A DNA stretch of 64,000 nt from contig OX638152.1 of NCBI GenBank assembly GCA_951804945.1, positions 41,912,001-41,976,000 of the forward strand, given 5' to 3'. Below are positions 1-64,000 of this stretch, piece by piece. The position numbers and the translations under genes are program-made. The DNA comes from Podarcis cretensis. Lineage: Eukaryota. Every line of letters begins with the position of its first letter. Positions within the stretch are counted from its first letter, which is position 1. A model generated the notes under the pieces. The model saw only the letters and a list, made by a program, of their open reading frames with translations. It ran no database searches and had not been told where the DNA came from.

Positions 1-149
1 TCTCTCTCTCTGTGAGTGAGAGAGTTTTTATGCTCTGGTATGGGGGAGAGAAAAGAGAAATTGCGGAAGGGCAGGGTGAAGTTGGGGTAGAGGTGGCATT
101 TGGAGGAATGTGGGGTAGTAGTAGTAGTGGTAGTAGCAGTGGTAATTTT

Positions 150-340
150 ATTAGTAATGCCCTGTTCATCTGGCTGGGTTCCCCTTCCAGCAGAATATAA
201 AAACATAATAAAACATCAAACGTTCCCAATACAGGGCTGCCTTCAGATGTCTTCTAAAAGTTGTGTAATTCTTTACTGCCTTGACATCTGATGTAGGAGG
301 GTGCTACCGACAAGAAGGCCCTCTGCCTGGTTCCCTGTAG
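150..340 (-). mobile_element. Degraded L2-type LINE 3' end
   Basis: CATCTGGCTGGGTT...ACAGGGCTGCCTTCAGATGTCTTCTAAA...AGAAGGCCCTCTGCCTGGTTCCCTGT. Same tail family as 29761-29820. Confidence 0.6.
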
Positions 341-681
341 GAGGAGATGGTGAAGTTCTGTTGCATGAGCAGAAGTACACGATGCTCATACAAGACACCT
401 CTAGCTTTTACCCTAAACATTTATAAATTGTCAACTAGCCATCACCTGTCATTATCCATGTCATAACTTCAAACTAGGGTGGCTTACCATGTCATTTTTT
501 TATTTTAAACATGTAAAAAATAAATATACAAAATATCAGGGGTATAATTACAAATAGTATCAAATCAAAGATGAATCCTTGTAACTATTCACGGCTAATT
601 TATTTTATAAATTCAGTAAGGAGGAAACAGTTTACTTCAAAAGTCTCTGATTTATTTGCCAACTCAAAAAATACATGTCTC

Positions 682-908
682 CTGACACAAAACCCCACAT
701 ATATTAAGTAAAATAGAAACATCACCACCCAACCCCAACCCCACTCATCTCCCCCCCACCTCTTTCCCCCTATTCTTCCTAATGTCTCAACAAATGAAAC
801 CGATTTGTTTGTTTGTTTTTTTTTAAATGTTACATGGAAAAAAATTACGAAAGAGAGACTTTGCACATATCTTTGTAAATCAAGAAAATCTTTAATAAAA
901 ATACATTA
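682..908 (+). mobile_element. 5'-truncated L1/Tx1-type retroposon 3' end
   Basis: 16-bp TSD AAAAAATACATGTCTC (666-681, 909-924), AATAAA and A-rich tail. Confidence 0.7.
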
Positions 909-1618
909 AAAAAATACATGTCTCAATTAATTTGGACATGTCAGCTATCTTTCAAATATTTGCCACACCTTTTGAGAAGAGACAAGTAGATTGAATATTG
1001 TTGCTATGTAAGTACATTCCTCCATTCTGAGTGTCTCCCAAGATTATTGGTTCAAACGTCTCTATATTGCTAGAAAAGTGATCTTGCACAGGACTAGTCA
1101 TGTTAACACAGACTACCTAAGCATTCCACCCTATATTCAGTAGGTGTGGGGGTCTATGGAATGTATATACACCCTGCTCTCTGCCCAGTTCCAATTTAAT
1201 TAAGCTTTGCAGCACACCTAGTGATTGACTTCCTAGGGTACTGAAGGGGGAAAGAACTATACAGGAAGCACTGAGCATCCTCCTGGGATAAATTAAATGC
1301 ATTAGCACCCATTAGCACTAGGAACCCCCAAGCTAAAAGGTTGCAGACAAGACTCCTTTTGCACTTCCCCTGCACTTTATCACTGACCACCCATAGTGGG
1401 AAAATGAAAATTCCACTATGTTCCACAGTGACCTTCCCCTCTATTGACTTAGGGAAAACTCTCCATGGCTTAACAATAACTTTAACAAGAATCCAAAACT
1501 AGAAGTATGGTTCTGTTTGGGTCAATTTTTGCTTGAAGCCTTCACTTATTGCTAGATATCTGCTCCCCACTGTTTCTGTAATTTTTGAACTCAATTTTGC
1601 AAGGGCTTCAAGGGATCA

Positions 1619-1916
1619 AGGGAGGGAGAAAGGTTGTTTTCTGCTGCTCCAGAGAAGCGGACACGGAGCAATGGATCCAAACTACAAGAAAGAAGATTCC
1701 ACCTAAACATTAGGAAGAACTTCCTGACAGTAAGAGCTGTTCGACAGTGGAATTTGCTGCCAAGGAGTGTGGTGGAGTCTCCTTCTTTGGAGGTCTTTAA
1801 GCAGAGGCTTGACAACCATATGTCAGGAGTGCTCTGATGGTGTTTCCAGCTTGGCAGGGGGTTGGACTCAATGGCCCTTGTGGTCTCTTCCAACTCTATG
1901 ATTCTATGATTCTATG
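1619..1916 (+). mobile_element. CR1 LINE 3' fragment (young)
   Basis: ORF2 C-terminus ...RFHLNIRKNFLTVRAVRQWNLLPRSVVESPSLEVFKQRLD and (ATTCTATG)n tail. Confidence 0.92.
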
Positions 1917-2876
1917 GATCTCATTGTCTGTCAATGCCTGAGTTTTCCTATCATAGCCTTAACCCAGGAAACTAATACAACTCTTGTGCAATAGTTTGCA
2001 ACAGACCCTTAAGAGTCTTTTTTAATTCCCATAATCTTGGAAAACTTAATAGCCATGCTTTGATCTCTGCCTTTTTTCTTTCTCATATCTATCATTCCAA
2101 GAAAGTTATCCACACTGAATGCTGTTGTTTACATTTACGTTTGGCTCTTTTGCAGAGCCACCGGGGCGGGGGGCATGCTTACCCAGGTGTTTTGCCCCGG
2201 ATGAAGCCTCCAGAGGGACACCATTGAGGCTCCCAGCCTGTGTGTGTATGCAAATACGTTTGGGGGGGTTTGTTCCAAACTGGGTCACCTACAAACCCCA
2301 TAATTTGAGTGGTGTAATGCAGAATATCCTGAAAGACTGGATTTTTTGTTCCTAAAGGGGGATAGAGCTGCTCTTGAACTGTTCCTGACTGCCTTGTGGG
2401 CAAAGGGAGAAATGGAAATTTTGCTTTATCTGCAAAATTTCTGTCCTGATGGATGTAGAAGAGTTTAGGCAACTACTCAGTAACATGTCCTCTCTTTCCA
2501 CTGATTGATGGGGGATTATGAATGGTACAAAAAGGGCTGTCTCTGTCACCTTCTCTGTCTTTTCTTGGTTCCTAAGTTTGCACATTCAAGTTGGTGTATT
2601 AATATTTCAAAAAGTTGGGACCCTACCCTGTTCAGACTGGGTACCTAGAGAGTCTCTTTTTCTAGAGGAATAAATTCGTTAGAGAAGGATTCTCACTGTG
2701 GCCGGAAGTAGGCACAAACCCAGTGAGTAGACTGCTCTGCTGGAAGCAAAAATGTAAAAAGTACAGTGATGTTTATTCCTATTTTTCTGACCAAAACATA
2801 CATAAAAGCTATAGCCACAGATATCTGCTATTAAATTTGGCAACCACTCTCTGAAAGACACTAGGATATATTGAAG

Positions 2877-2955
2877 TCAGTGTAGCATAGTGGTTAGAAG
2901 GCTTGTCTAGGACTGGGGAGATCCAGGTTCTGAGCTCAAAAGGTAGGTTATAAAG
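2877..2955 (+). mobile_element. tRNA-derived SINE head remnant (MIR/Squam2-like)
   Basis: A-box TAGCATAGTGG and partial B-box GGTTC. Internally deleted. Confidence 0.45.
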
Positions 2956-3624
2956 GAAATAATTAACATATAGGTTATGTAAACTCGCCCTTCAAAACAG
3001 GTGATTAATTAATATTTTTAGAGATTACCTCAGATTAGACTGCTAAACTACAGTAAAATTTTTTTTAAAACCTGCTCTTCTAACCCCACAAGGCTCTGGA
3101 GGCAACTCACAATAAAAACAAAATGCAGGCAACACCTGTTTTAGGTGCAAGTGGTTTGTACGTGATCACGCAAAGCGCCAAACCCTGAAGTGACCTGGAG
3201 ACGTAATAAAAAAATGTCACAAAATGGGCAGAGCAGGGTGTTTCAACTGCAAGCGATTTCACATATGTGCACAATGACCCAGAGCACAAGCCCCATGCAA
3301 ATCAGTGCTTACTTGTCCAAAATAACATTTAACATAATCAAAAGAAAACAGCAATTTCAGAACAAACAAACAAAAACAATTCACAATCAGAATATAGAAT
3401 TATACATAATTTCAGTTGCAATTATGTAATTCGTAAACCAAATTTCAGTAGACTCTCTTGAAGTGGGACAGGAAATCTTACTATTCACGCACTACATTTT
3501 TAGGGCATGTAGCTAACATGTTTTGATATAAAACGTGAATGTCAGAACTACATGTCTATCATACAGGTACACTCATCAGGGAGTCATGACTGGCAGCCAT
3601 GACTGGCAGCCACTCCCTCTAAAC

Positions 3625-3750
3625 TAGAGGGGGGATCTCTAGATGCTGTTGGATTCCAGCTCCCATCAGCCCCAGCCCACATAGCCACTGATCAGGAATA
3701 ATAAGTTGTAGTCAAATGACATCTGGAGGGCCATTCGTTTCCCACTGCTG
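3625..3750. mobile_element. Palindromic ~130-bp hAT-type MITE (old)
   Basis: AGATGCTGTTGGATTCCAGCTCCCATCAGCC...AGTTGTAGTCAAATGACATCTGGAGGGCC. Homologous to 15696-15832, 19365-19500 and 34235-34350. Confidence 0.6.
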
Positions 3751-6156
3751 TTTTAGGCAATGTTCAACAGTAAACCTGGGTTTACCTCTGCATAATCTGT
3801 GAAATGTCCTTGAGTAAACAATTTTAGTCACCTGTCTTTTATCACCTAAGTGGCCATAGAGCTCACTGGGATCCCCACCTCCACGCCTAAAAATCAAGAG
3901 CACAAACTCACTGACTTCCCAGTTTCATTGAGACACAAGCTTCACAGAGAACTGAACTGGGATTAACAAGACTTCAGACATCTGTCTGTGCTATGGACTA
4001 AATTCACATAGTTTAAATCTGCATATATACCTAGCCTAATTTTAAAGCACAAAAATGAATCAGCTCTGTGTTATTCTTGTAAATCTGCACTGTATTCTAG
4101 CTTTTTTGAAATAGCTATTTAGTCCCTACTCCTTTCATCACATGGTTTGAAGAAGAAAAAAACATGAGAGAAAATGACATGAATACTGTTACTTAGCAGT
4201 ATGCTTTCTGCACTGTCAAGCACTCACACTGGGAAGACACTAGTTGTATCCAGTTGAATTCCACTCAGAATAGATCTATTGAAATTAATGGACCTAAGTT
4301 AATCATGTAAACTAATATGAATGAGTCTACTTTGAGTATATCTAACACTGCATATAATCCTATGTTTGTAACTGACCACAGCCAACTGAGTCCTGTTCTT
4401 TCTCCAGCTCTGCAGCATGAACAAGAACAACTCTTTAATCAGAATTCTTTCCCTGCTCTTGCTCACCCCTCCTTGCTGCTGTGAGAATATGGCTGTCACA
4501 TCCCAATTCCCCTACAGCCAGAATAAGAATTTGCATATTATGCAAAACAGCTGTGCTAATCATGCAAATAAGGTGTGCTAAATTAGCATGCCTCGTTTGC
4601 ATAATTCCCATCTGGTACTTCATCTCTGTTTTTACCAAATTCTAGAGGCAGAAAGGGGAGCTGTAATAAAGGTCTTCTTACCTGACCATTTGCAGCTGTC
4701 AGAAATGAGGTGCATTTTCTCCCCACAGCCCTACCACTCCACTACAAGAGCACAGCCATGCTACAAAATAAGTACGGGGTTTTCCCCTAGTGACCACACT
4801 TTAATAAAGTAGAGACAAAATTTATTGATGTTTAAGGTCCTATTCTCTCTCCAATTAACATTGCATTCAATTTCAGAGATCAGGTAGAAGGGGTTCTGTC
4901 CCCCCCCCTAAAGAAATAGATTTCATCAGCAACTGCTTTTAAAAGGAAGAGAACTTTGACAAGGAGGTAGAGGGTGATGGCCTAGGCTGGCCAGGGTGCC
5001 ACTAAGAACCCACTGAAATGAACAGTTAGCAATCCCATAGATGCAGCCACTACCCTCTGCACCAGGAGACTACCAACCTGGCACTCATGAAGGCCTTCTC
5101 TGGCGTCAGACAGGGGCCTTTATTTAATAATAATGAAAGAAAGTCTCTAACGCTCTTAGAAATAAAGTTATTAAGCAAAATGTGTAGGTATCAGTCTATG
5201 TAATTTCTGTAAAATGAGTCATGATGGCTGCTCCTGCCTATCAGTGTTTTTAGTCAGTAAGAATTCACAGTACAACGGTATACATTTCCATTCAGAAGAA
5301 ACTGTTTTACAGGACTTACTCTCAGGTAAGTGGGTACAGTATGCAGCATAGGCTTCGGTTTAGGATTGGAATGGGAAAAACAAGTTTGCCATGCCTTTAT
5401 GGCTGCATCTCTACTATCAGGACCAGCAGGACATGCCAAGCATTGGGGGTAGGGTGGGGACAAGCAGCAATGACTGTATCTCAGTTTTATACTACACATG
5501 CCTCCCACACCATTCATGTTGTGTTATACCATCCCCTCCCATGAACACAATTTTGTGATTGGTATCCACAGAATTCTCTCTAAATCTGAAATGTGCCTAC
5601 AATTCCCAAAAGTTCCACGTCCCTCTTGCTCTTGGGCTGAAGACTGGGATTTGGCTCAGAAGAATGTTGTTGAATCTGGCAGGGATAAAAAATAGCTCCA
5701 GAGCACCTATAACAAGGAAAACTTGCAGATCAACAGGAGCACACTAAAGTTAGTGAGAGTCACATACTAGAGTTTGGTCTGTTAATGCAGACCCACTCTT
5801 GCAAATACTCTCCCAACAACCATCACAGAATAGACCATTCTGCACCATTTAAGGTTGGGTGTGTGTGTGAAAACAGAACTCTTAACTTTTCATTGATTTG
5901 ACTGGACTCTCATGCACTGCAAGTCATGAGACCCCATTATGCTCAAACAACTGTAGTGCTGAGCTATACCAAATTATTTTTAAAAGGCACAGTTAATATT
6001 CAATAATAGCCTTGAACTGGAACCCTGTGCTTCTCAAGTATCTCTCAATGTATTTAATTTGATTCACAGAAGCAATTACTCATACTAATAAAGAAGTGAA
6101 GGCTTTCTGGTACCTTTTCAAGAAGATCACCAGCTGCTTGCTAGAAAACTGCAGCA

Positions 6157-6339
6157 CAGGAGCCCAGAAATAAAGCATATGCTTTGTATGCAGAAGGTCC
6201 AGGGTCAATCTCTAGCATTTCCAGATAAGGAAAGAGATTTGCCTGAAACCCCCAAGACAGCTGCAACCAATGAGGGCAGACCACAAACAGCTGGATGTAC
6301 CACTGATCTGCCTCAGTATAAGGGAAATCACATGTTCCT
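6157..6339 (+). mobile_element. Squam3-like tRNA SINE
   Basis: AGCATATGCTTTGTATGCAGAAGGTCCAGGGTCAATC...GCCTGAAACCC...CTCAGTATAAGG...CATGTTCCT. Confidence 0.65.
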
Positions 6340-7314
6340 GTGAGCAATACAGCAGGTACCTGCTTGTGAAGTGTCTCTTTTTATCACTCATGATAGTTTT
6401 AAGAATCAAAAATCCATGTATTTCCCTCCCCCAGTGACCTAAGCAACTGTCTGGGAAAGGAACTGGTAAGACAGGAGGAGAATGTCAAGAGAAAAAATGG
6501 ATATGATTCCTAGTAGAAGTAGGCAGCACAACACCTGTTGATGCAAGCACAATGATTTTTGTCAAAATTCACTCACACTAATGAGATTGTAAGCAACAGC
6601 AGATACACCTGGGGAATGATGATAGTGGACTAGGTAGCCAAGTGCAAAGAGGGAACTGGATGGACTTAGAACTGTAATTCCAAGGTCCACACTAATTTGT
6701 TTTAAATGCCATCATTTCCTAGTTGTGAATGTCCAACAAGTAGCTTTGGAGTCTTAATTAAAAGGGATAGGTGGCATTTGCTGCTTAAGAATCTTTTTTT
6801 GTTTTGTTCATATATATCTTTTTGGGTGCGTATATCTTTTTTGTACGCTGCTTTAAGGTTTTTTCCTTTCAAGAGGTATATAAATTTTATGAAATACAAA
6901 ACTGACATCAGAAAACAAGCTGCAGTTTCTTAAACTACAAAAAGTATTGTTGTATAAACCTCTGGATACCACACAGCATTAATATGGATCACTAGTTTTT
7001 ATCATTATTGATTATTTGTTTTATTTTTATTTAACCTTCATTAACAGTGTACGGACAAAATTAACTTTATAGCAGTGACCATGCAGCAACGCACAATATT
7101 TGTCTGAAGGTGCTGTATCCTACTCTAGATTGCCTAAGAGGAGAAATATGAACAACCTAACAAATTGGCTATTTCTCTTGAAAAGACAAAACAGAACTGA
7201 TAGTTGGACTGAACCGAAGAGCCCTGTAATTGAAAGAGGAAAATGGTCAGATAAGAGAACATCACACTGTCCTTTTCCAGGCTGCCATCAGTATGCTGGA
7301 AGAGCATATGTTAA

Positions 7315-7385
7315 ATAATAGCATTGCAGAGTTGGAAGGGACCCATAGGGTCATCTAGTCAAACCCCATGCAATGCAACTATCTC
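7315..7385 (-). mobile_element. CR1 3' tail fragment
   Basis: AGAGTTGGAAGGGACCCATAGGGTCATCTAGTCAAACCCCATGCAATGC is the reverse complement of a CR1 3' end. Confidence 0.7.
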
Positions 7386-10300
7386 AACATGTGGTCCATA
7401 ACACCTGCTGGAAATTATAAAGGCCAAATGCTAATCTGGTGAATTGCATTTGCATCATCAGGAGATAAGCTATGCACAAGATACATATAAACTACCCAGA
7501 TTTGGGAATCCTGCATATGGAAACCCTAGCATGGAGTTATGCACTATGGGCTTTGAAATATTTGTGCTTTATTTCAATATTTAACACTTTGTGGAAGAAA
7601 GTTCTGTACATGTAATTCTGTACATGTGCGAATCTCACATTGCAGAGAAATAAAATGGTAAATATTAGACATGGCTAACATTCTGGCTCTCAATATATGA
7701 GCAGCATCTGTGAAAACAGCTCCACTGCTCTCCTTCACCAATATCTGTGTTCAGACAAACATTACACTGGCTTACTAAGCAGCCATATACAAGCTTGTGG
7801 CACACACAAGCAGCCCTTTCACAATGAGCCACAATTAAACTGTAGCTTCTCATTTTGTCTGAACCAGGAATCTACCATTACTAGCTTCAGAGCAAGCAAA
7901 GATCTGAAGCCAGCTTCAAAAAAAAAAAAAAAAAGGGGGGGGGGATTTAAAAACTTGGCTTGTTTAGAAACTGGTAACCAGGAGAAAAAGGACTCTGTGC
8001 ATGAGCAAAAATATCATGCACAGCTCTTCTTAATAAACCAAGGTAAAATAACCTGAAGTGGTCCATTCTTTCACAAGCCTCCTACTGTTTGAAATGTAAG
8101 AGGTAAAAAAAAAAAAAGAGGTATGATTTCAACCTTTGCTTAATGCAAGATGAAATTTCTCAAGAACAAAAATCTGTTCAGCATTCTCCCTGCATAACAT
8201 ATATCACTTTAATCAGACAATATATTATAGATGCAGTACTGTGCAATGAAATTTACTGGATTGAGGTAATAAGAGACAACGATGCAAGAGAATTTGAAGT
8301 AGCATCAAGATTGAACCAACAACCCATTTCCAAAATATCTACAAAATTCCAAACGATGTGTGGGTCTGCCAAGAAGTCTGATGAATAAGAAAACAGCTTT
8401 TGTCGTCCAAACTGGCAGCCTCAAAATGACAAGCCTTTTCTGGCTGCCCACTGGCTAATCTAAGCTCCCCTTTTCTTCTTTTGAAATTTCCCCAACTTAA
8501 ATTGAATGCAAATAAGCCAGGTGTGGTCCTTAGAACAGTAATCAGCAGCTAGTCCCTACTGAGTTCCCATAGCAACATGCACAGCTGGCAATGAAGCAGA
8601 GGTTGTATTTGCCTCAGATTGGTTAGAAAGTTTAAACACTTAGTGAATGAAATGCCAATTATGGCATCACACAAGGGTTTTTTAATTTTTTAAAAAGAAA
8701 TCTGTACTTCCTTGTCTAATATAGAAAATAAAGCAAGAGGCATACCGCTGGACCTACTGCAGTTCACAGCCTGACAATGAAAAGCAATTATCTGTTGTTT
8801 GCAGAAGAGGAAACAGTCTGGTAGCAAGATAGTATGCACTACTTTTTGTAAAAATGAAGGGACAAAAGAAACGGGTTACATTTCATATGACCACAAACAA
8901 CTCTATGCAAAGGCCTAAAAAAGAAATTAGTGAACCAAAGACAACCAAACTTTTGGACCTCCTCTATGTATTTCCTCATTGTGACAGGCATTTCTGATTT
9001 TTATTTTACTTATGTTATATACTGATTTTCATAGCAGATATGGATGTTCATACAATGAATCTGAGATTAAGAAACAGAGATGAATTAGGCCATTTTCAAA
9101 AGTGATGCTTAAGTTAGTTTTTGACAGATAATACAATGAAAGAACTACATTAGCTGGAATGTACATTCAATTTCAAATGGGTCTCTGCTAGTTTCTATAC
9201 CACATTAACACCCACAAGTGACACATTCTAGTCTAAAGGAATTCTTAACACTTGTGAAACTGTTTTCAGTCACACTGTGCTATTTATTACAAAGTAACTG
9301 TACAAAGACCACCAGCAGTGATTGAAACCAGTTTCGGAAATGCATACTTTAAAAAGGTCCCTCAATGTCACAGGCAGAGCAAGACTTTTCTAGCCTTGTT
9401 TTTGAGGGACAACTCTTGTCTTCTGTACAGGCAGAGCAAGCCTATAAAGCAAAATGAGCCAACTGTCAGCATTTACGGACCACCATGAAATCCTTGCAAC
9501 TTATCTATAACATACATAAAGGTAAATCCTTATAATTTCAATTACACTTAATTCCAAAACTTGATTTAATTTAAAATAAGGAAATTTAAATCACTAAAAA
9601 GGAAATGCTCTAAAACGTATTTCCAATTTTGTGTTTTATTTTATTTTTCTGAATGAGCAAACCAAAACATTTTGCTGTATCAGATAAATAGAGCTTATTT
9701 CACCACCCAAGAACATTATTCAAAACCTCTAGTCATACAGGCCTCTTGCACTGCAGAATTATTCCCCTTACAGACTTGGGGTGCAATCAACAGAAATTGA
9801 AACGTAAATTTCCTCAGCAAGAACACTGTTGTGATACTGTGCCATGCCTACATTTTACCAGGACTTGGGCAGAACTTCCCAGGTTGTTTTATCAAAGAGG
9901 GAAATGGGAAGGAACGCCTGGAGAAAGACCTCCAAAGATGATCTCAGAGTTCAGGTCAGTACATTTGGAAGGGCTGTCTCTAATATGTAGCTAATTCCTA
10001 TCTTGAGATATTCAGAGGACTTTTTCTGGGCGCTCCCAAGTGAGGGCTTTTTCTATGACGGCACCCTGGTTATATGCTTTCTTATATGCTTTTCAGTACC
10101 AGGTGAACATCTTATTTTTACTTGTTTTCAGATTTGTTCATTTTAGATTCTGCTTTTAGCAATGCTGTGTATATTATTATACTGTTTTATTTGCTGCTTT
10201 TGACATGTTTGTATTTCTGTTTATTATTTTATTGAAGGTTGATTAATTACTACTGTATTTTAATGTTTTCTTGTTGTAAGTTGCCCAGAGAACAAAGTTA

Positions 10301-12534
10301 TTGGGCAGCATAAAATACTGTAAATTATTAAACTGTAAATACAACCAGAAGCAGGTAAATACCTATAAATACAACCAGAAGCAGATGGCATGAAGGGGGA
10401 CACTTGCTTGACATCCCAGCGGTTAAGTCACTGCTACTCCCCGAGGTGGAGGGACGAGGAAGGTGGTGCAGTGCAAACACAGTAGCAGAAGCACCAGACT
10501 AACTCTGTTGTGCATTTGCACATTGCCACTGTCTTGCCCCTCACCCTCCTGGTAAGCAGCAGCAACTCACCTGCTGGGACACCTCTACCACCCCAAGTCA
10601 TCCACTACTGCATGCAATAGCATTAGAAAATCACTTACTTGAAGACCAAATCCAGAGCTTTCTAAAAGCAATGGCTGATTGTTACAGTGCAAAGAAGTGT
10701 TTCTTCATGACGACAACAAGAATTGTTTATTCAGTTTGGTTGACAAAATATGAATACTTTGCCACAAGAATATATGTAAGCATATACTTTAGCAACTATG
10801 CTTTAAATTTCAGATTTTCTGTTAGGATATATTTCATACAACTGAAACAAAAAAACTGAAATTGGATTTAAATCCTAGGTGGCACTTCCCCACTGCTGCC
10901 ATTTTCCAACTACCCAGCATTCCATGACTACTACACATGCTCAGCCCTCACTGAGCTGTTTAGGGATTATTTTGCCCCATAGGTTTTAACTTCTACAAAT
11001 CTTGGGTCTGCCCTGAGCTTGCCAATATCTCCCTCAGTTTCTCAGGGTTTAGTTTTCGCTCTAGTCCTGGTGGCACTTACCACTTGAGTTCACAATTAGA
11101 GTGGTCACGTGTTACAGAGTTATTTAAGTAGCTAGTAAAAATTTTTGGAAGGTGCAGCAGCAAGAAGAAATTACCATTGCTTAGTGGGGCCTGGGGCCTG
11201 AGGGTGCCGTTCTTCCTTCTCACCACCTACCCATCAGCAGCTTCCAGTGGGGTAAGGTATTAAGCGTGAAGCCACAGGGAGAGGCTGTAGGCAAGGGAGT
11301 GATCAAGGAGCTTTCAAGTTAATGCATCCTAGAAAAGAAAAATGGCAGCTGCTGGGTTAAGGGAAGTGGCAACACCACTACCAATAGTGACTAAAATGGC
11401 AAATCTCTCTTTTGGGTCCACAGCCGTTTTGCCTGTGGGTAACAAAAACCTGTGAGCCAGATCTACTTTTATACAATATACTGTTGTTATTTTTTTACTA
11501 ATCATATCAATTTTAATGTCACTGGTTTAACAGAATACTCAAACTGATAATGTAAGTGTGCTGTAGCCCTTAATATTGCCATTTAGGAATATTTCTTCCA
11601 AAGCAGGTGTTGCAGTTTGAAGTTACAACACCAAATCATGTTTAGCATGCCCAAGTGCCTTCTTTCCTCATTACCCACCACCCAAAATGTGACTGTGACT
11701 TTCAATCAAATCCTGCTTGTAACGTACCAGGTGGAAGAAGAGGAAGCCAAATGGAACAAAGATCAGGTAGACCTGAAAGGACAATAAAGTACTGGGCCAG
11801 GGCCTTCAGGCGTATTACAGAGTGGAAGTCGGCCAACATATAATTAAACAGGGAACTCGCTAACAGAGAACTGAACAGCAGATGGCCAGGGTCTTTGGGC
11901 TCAAAGCCAGGAGTGGTTGGTACACTCAAGACCAGACCTGCTATGGATGATAAGCAGAATATGGCCAACTGGGGAAGGGTAGCCTAGCCAAAATCCAAGC
12001 TAATGGATGATATCAAAAATCTAACCGCCAACAACTGCGATTGGATACAATCCTTTTTCATTTATCTTTTTTTTTCTCTCTCTCTTCCTTCTTCACAGAT
12101 GGGATATATTTGCTAAGAGCCAAATACTGTCACAGGGAAAATACTGCAGTATTTCATATTTATACTATTCGTATCTTCAAAAATTCCCAGGATGATGAAT
12201 CCTTGGAGTAGATATTAGGTAAAAAAAATTCAAACGCTCAATATTTTTAGTCAAGTCACTGGCCCTTCATATTTTTGAACTTAGTTCTCTGATCTTGCTC
12301 AGCTACACACATTCATAAACTGGAAGCATTTAATACAAGCTCTGATAACTTTGGATTTCTAATACAAGTTTCTCATTGGGTTCTATATTATAACATTATT
12401 GCAAACAGGATTTATGTGTTCACTCTCTCCAGTGTTAGAAACTCAGATATATAAGCTAATTGCCAAATCACATCTTAAACCTGGGCTACAGTTGCCACAA
12501 CGGAATGTCTAGACTCCATTTCTCCCCAAGTGTG

Positions 12535-12536
<2 letters not shown>

Positions 12537-12572
<36 letters not shown>

Positions 12573-12595
12573 ATTATTATTATTATTATTATTAT
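12537..12595. repeat. Compound microsatellite (ATG)n(ATT)n, likely LINE tail
   Basis: Direct reading. It is followed by TTTCTATACCAC, a LINE-tail-like motif. Confidence 0.9.
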
Positions 12596-13699
12596 TTCTA
12601 TACCACTTTATATTTTTTTAACAAAATCTCAAAGCAGTTTGCAACACATTAAAACATCCGATAAAACAATCCAGAGTAAAACAAATGCAAGCTTCAAGGA
12701 AAGCATTTCACATCCTTCTCTAAGTGACATTTTGTTTCCCCCATATTTACCTAATTAATTTATATAGCTGCCCAATAGCAGTTTATTTTTGGGAAGACCT
12801 ACTTTCTTCCAAACACACCTGTAATCTCTGTGATAATGCCTTTGCCCCATGTGGCCCAGATCATTTAATAAAACATCAAATTGTTATATTGATTAGTATG
12901 ATAAGGCTGTGGGTATAGTTACTCTATTTCCTGGTGGGGTTTTTTTGTGCAACTGTCAGTATCTACTGCCAACACCTGAAAAACCAAAATGAGATAGCAC
13001 TATCCTACCAAAATTTCAAAGAGATTGGCTTGCATATTATTGGTCTGCCTTCATCACTAGATCAGAAATGGAGCCACCAGGGACTATTTATGCAGCTACT
13101 GAGGCACCAAAACATAAGTGTGGGCAGATGGTAGGCAGAGTAAAGAGGCACGAAAGCAAGAAGGAAGCCAGAATGGCTCACTGGAACAGAAGCAAAACTC
13201 AGAATAAGCACGAGAGTCATTAATGGGAGGAGCATTAAGAACAGGGACTTGAGCAGGTGTGGCACCCTAGTAATTGGTTTCTATTTTTGAAGACCCTTTC
13301 TCCTTGTTCATAGAGTGCCATTTACTCTACCAATAGGGGGGGAGGAAAAGTCTTATATCCCAAAAGAAACTTGTGGGAGGGGCATACCTGGAGACATTGG
13401 TGAGAACTAGATATAAAGCACTGAAAGCTTATTAGTCATACTATACAAGCATCTGGTGTCTACCCCTTATACCATTTGTCCATCCACCCATGTTGCAAAT
13501 CTATTCTTAACAGTGGCTCTCCAGGGTCTCAGGCACATATCTTTTCCATTATCTACCATTGTGCTCTACCAATGAGCTATGGTTCCTCCTCAAAGTATCT
13601 GACAAGAATGCAGTCTCATTTGGCTAACATATTACTTCTCTTTACTCTTATGACCAGTGAAGAGCCAAAATAATTCTTACAATAACTCAGATTATACTT

Positions 13700-13800
13700 C
13701 ATGCATCTGGTGAAGTGAAATGACTTGAGTGTGAGGGTTTATGCCATAAAAAAATGTGTAAGTCTTTAAGATGCCACAAGACTCTTTTTTGGTTTTGCTG
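13700..13800 (+). mobile_element. Penelope-like element terminal relic
   Basis: ATGCATCTGGTGAAGTG...TTATGCCATAAAAAAATGTGTAAGTCTTTAAGATGCCACAAGACTC resembles the reptile Penelope pseudo-LTR. Confidence 0.6.
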
Positions 13801-15695
13801 TAAAATTTCAATCCTCTGGAAATTAGGAATATGGCTGAACAGAAACATGCTATTAATCCTTCACTGAAAAACTTCCAGATACATATCAGCATTCTTACTT
13901 GACCTAGCTTGAAAGTTACACCCCCAACAGATCAAGACAATATATATTTGCCATTTTCCAAAACAACTTGCTAAGCTTTCAGGAAGATGCAATCTTTTCT
14001 TCTATTATAGTTACTGACTTATTTACTAGGTTGGGAATTCCAGAACTTTATACAGAAAAGAGGTAGGCAAAATAGATGTCATAAAGGCATCAACCTAAGT
14101 CATGAGGCTTAAGGTTTCACATAGGAAAGTGATTTTATCCCGCTGGTGGTGCCATTTGTTTTTACTATAACTGCTGCACCTGTTTTATTTGCTTCCTGGC
14201 TTTATTCTTTGTATTGGTTTGTTTTTTATTATAACAACCAGTAAGATTTGACACACACAACAACTGTGCACACCCTAGCAAAAGCTGGCTTGTGTATTTC
14301 ATCAACATTTCCTCTCCATTATGGCATTAGGACTGACTGAAAGATGACAAAACCAAAGCTCCCTTGAGCTTGCAGAACTTGTGGTTGTCTGGACCCCAAT
14401 CACAGCATCTTATATTTTAGTGAGTCATGCTATCCACCCAGAGCTCCCTGGTTAGTGCAAGTTCAAATTATAGATTAAGAAATCAGATCTTGCAGGCAAA
14501 TATTAAGTATGAATTTCTTTTTTGAACTCTCACCAAGTGACATACAGGAAGAACTGCCCTCCTCTCATATTTCTTTCCTGTCTATAATATGGTGGGCATT
14601 TATTTCACAGCAGCTGACCTTCAACTTGAAGGGCAGGCCAATGTTTCTGAAATCTAGCTTATTAGCTTCCACAAATGCAGTGTCAATCAAGGTCAGCACA
14701 ATGCAAAAGCAGTTCTAAGGCTGGAAAGGAAGAATAAAGCTTGGAGAGACTTAACACACTGGCTAAAATAATATGCACTAGGAGGGTAAACTTCAAAGAA
14801 ACCTACTTATACAGCAGAAAATGAAAAGCAGAAGGAAGAGTATGTTCAAAGTCTATTGGACACCATGACAGACTCTGTGGCCTTTCTGACCTGAAGAACC
14901 GTTTTATTACTTTGAGAAAGAATGCTTGGTTTTCACGCCCAACTTCCATGGCACAGAATTTTTCAGAGTAAAAGAGGAAATTCTAAAGGTATTTGTCCCA
15001 AGGGAGCATTTTTTAAAAAAACCTAAAACCAGGAAAATTTACTTGCCTTTTTGAAGAAAGCATTTCTTTGACATGTTGAACATCTCCTTTTCATATATAT
15101 ATATATTTCTACAGCTACAGAGGCCATGCTACCAGACGCAGTAGAGGGACCAAGTATTAATTAGTGATAACTTCCTGCAACCTTCTAGTTATGTTGGGAC
15201 TTCTAGAATGCTTCAACATCTGCCACCAAAACCACCTCTAGTCATCTACCTTGACTAAAATGGACAGCTGCAGAAAAGTTTTGAGAACCACCACTCTACT
15301 AGAAAAAAATATATTTTAAAGGATAAAGAAAAAAATATATATATGAACCGAAGAATCACTTTAGCTTCCTGCACACTGATCTATTGAAATTGATTGGAAG
15401 AACAGAGTTGCAGAGAAGTAGAAAGCTACCAATATTAGAACATCTCTTGTAGTTAATTCACTACAGCAGTCAGAAGAAAAACACCAGCCACAGTTCAGCA
15501 ATCAATGCTTTGCTGTAAGGACATTTTTCCTGAAGACAGATGCCACCCAGAGGAACAAAAACAGAAGAACAATTCTGCTCCTGACTAAGAGGCGGTGCAA
15601 AGATAAATTAGGAACGGCAACTGAACCTTGCTTCATTCAACCACTACCCATCTGCCAAGCCATCAATCCTTAGTCCATATCAACATGTTATATAC

Positions 15696-15832
15696 ATCGG
15701 AATAGGCTAACACGGCCCTCCAGATGTTTTGAGACTACTATTCCCATCATCCCTGACCACTGGTCCTGTTAGCTAGAGATGATGGGAGTTGTAGTCCCAA
15801 AACATCTGGAGGGCCGAATTTGCCTATGCCTG
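15696..15832. mobile_element. Palindromic hAT-type MITE
   Basis: Long imperfect inverted repeat GGCCCTCCAGATGTTTTGAGACTAC...GTAGTCCCAAAACATCTGGAGGGCC. Confidence 0.75.
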
Positions 15833-17515
15833 TTACACACAATGTTAACAAACAAACAAAAAAGCAAATAGTTTTATTGTTGCCATTCTTCAGGAATAAC
15901 ACAGAAAGAAAAAAACTGCGGCATACAAGGATAGTAAACAGACTCAAGGCCCAAATCTGCTTTCCCCAAAGACTTTCCAACCGTGCCCTGGCATAACTTG
16001 TGATCCAAGGAATACCCACAATACATCCCTGAGTTATTTTCTCCCAAGCCAATTCAGAGGCTTACAGGAAAATGTCAACAGCAAGTTGACTACAACTATT
16101 GGGGGAGGATGGGAAGGTTCATTGGGAATGTGGCAGAAATTAAGGTTTACATCCCTTATTTGCCCCATGGCACTGTTCCTGATGCCCACCCCATGCTGCA
16201 GTTTAAAAAAATCTTATCAATTGCATTTGGATCTCATTTGACCTAGGACACATTGGAGTAATGGTGAACAGCTGAAGTGTATGCAGAAAAGGCACTGCCA
16301 AAACCTTTGTTGCCATTCACACCCTGGGGAAAAAATGGTTAAAGAACTTTTTTACAGTTAACAGAAGCTTCCTATCTTTATGGCTGGAGATAACTTTTGG
16401 AAAACAAAGAAATTGGCTTTCATAAAGTTTGTTGCCTCCCACTGTGTTGCCCTTCATCTGCAGCCCATCCCCCCACTTCTCACACCATTCTAAAATGTCC
16501 TACAACTTCTGGAAGGGTGCAGAAGGCTGCGAAAAATAAGTCACACTCGCATCCAAGACAATGTGTGTTCACATGGACACTAGAGCTGTACAGAAGTTGC
16601 TTTGTAATTCCTTTACTCACATCCTAAATGCGAAATTAAAAAGTTCAAATTAGAAAGGCCTAGATTACTTCATTATGTTGTCTTTATTTTATTTCTATGG
16701 CACCTTAAACCTAGGTTACAGTCGCTACAATGGAATGACTAAGCGCCATTTCCCCCCAGTGGATTGTATTGTTATTACTACTACTATTATTATCATTTTC
16801 ATTTCTATACCACTTTATATTTTAAAGGGGGGGGGATCTCAAGTGGTTTACAATACATTAAGTCATTCTTACCAATCTGTCCCTACCCCTCCATAGCTCT
16901 ACCTGGGAAATTTCTTAGTCAATTTTGGTTTGAACAGACAGTCAGGTGAACAATGGATGGTCTGAGGCTTGCTACACTTTGCATTAGAAATTAATTCCCA
17001 ACATTTCAAGTGATTCTCTGACTTCCAACAACTTTGATACCTACACCAGCTTTTTCCTTACCAGAACAGCACCTTTTCGACTACTTCCATGCCAATTTAT
17101 CAAGTGTCCATCATGCCTAAATTGTCATCTGCCCAGGGCTTCAAGCAATCAAAAATCTAGGGTCAGGTTGCCTATGGCCTTGGCAGACTGAAGAACAGGT
17201 AAGTAAACATTACCTTGTACTTTCCTTAATTTCCAATGGCAAGGCAGCTGTTGAAAATTAAACAGATTAAGTATGCTAATGTAGAAATTCTCCTGCATAA
17301 TTAGATCCTCCACTACTGATTTGCGTAGTATGCAAATCAGGCCACCCACATTTAGGCACCATAGATATGGCACACTTCTCAGCAGTTACAGAAAAAAGAG
17401 AGACATGCTTCAGGGCTCTGGATTTCCCCCATACTGCTGCTTATAAGGGCTTTTGAGGTTATATTTTCTGACATGACACAAAAATACATGAACCAGATGA
17501 AATAATTGCTATATC

Positions 17516-17641
17516 CAGGGATTTTTTCCAGCCAGAACTCAGTTCTGGCACCTCTCAGGTGGGTGCCATTGCTATTCTAAGAGAATGAGGGAGGTGTTCA
17601 TAGCGAGTTCCGGCACCTCTTTTTCTAGAAAAATAGCACTG
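17516..17641. mobile_element. 126-bp hAT MITE
   Basis: Perfect 8-bp TSD GCTATATC (17508-17515, 17642-17649). Termini CAGGGATTTTTT / AAAAATAGCACTG. Confidence 0.85.
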
Positions 17642-17655
17642 GCTATATCTGGAAT

Positions 17656-18156
17656 CAGCATCTTAAAAAGTAGAGCTATCACCTTGCCAACAAAGGTCCG
17701 TATAGTTAAAGCTATGGTTTTCCCAGTAGTGATGTATGGAAGTGAGAGCTGGACCATAAAGAAGGCTGATCGCGGGAGAATTGATGCTTTTGAATTCTGG
17801 TGCTGGAGGAGACTCTTGAGAGTCCCATGGACTGCAAGAAGATCAAACCTATCCATTCTGAAGGAAATCAGCCCTGAGTGCTCACTGGAAGGACAGATCG
17901 TGAAGCTGAGGCTCCAATACTTTGGCCACCTCATGAGAAGAAAAGACTCCCTGGAAAAGACCCTGATGTTGGGAAAGATGGAGGGCACAAGGAGAAGGGG
18001 ACGACAGAGGACAAGATGGTTGGATAGTGTTCGTGAAGCTACCAGCATGAGTTTGGCCAAACTGTGGGAGCCAGTGGAAGACAGGAGTGCCTGGCGTGCT
18101 CTGGTCCATGGGGTCACGAAGAGTCGGACACAACTAAACATCTAAACAATAACAAC
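17656..18156 (+). mobile_element. BovB (RTE) LINE, 5'-truncated
   Basis: Encodes ...ITLPTKVRIVKAMVFPVVMYGSESWTIKK..., has a (CAA)n-type tail and an 11-bp TSD ATATCTGGAAT (17645-17655, 18157-18167). Confidence 0.95.
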
Positions 18157-19364
18157 ATATCTGGAATAAGAAATATATTCACTAAAACTCTAAAACTTTC
18201 TACAATGTATATAGGCATTTTTAGAGCTGGAATGGGAAACACGGATAAACCCAGCCATGTTTAAACTGCAAAGAATTCAGTATTCGCCTGTTACCCCCCA
18301 GTGCAGCCAATATATTTTGATGGTATCACCTTATGGTAAACTGGTCTTGAGGAATCACATTCAATTCCAGCTGTATTTTTCATTAGCCATTTCTCACAAC
18401 TATGAAGGTAACATTTTTTATTTTAAAAAGTAACCAGGCTATCAAAGGAATATTCAGTACTATACAGTAACTGCAATTTTTATCAAGATGAGGAATATTG
18501 GTTTTAACAGTTTTGAAGAAGGAACTACAATAGACACAAGGAAAACACTGCAATCTGTTGTACAAACCAAAGACAGCAATAGAAACCATGCATGAAGATA
18601 TTTGGGCAGATTCAGAAGAAAAACTAGTACAGCAGCCTAATTGGGGGTCAGAGAGAATTTGTTCATAAAAAGGTCTCTTTTTCCCATAGTTTGAACTACT
18701 GGACCTTGGTAGACTGGAAAAAAAGAACTGGAAGACAAAAGAGAAAAGAACAGAGAATTTTGCTTTGAAAACTCAGTTCTGCTCCATGCACTGCTAGCCC
18801 TTCATGATGCCAAAATAGGATCAAAACGCACTTGATCCTACAGTGAGGTTGCATGAATTGTTCTGATTCACATTAGATAAGACAGCAGACAGAAATGAAA
18901 CCCAGTATTATAAACAATCTTAGGAAGTTTATTCTTCCTGGATTCTTTTCACATACATTTTCAAACTGTAACTGCTTTTAGGTGTTTTTTATTGTAATTG
19001 TTTTTATAATGGTGTAACTGTTTTAGAATGTTTTTGCTTTGCTTTTATTTTTAAATTGTCTGTTTACCACCTACAGCTCCTTTAGGAGGAAGGGTGGGAT
19101 ATAAATTCAATAAACATATAAATAGGTTCATTTTTACTCTTAGACGAACCTGAAAATGTCTACACATTTTAACATTCCTAGAAAAGTAGCTGGTTTCAAA
19201 TACTGCCTTGCAATACATGAATTTTAAGCATACTATATTTAAATAATCTCACAGAAAATTCTCACTTCAGTCACTAGGAAATAAAGAAAAAATGTAGTGC
19301 CATCTGGAGGACAAAAAAATAATACCACTCTAAATGTAAATTAAAATATTTGACTATGGAAGCC

Positions 19365-19500
19365 TCTCTCAACCTTGGGTTCCTAGAATCATGATGTTGG
19401 ACTACAACTCCCATCATTCCTAGTCAGCATGCCCAGTGGTCAGGAATGCTGGCAGTTGTAGTCCAACAACATCTAGGAACCCAAGGTTAAGAAAGGCTGG
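19365..19500. mobile_element. Palindromic hAT-type MITE
   Basis: AACCTTGGGTTCCTAG...GATGTTGGACTACAACTCCC...AGTTGTAGTCCAACAACATCTAGGAACCCAAGGTT. Confidence 0.75.
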
Positions 19501-19850
19501 ACTATGGAGAAGTTTTTCTTTATTTTTAATTACACATATTGAATACAGAAACAAAGCACTTAAGCAACCAAATATGTCATTCATGAGACCAGTCTTTCTG
19601 AGCATCCCAATATATAATTTATGCTAAAGTGCATTGGGGAAGAATAAATCACGAAATACACCATAGTACCATGCTTAGAAGTACAACCACATTAAGTAAA
19701 CACATCCAACATCAAATAGTTACATTGAGTGTTTTTCCTTTTATTTTGTCCCATGCCCAAAAGTATATTACATCAAAAATTTAAGCAACATCTTGAAACC
19801 TTTATAAGGGAACTAGAACAGAGCATGCAGTTAAACAAACAGAATGGATA

Positions 19851-20042
19851 CAGTGGACACTCGGGTTGTGAACGTGATCCGTGCGCAGATCTGCACACGT
19901 GCGAGTTGGCGTTTCTGTGCATGCGCAAAGCGCGATTTAGCATTTCTGTGCATGCACGAGTGCCAAAACCCGGAAGTAACCCGTTCTGGTGCGCAACCCG
20001 AAAAAACGCAACCTAAAGCGTCTGTAACCCAAAGTATAACTG
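19851..20042 (+). mobile_element. Tc1/mariner-pogo MITE, family C
   Basis: TA|CAGTGGACACTCGGGTT...AACCCAAAGTATAACTG|TA, CpG-rich. Confidence 0.8.
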
Positions 20043-20591
20043 TATTACTAATAAAGGTTCAATTGTTGCTGACTGGAGATGTATCACTTTCTATCAATAA
20101 CAAAGGTATTTATTACCCCTGGTCCTATTCACCTAGAAAAGCAGCTACTACAGGTCTTTCCAGTATTCAACTATCTCAGCTGCAATACTGAACTGTTTTT
20201 GCAGTTGAACAAGTTGAAGCTTAACCCAAGTTACAAAGTACTATTAGAACGTTGGTGATGTGGGAATGGTGGCATACCTTGCCTTAGATTAAATTGCATT
20301 TCCCCTGAAGACTCACACTTTCAACTCAAAGGTTCTTCGTGATCGTACTCTGCTTTTGGGTGCTGACTAATATGCAAGCTGTGTCCTTTCCTATAGAAGA
20401 CAAATCTGGCCATATGCATTAACCCATCAGTAACCATAAAACTAGATTACTTTAATGCACTCTTTTGGTAGTATGCAACTAAATAATTGGGCAAGCAAAA
20501 CTCTTTTAGCTATTAGGAATGCATGGGAGGAGGAAAATGGGAGAACATTCAATTTCACAATCGTGCTGACAGAATTTCCCCCTCAGTATTA

Positions 20592-20820
20592 CAGTCATAC
20601 CTCGGGTTGAAGTAGTTTCGGGTTGCGCTCCGTGACGACCCAGAAGCAACAGAACGCGTTACTTCCAGGTTCCGCCGCTCGCGCATGCACAAACGTTCAA
20701 AATGACGTCATGCGCATGCACAGAAGCAGCGGATCACGACCCACGCACGTGGGTTGCGTTCGCTTCAGGATGCGAACGGGGCTCCTGAACGGATCCCATT
20801 CGCATCCAGAGGTACCACTG
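20592..20820 (-). mobile_element. Tc1/mariner-pogo MITE, family C-related
   Basis: TA|CAGTCATACCTCGGGTT...GAGGTACCACTG|TA. Opposite orientation to the 19851 copy. Confidence 0.82.
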
Positions 20821-20944
20821 TACTATGAATACAAGACTATATGGACTGCCTGCCCTAAAAATGCCCAAAACCTTCATTTGATGCAAAATACTACCACCAA
20901 GCCAGCTGGATGGAACTGGACTGTGAGAATCAGTGTTCGAAATT

Positions 20945-21510
20945 AGCTAGGCACCAGGTGTATTTTGCACCTGACCACTGACCACTCGCGACAAAGGGAA
21001 GATGCTGGGATGCTAGGATGGCGCATGACATCACCATCTGAAGACGCATGCCTGGGGATCATTGGATCTCGGCTCTTTTCACACACTAATAGCACATCCT
21101 GTAGAATTCTATCAGTTATATTTTATCTGCACAATCAGAATGAAATTTCAGGAACCAAAATGCTTTTCCTGTGCAGGAGCAGTGACCTTAACTGTTGTAG
21201 TTTGCCTCCACTTACCACACCCCACTCTCCTGCTCACAGTTGTCAATAATATTCTTACTTATTAATGGTCCGTGTCACCATTAAGAAAAATAGGCAGGAT
21301 AATGTGACCTTTCTTCTTTAAGTTCTTAAATTTCTTAACCTCACAAGGTTGTCATCTGAACTAGCCTGATGTTCAATTGACATTTAATCTCAGTCAGTCC
21401 ATCATTTGAAAAATAAGTCATCATGCCCCAAAAGGATATCTAGACATTCCGTTTTGGTGACTGTAACTTTGGTTTAAGGAGCCATTTGGCACCTAGCTTA
21501 TATATTTGAG
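20945..21510 (+). repeat. Unclassified old interspersed repeat (copy 1)
   Basis: Colinear similarity with 35105-35425. Confidence 0.65.
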
Positions 21511-21944
21511 TTTGTAACACTGATCAGGATGCATCACTCTACTGATACTCGATCTCCACTGTTGACCTATTCATTTTCAGGACCAACTGAATGTTCAAGT
21601 TCTGTTCCTTTAAAATCCTAGGGTGCTTGGGCTCTAAGTAACTTAAGGGCCAACTTCTTCCTATGTTGTTCATTAGCTGCTTCATCCAACACCTGAGGTG
21701 CCAGATTCCCTCACTGATTTAAGTATGACAAGCATTTACAGCAAGCAGGGACCTTCTGGTTGTGGCATCAACCTTGTGGAATGCCTTCTCTAAAGAGGCA
21801 AATAAATACCTGGTTCTTTAAAATAACCTTTAGCATCCAATTCCAAACCCATTTTACTGAAATGTATCGGGGGGGGGGGGTAGGCAGAGGAAGTTGGAAC
21901 ACTACAGATCTAATGACCCTCCTTATTATATGGAAAGTGAAGTA

Positions 21945-23108
21945 CCGTATTTTTCGCTTTATTGGACGCACCGGACCACAGGACGCACCTAGTTTTTAGA
22001 GGGGGAAATCAAGGGAAAAATATTATTCCCCCCCAGCCCCAAAGAGCAAGGGCGCTTCTCCCAGAGCTTCTCGGGGCTGCGGGTGAAACCTGGGGTCCCC
22101 CCCCCAGCCCCAAAGAGCAAAGAAGCCAAGACAGCGAGCGCGATCCATAGCCGTGCAACCTCTCCAGCCAGGAGCTTAACCTCTCCAGCGCAGCTAAAGA
22201 AGAAGACAAGGGAGCGAGCACGATCCATCCCGCTCACTGCCTTGGCTTCCTCTTTAGCCTTGAGCAGCATCTTTAGTCTTGCGCAACAGGATGGATCGTG
22301 CCCGCTGTCCACCGGGGCTGGACTAGATGACTCCTGGGGTTCCCTTCCAACCCTGCAATTCTATGACCTCGGAAGGCGTTGGGGGTCTCCACCACTGGAG
22401 GCTTTTAAGCAGCAGCTGGGGGACCATCTGCCTGGCGTTCTTTAGCTGTAATTCCTACATTGTGAGGGGGCTGGGCTAGATTACCCTTGGGTGGCCCTCC
22501 CAACTCTATACAGTCCTACACTTCTGCGGCAGGAGATCCACAGCCACTTCACACAATGCCCACTCCCAATTTTCATTGGAGAGACATGTGGCTTCAGTGT
22601 CTAGGTAGGTACCCCCCTACCTGCCACTCTTCCCCCACCCCACTTCCCCACGCCGAGGGAATTCCTGCCCAGAGAAGCTCCCAGGTGAGGCAAGGGATAA
22701 GATCTACCTCTGGTAAATGGCTTTCCCTTTTCTCTTCTTCTTCTATGCTATTTCCTTCTTTTGTGTTTTGTTTAATCTGTTTTTATTGTATACTAAAAGC
22801 TGCAAAGTTTCCTTTTTTATAATATCCCCCCCCCCAAACTAAAACGTTAATCTAGATAAAAACACTGATCCAGAGGCAAAAGAAGGGGGTGGAGAAAGGA
22901 CGAAGAAAGAAAAAGAGGTAGAGAGATTTTTTAAAAGTTGGCTTCTTTAGCCTTGTGCAGCCTCCCACGGCTGGAGAGGCGTGCTAGGCAAAAGAGGAAG
23001 CCCGGGCAGCGAGGGGATGGATCGCACTTGCTGCCCTGGCTTCCTCCCGCGGCTGGAGAGGCGCGCAAGGCTAAAGAGGAAGCCCGGGCAGCGAGCGGGA
23101 TGGATCGC
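21945..23108 (+). mobile_element. Non-autonomous mariner/pogo-type element with internal inverted repeats and CR1-tail cargo; right TIR not seen
   Basis: TA|CCGTATTTTTCGC terminus. Inverted repeat ~22221-22262 vs ~23066-23107. CR1-like 3' ends at ~22312-22510. Confidence 0.65.
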
Positions 23109-25459
23109 TTTTGTATTGTTTTATTGTTGTTAGCCGCCCTGAGCCTGGCTTCGGCTGGGGAGGGCGGGATATAATTAAAATTTATTATTATTTGGGATTA
23201 GTTATGACCCCCAAATGCACAGGGAAAATTAAGTGTTACAACTAGGAAAATTGTATTTCTCCTTCTGGCTTTCCGTCTTATGTTTTAGAATGAAAGTAGG
23301 TGACCTCATCTTTTCAATGCTGTCATTGGATAAAAGATGAGAGATAAACAAAACATCAAATTATCCTTTAATTTAGAATGAGATCACATACTTGAGACTT
23401 TGAGGCTTTCACCTTGTGTTTGCTTAGATGGTTCTAGTAGGTATTCTAAGGACACCTAAATAGTGTGTGTGCATGATGGAGAACTGTGCCACACCTATTT
23501 AGCATGTGCCAAGTCTATCCAACATGGGTTGGCCCTGATAGCTCAGAATAAACTGGGAAGAGTGAACTTTCCTGAACTTCTTATTGTAGGCAATTTCAAC
23601 ACATAGTGAGAACAGGGTGGGGGCACACTTCCTATTTTAATCAAGAAGTGGCTCTAAGCTAGTAAGTTAAGTATTGACAAATTAGCCCAAGGCTCCATTA
23701 GAGGTCCTTTGGACACAGATTTTCTTCCTCCCTACATTGATCCAAGCACTCGGCTAACACTTCCTGCCCACCCGCTTCATTCAACTACTGATCCATAGGA
23801 CACATTTTCATGTATATTTGCTACTTTAAGGTCTTGTAAAAGCCTTTTCAGAATATTCAGTGTATCTACTGTACTGCTTCAACGCACATAACATAATGCA
23901 CATTCATTATATACAATTCAGCATACAAAAAAGGCAAGCATTTATAGTGTTTCAATAAAGCTCCCGGTATTGAAGAGTGCAATTCTTTAGCAGTGAAGGC
24001 AGCAAAACCGCCTTTCCAATGAAGTGTATTCTTAAAGCTCTGTAGATGTCCAAAACCATGACTATTACTAATCTTACTACAGATATATGTAGTAAGATAT
24101 ATGTAGTCCACGACTCTCTTTAAGGCTTCTATAGATAATCAGCAGCTTTAATAATATATCTGTAGCTGTACTGCAGGTGGGAGAATCCAACATTTGAATA
24201 TTTCCCAACACTAACCTGGTGTGTTTAATAGGAACTATGGTTCAATGTAACATGAAAACTGGGCCAAAAACTACCACAGCTCAACAATATGGGATCAGGA
24301 ACAGGGCTAATCTAGAAGCCTTCTCTATGACATACTAGATTCACTCAACCAGATAGCTTCCTTTCTTGTAAAGAGGGGAAACTATTAAACATTTGACTTC
24401 CCAACCTGCAGAATAAAGATGTACAGTGCAGGAACAGATACATCACATAATTCTGTTGATTATGCATTTTCTCCTCAAACATTTGTGTAGCGAGATCTTT
24501 TAGAAAAAATTCTATATTGCTGCCTTCCTTTGTTATAGGCAATTCAGCTGTGGAAAAAAATCACAAAGTCCTGTACAACTCTGAAAAATAAAACTTTGTT
24601 CTGAGAGAGCAGGATATCACACACTATGATCACCGAACCTGGCCTCCATTGACTCTTTACCATGAACTTTCTAAATTTATATCTGGTTTTGCTACTATGT
24701 GATAGAAGGGATCTAAAGAACTAGCCTTTTAATTGTATGTTTGCATTTTTAAATTAGCATCTTAAGGGCCTTTGTTTTTTCTTTGAACATCCAACCCATA
24801 CTATATCACAATCTACTTTGGAAAATGCCCTGTTTCAAAAAGTGGTTTCCAAAGAGAGACAGGAGAGACTAATTTGAGATTTAGTTGCTGAAAACACCCC
24901 TTGAGATCTGGGCACTAGCCATATTTCTTCTTTTCAACCGCAAACTATTTTTATCTGTTGTAAATTGTGAGTCCTGTGAAGCCCACAACAGAGTTCCGTG
25001 TAATCTGAAAGTTGTTTCCACCATTTTAACAAGAAATTCCCCTAAAATGTTTTCTGTCAAAAATGCTCCATTTAATACAAAAATTAACTAAATAAAGTAC
25101 TTTTTGGAAAAATTGACACACTGCAATTAAAGGAAGTATAATAAATAGGATTGTTGATTGTATGGTCTCCAAGACTCAAACGGTCAAGTACTTTCTTTTT
25201 AAAAAAGGAAAAAAATGTATTAGCTAAACTAATGTTCACAGTCTCATGAAAGTAGTTGGCATTCCCTCTTTGCATAGAAAAACAATTTAAGTTGCCTAGA
25301 TTTAAAGCCAAATGTAGGACAACTTCTACTAGATATATCTGGTGAAAAGAAGTATGTATTAAGTTTACTTTTGTAAAGTATGTCTTCTAAGTCTGCTCTT
25401 CCTTGCCTCAAAATACTCTAAAATCCTTATGCCACAGTTTACCTTCACTATGGTGAATA

Positions 25460-26461
25460 TTGTTGTTGGCATTCATCTGTCTTGAGAGAGAATGGAGTGC
25501 GCCTCCAGAAGTGAAATCAAACTGCTGTGTTAGCAGCACCGAAGTGATTTCCTGGGCTGTGTGTATGGCAATTCTGGACTGCCAGATGAAAAAACCTCCC
25601 TCTCGGCTTTGCTGATATGGTCCAAAGGAAAGCAGAGCATTATGTTTGGCACCAGCTTGGCTGAAAGAGGCATACAAGGCACCATCCAACTATCTTAAGG
25701 ACCTCACTCCAGATTTGTGTAGGGTTTACTCATTAGTCTTTTCTTCTGCCCAAGAGATCTCTACAAGGCAGCAGAGGTTTAACATCAGGGTGTATGGAGT
25801 GTTAGGCGAGGTGTAGTACCTCTGGTGTGAGACACATAGTGCTCCTTCTGAGATACAGTGGTGCCTCGCAAGACGAAAATAATCCGCGAGTCTCTTCGTC
25901 TAGCGGTTTTTCGTCTTGCGAAGCATCCCTATTAGTGGCTTAGCGCTATTAGCGGCTTGGAAAAAGGGGGGAGGGAAAAAACTCGCAAGACTCACAAGAC
26001 GTTTTCGTCTTGTGAAGCAAGCCCATAGGGAAATTCGTCTTGCGAAGAGCCTCGAAAAACGGAAAACCCTTTCGTCTAGTGGGTTTTTCGTCTTGCGAGG
26101 CATTCGTCTTGCAGGGCACCACTGTAGTTTGTCCACCTTTCATTCCCACTCAACTCTCACCTGTGGCTCCTGGAAGCTGCAAGCATGTGGCAGCAGCCAT
26201 AGCCCGGAAAATAGCTTCAATTGGCCAGCTAAACCAGGTGAGCGTAACCAATGGGTCTCAAAGCCTTGGTGAGTTAGGGACTTCCCCTGCATGTGAAGAC
26301 AGGCTCCAGTGGACTGAATGGACAAGATCATAGTGAATCCAACAGTCAAGAAGGCAGTTTCCGCATGTGCTATAGAGGGAAGTGAGGTGCAGATGGGGTT
26401 TGTCCACCTGGGAAGGTAGCCCATCTAAAAGAAGGAAAACTCTGATCCTAAACCTTTGCTT
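25460..26461 (-). mobile_element. RTE-derived non-autonomous retroelement with 5' inversion, interrupted by a MITE
   Basis: RTE-type tail ...GACAGATGAATGCCAACAACAA on the minus strand (25460-25788) and the 5' part inverted on the plus strand (25788-26461). TSD TGGTGAATA / TGGTGAGTA (25451-25459, 26462-26470). Confidence 0.72.
25856..26124 (+). mobile_element. Tc1/mariner-pogo MITE, family B
   Basis: TA|CAGTGGTGCCTCGCAAGACGAA...TTCGTCTTGCAGGGCACCACTG|TA. Confidence 0.9.
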
Positions 26462-27175
26462 TGGTGAGTAGAATACAGCAATATATACATGGCTACATTC
26501 CCACTAATCTGCATCAATAAAATTCGACCCATTCCAGCAAAATTCACACTTTTTCTATTGCCACACAGATCAAGAAACCAATTATGTAGTACTTTTTACT
26601 TTAAAATAATGTTGATTAGTATTACTATTTTCTATTAATTATTACTGTAAGATTGTTATTAACCATTAGTTCCATACAATTGTAGCACCAACAGCCAAAA
26701 TGGTTTCTATGTAGTTCTCACACATAACATGTGGCAGTGATAGAAAGAAGAAAAGCGGAATGCTACCATACAATGTAAAATGTATTTATTATACCTGAAG
26801 GTTAAAGAAATTAAAGTCAATGATTTGATTTACCAAACCAGAGGATCTATTTTCATATTAAAATACCAAGAGCTTTAGGTAGATGTAAACCATGTAATTT
26901 GCCTTATACAAATTACACAGAAGCTAATTTGGTCCAGTGAAAACCTTCCACAGAAGGGTGCCAGAATCCAAAGAACTATTTTAGACATACATACTCAAAA
27001 ACTTGAAGTTGCCCGGTGGAATTTTTTTACTTTACTTTTTACATCATTCAACACCAGACTCTCCTCCTCTCCCAATGCTGTATCACAAACTGTTTTTTGA
27101 GGATTCTGAGTTTGCTGTGTTTAAGAAACAAAATAAAATAATAATAATAATAATTTATTATTTATACCCCGCCCA

Positions 27176-29760
27176 AGGCAGGGTATAAATACGAATCCAA
27201 GGCAGACCTTTTAACATCACAGTAATCCAAGTTTATGCACCAACTACTGGTGCTGAAGAAACTGAAATTGACCAATTCTATGAAGACTTGCAACACCTTA
27301 TAGAAGTGACACCAAAGAAGGATGTTCTTCTCATTATAGGGGATTGGAATGCTAAAGTAGGGAGTCAAGAGATAAAAGGAACAACTGGCAAGTTTGGCCT
27401 TGGAGATCAAAACGAAGCAGGGCAAAGGCTAATAGAGTTCTGTCAAGAGAACAAGCTGGTCATCACAAACACGCTTTTCCAACAACACAAGAGACGACTC
27501 TACACATGGACATCACCAGATGGGCAGCATCGAAATCAGATTGATTATATTCTCTGCAGCCAAAGATGGAGAAGCTCTATACAGTCAGCAAAAACAAGAC
27601 CTGGAGCTGACTGTGGCTCAGATCATCAGCTTCTTATAGCAAAATTCAAGCTTAAACTGAAGAAAGTAGGAAAAACCACTGGGCCGGTAAGATACAATCT
27701 AAGTCAAATCCCTTATGAATACACAGTGGAAGTGAGGAACAGGTTTAAGGATTTAGATTTGGTGGACAGAGTGCCTGAAGAACTATGGATGGAGGCTCGT
27801 AACATTATACAGGAGGCAGCAACGAAAACCATCCCAATGAAAAGGAAATGCAAGAAAGCAAAGTGGCTGTCCAATGAGGCCTTACAAATAGCGGGGGAGA
27901 GAAGGCAAGCAAAATGCAAGGGAGATCGTGAAACATACAGGAAATTGAATGCAGATTTCCAAAGAATAGCAAGGAGAGACAAGAAGACCTTCTTAAACAA
28001 GCAATGCAAAGAAATAGAGGAAAGCAATAGAATGGGAAGAACCAGAGATCTGTTCAAGAAAATTGGAGATATGAAAGGAACATTTCGTACAAAGATTTCC
28101 ATAATAAAGGACAAAAGTGGAAAGGACCTAACAGAAGCAGAAGACATCAAGAAGAGGTGGCAAGAATACACAGAGGAATTATACCAGAAAGAAATGGATG
28201 TCTCATATACCCCAGGTAGTGTGGTTGCTGACCTTGAGCCAGACATCCTGGAGAGTGAAGTCAAATGGGCCTTAGAAAGCACTGAAAATAACAAGGCCAG
28301 TGGAAGTGATGGTATTCCAGCTGAACTATTTAAAATTTTAAAAGATGATGCTGTTAAGGTGCTACACTCAATATGCCAGCAAGTTTGGAAAACTCAGCAG
28401 TGGCCAGAAGATTGGAGAAGATCAGTCTACATCCCAATCCCAAAGAAGGGCAGTGCCAAAGAATGCTCCAACTATCGCACAATTGCACTAATTTCTCACG
28501 CTAGCAAGGTTATGCTTAAAATTCTACAAGGAAGGCTCAAGCAGTATGTGGACCGAGAACTCCCAGAAGTGCAAGCTGGATTTAGAAGAGGCAGAGGAAC
28601 CAGAGACCAAATTGCAAACATGCGCTGGATTATGGAGAAAGCTAGAGAGTTCCAGAAAAACATTTACTTCTGCTTCATTGACTATGCAAAAGCCTTTGAC
28701 TGTGTCGACCATGGCAAACTATGGCAAGTTCTTAAAGAAATGGGAGTGCCTGATCACCTCATCTGTCTCCTGAGAAATCTCTATGTGGGACAAGAAGCTA
28801 CAGTTAGAACTGGATATGGAACAACTGACTGGTTCAAAATTGGGAAAGGAGTACGACAAGGCTGCATTTTGTCTCCCTGCTTATTTAACTTATATGCAGA
28901 ATTCATCATGCGAAAGGCTGGGCTGGATGAATCCCTAGCCGGAATTAAGATTGCCGGAAGAAATATCAACAACCTCAGATATACAGATGACACAACCTTG
29001 ATGGCAGAAAGTGAGGAGGAATTAAAGAACCTTTTATTGAGGGTGAAAGAGGAGAGTGCAAAATATGGTCTGAAGCTCAACATCAAAAAAACGAAGATCA
29101 TGGCTACTGGTCCCATCACCTCCTGGCAAATAGAAGGGGAAGAAATGGAGGCAGTGAGAGATTTTACTTTCTTGGGCTCCATGATCACTGCAGATGGTGA
29201 CAGCAGCCACGAAATTAAAAGACGCCTGCTTCTTGGGAGAAGGGCAATGACAGGCCTAGACAGCATCTTGAGAAGTAGAGACATCACCTTGCCAACAAAG
29301 GTCCGTATAGTTAAAGCTATGGTTTTCCCAGTAGTGATGTATGGAAGTGAGAGCTGGACCATAAAGAAGGCTGATCGCGGGAGAATTGATGCTTTTGAAT
29401 TCTGGTGCTGGAGGAGACTCTTGAGAGTCCCATGGACTGCAAGAAGATCAAACCTCTCCATTCTGAAGGAAATCAGCCCTGAGTGCTCACTGGAAGGACA
29501 GATTGTGAAGCTGAGGCTCCAGTACTTTGGCCACCTCATGAGAAGAGAAGACTCCCTGGAGAAGACCCTGATGTTGGGAAAGATGGAGGGCACAAGGAGA
29601 AGGGGGCAACAGAGGACGAGATGGTTGGATAGTGTTTTCGAAAGGTTACCAGCATGAGTCTGACCAAGCTGCGGGGGGCAGTGGAGGACAGGAGTGCCCG
29701 GCGTTCTCTGGTCCATGGGGTCACGAAGAGTCGGACACGACTAAACGACTAAACAACAAC
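27176..29760 (+). mobile_element. BovB (RTE) LINE, 2.6 kb, 5'-truncated, inserted in an L2 tail
   Basis: 10-bp TSD ACCCCGCCCA (27166-27175, 29761-29770) and tail CTAAACGACTAAACAACAAC. Confidence 0.96.
27189..29657 (+). pseudogene. BovB ORF (partial APE endonuclease + reverse transcriptase)
   Basis: Open frame from 27189 (IRIQGRPFNITVIQVYAPT...GDWNAKVG...IDYIL...SDH; RT motifs QAGFR, FIDYAKAFD, GVRQGCILSP, YTDD). It lacks the N-terminus and has a frameshift near 29641. Confidence 0.93.
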
Positions 29761-30081
29761 ACCCCGCCCATCTGGCTGGGTTTCCCCAGCCACTCTGGGC
29801 GGCTTCCAAAATAATATTAAAATAGAATAGGACTAACTGTACATTTCCTTGAACCCCACCCTATGTTTGTGATCTTGACACATTTTCAGTCTGAATATTT
29901 ATATGCAACTACTTGAACTATGATGTTGGTAGGGATGAATAGCCACAGGTCCTATTAAAAAAAAAATACAGATAGACAGCATTCACATTTAAATGCTGTT
30001 TAAATAAAATGTACATTAGATGTACATCCAGTTGATACCTATGTTTGTTCATCCAGCAAGATATATGCATCCACAAAAGAC

Positions 30082-30122
<41 letters not shown>

Positions 30123-30555
30123 TTTTATTTATACCCCGCCCTCCCCAGCCAAGACTGGGCTCAGGGCGGTTAACAACTAATAATAAAAACAAGTTGATTA
30201 AAAAACAATTTAAAAGATTAAGATACAACATTAAAACATTAGGGTGCAGCCTCTTCACAGGAGGAGAAAGGAAAAAGAAAGGGGGGAGGGAATCAAACTG
30301 ATTCTAAGCCAAAGGCCAGGTGGAACGGAACAACTCTGTCTTACAGGCCCTGCCGAAAGAAATCAGATCCCGCAGGGCCCTGGTCTCACGAGACAGAGCA
30401 TTCCACTAGGCCGGAGCCAGTGTTGAGAAGGCCCTGGCTCTTGTTGAGGCTAATCTAACTTCCTTAGGGCCTGGGACCTCTAGGGTGTTGCTATACTGTA
30501 TATGGATCTTAAGGTCCTCCGTGGGGCATACCGGGAGAGGCGGTCCCATAGGTAC
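30082..30555 (-). mobile_element. L2 LINE 3' fragment with (AAT)n tail
   Basis: (AAT)13 then ATTTATACCCCGCCCTCCCCAGCC...GCATTCCACTAGGCCGGAGCCAG...GAGAAGGCCCTGGCTC. Confidence 0.75.
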
Positions 30556-31662
30556 ATATCTTCTTAGGTGGACTGGCAAATAAGAAATCAGTTTCCCCCC
30601 AAAAAATCTTGGGGATTTGGGGTGGGGAAGAATATTCACTTTTTGCTGTAATGCAAAGTTAACTTGAAAATTAACTACAAAAAATGTACAAAGCAATCTA
30701 TAAAATTACCTACAAAGCAGTCACTGAATAATTATTTCAATTATTTCAATTATCTAGAATCAAATAGCTAAGCAAGGACTAGTTTTAGAAATCATATTTA
30801 TATTCCTAGCACCATATATTCATTTACTCAATTCACTGAACTAGCATAGGGCAGTGAATCAGAAATCTCATTTGAACATGGGAAATCAAAATTCCTGGGC
30901 AAGCTGCCATCTCTCTGGCTATTATCTCCTAGGGTGCTTGAGAATTTGACTAGGTAACTATTCTAGAGTCTTCATGATAGTACATGAAAAAATCAGTTTA
31001 AAGAGTTTCTGAAACAGGGATTTATGTTCCCAGTTATGGAAATATAAGCAGTACCAGAGGGTCATTCCACGCCACATCACCTGGTGCCATGTGCTCTCAC
31101 GACTCAGATTTTCTTTTTAAAAAATTATGTGTAGATACCTATGAGATAACCTCAAATTTATTTTTTAAGTTTTTTGGTCCAAAATTGGGCACAAGATAAT
31201 TTTTTAAAAAAATTCAATTTTCGTGGGCTAATGCAATTTCTATGTCAGTTTAGAAAAAAAACCCTCCTGTTTCGCTTATTTTTCAACCAATTGGGCTTAT
31301 TTTGGTATCAAAATAAAGCTAATTGTGGTCTCTTTCAAAATAAGGTATAAAAATTGTATTGACACAGAATAGGGTCACTGACCATTCAAAGTGAATTTTT
31401 GTCATTTTATTCCCAGTAGATTCAATAAGCCATAGCGCGCAAACCACAACTAACACATGTATCACACTTGTTTTGTAGAATGGGCTAACCATGTACTTGT
31501 TATGTTTTAAAAATAAGGAGGGTATTTTTTGCGGTTATAAAATAAATTGATTTTGAAGTAATTTTTTTACAAAAAATAAAACTGTACAGGTTTAAGGTCG
31601 CTTTGAGTCTGAAATAACTCACACATTTGTGAGAATACTTAAAATTGTACCCTCTTATGTTA

Positions 31663-32048
31663 GGGATGCGGGTGGCGCTGTGCTCTAAACCACTGAGCCT
31701 CTTGGGCTTGCCGATCAGAAGGTTGGTGTTTCAAATCCCTGTGACGGGGTGAGCTCCCGTTGCTCAGTCCCAGCTCCTGCCAACCTAGCGGTATGAAAGC
31801 ACGCCAAAAAAGTACAAGTAGATAAATAGGTACCACTCCGGCAGGAAGGTAATTGGCATTTCCATGCACTGCTCTGGTTTCGGTGTTCCGTTGTGCCAGA
31901 AGCGGCTTAGTCATGCTGGCCACATGACCTGGAAAAACTGTCTGTGGACAAACACTGGCTCCCTCGGCCTTTAAATTGAGATGAGCGCCGCAACCCCAGA
32001 GTTGTCTGCGACTGGACTTAACTGTCAGGAGTTCTTTACCTTTACCGT
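31663..32048 (+). mobile_element. Sauria (Squam1) SINE
   Basis: tRNA-like head GGGATGCGGGTGGCGCTGTG, (ACCTTT)n tail, TSD TTATGTTA. Confidence 0.93.
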
Positions 32049-33131
32049 TTATGTTACAATGTCATCTGATATATTTTAAAAATTAAGTTTTATTATTTAA
32101 TAAAAACAAAATACATCTCAGAGCCCTTGTCTGTTTTATTGTTGTTGGGAAAGATCAGGAGGCCTGAGGCTCACTAGGCAACAGTACCCCAGCTATGGAG
32201 CACTCTCGTCTCCAGGCTTTGACTGGCACCAACCTTGAGTCTTTTTCAGCCCCAACTAAGACTCTCCTCTTCCACCAGGCTGTTTGGCATAGCCTTTATG
32301 TGCCCAAGTTTCTGCAAGTGCACTAGTTAACCAACTAGTCAGATTGATATATTTACTAGATGGAGGATTGATGCATTTTAAAGTGTATTCTATTTGGCTT
32401 TCTTTGTTTACTGTGTCTTGTGACTTGCTCCAAGATCACATGTGATGAGGGGTGGGATGTAAACCTTATAAACAAACTAAAAAATATATACTGGGAAAGA
32501 TGTTGTAGGAGACATCTTCCTCAATGAAGCAACCCCCTGCCCCCCACATCCCTGCTACAGGGAAAGGTAGTTGAACAGCAGAGGGTTGAAAAAACAGTTA
32601 AAGGAGAAAGACATGAGAATTGAATATCAGAACTGTCATAGAAAAGAAGTCTGCAGAGGGAAGTACCTGTCCCCACAGTGAAGTTCAAGTGAGATGGGTG
32701 GAAGAGCAATGAGCTGGTTGTCACTGTACTCTTCATGAAATACCCATGGGATAATCCCATACTATTTCATACTGGACACTGTCAGTCTTCTGTAGGAGAC
32801 TGTCATTCCACTCTCTACTTTGTTATTTTATCTTCTGCGCTTAGATCATGCTGTCATTGTATTCTGGACATCATTCTGATGTCATTTCAACAATGTACAT
32901 TATACTGTTTTTTCATTTTAATTTTAGGCATTTTCATTTACCCTGGGGACTGCAATCTTATTTTTCTTCATATTATCATTCCATTGCTACTCCTCTTTGG
33001 ATACTACCATCATTCCAAGGAGAATTATTTTGCTCTGAACACTACAGCAAAGGCTGGAGCTGGGAGAATCCATCATTCACCCCCCCCCCCAAATTTCCTT
33101 GCCTTCTACCTTCCCACTCTAAAAATTGCAA

Positions 33132-33885
33132 GTGCTGGTTTGACCTATAAAGCCTTAAATGGCTCAGGACGTTAATAACTCAAGGACCTCCTCATATGAA
33201 CTGATAAGGACCCAGCAATCATAATCTAAGGCCCTTCTTTGTGTGCCACAAGAGGTCTGTGGAGAGTGGCAACATGACAATGGGCCTTTTCTGCGGTGGC
33301 TACCCTTTTGTGGAATGCTCTTCCCAGGGAGGTTCGCCTGCCGCCTTCATTACGTATCTTCAGGTGCCAGACAAAAATGTTTTTCTATAACCAGCCCTTT
33401 GGCTGATTAACGTTCTATGGCTTTTTAAATGTGTTACTTTGTGAGGGGCTATTGGTTTGTTATTGCTGTAAGCCGCCTTGTGATCTTCAGATGAAGATGC
33501 ATATACAGTGGTGCCCCGCAAGACGAACGCCTCACAAGACGGAAAACCCGCTAGACGAAAGGGTTTTCCATTTTGGAGGCGCTTCACTAAACGAATTTCT
33601 CTATGGGGTTGCTTCGCAAGACGAAAAAATCTTGCGAGTCCCCGCGGGTTTTTTTCGCTCCCCCCCCCTTTCCTAAGCCGCTAAGCCGCTTATCAGCTGT
33701 TCCGCGGATAAGCCGCCTCTCAGCTGATCGCTAAAAGCCGCTAGACCGCTAATAGCGCTAATCCGCTAATCCGTCAATGGGCTTGCTTCGCAAGACGAAA
33801 AAACCGCTAGACGAAGAGAATCGCGGAACGGATTAATTTCGTCTTGCGAGGCACCACTGTACAAATTTAACAAATAAATAATAAA
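33132..33885 (+). mobile_element. L2 LINE 3' fragment interrupted by a MITE
   Basis: GTGCTGGTTTGACCTATAAAGCCTTAAATGGCTCAGG...TGTAAGCCGCCTTGTGATCTTCAGATGAAG...TA[MITE]TACAAATTTAACAAATAAATA. Confidence 0.75.
33506..33859 (-). mobile_element. Tc1/mariner-pogo MITE, family B
   Basis: TA|CAGTGGTGCCCCGCAAGACGAA...TTCGTCTTGCGAGGCACCACTG|TA, with internal CCGCTAA repeats. Confidence 0.9.
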
Positions 33886-35104
33886 ATTGTTTAACTTTGT
33901 ATTGTTCCTTCGAGGAAGTAGTTTGGGAGTGATACAGGGAGAGGTCTAAGATAAGGGAATATATTTTTCTGTAATTCCTATTAAATATTATGACAATGAA
34001 AGAAACTGGAGTCTGATGCTCCTGTCTTCCTTTTCTTTATGGTTTGTAAAAAGCAAGAGTTTAGTTTGTTGTAAGCAAAGCTTGTCAGTTAATAAAAGAA
34101 ATCTATGTTAAAGAAGTAAACCTTCCAAGGACCATCATTCCTATTGAGAAGCCTTGGCTGTCACAATAAAGCATGAACTTCATCGCTAGCCAAGGCACTC
34201 ATTCATCACATGTACCCATATCTCACCTTCTGTACAAGGAGTGGAGTTATTGTGGCTTTATATATGTTGCTGGCCTACATCCCCCATCATCCCTGACAAT
34301 TTGCCATGCCATCTAGGGTTGATGGGAAATGGAACTCAACAACATATAGATAGCATCAGTGTAAAACAAGGATGGAGATCCTGTGGCTATCTCACAGTAA
34401 ATACAGTGTGTGCTACCTACTGAAAACACAGTGTGGGGAACCAGAACTCAACACCATTAACAGTTGTTCCAATATGCTAAAAAAATAAAGAGCAAACTGT
34501 TGAAAGAAAATATGCGTGCCCACCTCTGTGGGTGCTCTAGAGATACTGACTCCAAAGAAACACATGTCTCTTCCTCTCTTATGTGTATGTGTTACTGCAG
34601 GAGTTGGTGAAATATCAAGCAGAAAGAACTACATCAGGAAAGATGCTACGAGTAGCAGAGTCAAAGCAACTCGCATATTTGACTTTATACAACTATTATG
34701 ATTTTAATAAATGCTGCAACTTCCAAACTGCTGCTGGTTGCCCAGTTTTACTGTTCTGAAATTACCTCTAATGTGAAAAGCTTTAGCAAGTAGAATTGAA
34801 CATAATGATTTTTACTTGGTTCATTGTTTCTGAAACTTATATATTTAAAGTAGTATTTAAGGTTTTTTTCTAAGCACTGAAGGCTCAAAACTTAAATGAA
34901 ATATCTAATGAGACAACAAAACAGCCTTGTATTTAAGCATTCGGTTGGTTGCCATGGGCACTTGGGAATTCCACATCCATTGGCTGTTAGATGATGACAA
35001 GATTATTCTATCCTTCCTTCACCATTTCGTTCAGCTTCCATGTTACCCATGAAGGAAAGCCCTTTCCTCCACAGCAGCAGGTTGTCAACAGCGTTCAAAA
35101 TTTG

Positions 35105-35425
35105 CCATGTGCCAGATGAATTTTGCACCTGGCTCTTGGCCACTTGTGACCAAGTGAAGATGCCCGGGTGCAATGATGGCGCCTAACGTCTACACCATCT
35201 GGAGGTGCATGCCTAGGGATCCTTGGATCTTCCCAGTTTTCACACACTAACAACACATCCTTTAGAAGTCTACCAATGATATTTTACCTGCACAATTAGA
35301 ACAACTTTCAGGAACCAAAAGGTCGTATTGAAAAATACGACTTTCAAGCCATCTAGCCCCAAAATGGCAACTAGACATTCCATTTTGGCGGCTGTAACCC
35401 CGCCACCTAACTTATATATCTAGTT
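35105..35425 (+). repeat. Unclassified old interspersed repeat (copy 2, internally shorter)
   Basis: Similar to 20945-21510. Confidence 0.65.
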
Positions 35426-35895
35426 TCTAATGCTGGTTGTCAAAGGAAAGATAAATTACTCTGTCCCTCCTTTGCCAGCCCAGTGTTCATCTTGGCTGTG
35501 GAGGAAATGCATTCTCTTCTTCAGCAGTCAGAACAGAAGCTGAGCGGCATGGCAAAGGAGAAACAGTGCATTCTGTTTTATCTTTGCCAGTCCACTCAGC
35601 TTCTGTCCTGGTCACAGAGGAATGAAGTGACCCATGACACAACTGCCAGCTTCCTATGATGGACACACAGGAGGCAAAGCCCTTTTCGGTGCACCCAGCA
35701 CAAACAACAAACAGGCTGTAGCAGGTAAACATTGCTCCTTATCTCTTCTCCCTGCCAGTTGTGTTTCTAGTATAGCTGCAAAACAAACAAACAAAAACAA
35801 ACAAAAACTCTAGTCTGATTTTTAATCATAGAAAAGGATGGAAGAATTCTTTTTAAGGCTAGTAACTTTTAGGGGCTCAATAATAATAATCATAA

Positions 35896-36120
35896 TACAA
35901 ACGCCTCAAGTTACAAACGCTTCAGGTTACAAACTCTGCTAACCTGGAAAAGTTACCTCGAGTTGAGAACTTTGCCCCAGGATAAGAATGGAAATCATGT
36001 GCCGGCAGCACAGCAGCAGCAAGAGGTCCCATTAGCGAAAGCACGCCTCTAGTTAAGAACAGTTTCAGGTTAAGAACGGACTTCCAGAACAAATTAAGTT
36101 CATAACTAGAGGTACCACTG
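35896..36120 (-). mobile_element. Tc1/mariner-pogo MITE family A (one end truncated)
   Basis: Ends GAGGTACCACTG|TA. Reverse complement of 36373-36615. Confidence 0.85.
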
Positions 36121-36372
36121 TAACTTGCAAGGTAGTAAGGGCTGGACAAGAGTTTCTCAAGGGCATGTTGCAATACTTAGGCAGTGAAGCTGGGTTGATG
36201 GACAATGATGCATTTTTGAAATGTTTCCTGTCCTTATGGTTGCAGCCTTTTAAAAAAATCCCACAGCTGTTTAGGAAAAATTACTGTAAGGCGGCAGCAA
36301 GTACAGCAGTTGCTCCAATATGTTGTTGTGTGAATAAGCAATTAATAACTTGCTTTTGCTCCTTCTTAAATA

Positions 36373-36615
36373 CAGTGGTACCTCGGGTTAAGTACTTAAT
36401 TTGTTCCGGAGGTCTGTTCTTAACCTGAAACTGTTCTTAACCTAAAGCACCACTTTAGCTAATGGGGCCTCCCGCTGCTGCCTCGCCACCGGAGCACAAT
36501 TTCTGTTCTCATCCTGAAGCAAAGTTCTTAACCCGAGGTAATATTTCTGGGTTAGCGGAGTCTGTAACCTGAAGCGTATGTAATCTGAAGCGTTATGTAA
36601 CCCGAGGTACCACTG
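36373..36615 (+). mobile_element. MITE family A
   Basis: TA|CAGTGGTACCTCGGGTTA...TAACCCGAGGTACCACTG|TA (perfect 18-bp TIR). Confidence 0.93.
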
Positions 36616-37079
36616 TATAGCAGTTTACACCACCTTTACCTGATCCCATGGCCTATTTAACGGCTCACTGTATGAAAATGGTAACATTGGGGATGTGGGC
36701 CAATAGCAAACTTCTTTTTAGAAAAAGAGCAGAAACATATTATCCACATTTCACTGTTAATTCATTGTATGGTTTTTGTTGCTGCTACCAAAAGTTACGA
36801 AACTTTACATTAAGCATTGTAGTAAAGAGAAGCTGATGACTCTAACTTGTCAATATTTCAGTCCATGTAAAAGGGGGAAACAGAAGACTTAAATCAAACA
36901 CGGTGATTTGGGGGGGGGGGGAAGAAGTCATATGCTAACATTTGTTCACTGATATTTAAAGTGCAAACTAGGATAGAATTAAAGTCTGCCATAAACCCCA
37001 TTACCTCCAATACTCAAAGATCACTAATTTTGCCTTATACTTTGTACAGTCGTACCTTCCTGCCGGAGTGGTGCCTATA

Positions 37080-37305
37080 CAGTGGTACCTCAGGTTAAGT
37101 ACTTAATTTGTTCCGGAGGTCCGTTCTTAACCTGAAACTGTTCTTAATCTGAAGCACCACTTTAGCTAATGGGGCCTCCTGCTGCCGCTGCACTGCCACT
37201 GCACGATTTCTGTTCTCATCCTGAAGCAAAGTTCTTAAACTGAGGTACTATTTCTGGGTTAGCGGAGTCTGTAACCTGAAGTGTATGTAACCTGAGGTAC
37301 CACCG
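37080..37305 (+). mobile_element. MITE family A
   Basis: TA|CAGTGGTACCTCAGGTTA...TAACCTGAGGTACCACCG|TA. Confidence 0.92.
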
Positions 37306-37360
37306 TACATCACATGTTCCAATGTGATGTACAGACCAGAATACTGCAACCTCAGCTATA

Positions 37361-37577
37361 CAGTGGTACCTCGGGTTAAGTACTTAATTCGTTCCGGAGG
37401 TCCGTTCTTAACCTGAAGCACCACTTTAACTAATGGGGCCTTCTGCTGCTGCCATAGCCCGATTTCTGTTCTTATCCTGAAGCAAAGTTCTTAACCTGAA
37501 GCACTATTTCTGGGTTAGCAGAGTGTGTAACCTGAAGCGTATGTAACCTGAAGCGTATGTAACCCGAGGTACCACTG
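37361..37577 (+). mobile_element. MITE family A
   Basis: TA|CAGTGGTACCTCGGGTTA...TAACCCGAGGTACCACTG|TA. Confidence 0.93.
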
Positions 37578-38910
37578 TATCTTTTACTGGACCAAAATTG
37601 TCATTCCTACACACTGAACCTAAAAACTATCTGCCCTCACCAACACCTTACTTCAATTCTACTCAGAGTTCACTTTTCAGCTGATTCCCTAAAGTATAAG
37701 CAATTAAAACTCTCCTGCTAATATGAATATAGAGATTTACAATGTAATCTTCAACATGTTTACTCTGAATTAAATTCAATCTGCCTTATTCCCACATAAA
37801 TGGATCTAGGATTACAACCTTAGTTACCATAACAGTGCGAAATGTCAACAGAGGTCTCCAATGCTATTGTTTGCTCAAAAGTCCAAAGTAACACTGAAAA
37901 AAGCTGGAGTGGCAGGGCTTCCTAAACTGGGTGAAAATCTCAAATAGAGGCAAGCACACTGACTTCAAGCGTCACTGGTGTACAACAGCATGCACAAAAC
38001 GAAGCAGCAGTAACTCTTACTTACAATTTCAACAGCACATGGACTGTGGGTGTAAACCTCTCTGTATGTTTCTGGTATGAGCCAGTTGCATAGAGAGAGA
38101 TGAGGGAGATCCTATGCTTATCCTGCTATGTTTCTGACTGCCTCAAAGATTGCCTGGCATGAAAGAGCCTGAATAAACCCAAGAACAGCCAGATACCCCC
38201 CTTCATTGTGCAAAGACAAGCACTACATGATATGAGCTACAGTCACCCAGCAGTAAAATAGGATGCAATGGAGGCTACCGCTGAATCAGACAACTCCATC
38301 TTCTGTAACTCTTCACAAGTTTTACTTTAAGAAATGCCCCGAATTCAGGTTCAACTGCACAAAGAACAAAGTAAAGGGCCCTCTGGTGCCTTTTAAATTG
38401 CTGCAGAAAATATCAATACTGGCTTAAAACACCATAGCCAAAGCTATGCATGGCAAAGTATAGTTATTTTGAATTAAACCATAGCATGCTAGCTTGACTG
38501 CATAATGTAAGTGTAATGAGAAAGGACTGTTACCCAGACAATTACATAATATAAAGTGGAACCATGGTAAAGCTAGCATGGCCCAACTACACCCCAGTTT
38601 TTTAAAAGATTGGTCAGAGTTCTCCTATGATTTTGCATTGCAATAATGACAAGCAAACTGCACAACTGTTTTACGACTTTTACCCAACATATATGACTTC
38701 TCTCGAAGCGGACCAAACAAACTCAAAGTCTTAACAATTAAAACAAGACTCCCAAACAGATGTTATATAGAAAAGCAAATTTTAGACTATCACAAGAACC
38801 AGAAAGTTGAGGCAATAGTGTTTAGTCTATGGATACTGTATAGTAGGTGCACAGGCTGATTCTATTCCAGTCAGCCCAAGCACAATTAACACTTTCTACT
38901 ATTAATATCA

Positions 38911-39279
38911 GGGACGAAGGTGGCGTAGTGGGTTAAACCACAGAGCCTAGGACTTGCCGATCAGAAGGTCGGCGGTTCAAATCCCCGCGATGGGGTGAGG
39001 TCCTGTTGCTTGGTCCCTGCTCCTGCCAACCCAGCAGTTCGAAAGCACGTCAAAGTGCATGTAGATAAATAGGTACCACTCCTGCAATAGGCACTGCTCC
39101 GGCGGGAAGGTAAATGGTGTTTCCGTGTGCTGCTCTGGTTCGCCAGAAGCAGCTTAGTCATGCTGGCCACATGACCCGGAAGCTGTACACCAGTTCCCTC
39201 GGCCAATAAAGCGAGATGAGCGCCACAATCCTAGAGTCAGTCACGACTGGATCTAATAGTCAGGGGTCCCTTTACCTTT
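38911..39279 (+). mobile_element. Sauria (Squam1) SINE
   Basis: B-box GGTTCAAATCC, tail GGGGTCCCTTTACCTTT, 14-bp TSD TACTATTAATATCA. Confidence 0.95.
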
Positions 39280-41917
39280 TACTATTAATATCACTAGCCA
39301 TACCAGGAGCCCTATTAATGCCAGAGTTACTATGCAGCAGCAGCATGAGCCAACAAAACATTTGATAAATCTTGAGTTAAAGACCACAGGTGATTACAAC
39401 CACAGGTGATTACAACAGCTAAGAACACTATTTCAGTTTCATTCAAGCAACCTAAGGGCCATGAGAGAGAACAGAATAATACATGAGCCACTCTGGGTTG
39501 AGGGGGAGACCAAATGTTTTCTCCCCACAAGCTACATACAAACAGCATAATGGAACTTCAGCTTAACCCGATATCAGAATCAATGCCTGATGAGAAATAA
39601 TACTTGTACCACAGCTGGAGAAAACATCCTAGTAAAATGACAATATTAGATCTACAGCCCATTCCAGGTAAATTATAGTTAGGGGCCTTACTTAGTATTA
39701 AAAAAAACTAAGACAAAGTAAAGGAACACAGAATTATCAGTTTTAGTCCAAAAATGAAGAGGCTAGTAAGCTCCTGGGTTTATAAAACTCCAACTCTTCC
39801 CTTACACACCAGAATTTGCAGTTAGCAAAACATCCTTTAAAAATTATTAAATTGTCAGCTGCAATAAAATTTTGTTCATAAGATGCGATATATATTTTTT
39901 ATCATTCTGGATAAAATATCTATAGCCACAGCAGTGGTTGAATTGTAGCTAGAAAGGAAATTGTCTTCAGATAAATGGTTTCCCTATGAGAAGGCTTCAC
40001 CACTACACCTAGCTCCAGGTCAATAAATCAAATTAACTGCACCTTGTCCTCTGGCTAGTGACATCATCAGCTGGACCACATCTTTTTAAATAGGTGGAGA
40101 AACATATGCTTCTAAAGCATAAAATCATATTACATTTTTGTCTGGCCAACACCATGAAAGGGAAAACTTTGTAAGGGTGAAAAAAGGCAGAAGACCAATT
40201 ACTTTAAAATAAAATAAAAACATCATGAAATTTACAAAAATTCAAACTGTTCCTGTATATGCAGCTCATAGTCATGCTTCAAGGACTGTTCAATATTAAT
40301 CAGACATAGATACTGTAAAATATCCTGCTGTCAGATTATTTTTCTGCACAGATTGAAGAGAATGGTCACTAATGAGGCCTACATAAATCTGTCAAGTGTG
40401 CTAGCACTATATTAATAGATACCACCTTTAAAATAATTAGGGAGAGAGCTACTGTAACTTACTAGGCATTGTGCCGAATTGAAATGTTTGTTTTAACTAA
40501 AAAAGTGTTCCTAGTTTCATGAAGTATAAGGAACATTCATCCTTTTTCAATCACTCTTTTTTCACCACCCATAATCATTTTTAGCTTTAATACACATCTA
40601 CTAGCTTTAAAGGAGACAACAGAATTATATACCAAACATATTCTGTCCACAGCATTCAGATCCTAAATATCAAAATGGAAGTTATTTCTAATAACACCTC
40701 AGATTACTGCACATAATTTATAATGTGGGTTGTAGTGTCTAGATTGTCACTTATTCTATCAATGCTTGATAATACATACTATATTTATTACAAATAACTG
40801 AATTGCTAATTTCAGGGAGATGCAGTTTTCACAGTCCCTCAGACTGTAAGTGAGAAACTGTTCTTTTCTACATGAAAAAGTCAATCAGGACAAAGGGAGA
40901 AGAAAGCCCCCCCCCCCTCCACTGCTCTATAAGGAGCAGCTTAGAAAGTCCTGTTGTTGCTATAAATTAAAAATAAGCCCCTTATATTTGAGGCATGAAG
41001 GGGGGGGGGAGAGAAAGAGAGAGAGAGGAGCTGTGAGCAGATCTGATGCTGCTCATGCCCCAGGAGGGTTTTGTTTTTGCTGTCGGGGCTGAGAGGGGGC
41101 ATTTTGGTTATTAGTAAATAAATCAAGCAGCAGAGAGTGAGGCCTAAGCGCCTGCCAAAGGAGTCCGGGCCTAGCTTTCCTCCCTCCCCTCCATGTTACA
41201 GCCTGGGTTTGATCTCAAGGCCCTGCTCGTTGCCAAGAAAATGTAAAAAAAGCCAGAGAGCAAGAAAGAAGAATCATATTGAACCACAAAAGCACATGGG
41301 GCGAATGTAAAATATAAACACGGCATTGGGCTCTGAGTGGCTGTTATTAAAGGCCTGAATTACTAAACATGAGAGGCGGGGAAAGCCGGGCGGCCATTTC
41401 AATAATATAAACCTCCCCGAATTAGACATTATTCAAATGAGAGAGAAGGAGACCAGAGACGGGGTTGGGGAAGGAGGAGGAGGAGGGAGGGAGAATTAGA
41501 AAGCAGCCACAGTCCGCTCGCGGCCAGCCGGCCACCCCGGAACCTTGACCCGGCCACCCCATAATAATAATAATAATAATACGGGGATGGGAGACAAGGC
41601 ATTGTCAAGTGTCGTCTCCCTCTTCCTCTGCCGCCGCACCCCCCACCCCACCCCCGCCGCTATGATCCGGTGCAAGCCATTCAAGGGCTCCCTCCACCTC
41701 GCAGAAGGGCAGGCGAAGATTTGTCAGGGCAGCCCCAGACACCTCCGGGTGGGGGGGGGGGAGAGACAAGCCGCCCCTTATAGATTTCCTGTAGGGGGCA
41801 CACAGACACACACTCCCCCACACACTCCAATTTGCACGCGCACTCTTTCTTACACACACACGGAAGGAGGAAGCCCCCACTGCCGCCCCTCTCCCTCCCC
41901 TTAGGCCAGGCAGCCCT

Positions 41918-41977
41918 ACCCCAAACACCCCTTGTTTGGCGCGCAGTAACCCCAAACACCCCTTGTTTGGCGCGCAG
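41918..41977. repeat. 29-bp perfect tandem duplication carrying an E2F-type site
   Basis: ACCCCAAACACCCCTTGTTTGGCGCGCAG at 41918-41946 and 41949-41977. Confidence 0.9.
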
Positions 41978-42641
41978 GCCTCGGCCTCTGGGGAAACAGG
42001 GCTGCCTTGGGAAAGGGGCGGAGGGGGGGGGGGCCGTTGCAGGGCGGGAGCCGAGGCGCTAAGAAAATAAAAATGAATAAATGCACGACTTCTCCCTCCT
42101 CCGCCCCCCTCCCTCCCCGTCCAATGCGACACCAGAGGGGCCGGGGGGTGCGGTTGCACCCGGGGACCGGTGAGGAGGCTGAGGGGGAAGGTGCTGCGCG
42201 CCCGCCGCTCCGTCCCTTCTTCCCAACCGCCGACACCCCCCCTCCCTCCACACCCCGGTCATTATGACGAAGCCCCCCCCCCGCCTCGCTTTTCCGCCGC
42301 TACCCCTATTATACAGTCTATATGAATATGTAAAGCGGCTTCGTGGTAGCGGCGGCGGTGCCCGGCCTAGCTGCCCGAGCAGGGCTCCTCAGGGCGAGGG
42401 TGGTGGTGGTGGTGGTGGGGGACCCTGCCCGTTGCCCCCCGTCCCCCGGTGCCCGCGTGTCCCTCCGTGCGCCTCTCGCTTTTCCCCCGCACGGCGGCCA
42501 CCCCCAGCTCCCTCCTGTGCCGTTAATTATAATAATCCTGAGTACTAATAAATTATGCTAAGCGGGGAAGGCGGGCGGCGGAGGGGGGGCGCCCGCGTGT
42601 GCGAGTATGAATATGAATATGTAAAATGCAGTAATGATTAC

Positions 42642-42699
42642 CTGCCGCCACCGCCGCCGCCGAACTCTCATCTTGACTCGCTGCTCCTCCGTCCGCCAT
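42642..42699 (-). CDS. POU2F1: POU2F1 (Oct-1) coding exon 1 (19 codons + 1 nt, phase-1 donor)
   Basis: Minus strand AAAATGGCGGAC... encodes MADGGAASQDESSAAAVAA, matching the N-terminus of vertebrate Oct-1 (MADGGAASQDESSAAAAAAADSRMNN...). It is followed by the donor CAG|GTAATC at 42641 and lies in a CpG island. Confidence 0.93.
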
Positions 42700-44328
42700 T
42701 TTGAATATTTTAATCAAAATCGGCCGCCCGATAAACCCTCCCTTGCTCGTTTGCCTCCTCGGCAGGGGCCCCCTCCCCACTCGCGGCGCCCTCTGCGCAC
42801 GCGCGGCATCGGCGGCTCCCCTCCCTCGGCCTCGCAGCCTTTACGCGGCCCGTGCGCATGAGCGCCTCCTCCCCTCGCTTCGCTGAGAGGCGCCCGCTAG
42901 ATGTGCGGGGAGGAGGGAGCCACTCGGGTGCTGCCGCTGCCGCCTTTTCCCGCTCTTGGCCGCTTTGGGACCCAAGCGGGTGACAGCAGCCTTCGTGGTG
43001 ACAGGGGCTGGCTAGCAGGCTGCGCGCTTGGGGGGCATCTCCAAAAGGCTTCTTGTTATCCACAGGAAAAGCGCGCCCCGCGCATGTTAAGCAGAGCCGC
43101 CTCCCCTTAGTAGTCTGCGCTCGCCCGCATCCGACGAACTGAGCGCTCACCTGCGGGGAAATCTGAGCTAAGGGATTTATTATGATCATTATTCGCACTT
43201 TGCTCCCTCTTCCGCCTCCCGGGAGCAGGCGGGGAAGACTGGCGTTGTCCTGCGCGCCGGCCCCCTTCTGCAATTCCAACACGTGCAGCCCAATCCTCTG
43301 CGTGTTTTATTTCCATGCACGTTTTCTCAGAAGTAAGTCCCGGTGCATTGAGCAGAGTTTACCTCCACATAAGAGTGCGTATATGTTAAAAAATATTAAA
43401 CTATTTCCAGAATGGAAATTTTTGAAATACGATTTTATTATATAAAATCCCCCCCCCACCGCAACAATTTTACAAAACCAATGGAAAACAAAAACCCACA
43501 CATACAAATAACAAAACAGAATGAAACACCCCACTTTTCTAACCACAAAAAAATGGATTCTGCTGAGAGACTGGCTTCCTTTCTCTCCTAGCAGTGAATA
43601 GTTTTCACCCCAGTTGAGCTGGTTGTTACAATGACCAGGTATTTGAGAACCGGTGTTTGAGTTTCGTGTTTTCCTCCTCCCTCCATCTCGCTTTCCTTTT
43701 GTGTCATGTATTTTAGATTATATTCTTGAGGTCAGGAACTGTGTTGTTTGATTGTTTTAGAGTAATTGATCTGTAAGCCACTTTCAGAGCCTTTTGGCTG
43801 AAGGTAGGGTGAAAATGCCTATAATAAATAATAAATAAATAAAGATCCACAAGGCTGTTTTTAATAAAAAAAAATTAAACAAACAGCAAGTATCCTATAA
43901 ATACCAATTAGGGCCGGATTTAGATGAAGAGAGGCCCTAGGCTACTCCACTTGTGAGGCCCCTCCCGACCCCCCACCTTCAGGGCTAGAAGAAAATGGAA
44001 GAGTGTTATAAACAAAATTGAGTGAAGCCAAGGATGATGATGGGTATTTAAAATTTTGCAATTCTCAATTTCTCCTCTAAAGGACATAAGATGTTATTGT
44101 TAAATACCATGGTGATTTTAAAAAATGCATAAAATTAACACTGAAAAACTTTTGCAATAACTGCACTTTGTAAACCTTTTGTGGAATAAGCATTAATTTT
44201 TAGGAAAAAGAAGTTGTAATGTTATTCTTTAAAAAACAAAACGCCTTGAGTTTACAAATTATATTGCCTGGGAAGTGTAAATAATATGACCATGATTACC
44301 TGACAGTGTGGCACTTTTAGAATCTAAT

Positions 44329-45110
44329 TTATGTTGTCATTAAAAAGTCAGTTTTAAAATATATATTAGGAAGTAAACTACAACCATCAAATACAGGAAG
44401 GCTAAAATGTTTTTTCCTAGCCTTCCTCATAGCAAAATCATCCAAAACTTCATCAAAATTTGTTTGTCTAAGTTTGTCACTTTCAATGTACACAATGCTC
44501 AGTGCAGACAACCTCTCTTGAAACACTGTGATCCTTAAATCACTTTTAATTCTTTTGAGTCCTGAAAAACTCCTCTCTCCTGAGCAGTTAGTGGCCATAA
44601 GGCTAAGAAATAGCTGCAAGATTGCTTCCACATTAGGAAAGGCCATATGAATTTTTGCTTAATTTCTTGCTTAGATGCTGTCAAATTAGCAAAAATGGCA
44701 AACAATTGTGCAACATCACTGTACACAGTACTTCTTCATTTTAAATTGGCCTCAAGTGCATCTAATAAAGGAATAAAGGATTTTATCCTAAACGTATCTC
44801 TTGAAGAAAGCGCATCTAAGGCATCAGGTGCACTTCTGTCATTTCTTTGCCATTCCCTCTTTGTCTCCTTGTTTTGTAGTTGACATCTGGCAAGGTGTCT
44901 TTTGCTTGTTTCTCAAGCTCATCAAAACCATCTCGGATTTTCCTTTAAAAATCCAGAAGTGAACTGTACAAACCTGCACAAGAACTCAATAACAGATCTG
45001 ATTTTTGGAAGGCTTTGCTGACCCTGTGAAAATGACCTAGCACACGGGTCCAAAAATGCAGCCTAAGCACAGATTCCAGTTCTTCCATTTCCTGCAAAAG
45101 ATTGTTAGCT
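44329..45110 (-). pseudogene. hAT transposase C-terminal remnant (dimerisation domain, Tip100/ZMYM1-like)
   Basis: FPNVEAILQLFLSLMATNCSGERSFSGLKRIKSDLR...QERLSALS...LDDFAMRKARKK. The upstream fragment FWTRVLGHFHRVSKAFQ is disrupted by stops and frameshifts. Confidence 0.88.
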
Positions 45111-45933
45111 TGGAGTCTGGTCTCCCCCTTCCCATTAACATCAGAGTCAGGATGAGGTCCAGTTACCAACCTGCAGCCTAGCCTCCTGCCTTCTACAGGT
45201 AGTTTTGGATCCCTCCAAGGTCCCCTTCCCACTGCTGCTTTCCCTGATCCCAAAGGCCTCTCTCTGCCTGTGGGCAATCTGCAGTGCATGCTGCAGGCAC
45301 CAACAGGGCTCTGTGAAGTGTGAAAGATAGACTTCTCTGCCTGGGAGGGATGAGGCCAGTGCCAGTCACATGTGCTTGCCTTGCTCTGTTCAAGCCAAGG
45401 AGAAGGGAAGGAATGGAAGAGACTTGGGAGAGCTCGCTTGCCTAGTCTATCTGCCCCACTTGTACTCTCCCACTGATTAAAGTGCAGCATGTACCACTAC
45501 TGACCTGACCCTTGAACTAGGGAAGGCTGTGCAGCTGGTCGTTGACTCTGGGCCTGCTGGCTCTGGATTCTAAGATGGAAAATTTTGGGGTGTGAAGATA
45601 CTCAACAGCCCAGCTTGTCAGGGCAAAAGTCCCTGCAGTTCTCTGTGGTTAGCAGAAGAAGGAAATTCCAGCCAAATATAGGAGCAAAACAGCGGTCAGT
45701 AGACCACAAACTTTATTGTTGCGCAACAGGTCTGCACACAGAGTAAGAACCTTGAACATGGGTTACAAGCTCTTTGATGACTTTCCCTCCCTACCAAGAA
45801 TACATTTCCAGAACCATCACTGATACGTTGCTGATACATCACCATCATGTCACAAGGAGGGGGGGAAGTCGTGAGTTACCCAAGTTCATAAACTTGCCCC
45901 AGTTATCAGATCAAGTTCCTAACACCTTAAGTA

Positions 45934-46270
45934 AAAAGGTAAAGGGACCCCTGACCATTAGGTCCAGTCGTGACCGACTCTGGGGTTGCGGTGCTCATCT
46001 CGCTTTATTGGCCGAGGGAGCCAGCGTACAGCTTCCGGGTCATGTGGCCAGCATGACTAAGCCGCTTCTGGCAAACCAAAGCAGCGCACGGAAACGCCGT
46101 TTACCTTCCTTCAGGAGTGGTACCTATTTATCTACTTGCACTTTGTGCTTTTGAACTGCTAGGTTGGCAGGAGCAGGGACCGAGCAATGGGAGCTCGCCC
46201 CATCGTGGGGATTCGAACAGTCGACCTTCTGATCGGCAAGTCCTAGGCACTGTGGTTTAACCCACATCCC
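45934..46270 (-). mobile_element. Sauria (Squam1) SINE nested in the hAT element
   Basis: TSD AACACCTTAAGTA / AACACTTTAAGTA and AAAGGTAAAGGGACCCC tail. Confidence 0.93.
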
Positions 46271-49146
46271 AACACTTTAAGTACCCGCCAGCTAAAGAAC
46301 AATAAAACTATTTGTGAGCACATGCACTAAACCCTGACTGTGCTGCCTACCCTTTCCCCCAAAGAATGAGACAAGAGACCAGAGTATGGATTCAAATTGA
46401 CCACAACTTAATTGAGCTTCAGAAGTGAGAAACTTGGCACAGGCCTTGGCAGGTAACGCTCTCAGCCCGTCTGGCTGAGGATATGCAGGCTGATGAGGTT
46501 CAGTGAGAGGGGACTATAAAGCACAAACTTACACAGCATGCCCTTCCACTAACCTCGTCCCAGGAGTTTGACCTACATGCCGCTGCTCTAGGGCCAGGGA
46601 CTCCCGGTTTTGCCCTTTAATGGTCCCTGCAAGCGCTGCCGCCTGGGAAGGGAGCATTAACGCATCCCCCCGACTTGATGATAGACTAAAGGATACCTTG
46701 CCAAGGCCTAAAACCGCCACCCGAGGATGCCAGCCGCCCTCTAGAGCGGCGGCGGATGGGCCCAAGCACCCACCCCACACCGCCACTGCCGCCAGACAAA
46801 TTGTGGCCTAGCCGAGCGGCTGCCGCCCTCTTGCGCCAACGAAATGCCCGACGGCAGGCAGTGGAGGGACCCCACCCCCCAGCGGCGCAACCGGCAGATG
46901 GCGGTGGCGGAGGAGCCATGCCCCCTGTCGCCGCCAAAAAACAAAGCTGGGATGCCCGCTGCCCTCTAGGACTGGCGGAGCGCTCCCCCTTGTGGCAAGC
47001 GGCGGTGGATGGGCCCAAGCACCCACCCCATGCTGCCACTGCAGGAAGGAAAAAGGCCGCAAATGTGGCCTAGCCGGGTGCCCGACCGAAAAGAAAGGTC
47101 ACAAAATGTGGCCTAGCCTGGTGGAGGGGCCATGCCCCCCCCCATCAAGGCAAGAACACAAAAAGGCTGGTTACTTACCTCAATCTGGCCGTCAGGACAC
47201 GCTCCTGTTGATCCTGATCCTGGAAGAAAGAAAACCAAATGAGGCTGGGTCAAAAGGGTCAAAAGGAGCAATTGGGCCAAATTGGGGCCCGCAGGCCACT
47301 CCTAAGGGGCCCTCCGCACCAGGGTAATTAGATTGATTGTATTTCTATCTCTAAGATTTGAAGTTGGGCCACAGAGCTTCAAATTGGGCCCCACTGGCTT
47401 ATAGTTGCTGAGCCCGAGTTGCCCTGCCCTCGCACCAAGTCTTGGGTTTGCAATTGTGGGAGAGGGGAGGCTGCCTGCTGGGGAGCAGGCGGGCTGGTGA
47501 GGCCCCCTAGATTTAGAGGCCCTAGGCTCCAGCCTACTTAGCCTATCCATAAATCCGACCCTGATACCAATGCAACAAGGGAAAATTTTAAAGGGTTACA
47601 ACACAACAGCAGCATTATAGCCAGTAATCACCTCAAAAGCCCTCTGGAAAGAAACAATATTTTACCTGTTACCGAAGGGCCAAACAGATCTTACTAGAAA
47701 TGGAATTCAATATTCTTGGTACCACTAAAAGGAGCTAAGGCACTAGCTGCTCTCTGCACCTCAGGGGATGGAATGCAGAGGAAGTCCTCCAATTATGATC
47801 TGGATCCACCAGTAGTTTAGTAGTCGTTGTGAACACCATAGAAGGGATAGCTAAGCTAAACTGAGTTTCCTGACTCTGCCTCAGACTTAAAAAACAAAGG
47901 GAGTTGTTATAAAGCACTATCTCTCAGACTCAGTACCATTCTCCACAGCAGCTACACACAGATCCGCACTATGTGGATAACAGTGCTGGACTACATTGTT
48001 TGGTAGCCCCTATAGCCTTTAACTTGCCACAGCTGCATCGGCAATATGCCCTTTACCAGGCTGTAGAGTAGAAGGAGGGGAGCGAAGCAGGGCTATCCTG
48101 CCATCACCTCTGCTGAGAGACCAGCTGCCGCATCATTCAATTATTATCATGCTCTCTGGACTGATCCATTTTAGCTTGTCATTAAATAGGAACTGTAACT
48201 TTTAAGAATTGGTGTCTGAGCTTGCTTCCCCCACCCCTTTCCCCTTGTTTGACAATATTTTTAACATTGTAAGCCGAAAAGGTTGGTCTGTCTTACTAAT
48301 GATCTTTGTAAGCCACTCTCAGGATCTTTTTTTACTAAAGTGGAGGACAGAATAAATACATGTGGAACTATGTCATAGGCATGTTGTAAGCCCGATATTT
48401 TAGCCTCAATGCACATCTAAAATGTAGAGATAATAACAGGTTTTCAATTTACAGACTGCTTTCAGTTTTCGTGCACACAACATCTGCAAGAGAGGAATAG
48501 TAATCCTGGACAGCTTATTTCTTCCTATCTAATCAAGGAAGCATTTGCAGGACAATTCTTTTAAAATAAAGTAAAACGTGGCATTTTCCCTGCATGAAGA
48601 CTTGGTTTTCAAGCCAATGTGTCTTTGTTTGAGGGGACTGATGATGTGAAATCACAGCCGTGGTAAAGCATTGCTTGTCTACATTGCCTCCTGTGTACAG
48701 CTGTCACTGTTACCCGTGTAATGGAAGATATTCAAGGATTAAATATATATATATATAAGCTATGTCTGGAAAACAAAAGAACCTCTCTGCCCTCTGCCCC
48801 TTAGTTTTCTCCTCCAGAAGGATCATATTTAATGATATCATATGGAGAAATCCAATAGTTGCTCTTGGCTCTGCTGCCTAAAGAGTAAATAAGTCCACGC
48901 ACTTGGCGGACAGAGGCAACTTGGGAAGGAGAAGAGCAACACCAGAAGGAGAGTGGCAACACAAGAACAGGCATTTTCTGCAGTGGTTCCCTGCTTGTGA
49001 GGAGGCTTGCCTGAGGCCTTCATTACATATATTTTGGTACCAGGCCAAAACATTCCTTTTCACCCAGTCCTTTGGCTAATTAAACAATCTATGGTCTTTT
49101 ATACTGGGGAGGGGGGTTGTTTAGTTTGTTATGTGTTTTTATACTA

Positions 49147-49377
49147 CAGTGGTACCTCAGGTTACAGACGCTTCATGTTACAGATGCTTCAGGTTACAGA
49201 CTCTGCTAACCCAGAAATAGTACCTCGGGTTAAGAACTTTGCTTCAGGATGAGAACAGGAATCGTGTGGCGGCAGTTGGAGGCCCCATTAGCTAAAGTGG
49301 TACCTCAGGCTAAGAACAGTTTCAGGTTAAGAACGGACCTCCAGAATGAATTAAGTTCTTAACCTGAGGTACCACTG
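49147..49377 (-). mobile_element. MITE family A
   Basis: TA|CAGTGGTACCTCAGGTTA...TAACCTGAGGTACCACTG|TA. Confidence 0.92.
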
Positions 49378-49379
49378 TA

Positions 49380-49621
49380 CAGTGGTACGAATTTAATCCG
49401 TTCTGGAAGTCCGTTCTTAAACCAAAGCATTCTTAAATCAAGGCGTGCTATCCCATAACAGCAGGGGATTCGATTTAGAAACGGAACACACTCAACAGGA
49501 AGCAAAACATGTTCTTATTCTAAGGCAAAGTTCACAAACCAAAACATCTACTTCCGGTTTTGCAGCGTTCTTAATCCAAGTCGTTCATAAACTAAGCTGT
49601 TCTTAAACCAAGGTCCCACTG
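49380..49621. mobile_element. Related Tc1/mariner-pogo MITE abutting the previous one
   Basis: TA|CAGTGGTAC...AACCAAGGTCCCACTG|TA. Shares TA 49378-49379. Confidence 0.8.
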
Positions 49622-49869
49622 TATAAGCCTCTCTGTGATCCTCAGATGAAGGCCAGTATATAAATTTAATTAATTATATATATTGTGTGTGTGTATCCCC
49701 CACCTTAGAGGCAGTTCTAGGGGAGTGCCTCTTGTGGGGTCACACCGGGTGCAGAGTTTCTGAGGCATTGCCGCAGGCACCACCATTGGAAGGTGAGAGG
49801 TGGCAGGTAGATGTTAAGAGATTTTAAGGAAAGGACTCAATAATAAGAGGCCAATCCCGTAACACATAT

Positions 49870-50355
49870 ATCTATGGTATGGTCACATTTGGAATATTAT
49901 GCAGAGTTCTATCTGCCTAGTATCGTAGAGCTGGAAAAATTTCAGGAAAGGTGAATCAAAATACTCAAGACATTGGAACAATGCATTCTCTTCAATGGTT
50001 TTTTTAGTGTGGGCAAAAACAACTAAGTTTTATGAGAGTATATATGGAGTAGAGAAAGTGCAAAGAAAAAAGTCCCCCCCCCCCACAATACTAGAATTTA
50101 GGGGTCATCTCTAACTACATTAATAGGCAATAGATTCTGACAGAAGAAACAGCTTTTTCACACAATGCCTAATTAATTTGTGGCTTTTTGCTGCCACAAG
50201 GTGACCATAGATTAGGCAGATTCATGGAGAATAAGTGTATGGCTGCCAATTATGATGGCTAGAAGCATCTGGCTGGACACTTTGGGAAATAAGATGCTAT
50301 GGTATATGGGCCTTGTATACAATCCAGTGTGGCTATTCTTGTTACGTTCTTCATG
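49870..50355 (+). mobile_element. Old CR1 LINE 3' fragment
   Basis: CACATTTGGAATATTATGCAGAGTTCT...GAGCTGGAAAA...TTCACACAATGCCTAATTAATTTGTGG...ATCCAGTGTGGCTATTCTT. Confidence 0.7.
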
Positions 50356-50765
50356 TTCGCTTGAACATGTGCAATACTAATGCAGGAAGTATCTTTAAAG
50401 ACTCTGTGCTCCTGATTCTCCCTTTCAACTCCTCTTTCAGTATGTACGGTATCTTACTGGAGTCTGCTCTAAAGTGGAAGGCAAATCAAGATTTGATCCC
50501 AGGACTTTCCTGGTTCACAGCCTAGTTCAGATTCCTAGAAATTATAACTGCTGAAGGCATTATACATTGATAACACTCCTCCTGTCTCTAGTGGCAGGAC
50601 ACCTTGTTCTGGACCAATGTCAGTCCTGTGCAGCAAACACCAACAGCCCACATATGCCCAGCATCACTGGTTTCAAGGTAATTCACTAGGCTGTGACAAA
50701 AATCACAGTGCACTCCTATATGTATACTGAATATGTCTACTCAGAAATATGTTCAGTGGAAGTTA

Positions 50766-51127
50766 GGTAAAGGTAAAGGTACCCCTGATGTTAGGTCTAG
50801 TCGCGGACAACTCTGGGGTTGCGCCGCTCATCTCGCTTTACTGGCCGAGGGAGACGACGTTTGTCCACAGACAGCTTCCAGGTCATGTGGCCAGCATGAC
50901 TAAGCTGCTTCTGGTGAACCAGAGCAGTGCACGGAAATACTGTTTACCTTCCTGCCGGAGCGGTACCTATTAATCTCCTTACACTTTGACATGCTTTTGA
51001 ACTGCTAGGTGGGCAGGAGCTGGGACTAAACAATGGGAGCTCACCCCATCACGGGGATTTGAACTGCCAACCTTCCAAATGGCAAGCCCTAGGCTCTGTT
51101 GTTTAGACCACAGTGCCACCCGTGTCC
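50766..51127 (-). mobile_element. Sauria (Squam1) SINE
   Basis: (GGTAAA)n tail and TSD TCAGTGGAAGTTA / TCAGTGGAACTTA. It is inserted in an older ~90-bp palindromic repeat. Confidence 0.93.
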
Positions 51128-51185
51128 TCAGTGGAACTTACTCATAGGTAAATAGGTACAAGATTTCAGCCTCTGCCTGCTTTTT

Positions 51186-51543
51186 TTGTTGTTGTTTAGT
51201 CGTTTAGTCGTGTCCGACTCTTCGTGACCCCATGGACCAGAGCACGCCAGGCACTCCTGTCTTCCACTGCCCCCCGCAGCTTGGTCAGACTCATGCTGGT
51301 AACCTCAAAAACACTATCCAACCATCTCGTCCTCTGTCGCCCCCTTCTCCTTGTGCCCTCCATCTTTCCCAACATCAGGGTCTTCTCCAGGGAGTCTTCT
51401 CTTCTCATGAGGTGGCCAAAGTACTGGAGCCTCAGCTTCACAATCTGTCCTTCCAGTGAGCACTCAGGGCTGATTTCCTTCAGAATGGAGAGGTTTGATC
51501 TTCTTGCAGTCCATGGGACTCTCAAGAGTCTCCTCCAGCACCA
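51186..51543 (-). mobile_element. BovB 3' stub
   Basis: Encodes ...RVPWTARRSNLSILKEISPECSLEG...HGVTKSRTRLND*. Near-identical to the 3' end of the long copy; no TSD seen. Confidence 0.95.
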
Positions 51544-54500
51544 TCCCTATATTTACATTTGTGTGACATTCACTCATGCCATTTCCTTCCTTGTGTAGCT
51601 ACTGCATTTCCACCCTGTTTATTTTTGTACGTGCTTTGGGGGAATGTAGAGGTTTATGCGATACCATGTGAAGGTGGAGAGATTAGTCACTGCATTGTTT
51701 CAACAGAAAAGAGTAAGGTCAGCCGCTCCATTCCATTTATCACTGTTTTACGCCAGAGAAGAAAAAGCCTGTACAGTAATAACTGACTCCAAGTACAGAT
51801 TATTTAATTGACAAAACAGCACCATCCACACAGAAGGAACCACACACAGTCAGGTTTTAGGGAATCTCAAGATTGCATACATAAATAAATAAAGTTTATT
51901 GGGGTGGGGCTTAAAAGGTGTAGTGGGGAATTCATAACAGGCCAATGAGGATTGAGCATATTTTGGTGGCTGCAGAAAGCATGTGTTGGGAGGGGAAAAA
52001 CAAAACAATACAGAGAACTGGAATGGAATGCAGTATCCTGGTAAAGAGCATGTCTCGCTGCCCAGCATCTGAACAGGAGTACCCCACATTGCGTATTTTG
52101 TTTCAGGTACCACTTGTTATTTGCATCCTACCATTCCTCCAATGATGTGAGAGCAGCATTTTAGCCTCTGAAAAGCCCTGCAGAGTTGATTGACAGTAGC
52201 TAGTGCCGGACCATTTAGGAATCTTTATATATGTGAAAAGATTTTAACCTGGGCTTCCAACCTGTAAGGGCATTCCTGCAGCCACTACACTACACTGGTT
52301 GTACATGTCTGTATGGAAACATATTTTCATATTTTAAATATATCTTGAAATACAATTGCCAACCAGAAAAAAGCTCTTCAGAAAGCAGCATCTTTCTGAT
52401 AACGTTGGCCTATAAAACACAGAACACAAGACCATAACAATATGTGCAAGACAAGTTCTCCCCAAGTACAATATGAAATTAATCCCCTATGAATAGGAAT
52501 GTAAAATAATAGAACACTGAATACTGTGTGGAGATGATAGCATGAATAGTGGCCTATTATATCTTTAGAGAAAAACTCTTACAGGAAATAAATTGTTTCT
52601 TCTCTAAAAATACTCATCATAGTGTATCTACACTCTTGGACAGTGCAAAGCTCCAGGGAGCCTTGCATCAAATATATATTCTCTTCTTCTATACTGCAGG
52701 CAATACTTGACTGACATACAGTAAAGAAAAAAAAAGCAAGAAATTAGATGGGCATCCCAGTTCATAAATCAGCACAGCTGGCGTGCTTGGATTGAATTCA
52801 GCACAGTGTTAGTTCAGTCCATGGTCTTGCAAAGCCCTTTTGGCTCAGCCAAGTCTGTCACTTGTAAGGCAACAGGTGCAGGCAGGTGGGCAGTCCTCCC
52901 CCCCCCCCCGGGGACTAGATTGCAACATCCTCTGAGGGAGGGAAAGACACCTTTGCCAAGCAGGGAAAAACAGGATTCAAGAAAACCCAAGGAGAACCAC
53001 AGCTACACATAGGCAGCAGCAATATCCATTAGGGCTGGGAAGCAGGAAGATGTGAGTTTGAGCCCTACCAGAGCCCCACTGTTTCAGCCCTACTGTTTAC
53101 ATCACTCAGCTGGGAGAACTGTCCATCGATTGCTACTCTTTGCTTTCTTTAACCAGTTGCCAATCCATAAGAGGACCTCTCTGCTTATCCCATGGCAACT
53201 AAGTTTTCTCAGCAGTCCTTGCCTTGTTTGCTGTAGTTTCAGTTCAGAGCCACTTCTTACCAATTTCTTCCTTTCTTACCAACATCCCCCTCCCCTCCTC
53301 TCTGTTATCACACTTCCTACAGTCTTCACATTTGGTCTCCCACTTGGCAGCTCCCCCAACTGTCAGGGAATCTTACGACGCTGACATTTTGTTCTTGTCA
53401 TCCTAGTATGTTATAATTAGCATTCTGCTGTTAGAATAGCAGAAAATAGGATGCACATATTTCTATCTATGATAGATAGATTTAGAACAATGTAAATCAC
53501 CCCAAATACTGATTTTAAACCTTGTTTTCTATTTGTAATTCACATTATTTCCTGCACATATCAGTCGATCACTATAAAAGGTATAGTGCATTTCTTTGCA
53601 ACCTATCTCCAAACCTTGTTCATGAAGCCCAAATGTCGTTTGCGCTACAGAATTATTATCTGAGGGTCAAACTAAAAGTGATATAGTTTGCCATGTGGTT
53701 TTGTAGTTACGAATCATAGACCTATTCCTTCCCCTTCATTTCTGTGGACACCCATGCACATAGACTGGCCCTGATAGAGAAAGGAAGAAGCAGGGTGGGT
53801 GGGGAGAGCAATTATTAAATTAACTGAATTCTGCTGGACTCATTATGCAAGGGCTTTAAGCAACAGCATTTGCCTGACGACAAAGTGACCAGAATTAGCC
53901 AGAATAAAACTCACCCGATATTAATTCAAGCAGCATGGGCCTCTGCATTTCATGTGGGCTCTGGTGTTTTGAGCTACTACAAATACTTTGGTTTTATCTT
54001 CACCTGTTAACAAAACTCTTTTAGAACTGAACAAGGACACAAAAATAACTTTCCTGAAACAGGAGTGGATTGTGAAACAAATACACAGCTGGATTTGGGG
54101 TGTCTTTGAAATCTCCCTTTATCCTCTTTCTCCACTTTTATTCCAGTTCAGGTTCTTTGCTTCTCTGGCACACAGCCTACCCTGGGTGGAGATTAAGGAT
54201 TCTCTTTGCCCCTTCATCCTTGAATATTTCTTTTTAATTTCACAGTTTAGATTCCAATTGGGTAATTACATTCTTCCTATCTCAAATTCCTCTGTAATTT
54301 CAATTGGATACGGTATCCTTCACCCTTTCGTCTCAACTCTTGGAGTGGCTCGGGGTATTGTTCAAAGCCTACTCTGTTCCATTCCAGTCCCATTCCATGT
54401 CTCTTTACAAGAGGATGGGCACAAAGCCATCGCTCACCCTAGAGCTGGACATCACTTGCTTTTGAGTTACAAGACCACCTTATCCTTTTGTCTCAAAATG

Positions 54501-55184
54501 CTTACTTTTGTCACGCCCTTTATTCTGCAGACCTTTGGAGGGACACTTGTGTTACAGACCTTTTTCTCCCTTCTGCCCAACTACACAAACATTTGTTATA
54601 TCAAAGGAAACCACGCAGGTTACTGCTGCAACTTTAAACACATTTAGCTCCACTGAACACAGTTGGACGTGCTTGTAAGTCAACAAGCGTTGGATTTCAT
54701 CATAAGGGGCTATTGATCAATCTATCTATCAATCTATCAGTCTAGTGTATTTTGCATAAAGGAGAATAAATCTCAAATACTTTGGCCAAGAAAGCCAAGC
54801 AAATTCAGCAACAGGAATACCTTTTTAAATGAACTATGCAGTGCATGAGAGTAAGTCCCACGGAACTCCTTGAGACTTACTTCTAAGTAGACAAGTGTAG
54901 GATTGCATTCTTCCTGTGTTATCGACATGCAAAAGATTTTTTTTTTTTGTATGTTCAAGAAATGGTAGTAAAAACTATAAATAAAACATGGAGGAGACAG
55001 CATAGAGACTGAGCAGAAAATGGGTTGGATAGGAGAGACAGGGAGAACCTTGCTGTAAGCCTCCTCTTCCTGCCCTGCATCTTTTTACTATACCGCCTAC
55101 CCACTTAAACACACCATTTATTTATTTTTAAATTTGCAGGGGAAGGGAGAGTAAGAGGAGAATTAGGGGACACATGTGCAAAAT

Positions 55185-55750
55185 TATTAGCAATCTAGAG
55201 AGACTAAAGAGAGAGAAATGGCTTTCTTTCAGAATAGTTGGACCTCTGGGTGATACATTGAATCAGGCTCGCGGTAAATATGGACCAAATACAAGGATGT
55301 ACTTCTTCGTGCAATGGCTTCCTCAGCTTGTGAAATTCATTCCAACCATCTGCGATAGAAACTCCTATTCCTGTTGACTCTTTAGAAGGATTAGACAAAT
55401 GCAAAGGAAGGCAAACGAATCTGTTCAGTAGGAGAAATCCTCATTACCATATTATTAGAAAAACAAGCAACTGTTCCTCATGCCATGTTTGTGAGCTTCC
55501 TGGGAGCCTCTTGACATTTTGGCACCTGAGATGGACCCCAAAATGACATCCTCCTCCCTGGCAGAGAAGAAGGGGTCAGGGAAAATCTACATTAGGAATG
55601 AGGGTGGGGAGAGAAGGATTGACATTGGAATCCACTGTCCTGAGGAACCTGCTACCTGAGGTGGTTGCCTTAACTTGTCTCATAGGTGGGGGCTCTGCAT
55701 GACAGACTTAGGTGGGCCTTTGGCCCAATCCAGGAAAGCAGTTCTCATAT
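55185..55750 (+). mobile_element. Highly degraded CR1-like fragments
   Basis: GGACCAAATACAAGGATGTACTTCTTCGTGCAA...GGATTAGACAAAT and GGGCCTTTGGCCCAATCCAGG...TTCTCATAT. Confidence 0.45.
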
Positions 55751-56651
55751 CTGTTTGTTCTTCTATGGATAGGCTGTGAAACGTGGCATCTGCTTTGTTA
55801 AAGTCCCACCAGCATACGCTTACATTTATTCTTTCTGCCTTCTGCCGTTTTCATTTCTTCCTTTTTCTCTCAGTCAAACAAATTAGGTCTCTCAGACGCA
55901 ACATTTTCCTTGCTGTCTGAAACAAAGGTCTGATAGCCAGGTTTAAAGCTCTGTTTAAATTTAGCCTGAGCGAGTGGCTTCCAGACAACCTGTTTATTGA
56001 ACATTATTGAACATTTGTTTGCACAATGTTTGCGGGGAGGTTAGGCACTGGCTTTTCATCAGGAGTGCCAGCTCTGTGGGTGCCAGGGGCTGTGGGTGCC
56101 ATGCAGCGTGCATGGCCCAGGCACCAAAATTTGTGGGTGCTGTTGCAGGAATTTATGTATGGGGGGTGGCCCCTCCAGCAGATATCATGTACATGCAGCC
56201 CACTACCCAAATCTGCACAATCACTTTTGTATTTTGTCCCCACAAAATACTTCATCAGTGTCTTCCTATCTATTCAAAGGGCATCTGCTGCACAATACCA
56301 AATGTAACAATTCACTGATAATTTTATCTATGTACTGGGTCACTGGGAAAACTTTAGAAATTCATATAGGCATGTGAGCTCAGCTACTCAGCAGTGATAA
56401 TCCCTGGCATCCTGATACCTGAGTGCCAGACAGGTAGCCATTCCAGATGAAGACAAAAGGGTATGATTAACTTGGCTGGGAAACAGGGAAATGTAAATAT
56501 CTCTTTGGTTTCACTTAATGGGTGTGTGTTGGAGGGCAAGGGGAGGAGTGTGGCAGGATCCAGGATGCTCAGATTACTGCCACCAGACCTCCCCTTTCAT
56601 GATGTAACCATGATGTAACCATGATGTAGTTTGGGTTGTGTATAACATGGG

Positions 56652-56890
56652 GCTCATCTCGCTTTATTGGCCGAGGGAGCTGGTGTACAGCTTCTGGGTC
56701 ATGTGGCCAGCATGACTAAGCTGCTTTTGGCGAACCAGAGCAGCACATGGAAATGCCGTTTACCTTCCTGCCAGAGCGGTACTTTGATGTGCTTTCGAAC
56801 TGCTAAGTTGGCAGGAGCAGGGACTGAGCAATGGGAGCTCACCCCGTCACGGGGATTCGAACCGCCGACCTTCTGATCCGCAAGTCCTAG
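56652..56890 (-). mobile_element. Truncated Sauria SINE
   Basis: GCTCATCTCGCTTTATTGGCCGAGGGAG...GGGATTCGAACCGCCGACCTTCTGATC. Both ends are missing. Confidence 0.9.
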
Positions 56891-59589
56891 AAGGACATGG
56901 GGATTAGGAGCTGATAAAAGTTTGGGTTCTCTTTTGTATGGGGCTTCCATCTTGTTTCACCTGGTGGCAGGTGGGAGTCCTGTCATGACAGTCTTCAGTA
57001 AAGACCAAGCCTACTGGCTACTGTTTTGCTCTGGTATTCCTAGCTGGTGTCCTTCTTTTTTTGTCCAAGGGAGCCCTCAGATTTCTCCGTTAACAGTGCC
57101 CAGCCCCTTTTTTGGGAATTTTCTGGGTGCTTGGGTACCCAGGGCCCCAGGGAGTTAGCACCTATGCTTTTCATTGAGCATTCATTCCAATTTGTCAGTA
57201 GGGAGATTACATGACAAGTGGGCTTGTTGTTCAAGAGCACTAATCCACTTTCATTGTGCAACCTGAATTTGCTTGTGATTAAATCCTACTCAAAGATAGC
57301 AAAAATGTCCGGAAGTGCACTTGGTGTCCTCCATGACCAAAGGATATGTCAGGAACTATAACTGTGTGCATTACTAATAGACTTTCAGCTGGAATCTGAT
57401 GCTAAAGCTCCCTTCACGGTGTTCCCTTTTTCTCCGCTGCAGATAAAGCATCCATTTGAAGGCTGGCCTGGCCGTAAGTAACCATAGGAGTGCAATCTGA
57501 GCAGATTAGTGAAACAGTGGACAGCAAACAACCCTTAACAGAACCACCCCTCTCTTCTTCAATATCAAAATGGAGCATTTTCCTGAAAAGGACAAACAAT
57601 GCCAGCTGCTTGGTCCATGGTTTTCTCTGTTCTTTTCCATTTTACTCATAAATCTACAAGAAAGGGGTGGGAGTGGGGGAAAGGAAGGAAAGGTAACCAA
57701 TAATGTTTATTCCCAAGTTTTCCAGAGTCAGCAAGTGCTGAGAGAGTGTATCATTAAAAAAATGAGACTTCTGAGTATACAAATGCCAGCAGGAGGGAAA
57801 GTCACTGTTGCTTATTGTCTACTTTGGTGCCACATGGAAAGTTCAGCTAATCCTCTTAGTTACAGAAAGGAAAGATTGTTATCTCAAGCAATTTGCTGGC
57901 TCTGCTCCTTTTATTCTCTTCAGTTTTCTTCCTACCTAATTGAACACCATTTCCCCCTCTGGATCTTGTTTTGAGTAATCATGGGGCCGCATCAGGGAAG
58001 GAGGTTTTTTTTTTGGGGGGGGGGATAATAAGATAGTGATTCTTAAGCTTTAGGCATACTTTTTAGTATTCTGTAAAACCACAAGAAGAAGAATGCAGGA
58101 AAATGCCAGAAACCTTTTCCCACCGCAAACAGTAATGCACACCCAATTAAAAATTGACTCCTTCTGCACTCTGGGACACCTCTACCGAACACATGGTCTT
58201 GGGATATACTCTGTGTTTGTGACATCTTTGTCAGGCAGGACATAATTGTTCAAGGCTGATTTTTTACGCTATGGCTGCTGCATCTTAATGGCATGGAGAA
58301 TGTGCAAACAGCAATACATGCCTGTTGTCCAGCAATGGCTTCTGTTTCTCTTTACCTTGCATATTAATTCCTTTGGGTAGAGCAGACAGTACAGCTGCAC
58401 TGGCATGCAGAATGTGTTGATTCAGAAGCTTCTTGTCTGCAGAAAGGAAGAAAACTAGAAGAGTAGTACTGAGTACAAGAAGGCTTAAGAATTAGTAAAA
58501 CTGGAAAATATGGATGTGAGCTAGTCTATGCTGTCTCTTAAAACTTCACAAGGAAGTAGTTTGCATGCATTTTGAAGTGAAATGTGGTGAAAAATTCGTG
58601 CATATACCTTCACATTTGACAGGCAGAACAACTATCTAAAGTTGAATTGAAAGGATCTCATGAGAATTGATCCTGTATAATTTAGTGATTGTGATGTATT
58701 ATAATTATAGACCAGTCACCCAAAACCTGCCAGTCTGACAATGTGGAATAAGAAATGAGAAGCACATTGATAACATGTTGTTTTCACTTTCATGGCTTAA
58801 CTGAACTTAAAGTCATTCAGTTTCAAAGAGTGGGGGAGCAGAAGTGAATTTTGAAATGCAAGAGGAAAGAAGGAAATAAAAAAAATGCTAATTCTGCCAC
58901 TCATATTCAAATGCCAAGGATGTTATTCCTGCATGTTGTGTGAGGCTTAAATGAAAATATTATTACACCCCAAAAGCCTGTTAATAGTTGTTAGGTGGGT
59001 GGGTGGGTGGGGGGGAAACTTATAGTAGCTATTGAGTCATTTTAACTATCATTGGATCTGAACTCCACATGCAGAAGGACTATGTTGCTTTCACAATGTG
59101 CCAAGAATGTGATATCAGTGTTAGTGCTGTGATTGACCCAGAATTCACAACAAATTGTATGTTGGCAAAGTATTTATCATAGCCCAGTATCAAGCTTGAA
59201 CATTCTAGGAACATCCCTCATCTGTGGGATGCTATAACTGAGTTAGCATTTTGCCCACCTGGCAAAATTACTGCTATGAAAGAATTATTCACACCCTTCA
59301 TTGCCCTACAGGTATTTATTTGAGGAATTTTTGCCCTGCCCTTTAGCCAAAAGGGCTCCCAGAGAGGCCTAATATTCATTGCTGATTCCCTAGACAGCTC
59401 CATCTCCATCTAGGCTATCTGCTGTGTCCCATACACACCTAAATTCTTGTCTGGCTTCTCCCCAAATAGATCTCTAATAGTGAAGCTATCTGCTTCCAGA
59501 TGAACACTCTTCTGCCGGCTCTGCACTTCTTACTGGACCCAACACCGCCTCAGCTCCTAAGGGCCTTGGAATAAAGGGGGAGAATCTGG

Positions 59590-59752
59590 GGGCTGAGGCA
59601 TGAGTCCATGTACAGAGTTGAGGGAGGCAGATAAAGTTTCCTTGGGGCTGGGTAACATTGGATAACATTGGTAACATTGGGCTGAGGCATGAGTCCATGT
59701 ACAGAGTTGAGGGAGGCAGATAAAGTTTCCTTGGGGCTGGGTAACATTGGAT
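59590..59752. repeat. Perfect 74-bp tandem duplication with 15-bp templated spacer
   Basis: 59590-59663 is identical to 59679-59752. Confidence 0.92.
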
Positions 59753-60861
59753 TTCTCCCCTGCAACTGCAAGTTCTTAAGTGTTCCCAGTTGCCCAGGAG
59801 GTTTCTGTAAGTCCCACTAGGCTTCCTCAGATGAGGTTGACCTGGAGTCATGGTCAGGCTGGACTCTGAAAGGAAGATGGTCTCTGTTCTCAGGCTTACA
59901 ACCAAAACATGACTGAATTTTACAAGTGTATGATATGTCATTCCAAATTCAGGACAATCTCTAGGCAGGATGTGTCTTCATGCTGCAGTGTGAGCAGGTA
60001 CTTTTTGTAGGGATGGCCTGAGGAGCAAAAGCAGTGTTCTGATGCTCCCATCACCTGGAGTGCTCTTCTGTGTTTAGGACCACAATAGGCACTGATGTCA
60101 ATTGCTTTTTGTCAGCTCAGGGCTCCTTAGCAATTGCTCCCCCTTAGTCCTTGGTCACAGTCACACTGAACACAATGTTGTCTCTGAATATATAAGGTAC
60201 AGTACTTCCAGGCTATCACTGTTTTGGGGTGGGATTCAATCTCACACTGGTTCCACAATTAAAGTTGATTTGGTGCTCCTGCACAACAAACTTGCTCCCT
60301 TTGATCACCAGTTTGATCTTTTCCAATACAGAAAAGGATGGAAAAATGCACCGGAAAGTGTGGGATAATAATTGCATGATGCAGCACCATAAAATGTCAT
60401 AACAAATGCTCAATAAACAGCCAAAATCACCTAACCTCCTTATGAAATCAGGGCAATGGCGCAATTAATTGGCCTGGAAGTGGCCACAATCTTCAGTATG
60501 ACATTTTATTTTATTTCTTTTTATTTTATTTGTTTATAAAATTTCTATATCACCCTTCATCCAAGGGCCACAAGGCAGTTTACAATACGAAAACACAAAC
60601 ATACATAACATAGCAACAAACAAAACATGACTTCCTGCTAAATGTGATTGTGCCATAACCATAACCCTGAGCAGCAGCCAGGAGAGAGGGGAGGGGAACC
60701 AACTGAATTAGGAAGGCCTGTGGTGCAAGCCACAGAGGTACTGAAGACCCAGGCCTTGACACTGAGCCTCAAGTGACTTAGAACTTCAGACTGGGACCAC
60801 TGGAGGCATCACCCGCTGAGCCAGACTCACCTGAGAAACCAGCCACCTTTACACCAGGGAC

Positions 60862-60990
60862 CAGGGGTGTAGCCAAGGGGGGCAGGGAGGAGCAACTGCC
60901 CCCCTTAGATCAAGTAAAACAATAGGAATTCTTAACTGACCAATCACGTTGGTTCTGCCCTCCCCCCCAACAAAAGTCCTGCTCCCCCAA
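60862..60990. mobile_element. Partial hAT-type MITE
   Basis: CAGGGGTGTAGCCAAGGGGGG terminus. The other end is degraded. Confidence 0.5.
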
Positions 60991-61662
60991 CAAGGGGCTC
61001 CTTATTTCCTGTGCAAGCTCACTAGTACAGTACTGGCAACACACAACTGACAGAGAGGCAGCAGACTGCCAAAGGCCTAGCCCTTTAAGACTCTCCAATG
61101 TTCAGGAAGGGGGTGGAGACTGGGCGGGGTAGTCTGGCTCAAGAGGAAGAAAAGGATTTACTTAAGCTCCAGACATCATTAGAGCAAGTTGTCTACATGG
61201 AGCTATCCAAGGTCCTGCAACTTCAGCCTGCTCCTATCTGCTACTACACCATAGGGCTGACTGGATTCAGTAATTCTAGAAAGGAAGAGGGCAAATGCCT
61301 TGTCATTGAATTCCTGCCTTTTCTTCCTTCCACAGTAATTCCAAGTATATATGGCTTGCTTAGCCACCTAGTGGAGCTTGTGTTAGTTTGCAATTTGCTT
61401 TTCAAGGGAGGGTTTTATTTATTTATAAGTATTTTGACTTATAAGTATTTATAAGTATTTTATACTGTCCATCAATCATATTCCCAGGGCAGTTTGCAAA
61501 AAAAGAAAGAAAGAATAAAGCCATTAACCAATTTAATTTTAAATAAAGCCATTAAAATTTAAATACAGATAACATGAGAAACTAAAAGTCCATAGTCATA
61601 AGGCCACCACATAAAAATGAGTCAGGGGAATTAAAATTGCATTCCAAAAGTGTGGGGGAAAG

Positions 61663-62066
61663 TGATGGAATGAAGTCATATGGCTTTAGCAGAAATGTTA
61701 TAAGGAATTAGGTACAGATAGATTGTAAATGTATTAAAGGGAAAAAACAAGGTTAGAATATGTTAAGATAAATTACAGGACAGAAAACAGAGGAAGATGG
61801 AAAGGAATTGCTGAAACAGTTAATTGAAGTGGAATACAAAAAGGGAGGTGTGAGGAGGTTGCTGAAACAAGTGAACGAAAGTTATGATATCGAAATTAAT
61901 GGATGTGTTTTTAATTGTTTTTGTTTTGTTTGGTTGAATCAATGTTTTAGGGTTTGGGTTGTGTGGTGTTTTTGTTTTTGTTTTTGTATTTGTATTGTAT
62001 TGTTTAATTCTTTTTCTTTTCTTTTGTAATCTTTAAACTGCTAATAAATATTATTTTTTTAAAAAA
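61663..62066 (+). mobile_element. 5'-truncated L1-type 3' UTR insertion
   Basis: 18-bp TSD CAAAAGTGTGGGGGAAAG (61645-61662, 62067-62084), GT-rich tract, AATAAA and A tail. Confidence 0.8.
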
Positions 62067-63925
62067 CAAAAGTGTGGGGGAAAGAAGGTCATTGTCAGGT
62101 GTGAAAAGGACAATAAGGGAGGTGTGGAGACAGCATTCCAAAACTGATGATATTAAAGCACTAGCTAATAAAAAAAAGTCAAGCTTCTTAAAAGGTCTGG
62201 AAGAAAAGAAAGGGTTTAGCCTGGCAACAGAAATATGTTAAAGTGGGTACCGGGTGAGCCTTTTAAGGGAGAGCATTTCACAAACAGGGGACTACCACTG
62301 AATAGGCCCTGCATACTTCGCAGGAGGGGGCATTTAGTGGAGGAACTCTATAGGTGACCTTAGTACCTACATAGGTTCATATGGGAAGAGGTGTTGATTC
62401 AGGTTCTGGGGTCCCAAGTAATGTAAGATTCTATAGGTTAAAATCTGCACCTGGAATTGAGCCTGGAAAGAAACTGGTGCAATGAATGAGACCCAGTGTA
62501 ATATGCCCAAGCTTCCTGGTACCCATCAGTAATCTTAGCACCAGTTTCACCATCAGATGTCATTTTGGAACTGTCTTCAGATGCATCTCCATATATAATA
62601 CCCAACATCACTCGGTCCATTCACCATGAATGAGGCTGTGCCAAAACATGAGCTGAATGTTTCTGGCACACAGCCATGCATATATTGGATAGTAGCTGTT
62701 TTAAGGCCACTGTTTCAGGATTACCTCTTGATAACACTTCTGAAACATATTCTTGTTACTTTAGTATGCTTTCATACTAAATGTCAAAATCATGAGGTCA
62801 GCAAATAAGCTGCACAATTTGCCTGCCTTATATTTGATGGTAAATATGTATATCTACCATATACAGTATAAGGTTTGCAAACCACCCTGGAATCCATTTT
62901 TGATGAAGGTTGGTTTAGAAGTCAAATGAATAAATAAATAACATAAAAATCCTTGACCAGCATATGCAATCACACTGCATTTCCCTCTTTCTTCTTGATA
63001 CACTGCTGTCAAATTGGCATCTGTATGTAATATATATGGAAGCTTCCAATCAGCAGGCCCTGACAGGTGCAGTTGTCAGCACTATTTCATGGCTGCAAAT
63101 GCTTTCTGAGATTCATTAGCCTATTGTTCTCTTAGTTCTTGACAACTCCTTCCATGCTTCTGTTCTACAATGTCTTGAAAATCCCAGGAATGTTCTTGGA
63201 TTTCATGGTTCTTGGCTAATCCTTCAAAGCTGGTCATTTGTCAGGTTCAGATCATAGACTCTCCTGTAAAATAACAAGTTGTTTGGAACAGCTTGCACTT
63301 AGGAACTGGGAGTCTAAACTCAACTGACAGCTTTAAACACTGAAGTGCATTGTCCTAAAGGGTCTGAAAATATTATTGTCATTCAAGAATTATGTGACTT
63401 TATTGAGAGTAATGTTTTTCACAACACTTTCCACCATCTTTTGGATGATTGCCAGAGCATTTGTCAGTCCTTGTTGCATTATATAGAATTGCTGATTTCC
63501 TATTGAGGGTGGTAAACACTGTTTTAGGTCCATTTTCCTTCTCCACTTCCATTTGTTATTGTCCACACTTCAAATAAAGGATATTGAATTACTTAGATCA
63601 AGGAAGCCTGAGCAAAATGTCTTCTGTTCAGGGTAAAGGAAAAGTGTTCTTCCTGAAAAGATTCCTGTCCACCACCTCTTTATAACCTCCCCTTTTGCAG
63701 TCTCACACCTTTTAGGCAATGCAGTATTGAGAACTCACATGCTGCAGCTGCTCAGTGATTCTGTTGCAAAATGTAGTAACTGTCTTGGTAATTTGAGTTT
63801 TACCCACGACCCCATTGGATCTCTGTATCTTCTATCCTGGCAACAACCTGACAGTTCCAGAAACATCTTTTACCTCATCTGGAAGTAATGTTTGCTTGCA
63901 TCTTTCCATCTTACAATTATTTCAT

Positions 63926-63927
<2 letters not shown>

Positions 63928-63961
<34 letters not shown>
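63928..63961. repeat. (GT)n microsatellite
   Basis: Direct reading. Confidence 0.95.
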
Positions 63962-63965
<4 letters not shown>

Positions 63966-64000
63966 AACCTTTTCTGTGCCAGTGGGCATCAATTTAAAGC

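Follow-up and report, generated by a model that had tools for sequence, protein, structure and literature searches.

A predicted HDV-type ribozyme fold at the 5′ end of an ORF-less, RTE-derived retroposon family in Podarcis cretensis

The window, i.e., the whole 64-kb stretch of Podarcis cretensis DNA that was analysed, contains one worn and half-inverted copy of an old, dispersed, protein-less retroposon family. The parts of this copy are given below in window positions, with "family nt" for nucleotides of the family majority.

25448–25459, no strand: left copy of the target-site duplication (TSD), 12 bp, matching the right copy at 10 of 12 positions
25460–25467, minus strand: (CAA)n microsatellite tail of the element, read from the sequence and shared by other copies
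25460–25788, minus strand: 3′ segment of the element, family nt ~389–743, in which the end of an RTE 5′ UTR is joined to an RTE 3′ end; short subfamily
25784–25791, no strand: inversion junction, at which there is microhomology; A25787 belongs to the 3′ segment, and ribozyme G1 is absent
25788–26458, plus strand: inverted 5′ segment, family nt 2 to ~410, interrupted by a MITE
25856–26124, no strand: the MITE, ending in terminal inverted repeats and flanked by a TA duplication (25854–25855 and 26125–26126)
26459–26470, no strand: right copy of the TSD, which jointly with the left copy encloses both halves

In other copies of the family, the three pieces seen in the window are collinear over about 743 nt. 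In the window copy, the two halves stand head to head, the breakpoint carries a duplication of about 20 nt, and a single 12-bp TSD lies outside both; the inversion geometry, as read from this arrangement, is that of twin priming. Twin priming is a mechanism known from L1, and 5′ inversions of this type are known mostly from mammalian L1. The same inverted geometry with the tail was found at 5 of 152 other loci of this RTE-mobilised family (L035, L047, L051, L073, and L113), and an opposite segment without the tail occurs at three more (L048, L071, and L096). The inversion junction is covered by contigs from two other runs, and both the insertion and the junction are present in the contigs of a second organism. 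It has been reported that RTE TSDs mostly measure 10–12 bp (PMC6007223). The initial annotation had described the ribozyme-bearing half of an ORF-less RTE derivative, which stands, but it omitted the 5′ inversion, and the 3′ half was found on the minus strand at 25460–25788; similarly, A25787, which it had counted as a P1 base, belongs to the inversion junction, and the 5′ segment begins at G2 (25788). The MITE at 25856–26124 is where it had been placed, with 24-nt arms that are 92% complementary when the TA duplication is counted, and it is missing from the 29 other family copies of the first alignment. A second copy of this MITE lies at 33504–33861 of the window on the minus strand.

The searches covered a genome of 51 contigs totalling 1.51 Gb. 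With 26125–26470 as the query, there were 4241 first-look candidates; 40 of these were scored, and the 39 other than the window copy were 79–83% identical. An exact 26-mer occurred 64 times in the genome and a tail pattern 239 times, while reversed controls gave none; since the tail pattern matched 2 of 60 independently chosen copies, the 239 matches suggest a total in the region of 7,000 tails, though the margin is wide. The family is about 743 nt long, comprises several thousand copies, and departs from its majority by 12.2% on average. The copies share a deletion junction and fall into a short and a long subfamily (54 and 8 of 62 classified copies, respectively). A 5′ boundary shared among copies, which had been proposed as a check, was found at the first P1 base: among 77 copies reaching nt 1–32, the start is nt 1 in 29, nt 2 in 15, and nt 3 in 4, so that 48 of the 77 begin within nt 1–3 of the first P1 strand. 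Starts at nt 4–8, nt 9–10, and nt 14–32 account for eight copies each. No conservation was detected upstream of the 5′ end, where no column has a base above 45%. The cluster at nt 9–10 lies beside a tandem P1 strand (nt 10–16), which is suggestive, although noticed post hoc. A 5′ peak would also be expected from any fixed start, such as an internal promoter. The element holds no ORF, and the earlier claim that it lacks a Pol III promoter is borne out, with A and B boxes absent by simple pattern and neither Rfam nor ARAGORN giving a hit at any of 12 family loci; no tRNA-, 5S-, or 7SL-derived head was found at these 12 loci. The family may already bear a name in Repbase or Dfam.

The partner LINE was sought by several routes. 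Exact tail patterns failed, returning only copies of the element (30 of 30 and 28 of 28 loci). The search succeeded through a diverged tail in the flank of L190, which pointed to an RTE LINE that carries a C-terminal zinc finger and has 2000 candidates in the same genome. A pattern at the end of the 5′-derived part gave 56 matches, about 17 of which run on into LINE-specific sequence. Of 97 candidates from a search with the LINE 5′ region, 30 loci were taken, and three of them (L306, L309, and L316) carry the ribozyme-bearing 5′ part collinear with the start of the endonuclease ORF, with two more being rearranged. In addition, the element and the LINE have a common 3′ end, of about 100 nt in the long subfamily and about 60 nt in the short one, with aged copies 75–87% identical to the majority; the long subfamily still has the final ORF codons of the LINE together with its 3′ UTR, of which the short subfamily lacks about 70 nt. 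Against the intact element L330, the 3′ end shows 92% identity over 38 nt. The collinear ribozyme and the common 3′ end identify the element as an internal-deletion derivative of an RTE, as the initial annotation had supposed for its ORF-less RTE derivative. No diagnostic difference separates the three ribozyme-bearing LINE copies from the element.

A protein search for the partner yielded one further decayed RTE, L163, whose tail differs, while the intact ORFs that it returned were only 30–31% identical, and the eight whose 5′ regions were inspected are all BovB-like. Besides its different tail, the decayed family at L163:1501–3640 possesses a zinc finger and a long TSD, and it falls in the clade of L369 and L383. 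An intact BovB-like RTE at 27189–29657 of the window was likewise rejected as the partner because it belongs to a different clade; it has an 822-aa open frame with EN and RT domains, and intact 1036-aa frames of BovB-like RTE are numerous elsewhere in the genome. More internal deletions are seen at L283 and L200, where the ribozyme-bearing 5′ end is joined to longer LINE 3′ parts. Matches to the LINE 5′ region are enriched on contig C19 (12 of 42 rows), as might suit a repeat-rich sex chromosome.

Within the element, a 5′-UTR-derived strand (family nt ~646–662) and a 3′-derived strand (~688–708) are predicted to form a 16-bp bulged helix of −34.9 kcal/mol, located within 25495–25560 of the window on the minus strand. 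When the counterpart helix was compared with ORF windows in 7 testable loci of 11, none of 300 windows was as low in L330 and 8 of 300 in L332, while it is weak in L331 (27/300), L341 (18/300), and L345 (17/300), and absent from L334 and L340. Such a helix may join both ends and favour the deletion.

The ribozyme lies in the inverted 5′ segment, and all its parts in the window copy are on the plus strand:

25788–25793, plus strand: P1 5′ strand, family nt 2–7, by descriptor and pair count
25796–25802, plus strand: second, tandem P1-like strand, family nt 10–16, with one change in the window copy; in the family majority either register satisfies the descriptor
25794–26153, plus strand: J1/2, about 96 nt in the family and folding as a long hairpin; the MITE lies inside it in the window copy
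26154–26164, plus strand: P2 5′ strand, 10 nt plus a terminal U
26165–26167, plus strand: P3 5′ strand
26168–26195, plus strand: L3, 28 nt, with a UCC start, a conserved G at 26173, and an inserted 6-bp hairpin (26176–26194)
26196–26207, plus strand: P3 3′ strand, then P1 3′ strand (26199–26205) and P1.1 GG (26206–26207)
26212–26227, plus strand: P4 hairpin, 5 bp in the family, with one pair broken in the window copy
26228–26232, plus strand: J4/2 with the candidate catalytic C26229, a C in 74 of 86 copies
26233–26244, plus strand: P2 3′ strand (terminal A, bulged C, and 10-nt strand), with one outer pair broken in the window copy

The nested double-pseudoknot order is present in the window copy, in which P3, P1.1, the inner P2 pairs, and C26229 are unbroken. 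Most parts lie where the initial annotation had put them, namely P3 (26165–26167 with 26196–26198), the start of L3 at 26168, the P1 3′ strand, the GG of P1.1, and C26229, and its count of five of seven P1 pairs agrees with the present one. For P2, all eight of the pairs that it gave (26156–26163 with 26235–26242) are present, but the true extent is 10 bp plus a terminal U–A pair. It had called P4 degenerate; in the family P4 is a 5-bp stem, one pair of which is broken in the window copy. The decay that it had suspected is evident: the window copy is likely inactive, judging from its 5′ inversion, the missing G1, the MITE in J1/2, and the 5 of 34 broken pairs. It fails the strict HDV descriptor with or without the MITE, there is no match on either strand of the 64-kb window, and neither the window stretch nor the 12 family loci give an Rfam HDV-family match. 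Its identity to the family majority is about 87% in the 5′ segment, which is that of an average copy. A two-sided change in its L3 hairpin was considered as a subfamily marker and rejected, as it was found in 1 of 75 other copies.

The fold was then read in the family majority, which passes the strict descriptor in nested double-pseudoknot order. P1 has 7 bp from nt 1 (7 of 7), J1/2 about 96 nt, P3 3 bp, P1.1 2 bp, and P4 5 bp; P2 has 10 bp and a terminal U–A pair past a bulge, and J4/2 has five bases including the C. It had been asked earlier whether a consensus restores P1 and P4, and the majority restores both, together with P1.1, P2, P3, and the J4/2 C. The descriptor was composed with the family sequence already in view, and it matched 1 of 3000 dinucleotide shuffles anywhere and 0 of 3000 when anchored at nt 1. 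HDV-like ribozymes are characterised by U-C-C in L3, which contributes to P1.1, a conserved G in L3, and a catalytic C in J4/2. All three are present in the family, as judged by comparison with an R2 ribozyme of the same genome, while the L3 is not the short loop of 7–8 nt of HDV and R2 and measures 28 nt with a hairpin in both the lizard family and L369. The in-genome R2 ribozymes were found by Rfam search below the cut-off, and the five letters of their J4/2 are identical to those of the element. They belong to R2-type 5′ ends at the 28S rDNA target on contig C15 (~31.4–33.8 kb), with canonical HDV-like ribozymes at L131:1435–1591 and L132:1447–1574; in L131 the P1 5′ strand lies within the 28S flank, and RT homology is found between the L131 and L132 ribozymes. 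The family does not reach the gathering score of the Rfam HDV clan, a test that is insensitive here because the genome's own R2 ribozymes also score below it (30 against a 44-bit cut-off). In a pseudoknot-free ensemble, P1 receives 0.06, P3 0.19, and P4 0.16, and a competing helix is favoured, so misfolding could slow the ribozyme. No covariation was seen within the lizard copies or between the long and short subfamilies, where variation is mostly CpG decay; core sites decayed by 8.6% compared with 9.4–10.1% in other regions, and the core pairs and the C are retained together in 3 of 25 full-length copies. Because the lizard copies decay neutrally, covariation was sought in RTEs outside the genome.

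A total of 80 related RTE loci were collected from metagenome contigs, and the sequence upstream of the ORF was examined in 25. The descriptor matched 4 of the 25 upstream regions (L330, L341, L369, and L362, the last of which looks like chance), none of the 25 reverse complements, and none of the 25 ORF stretches. Many of the contigs behind the 21 regions without a match may stop short of the 5′ end, and the same descriptor did not detect the R2 control until P2 was relaxed to 4 bp. Pairs were counted in descriptor-parsed segments, since L330 came out of register in the MAFFT alignments A2 and A3. Compared with the lizard majority, L369 has five two-sided changes (one in P1, one in P2, and three in P4) and three one-sided compatible changes, two of them in the L3 hairpin, with 0 of 34 pairs broken; random placement of its 13 changes would break about nine pairs, and none of 200,000 trials left all pairs unbroken. 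L330 has two two-sided changes (P2 and P4) and 0 of 28 pairs broken (P about 0.0025). Taken together, two outside sequences from metagenome assemblies give seven two-sided and three one-sided compatible changes with 0 of 62 pairs broken, at a J1/2 identity of about 56–59% in the same comparisons.

L330 is an intact EN-RT element of 1048 aa in which similarity to the family begins at P1, and in quick ORF trees it groups with the lizard LINE fragments (SH-aLRT 92). Its L3 has the canonical 7 nt, so the L3 hairpin is an optional module. L341 has a complete HDV fold of different sequence, also with a 7-nt L3, and L340 and L383 have near-complete folds with imperfect P1 or P1.1. The ORF of L369 belongs to another clade (33% identity to the lizard LINE compared with 48% for L330), while its L3 hairpin is shared with the lizard family; a clade of L330 and L369 was rejected (p-AU 0.0011 in a quick tree of 11 rows). 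That the hairpin occurs in two deep RTE clades could be due to exchange of the module, to an ancestral hairpin that was lost, or to a chimeric assembly. Ribozyme features do not track the ORF tree in L369 and L383 as against L330, L340, and L341. Core identities of 0.80 between L330 and L383 and 0.77 between L330 and L369 do not support dividing the ribozymes cleanly into two types.

At the level of sequence, the family, its bipartite RTE origin, its 5′ boundary, the majority fold, the compensatory changes between RTEs, and the absence of both an ORF and a Pol III head are established. We consider it highly probable that the window holds a decayed, 5′-inverted internal-deletion derivative of an RTE, the first ~195 nt of which form an HDV-family fold that likely freed the ancestral RNA at G1. 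HDV ribozymes cut immediately before the first P1 base (G1). Master copies would have been transcribed passively from host promoters, and co-transcriptional self-cleavage would have released an RNA with a 5′-OH end at G1 out of host read-through transcripts. The protein of a partner RTE would then bind the 3′ tail and insert the RNA by target-primed reverse transcription, perhaps aided by the helix between the 5′-UTR-derived and 3′-derived parts. The window copy would have originated by twin priming, later received the MITE in J1/2, and then decayed neutrally.

It is also conceivable, with a small probability, that the fold is real and yet vestigial, protective, or protein-binding in the lizard family, and that the start at G1 goes back to an internal Pol II promoter within the 5′ UTR. 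Pol II very probably transcribes bipartite LINEs, and LINE 5′ extremes drive transcription (Kojima 2018, PMC5786205). Promoter elements could sit in the G-rich 5′ end and the long J1/2, and the atypical 28-nt L3 and the predicted competing helix would also suit a fold that does not cleave. This reading is at odds with the retention of all core pairs and the J4/2 C in the majority and of the L3 hairpin with compatible changes in L369, and copy starts within 1–2 nt of the P1 G1 are what the HDV cleavage rule predicts. That the pattern arose by chance in a G/C-rich repeat end is very improbable: the window copy does fail the strict descriptor, Rfam is empty, and the descriptor was tuned to the sequence, but the shuffle result, the ten structure-compatible changes without a broken pair in two outside RTEs, and the HDV folds of different sequence upstream of other RTE ORFs (complete in L341, imperfect in P1 or P1.1 in L340 and L383) argue against it. 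Least probable of all is that the host kept the window copy as a working intronic or intergenic ribozyme, a CPEB3-like exaptation. The intact P3, P1.1, inner P2, and C26229 and the presence of the insertion and junction in the second organism's contigs would fit such a role, but G1 is lost, P1 and the fold at large carry broken pairs, a 269-bp MITE sits in J1/2, and its identity to the majority matches the family average.

HDV-like ribozymes at the 5′ ends of RTE elements were reportedly described by Ruminski in 2011. Such ribozymes have been documented at the 5′ ends of RTE, R2, R4, Baggins, and L1Tc (PMC6765202, PMC3774820, and PMC5786205). The lizard element is similar to the RTE/R2 type, as far as the sources cited describe it, in the P1-P1.1-P2-P3-P4 pseudoknot, the long structured J1/2, the predicted cleavage site at the 5′ junction, and the J4/2 of R2, but it differs in the 6-bp hairpin after the conserved L3 G, with an L3 of 28 nt compared with 7 nt in L330, L341, and R2, and also in the bulge beside the terminal P2 pair and the tandem second P1 5′ strand. 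The L3 hairpin makes the ribozyme a structural variant of a known design.

The arrangement itself is already known from R2 SIDEs, bipartite RTE derivatives, and RTE ribozymes (PMC3414825 and PMC5786205). R2 SIDEs of Drosophila are likewise ORF-less, arose by an internal deletion that left a 5′ HDV-like ribozyme joined to the parent LINE's 3′ end, and have no Pol III promoter (PMC3414825); according to the sections cited, they are rare and confined to rDNA, while the lizard element is RTE-derived and dispersed in thousands of copies and retains ~680 nt of 5′ UTR. Bipartite non-autonomous RTE LINEs, such as MAR4_MD, RTESINE2, WALLSI3, RTE-N2_Lch, and Bov-A, consist of an RTE 5′ UTR and 3′ end without an ORF and have a microsatellite tail (PMC5786205). 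The lizard element has the same features, with a 5′ UTR from the first base, the LINE 3′ end, no ORF, a common deletion junction, a TSD, and a tail; in contrast, the cited sections of that paper give no ribozyme fold for any individual family and mention no lacertid family of this type. tRNA-headed SINEs with RTE tails (Sauria SINE, Bov-tA, and AviRTE SINEs) are also RTE-mobilised with a bipartite body of 5′ UTR and 3′ UTR, but the lizard element is without a small-RNA head and begins at the first base of the LINE itself (PMC4844689, in the parts cited). No publication on the lizard family or the L3 insertion was found in the literature searched, with most subscription papers and Repbase/Dfam outside its scope. 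Judged by its sequence, the lizard element is a genuine RTE-derived mini-element headed by a genuine HDV-type fold, of R2-SIDE design and a candidate for cleavage. An extended reading, tentative and on balance rather doubtful, is that of a high-copy vertebrate retroposon whose start is set by ribozyme cleavage and not by a promoter, with a functional L3 hairpin module, two P1 strands giving cleavage at nt 1 and nt 10, and a ribozyme module that passed from one deep RTE lineage to another separately from the ORF.

The lizard family and L369, which carry the L3 hairpin, and L330, which does not, form a natural pair on which the tolerance of the HDV active-site loop can be tested directly. RTE UTRs are employed in gene-insertion tools (PMC13708176), and a defined 5′ ribozyme and a 5′–3′ UTR helix are therefore of practical interest. 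Kojima (2018) proposed that 5′ ribozymes explain why bipartite RTEs retain the extreme 5′ end of the LINE (PMC5786205). The shared boundary and the covariation described here provide sequence-level support for the idea that RTE LINEs can give rise to promoterless SINE-like derivatives by means of 5′ ribozymes, and the lizard family indicates that a design of the R2-SIDE kind reaches thousands of dispersed copies in a vertebrate.
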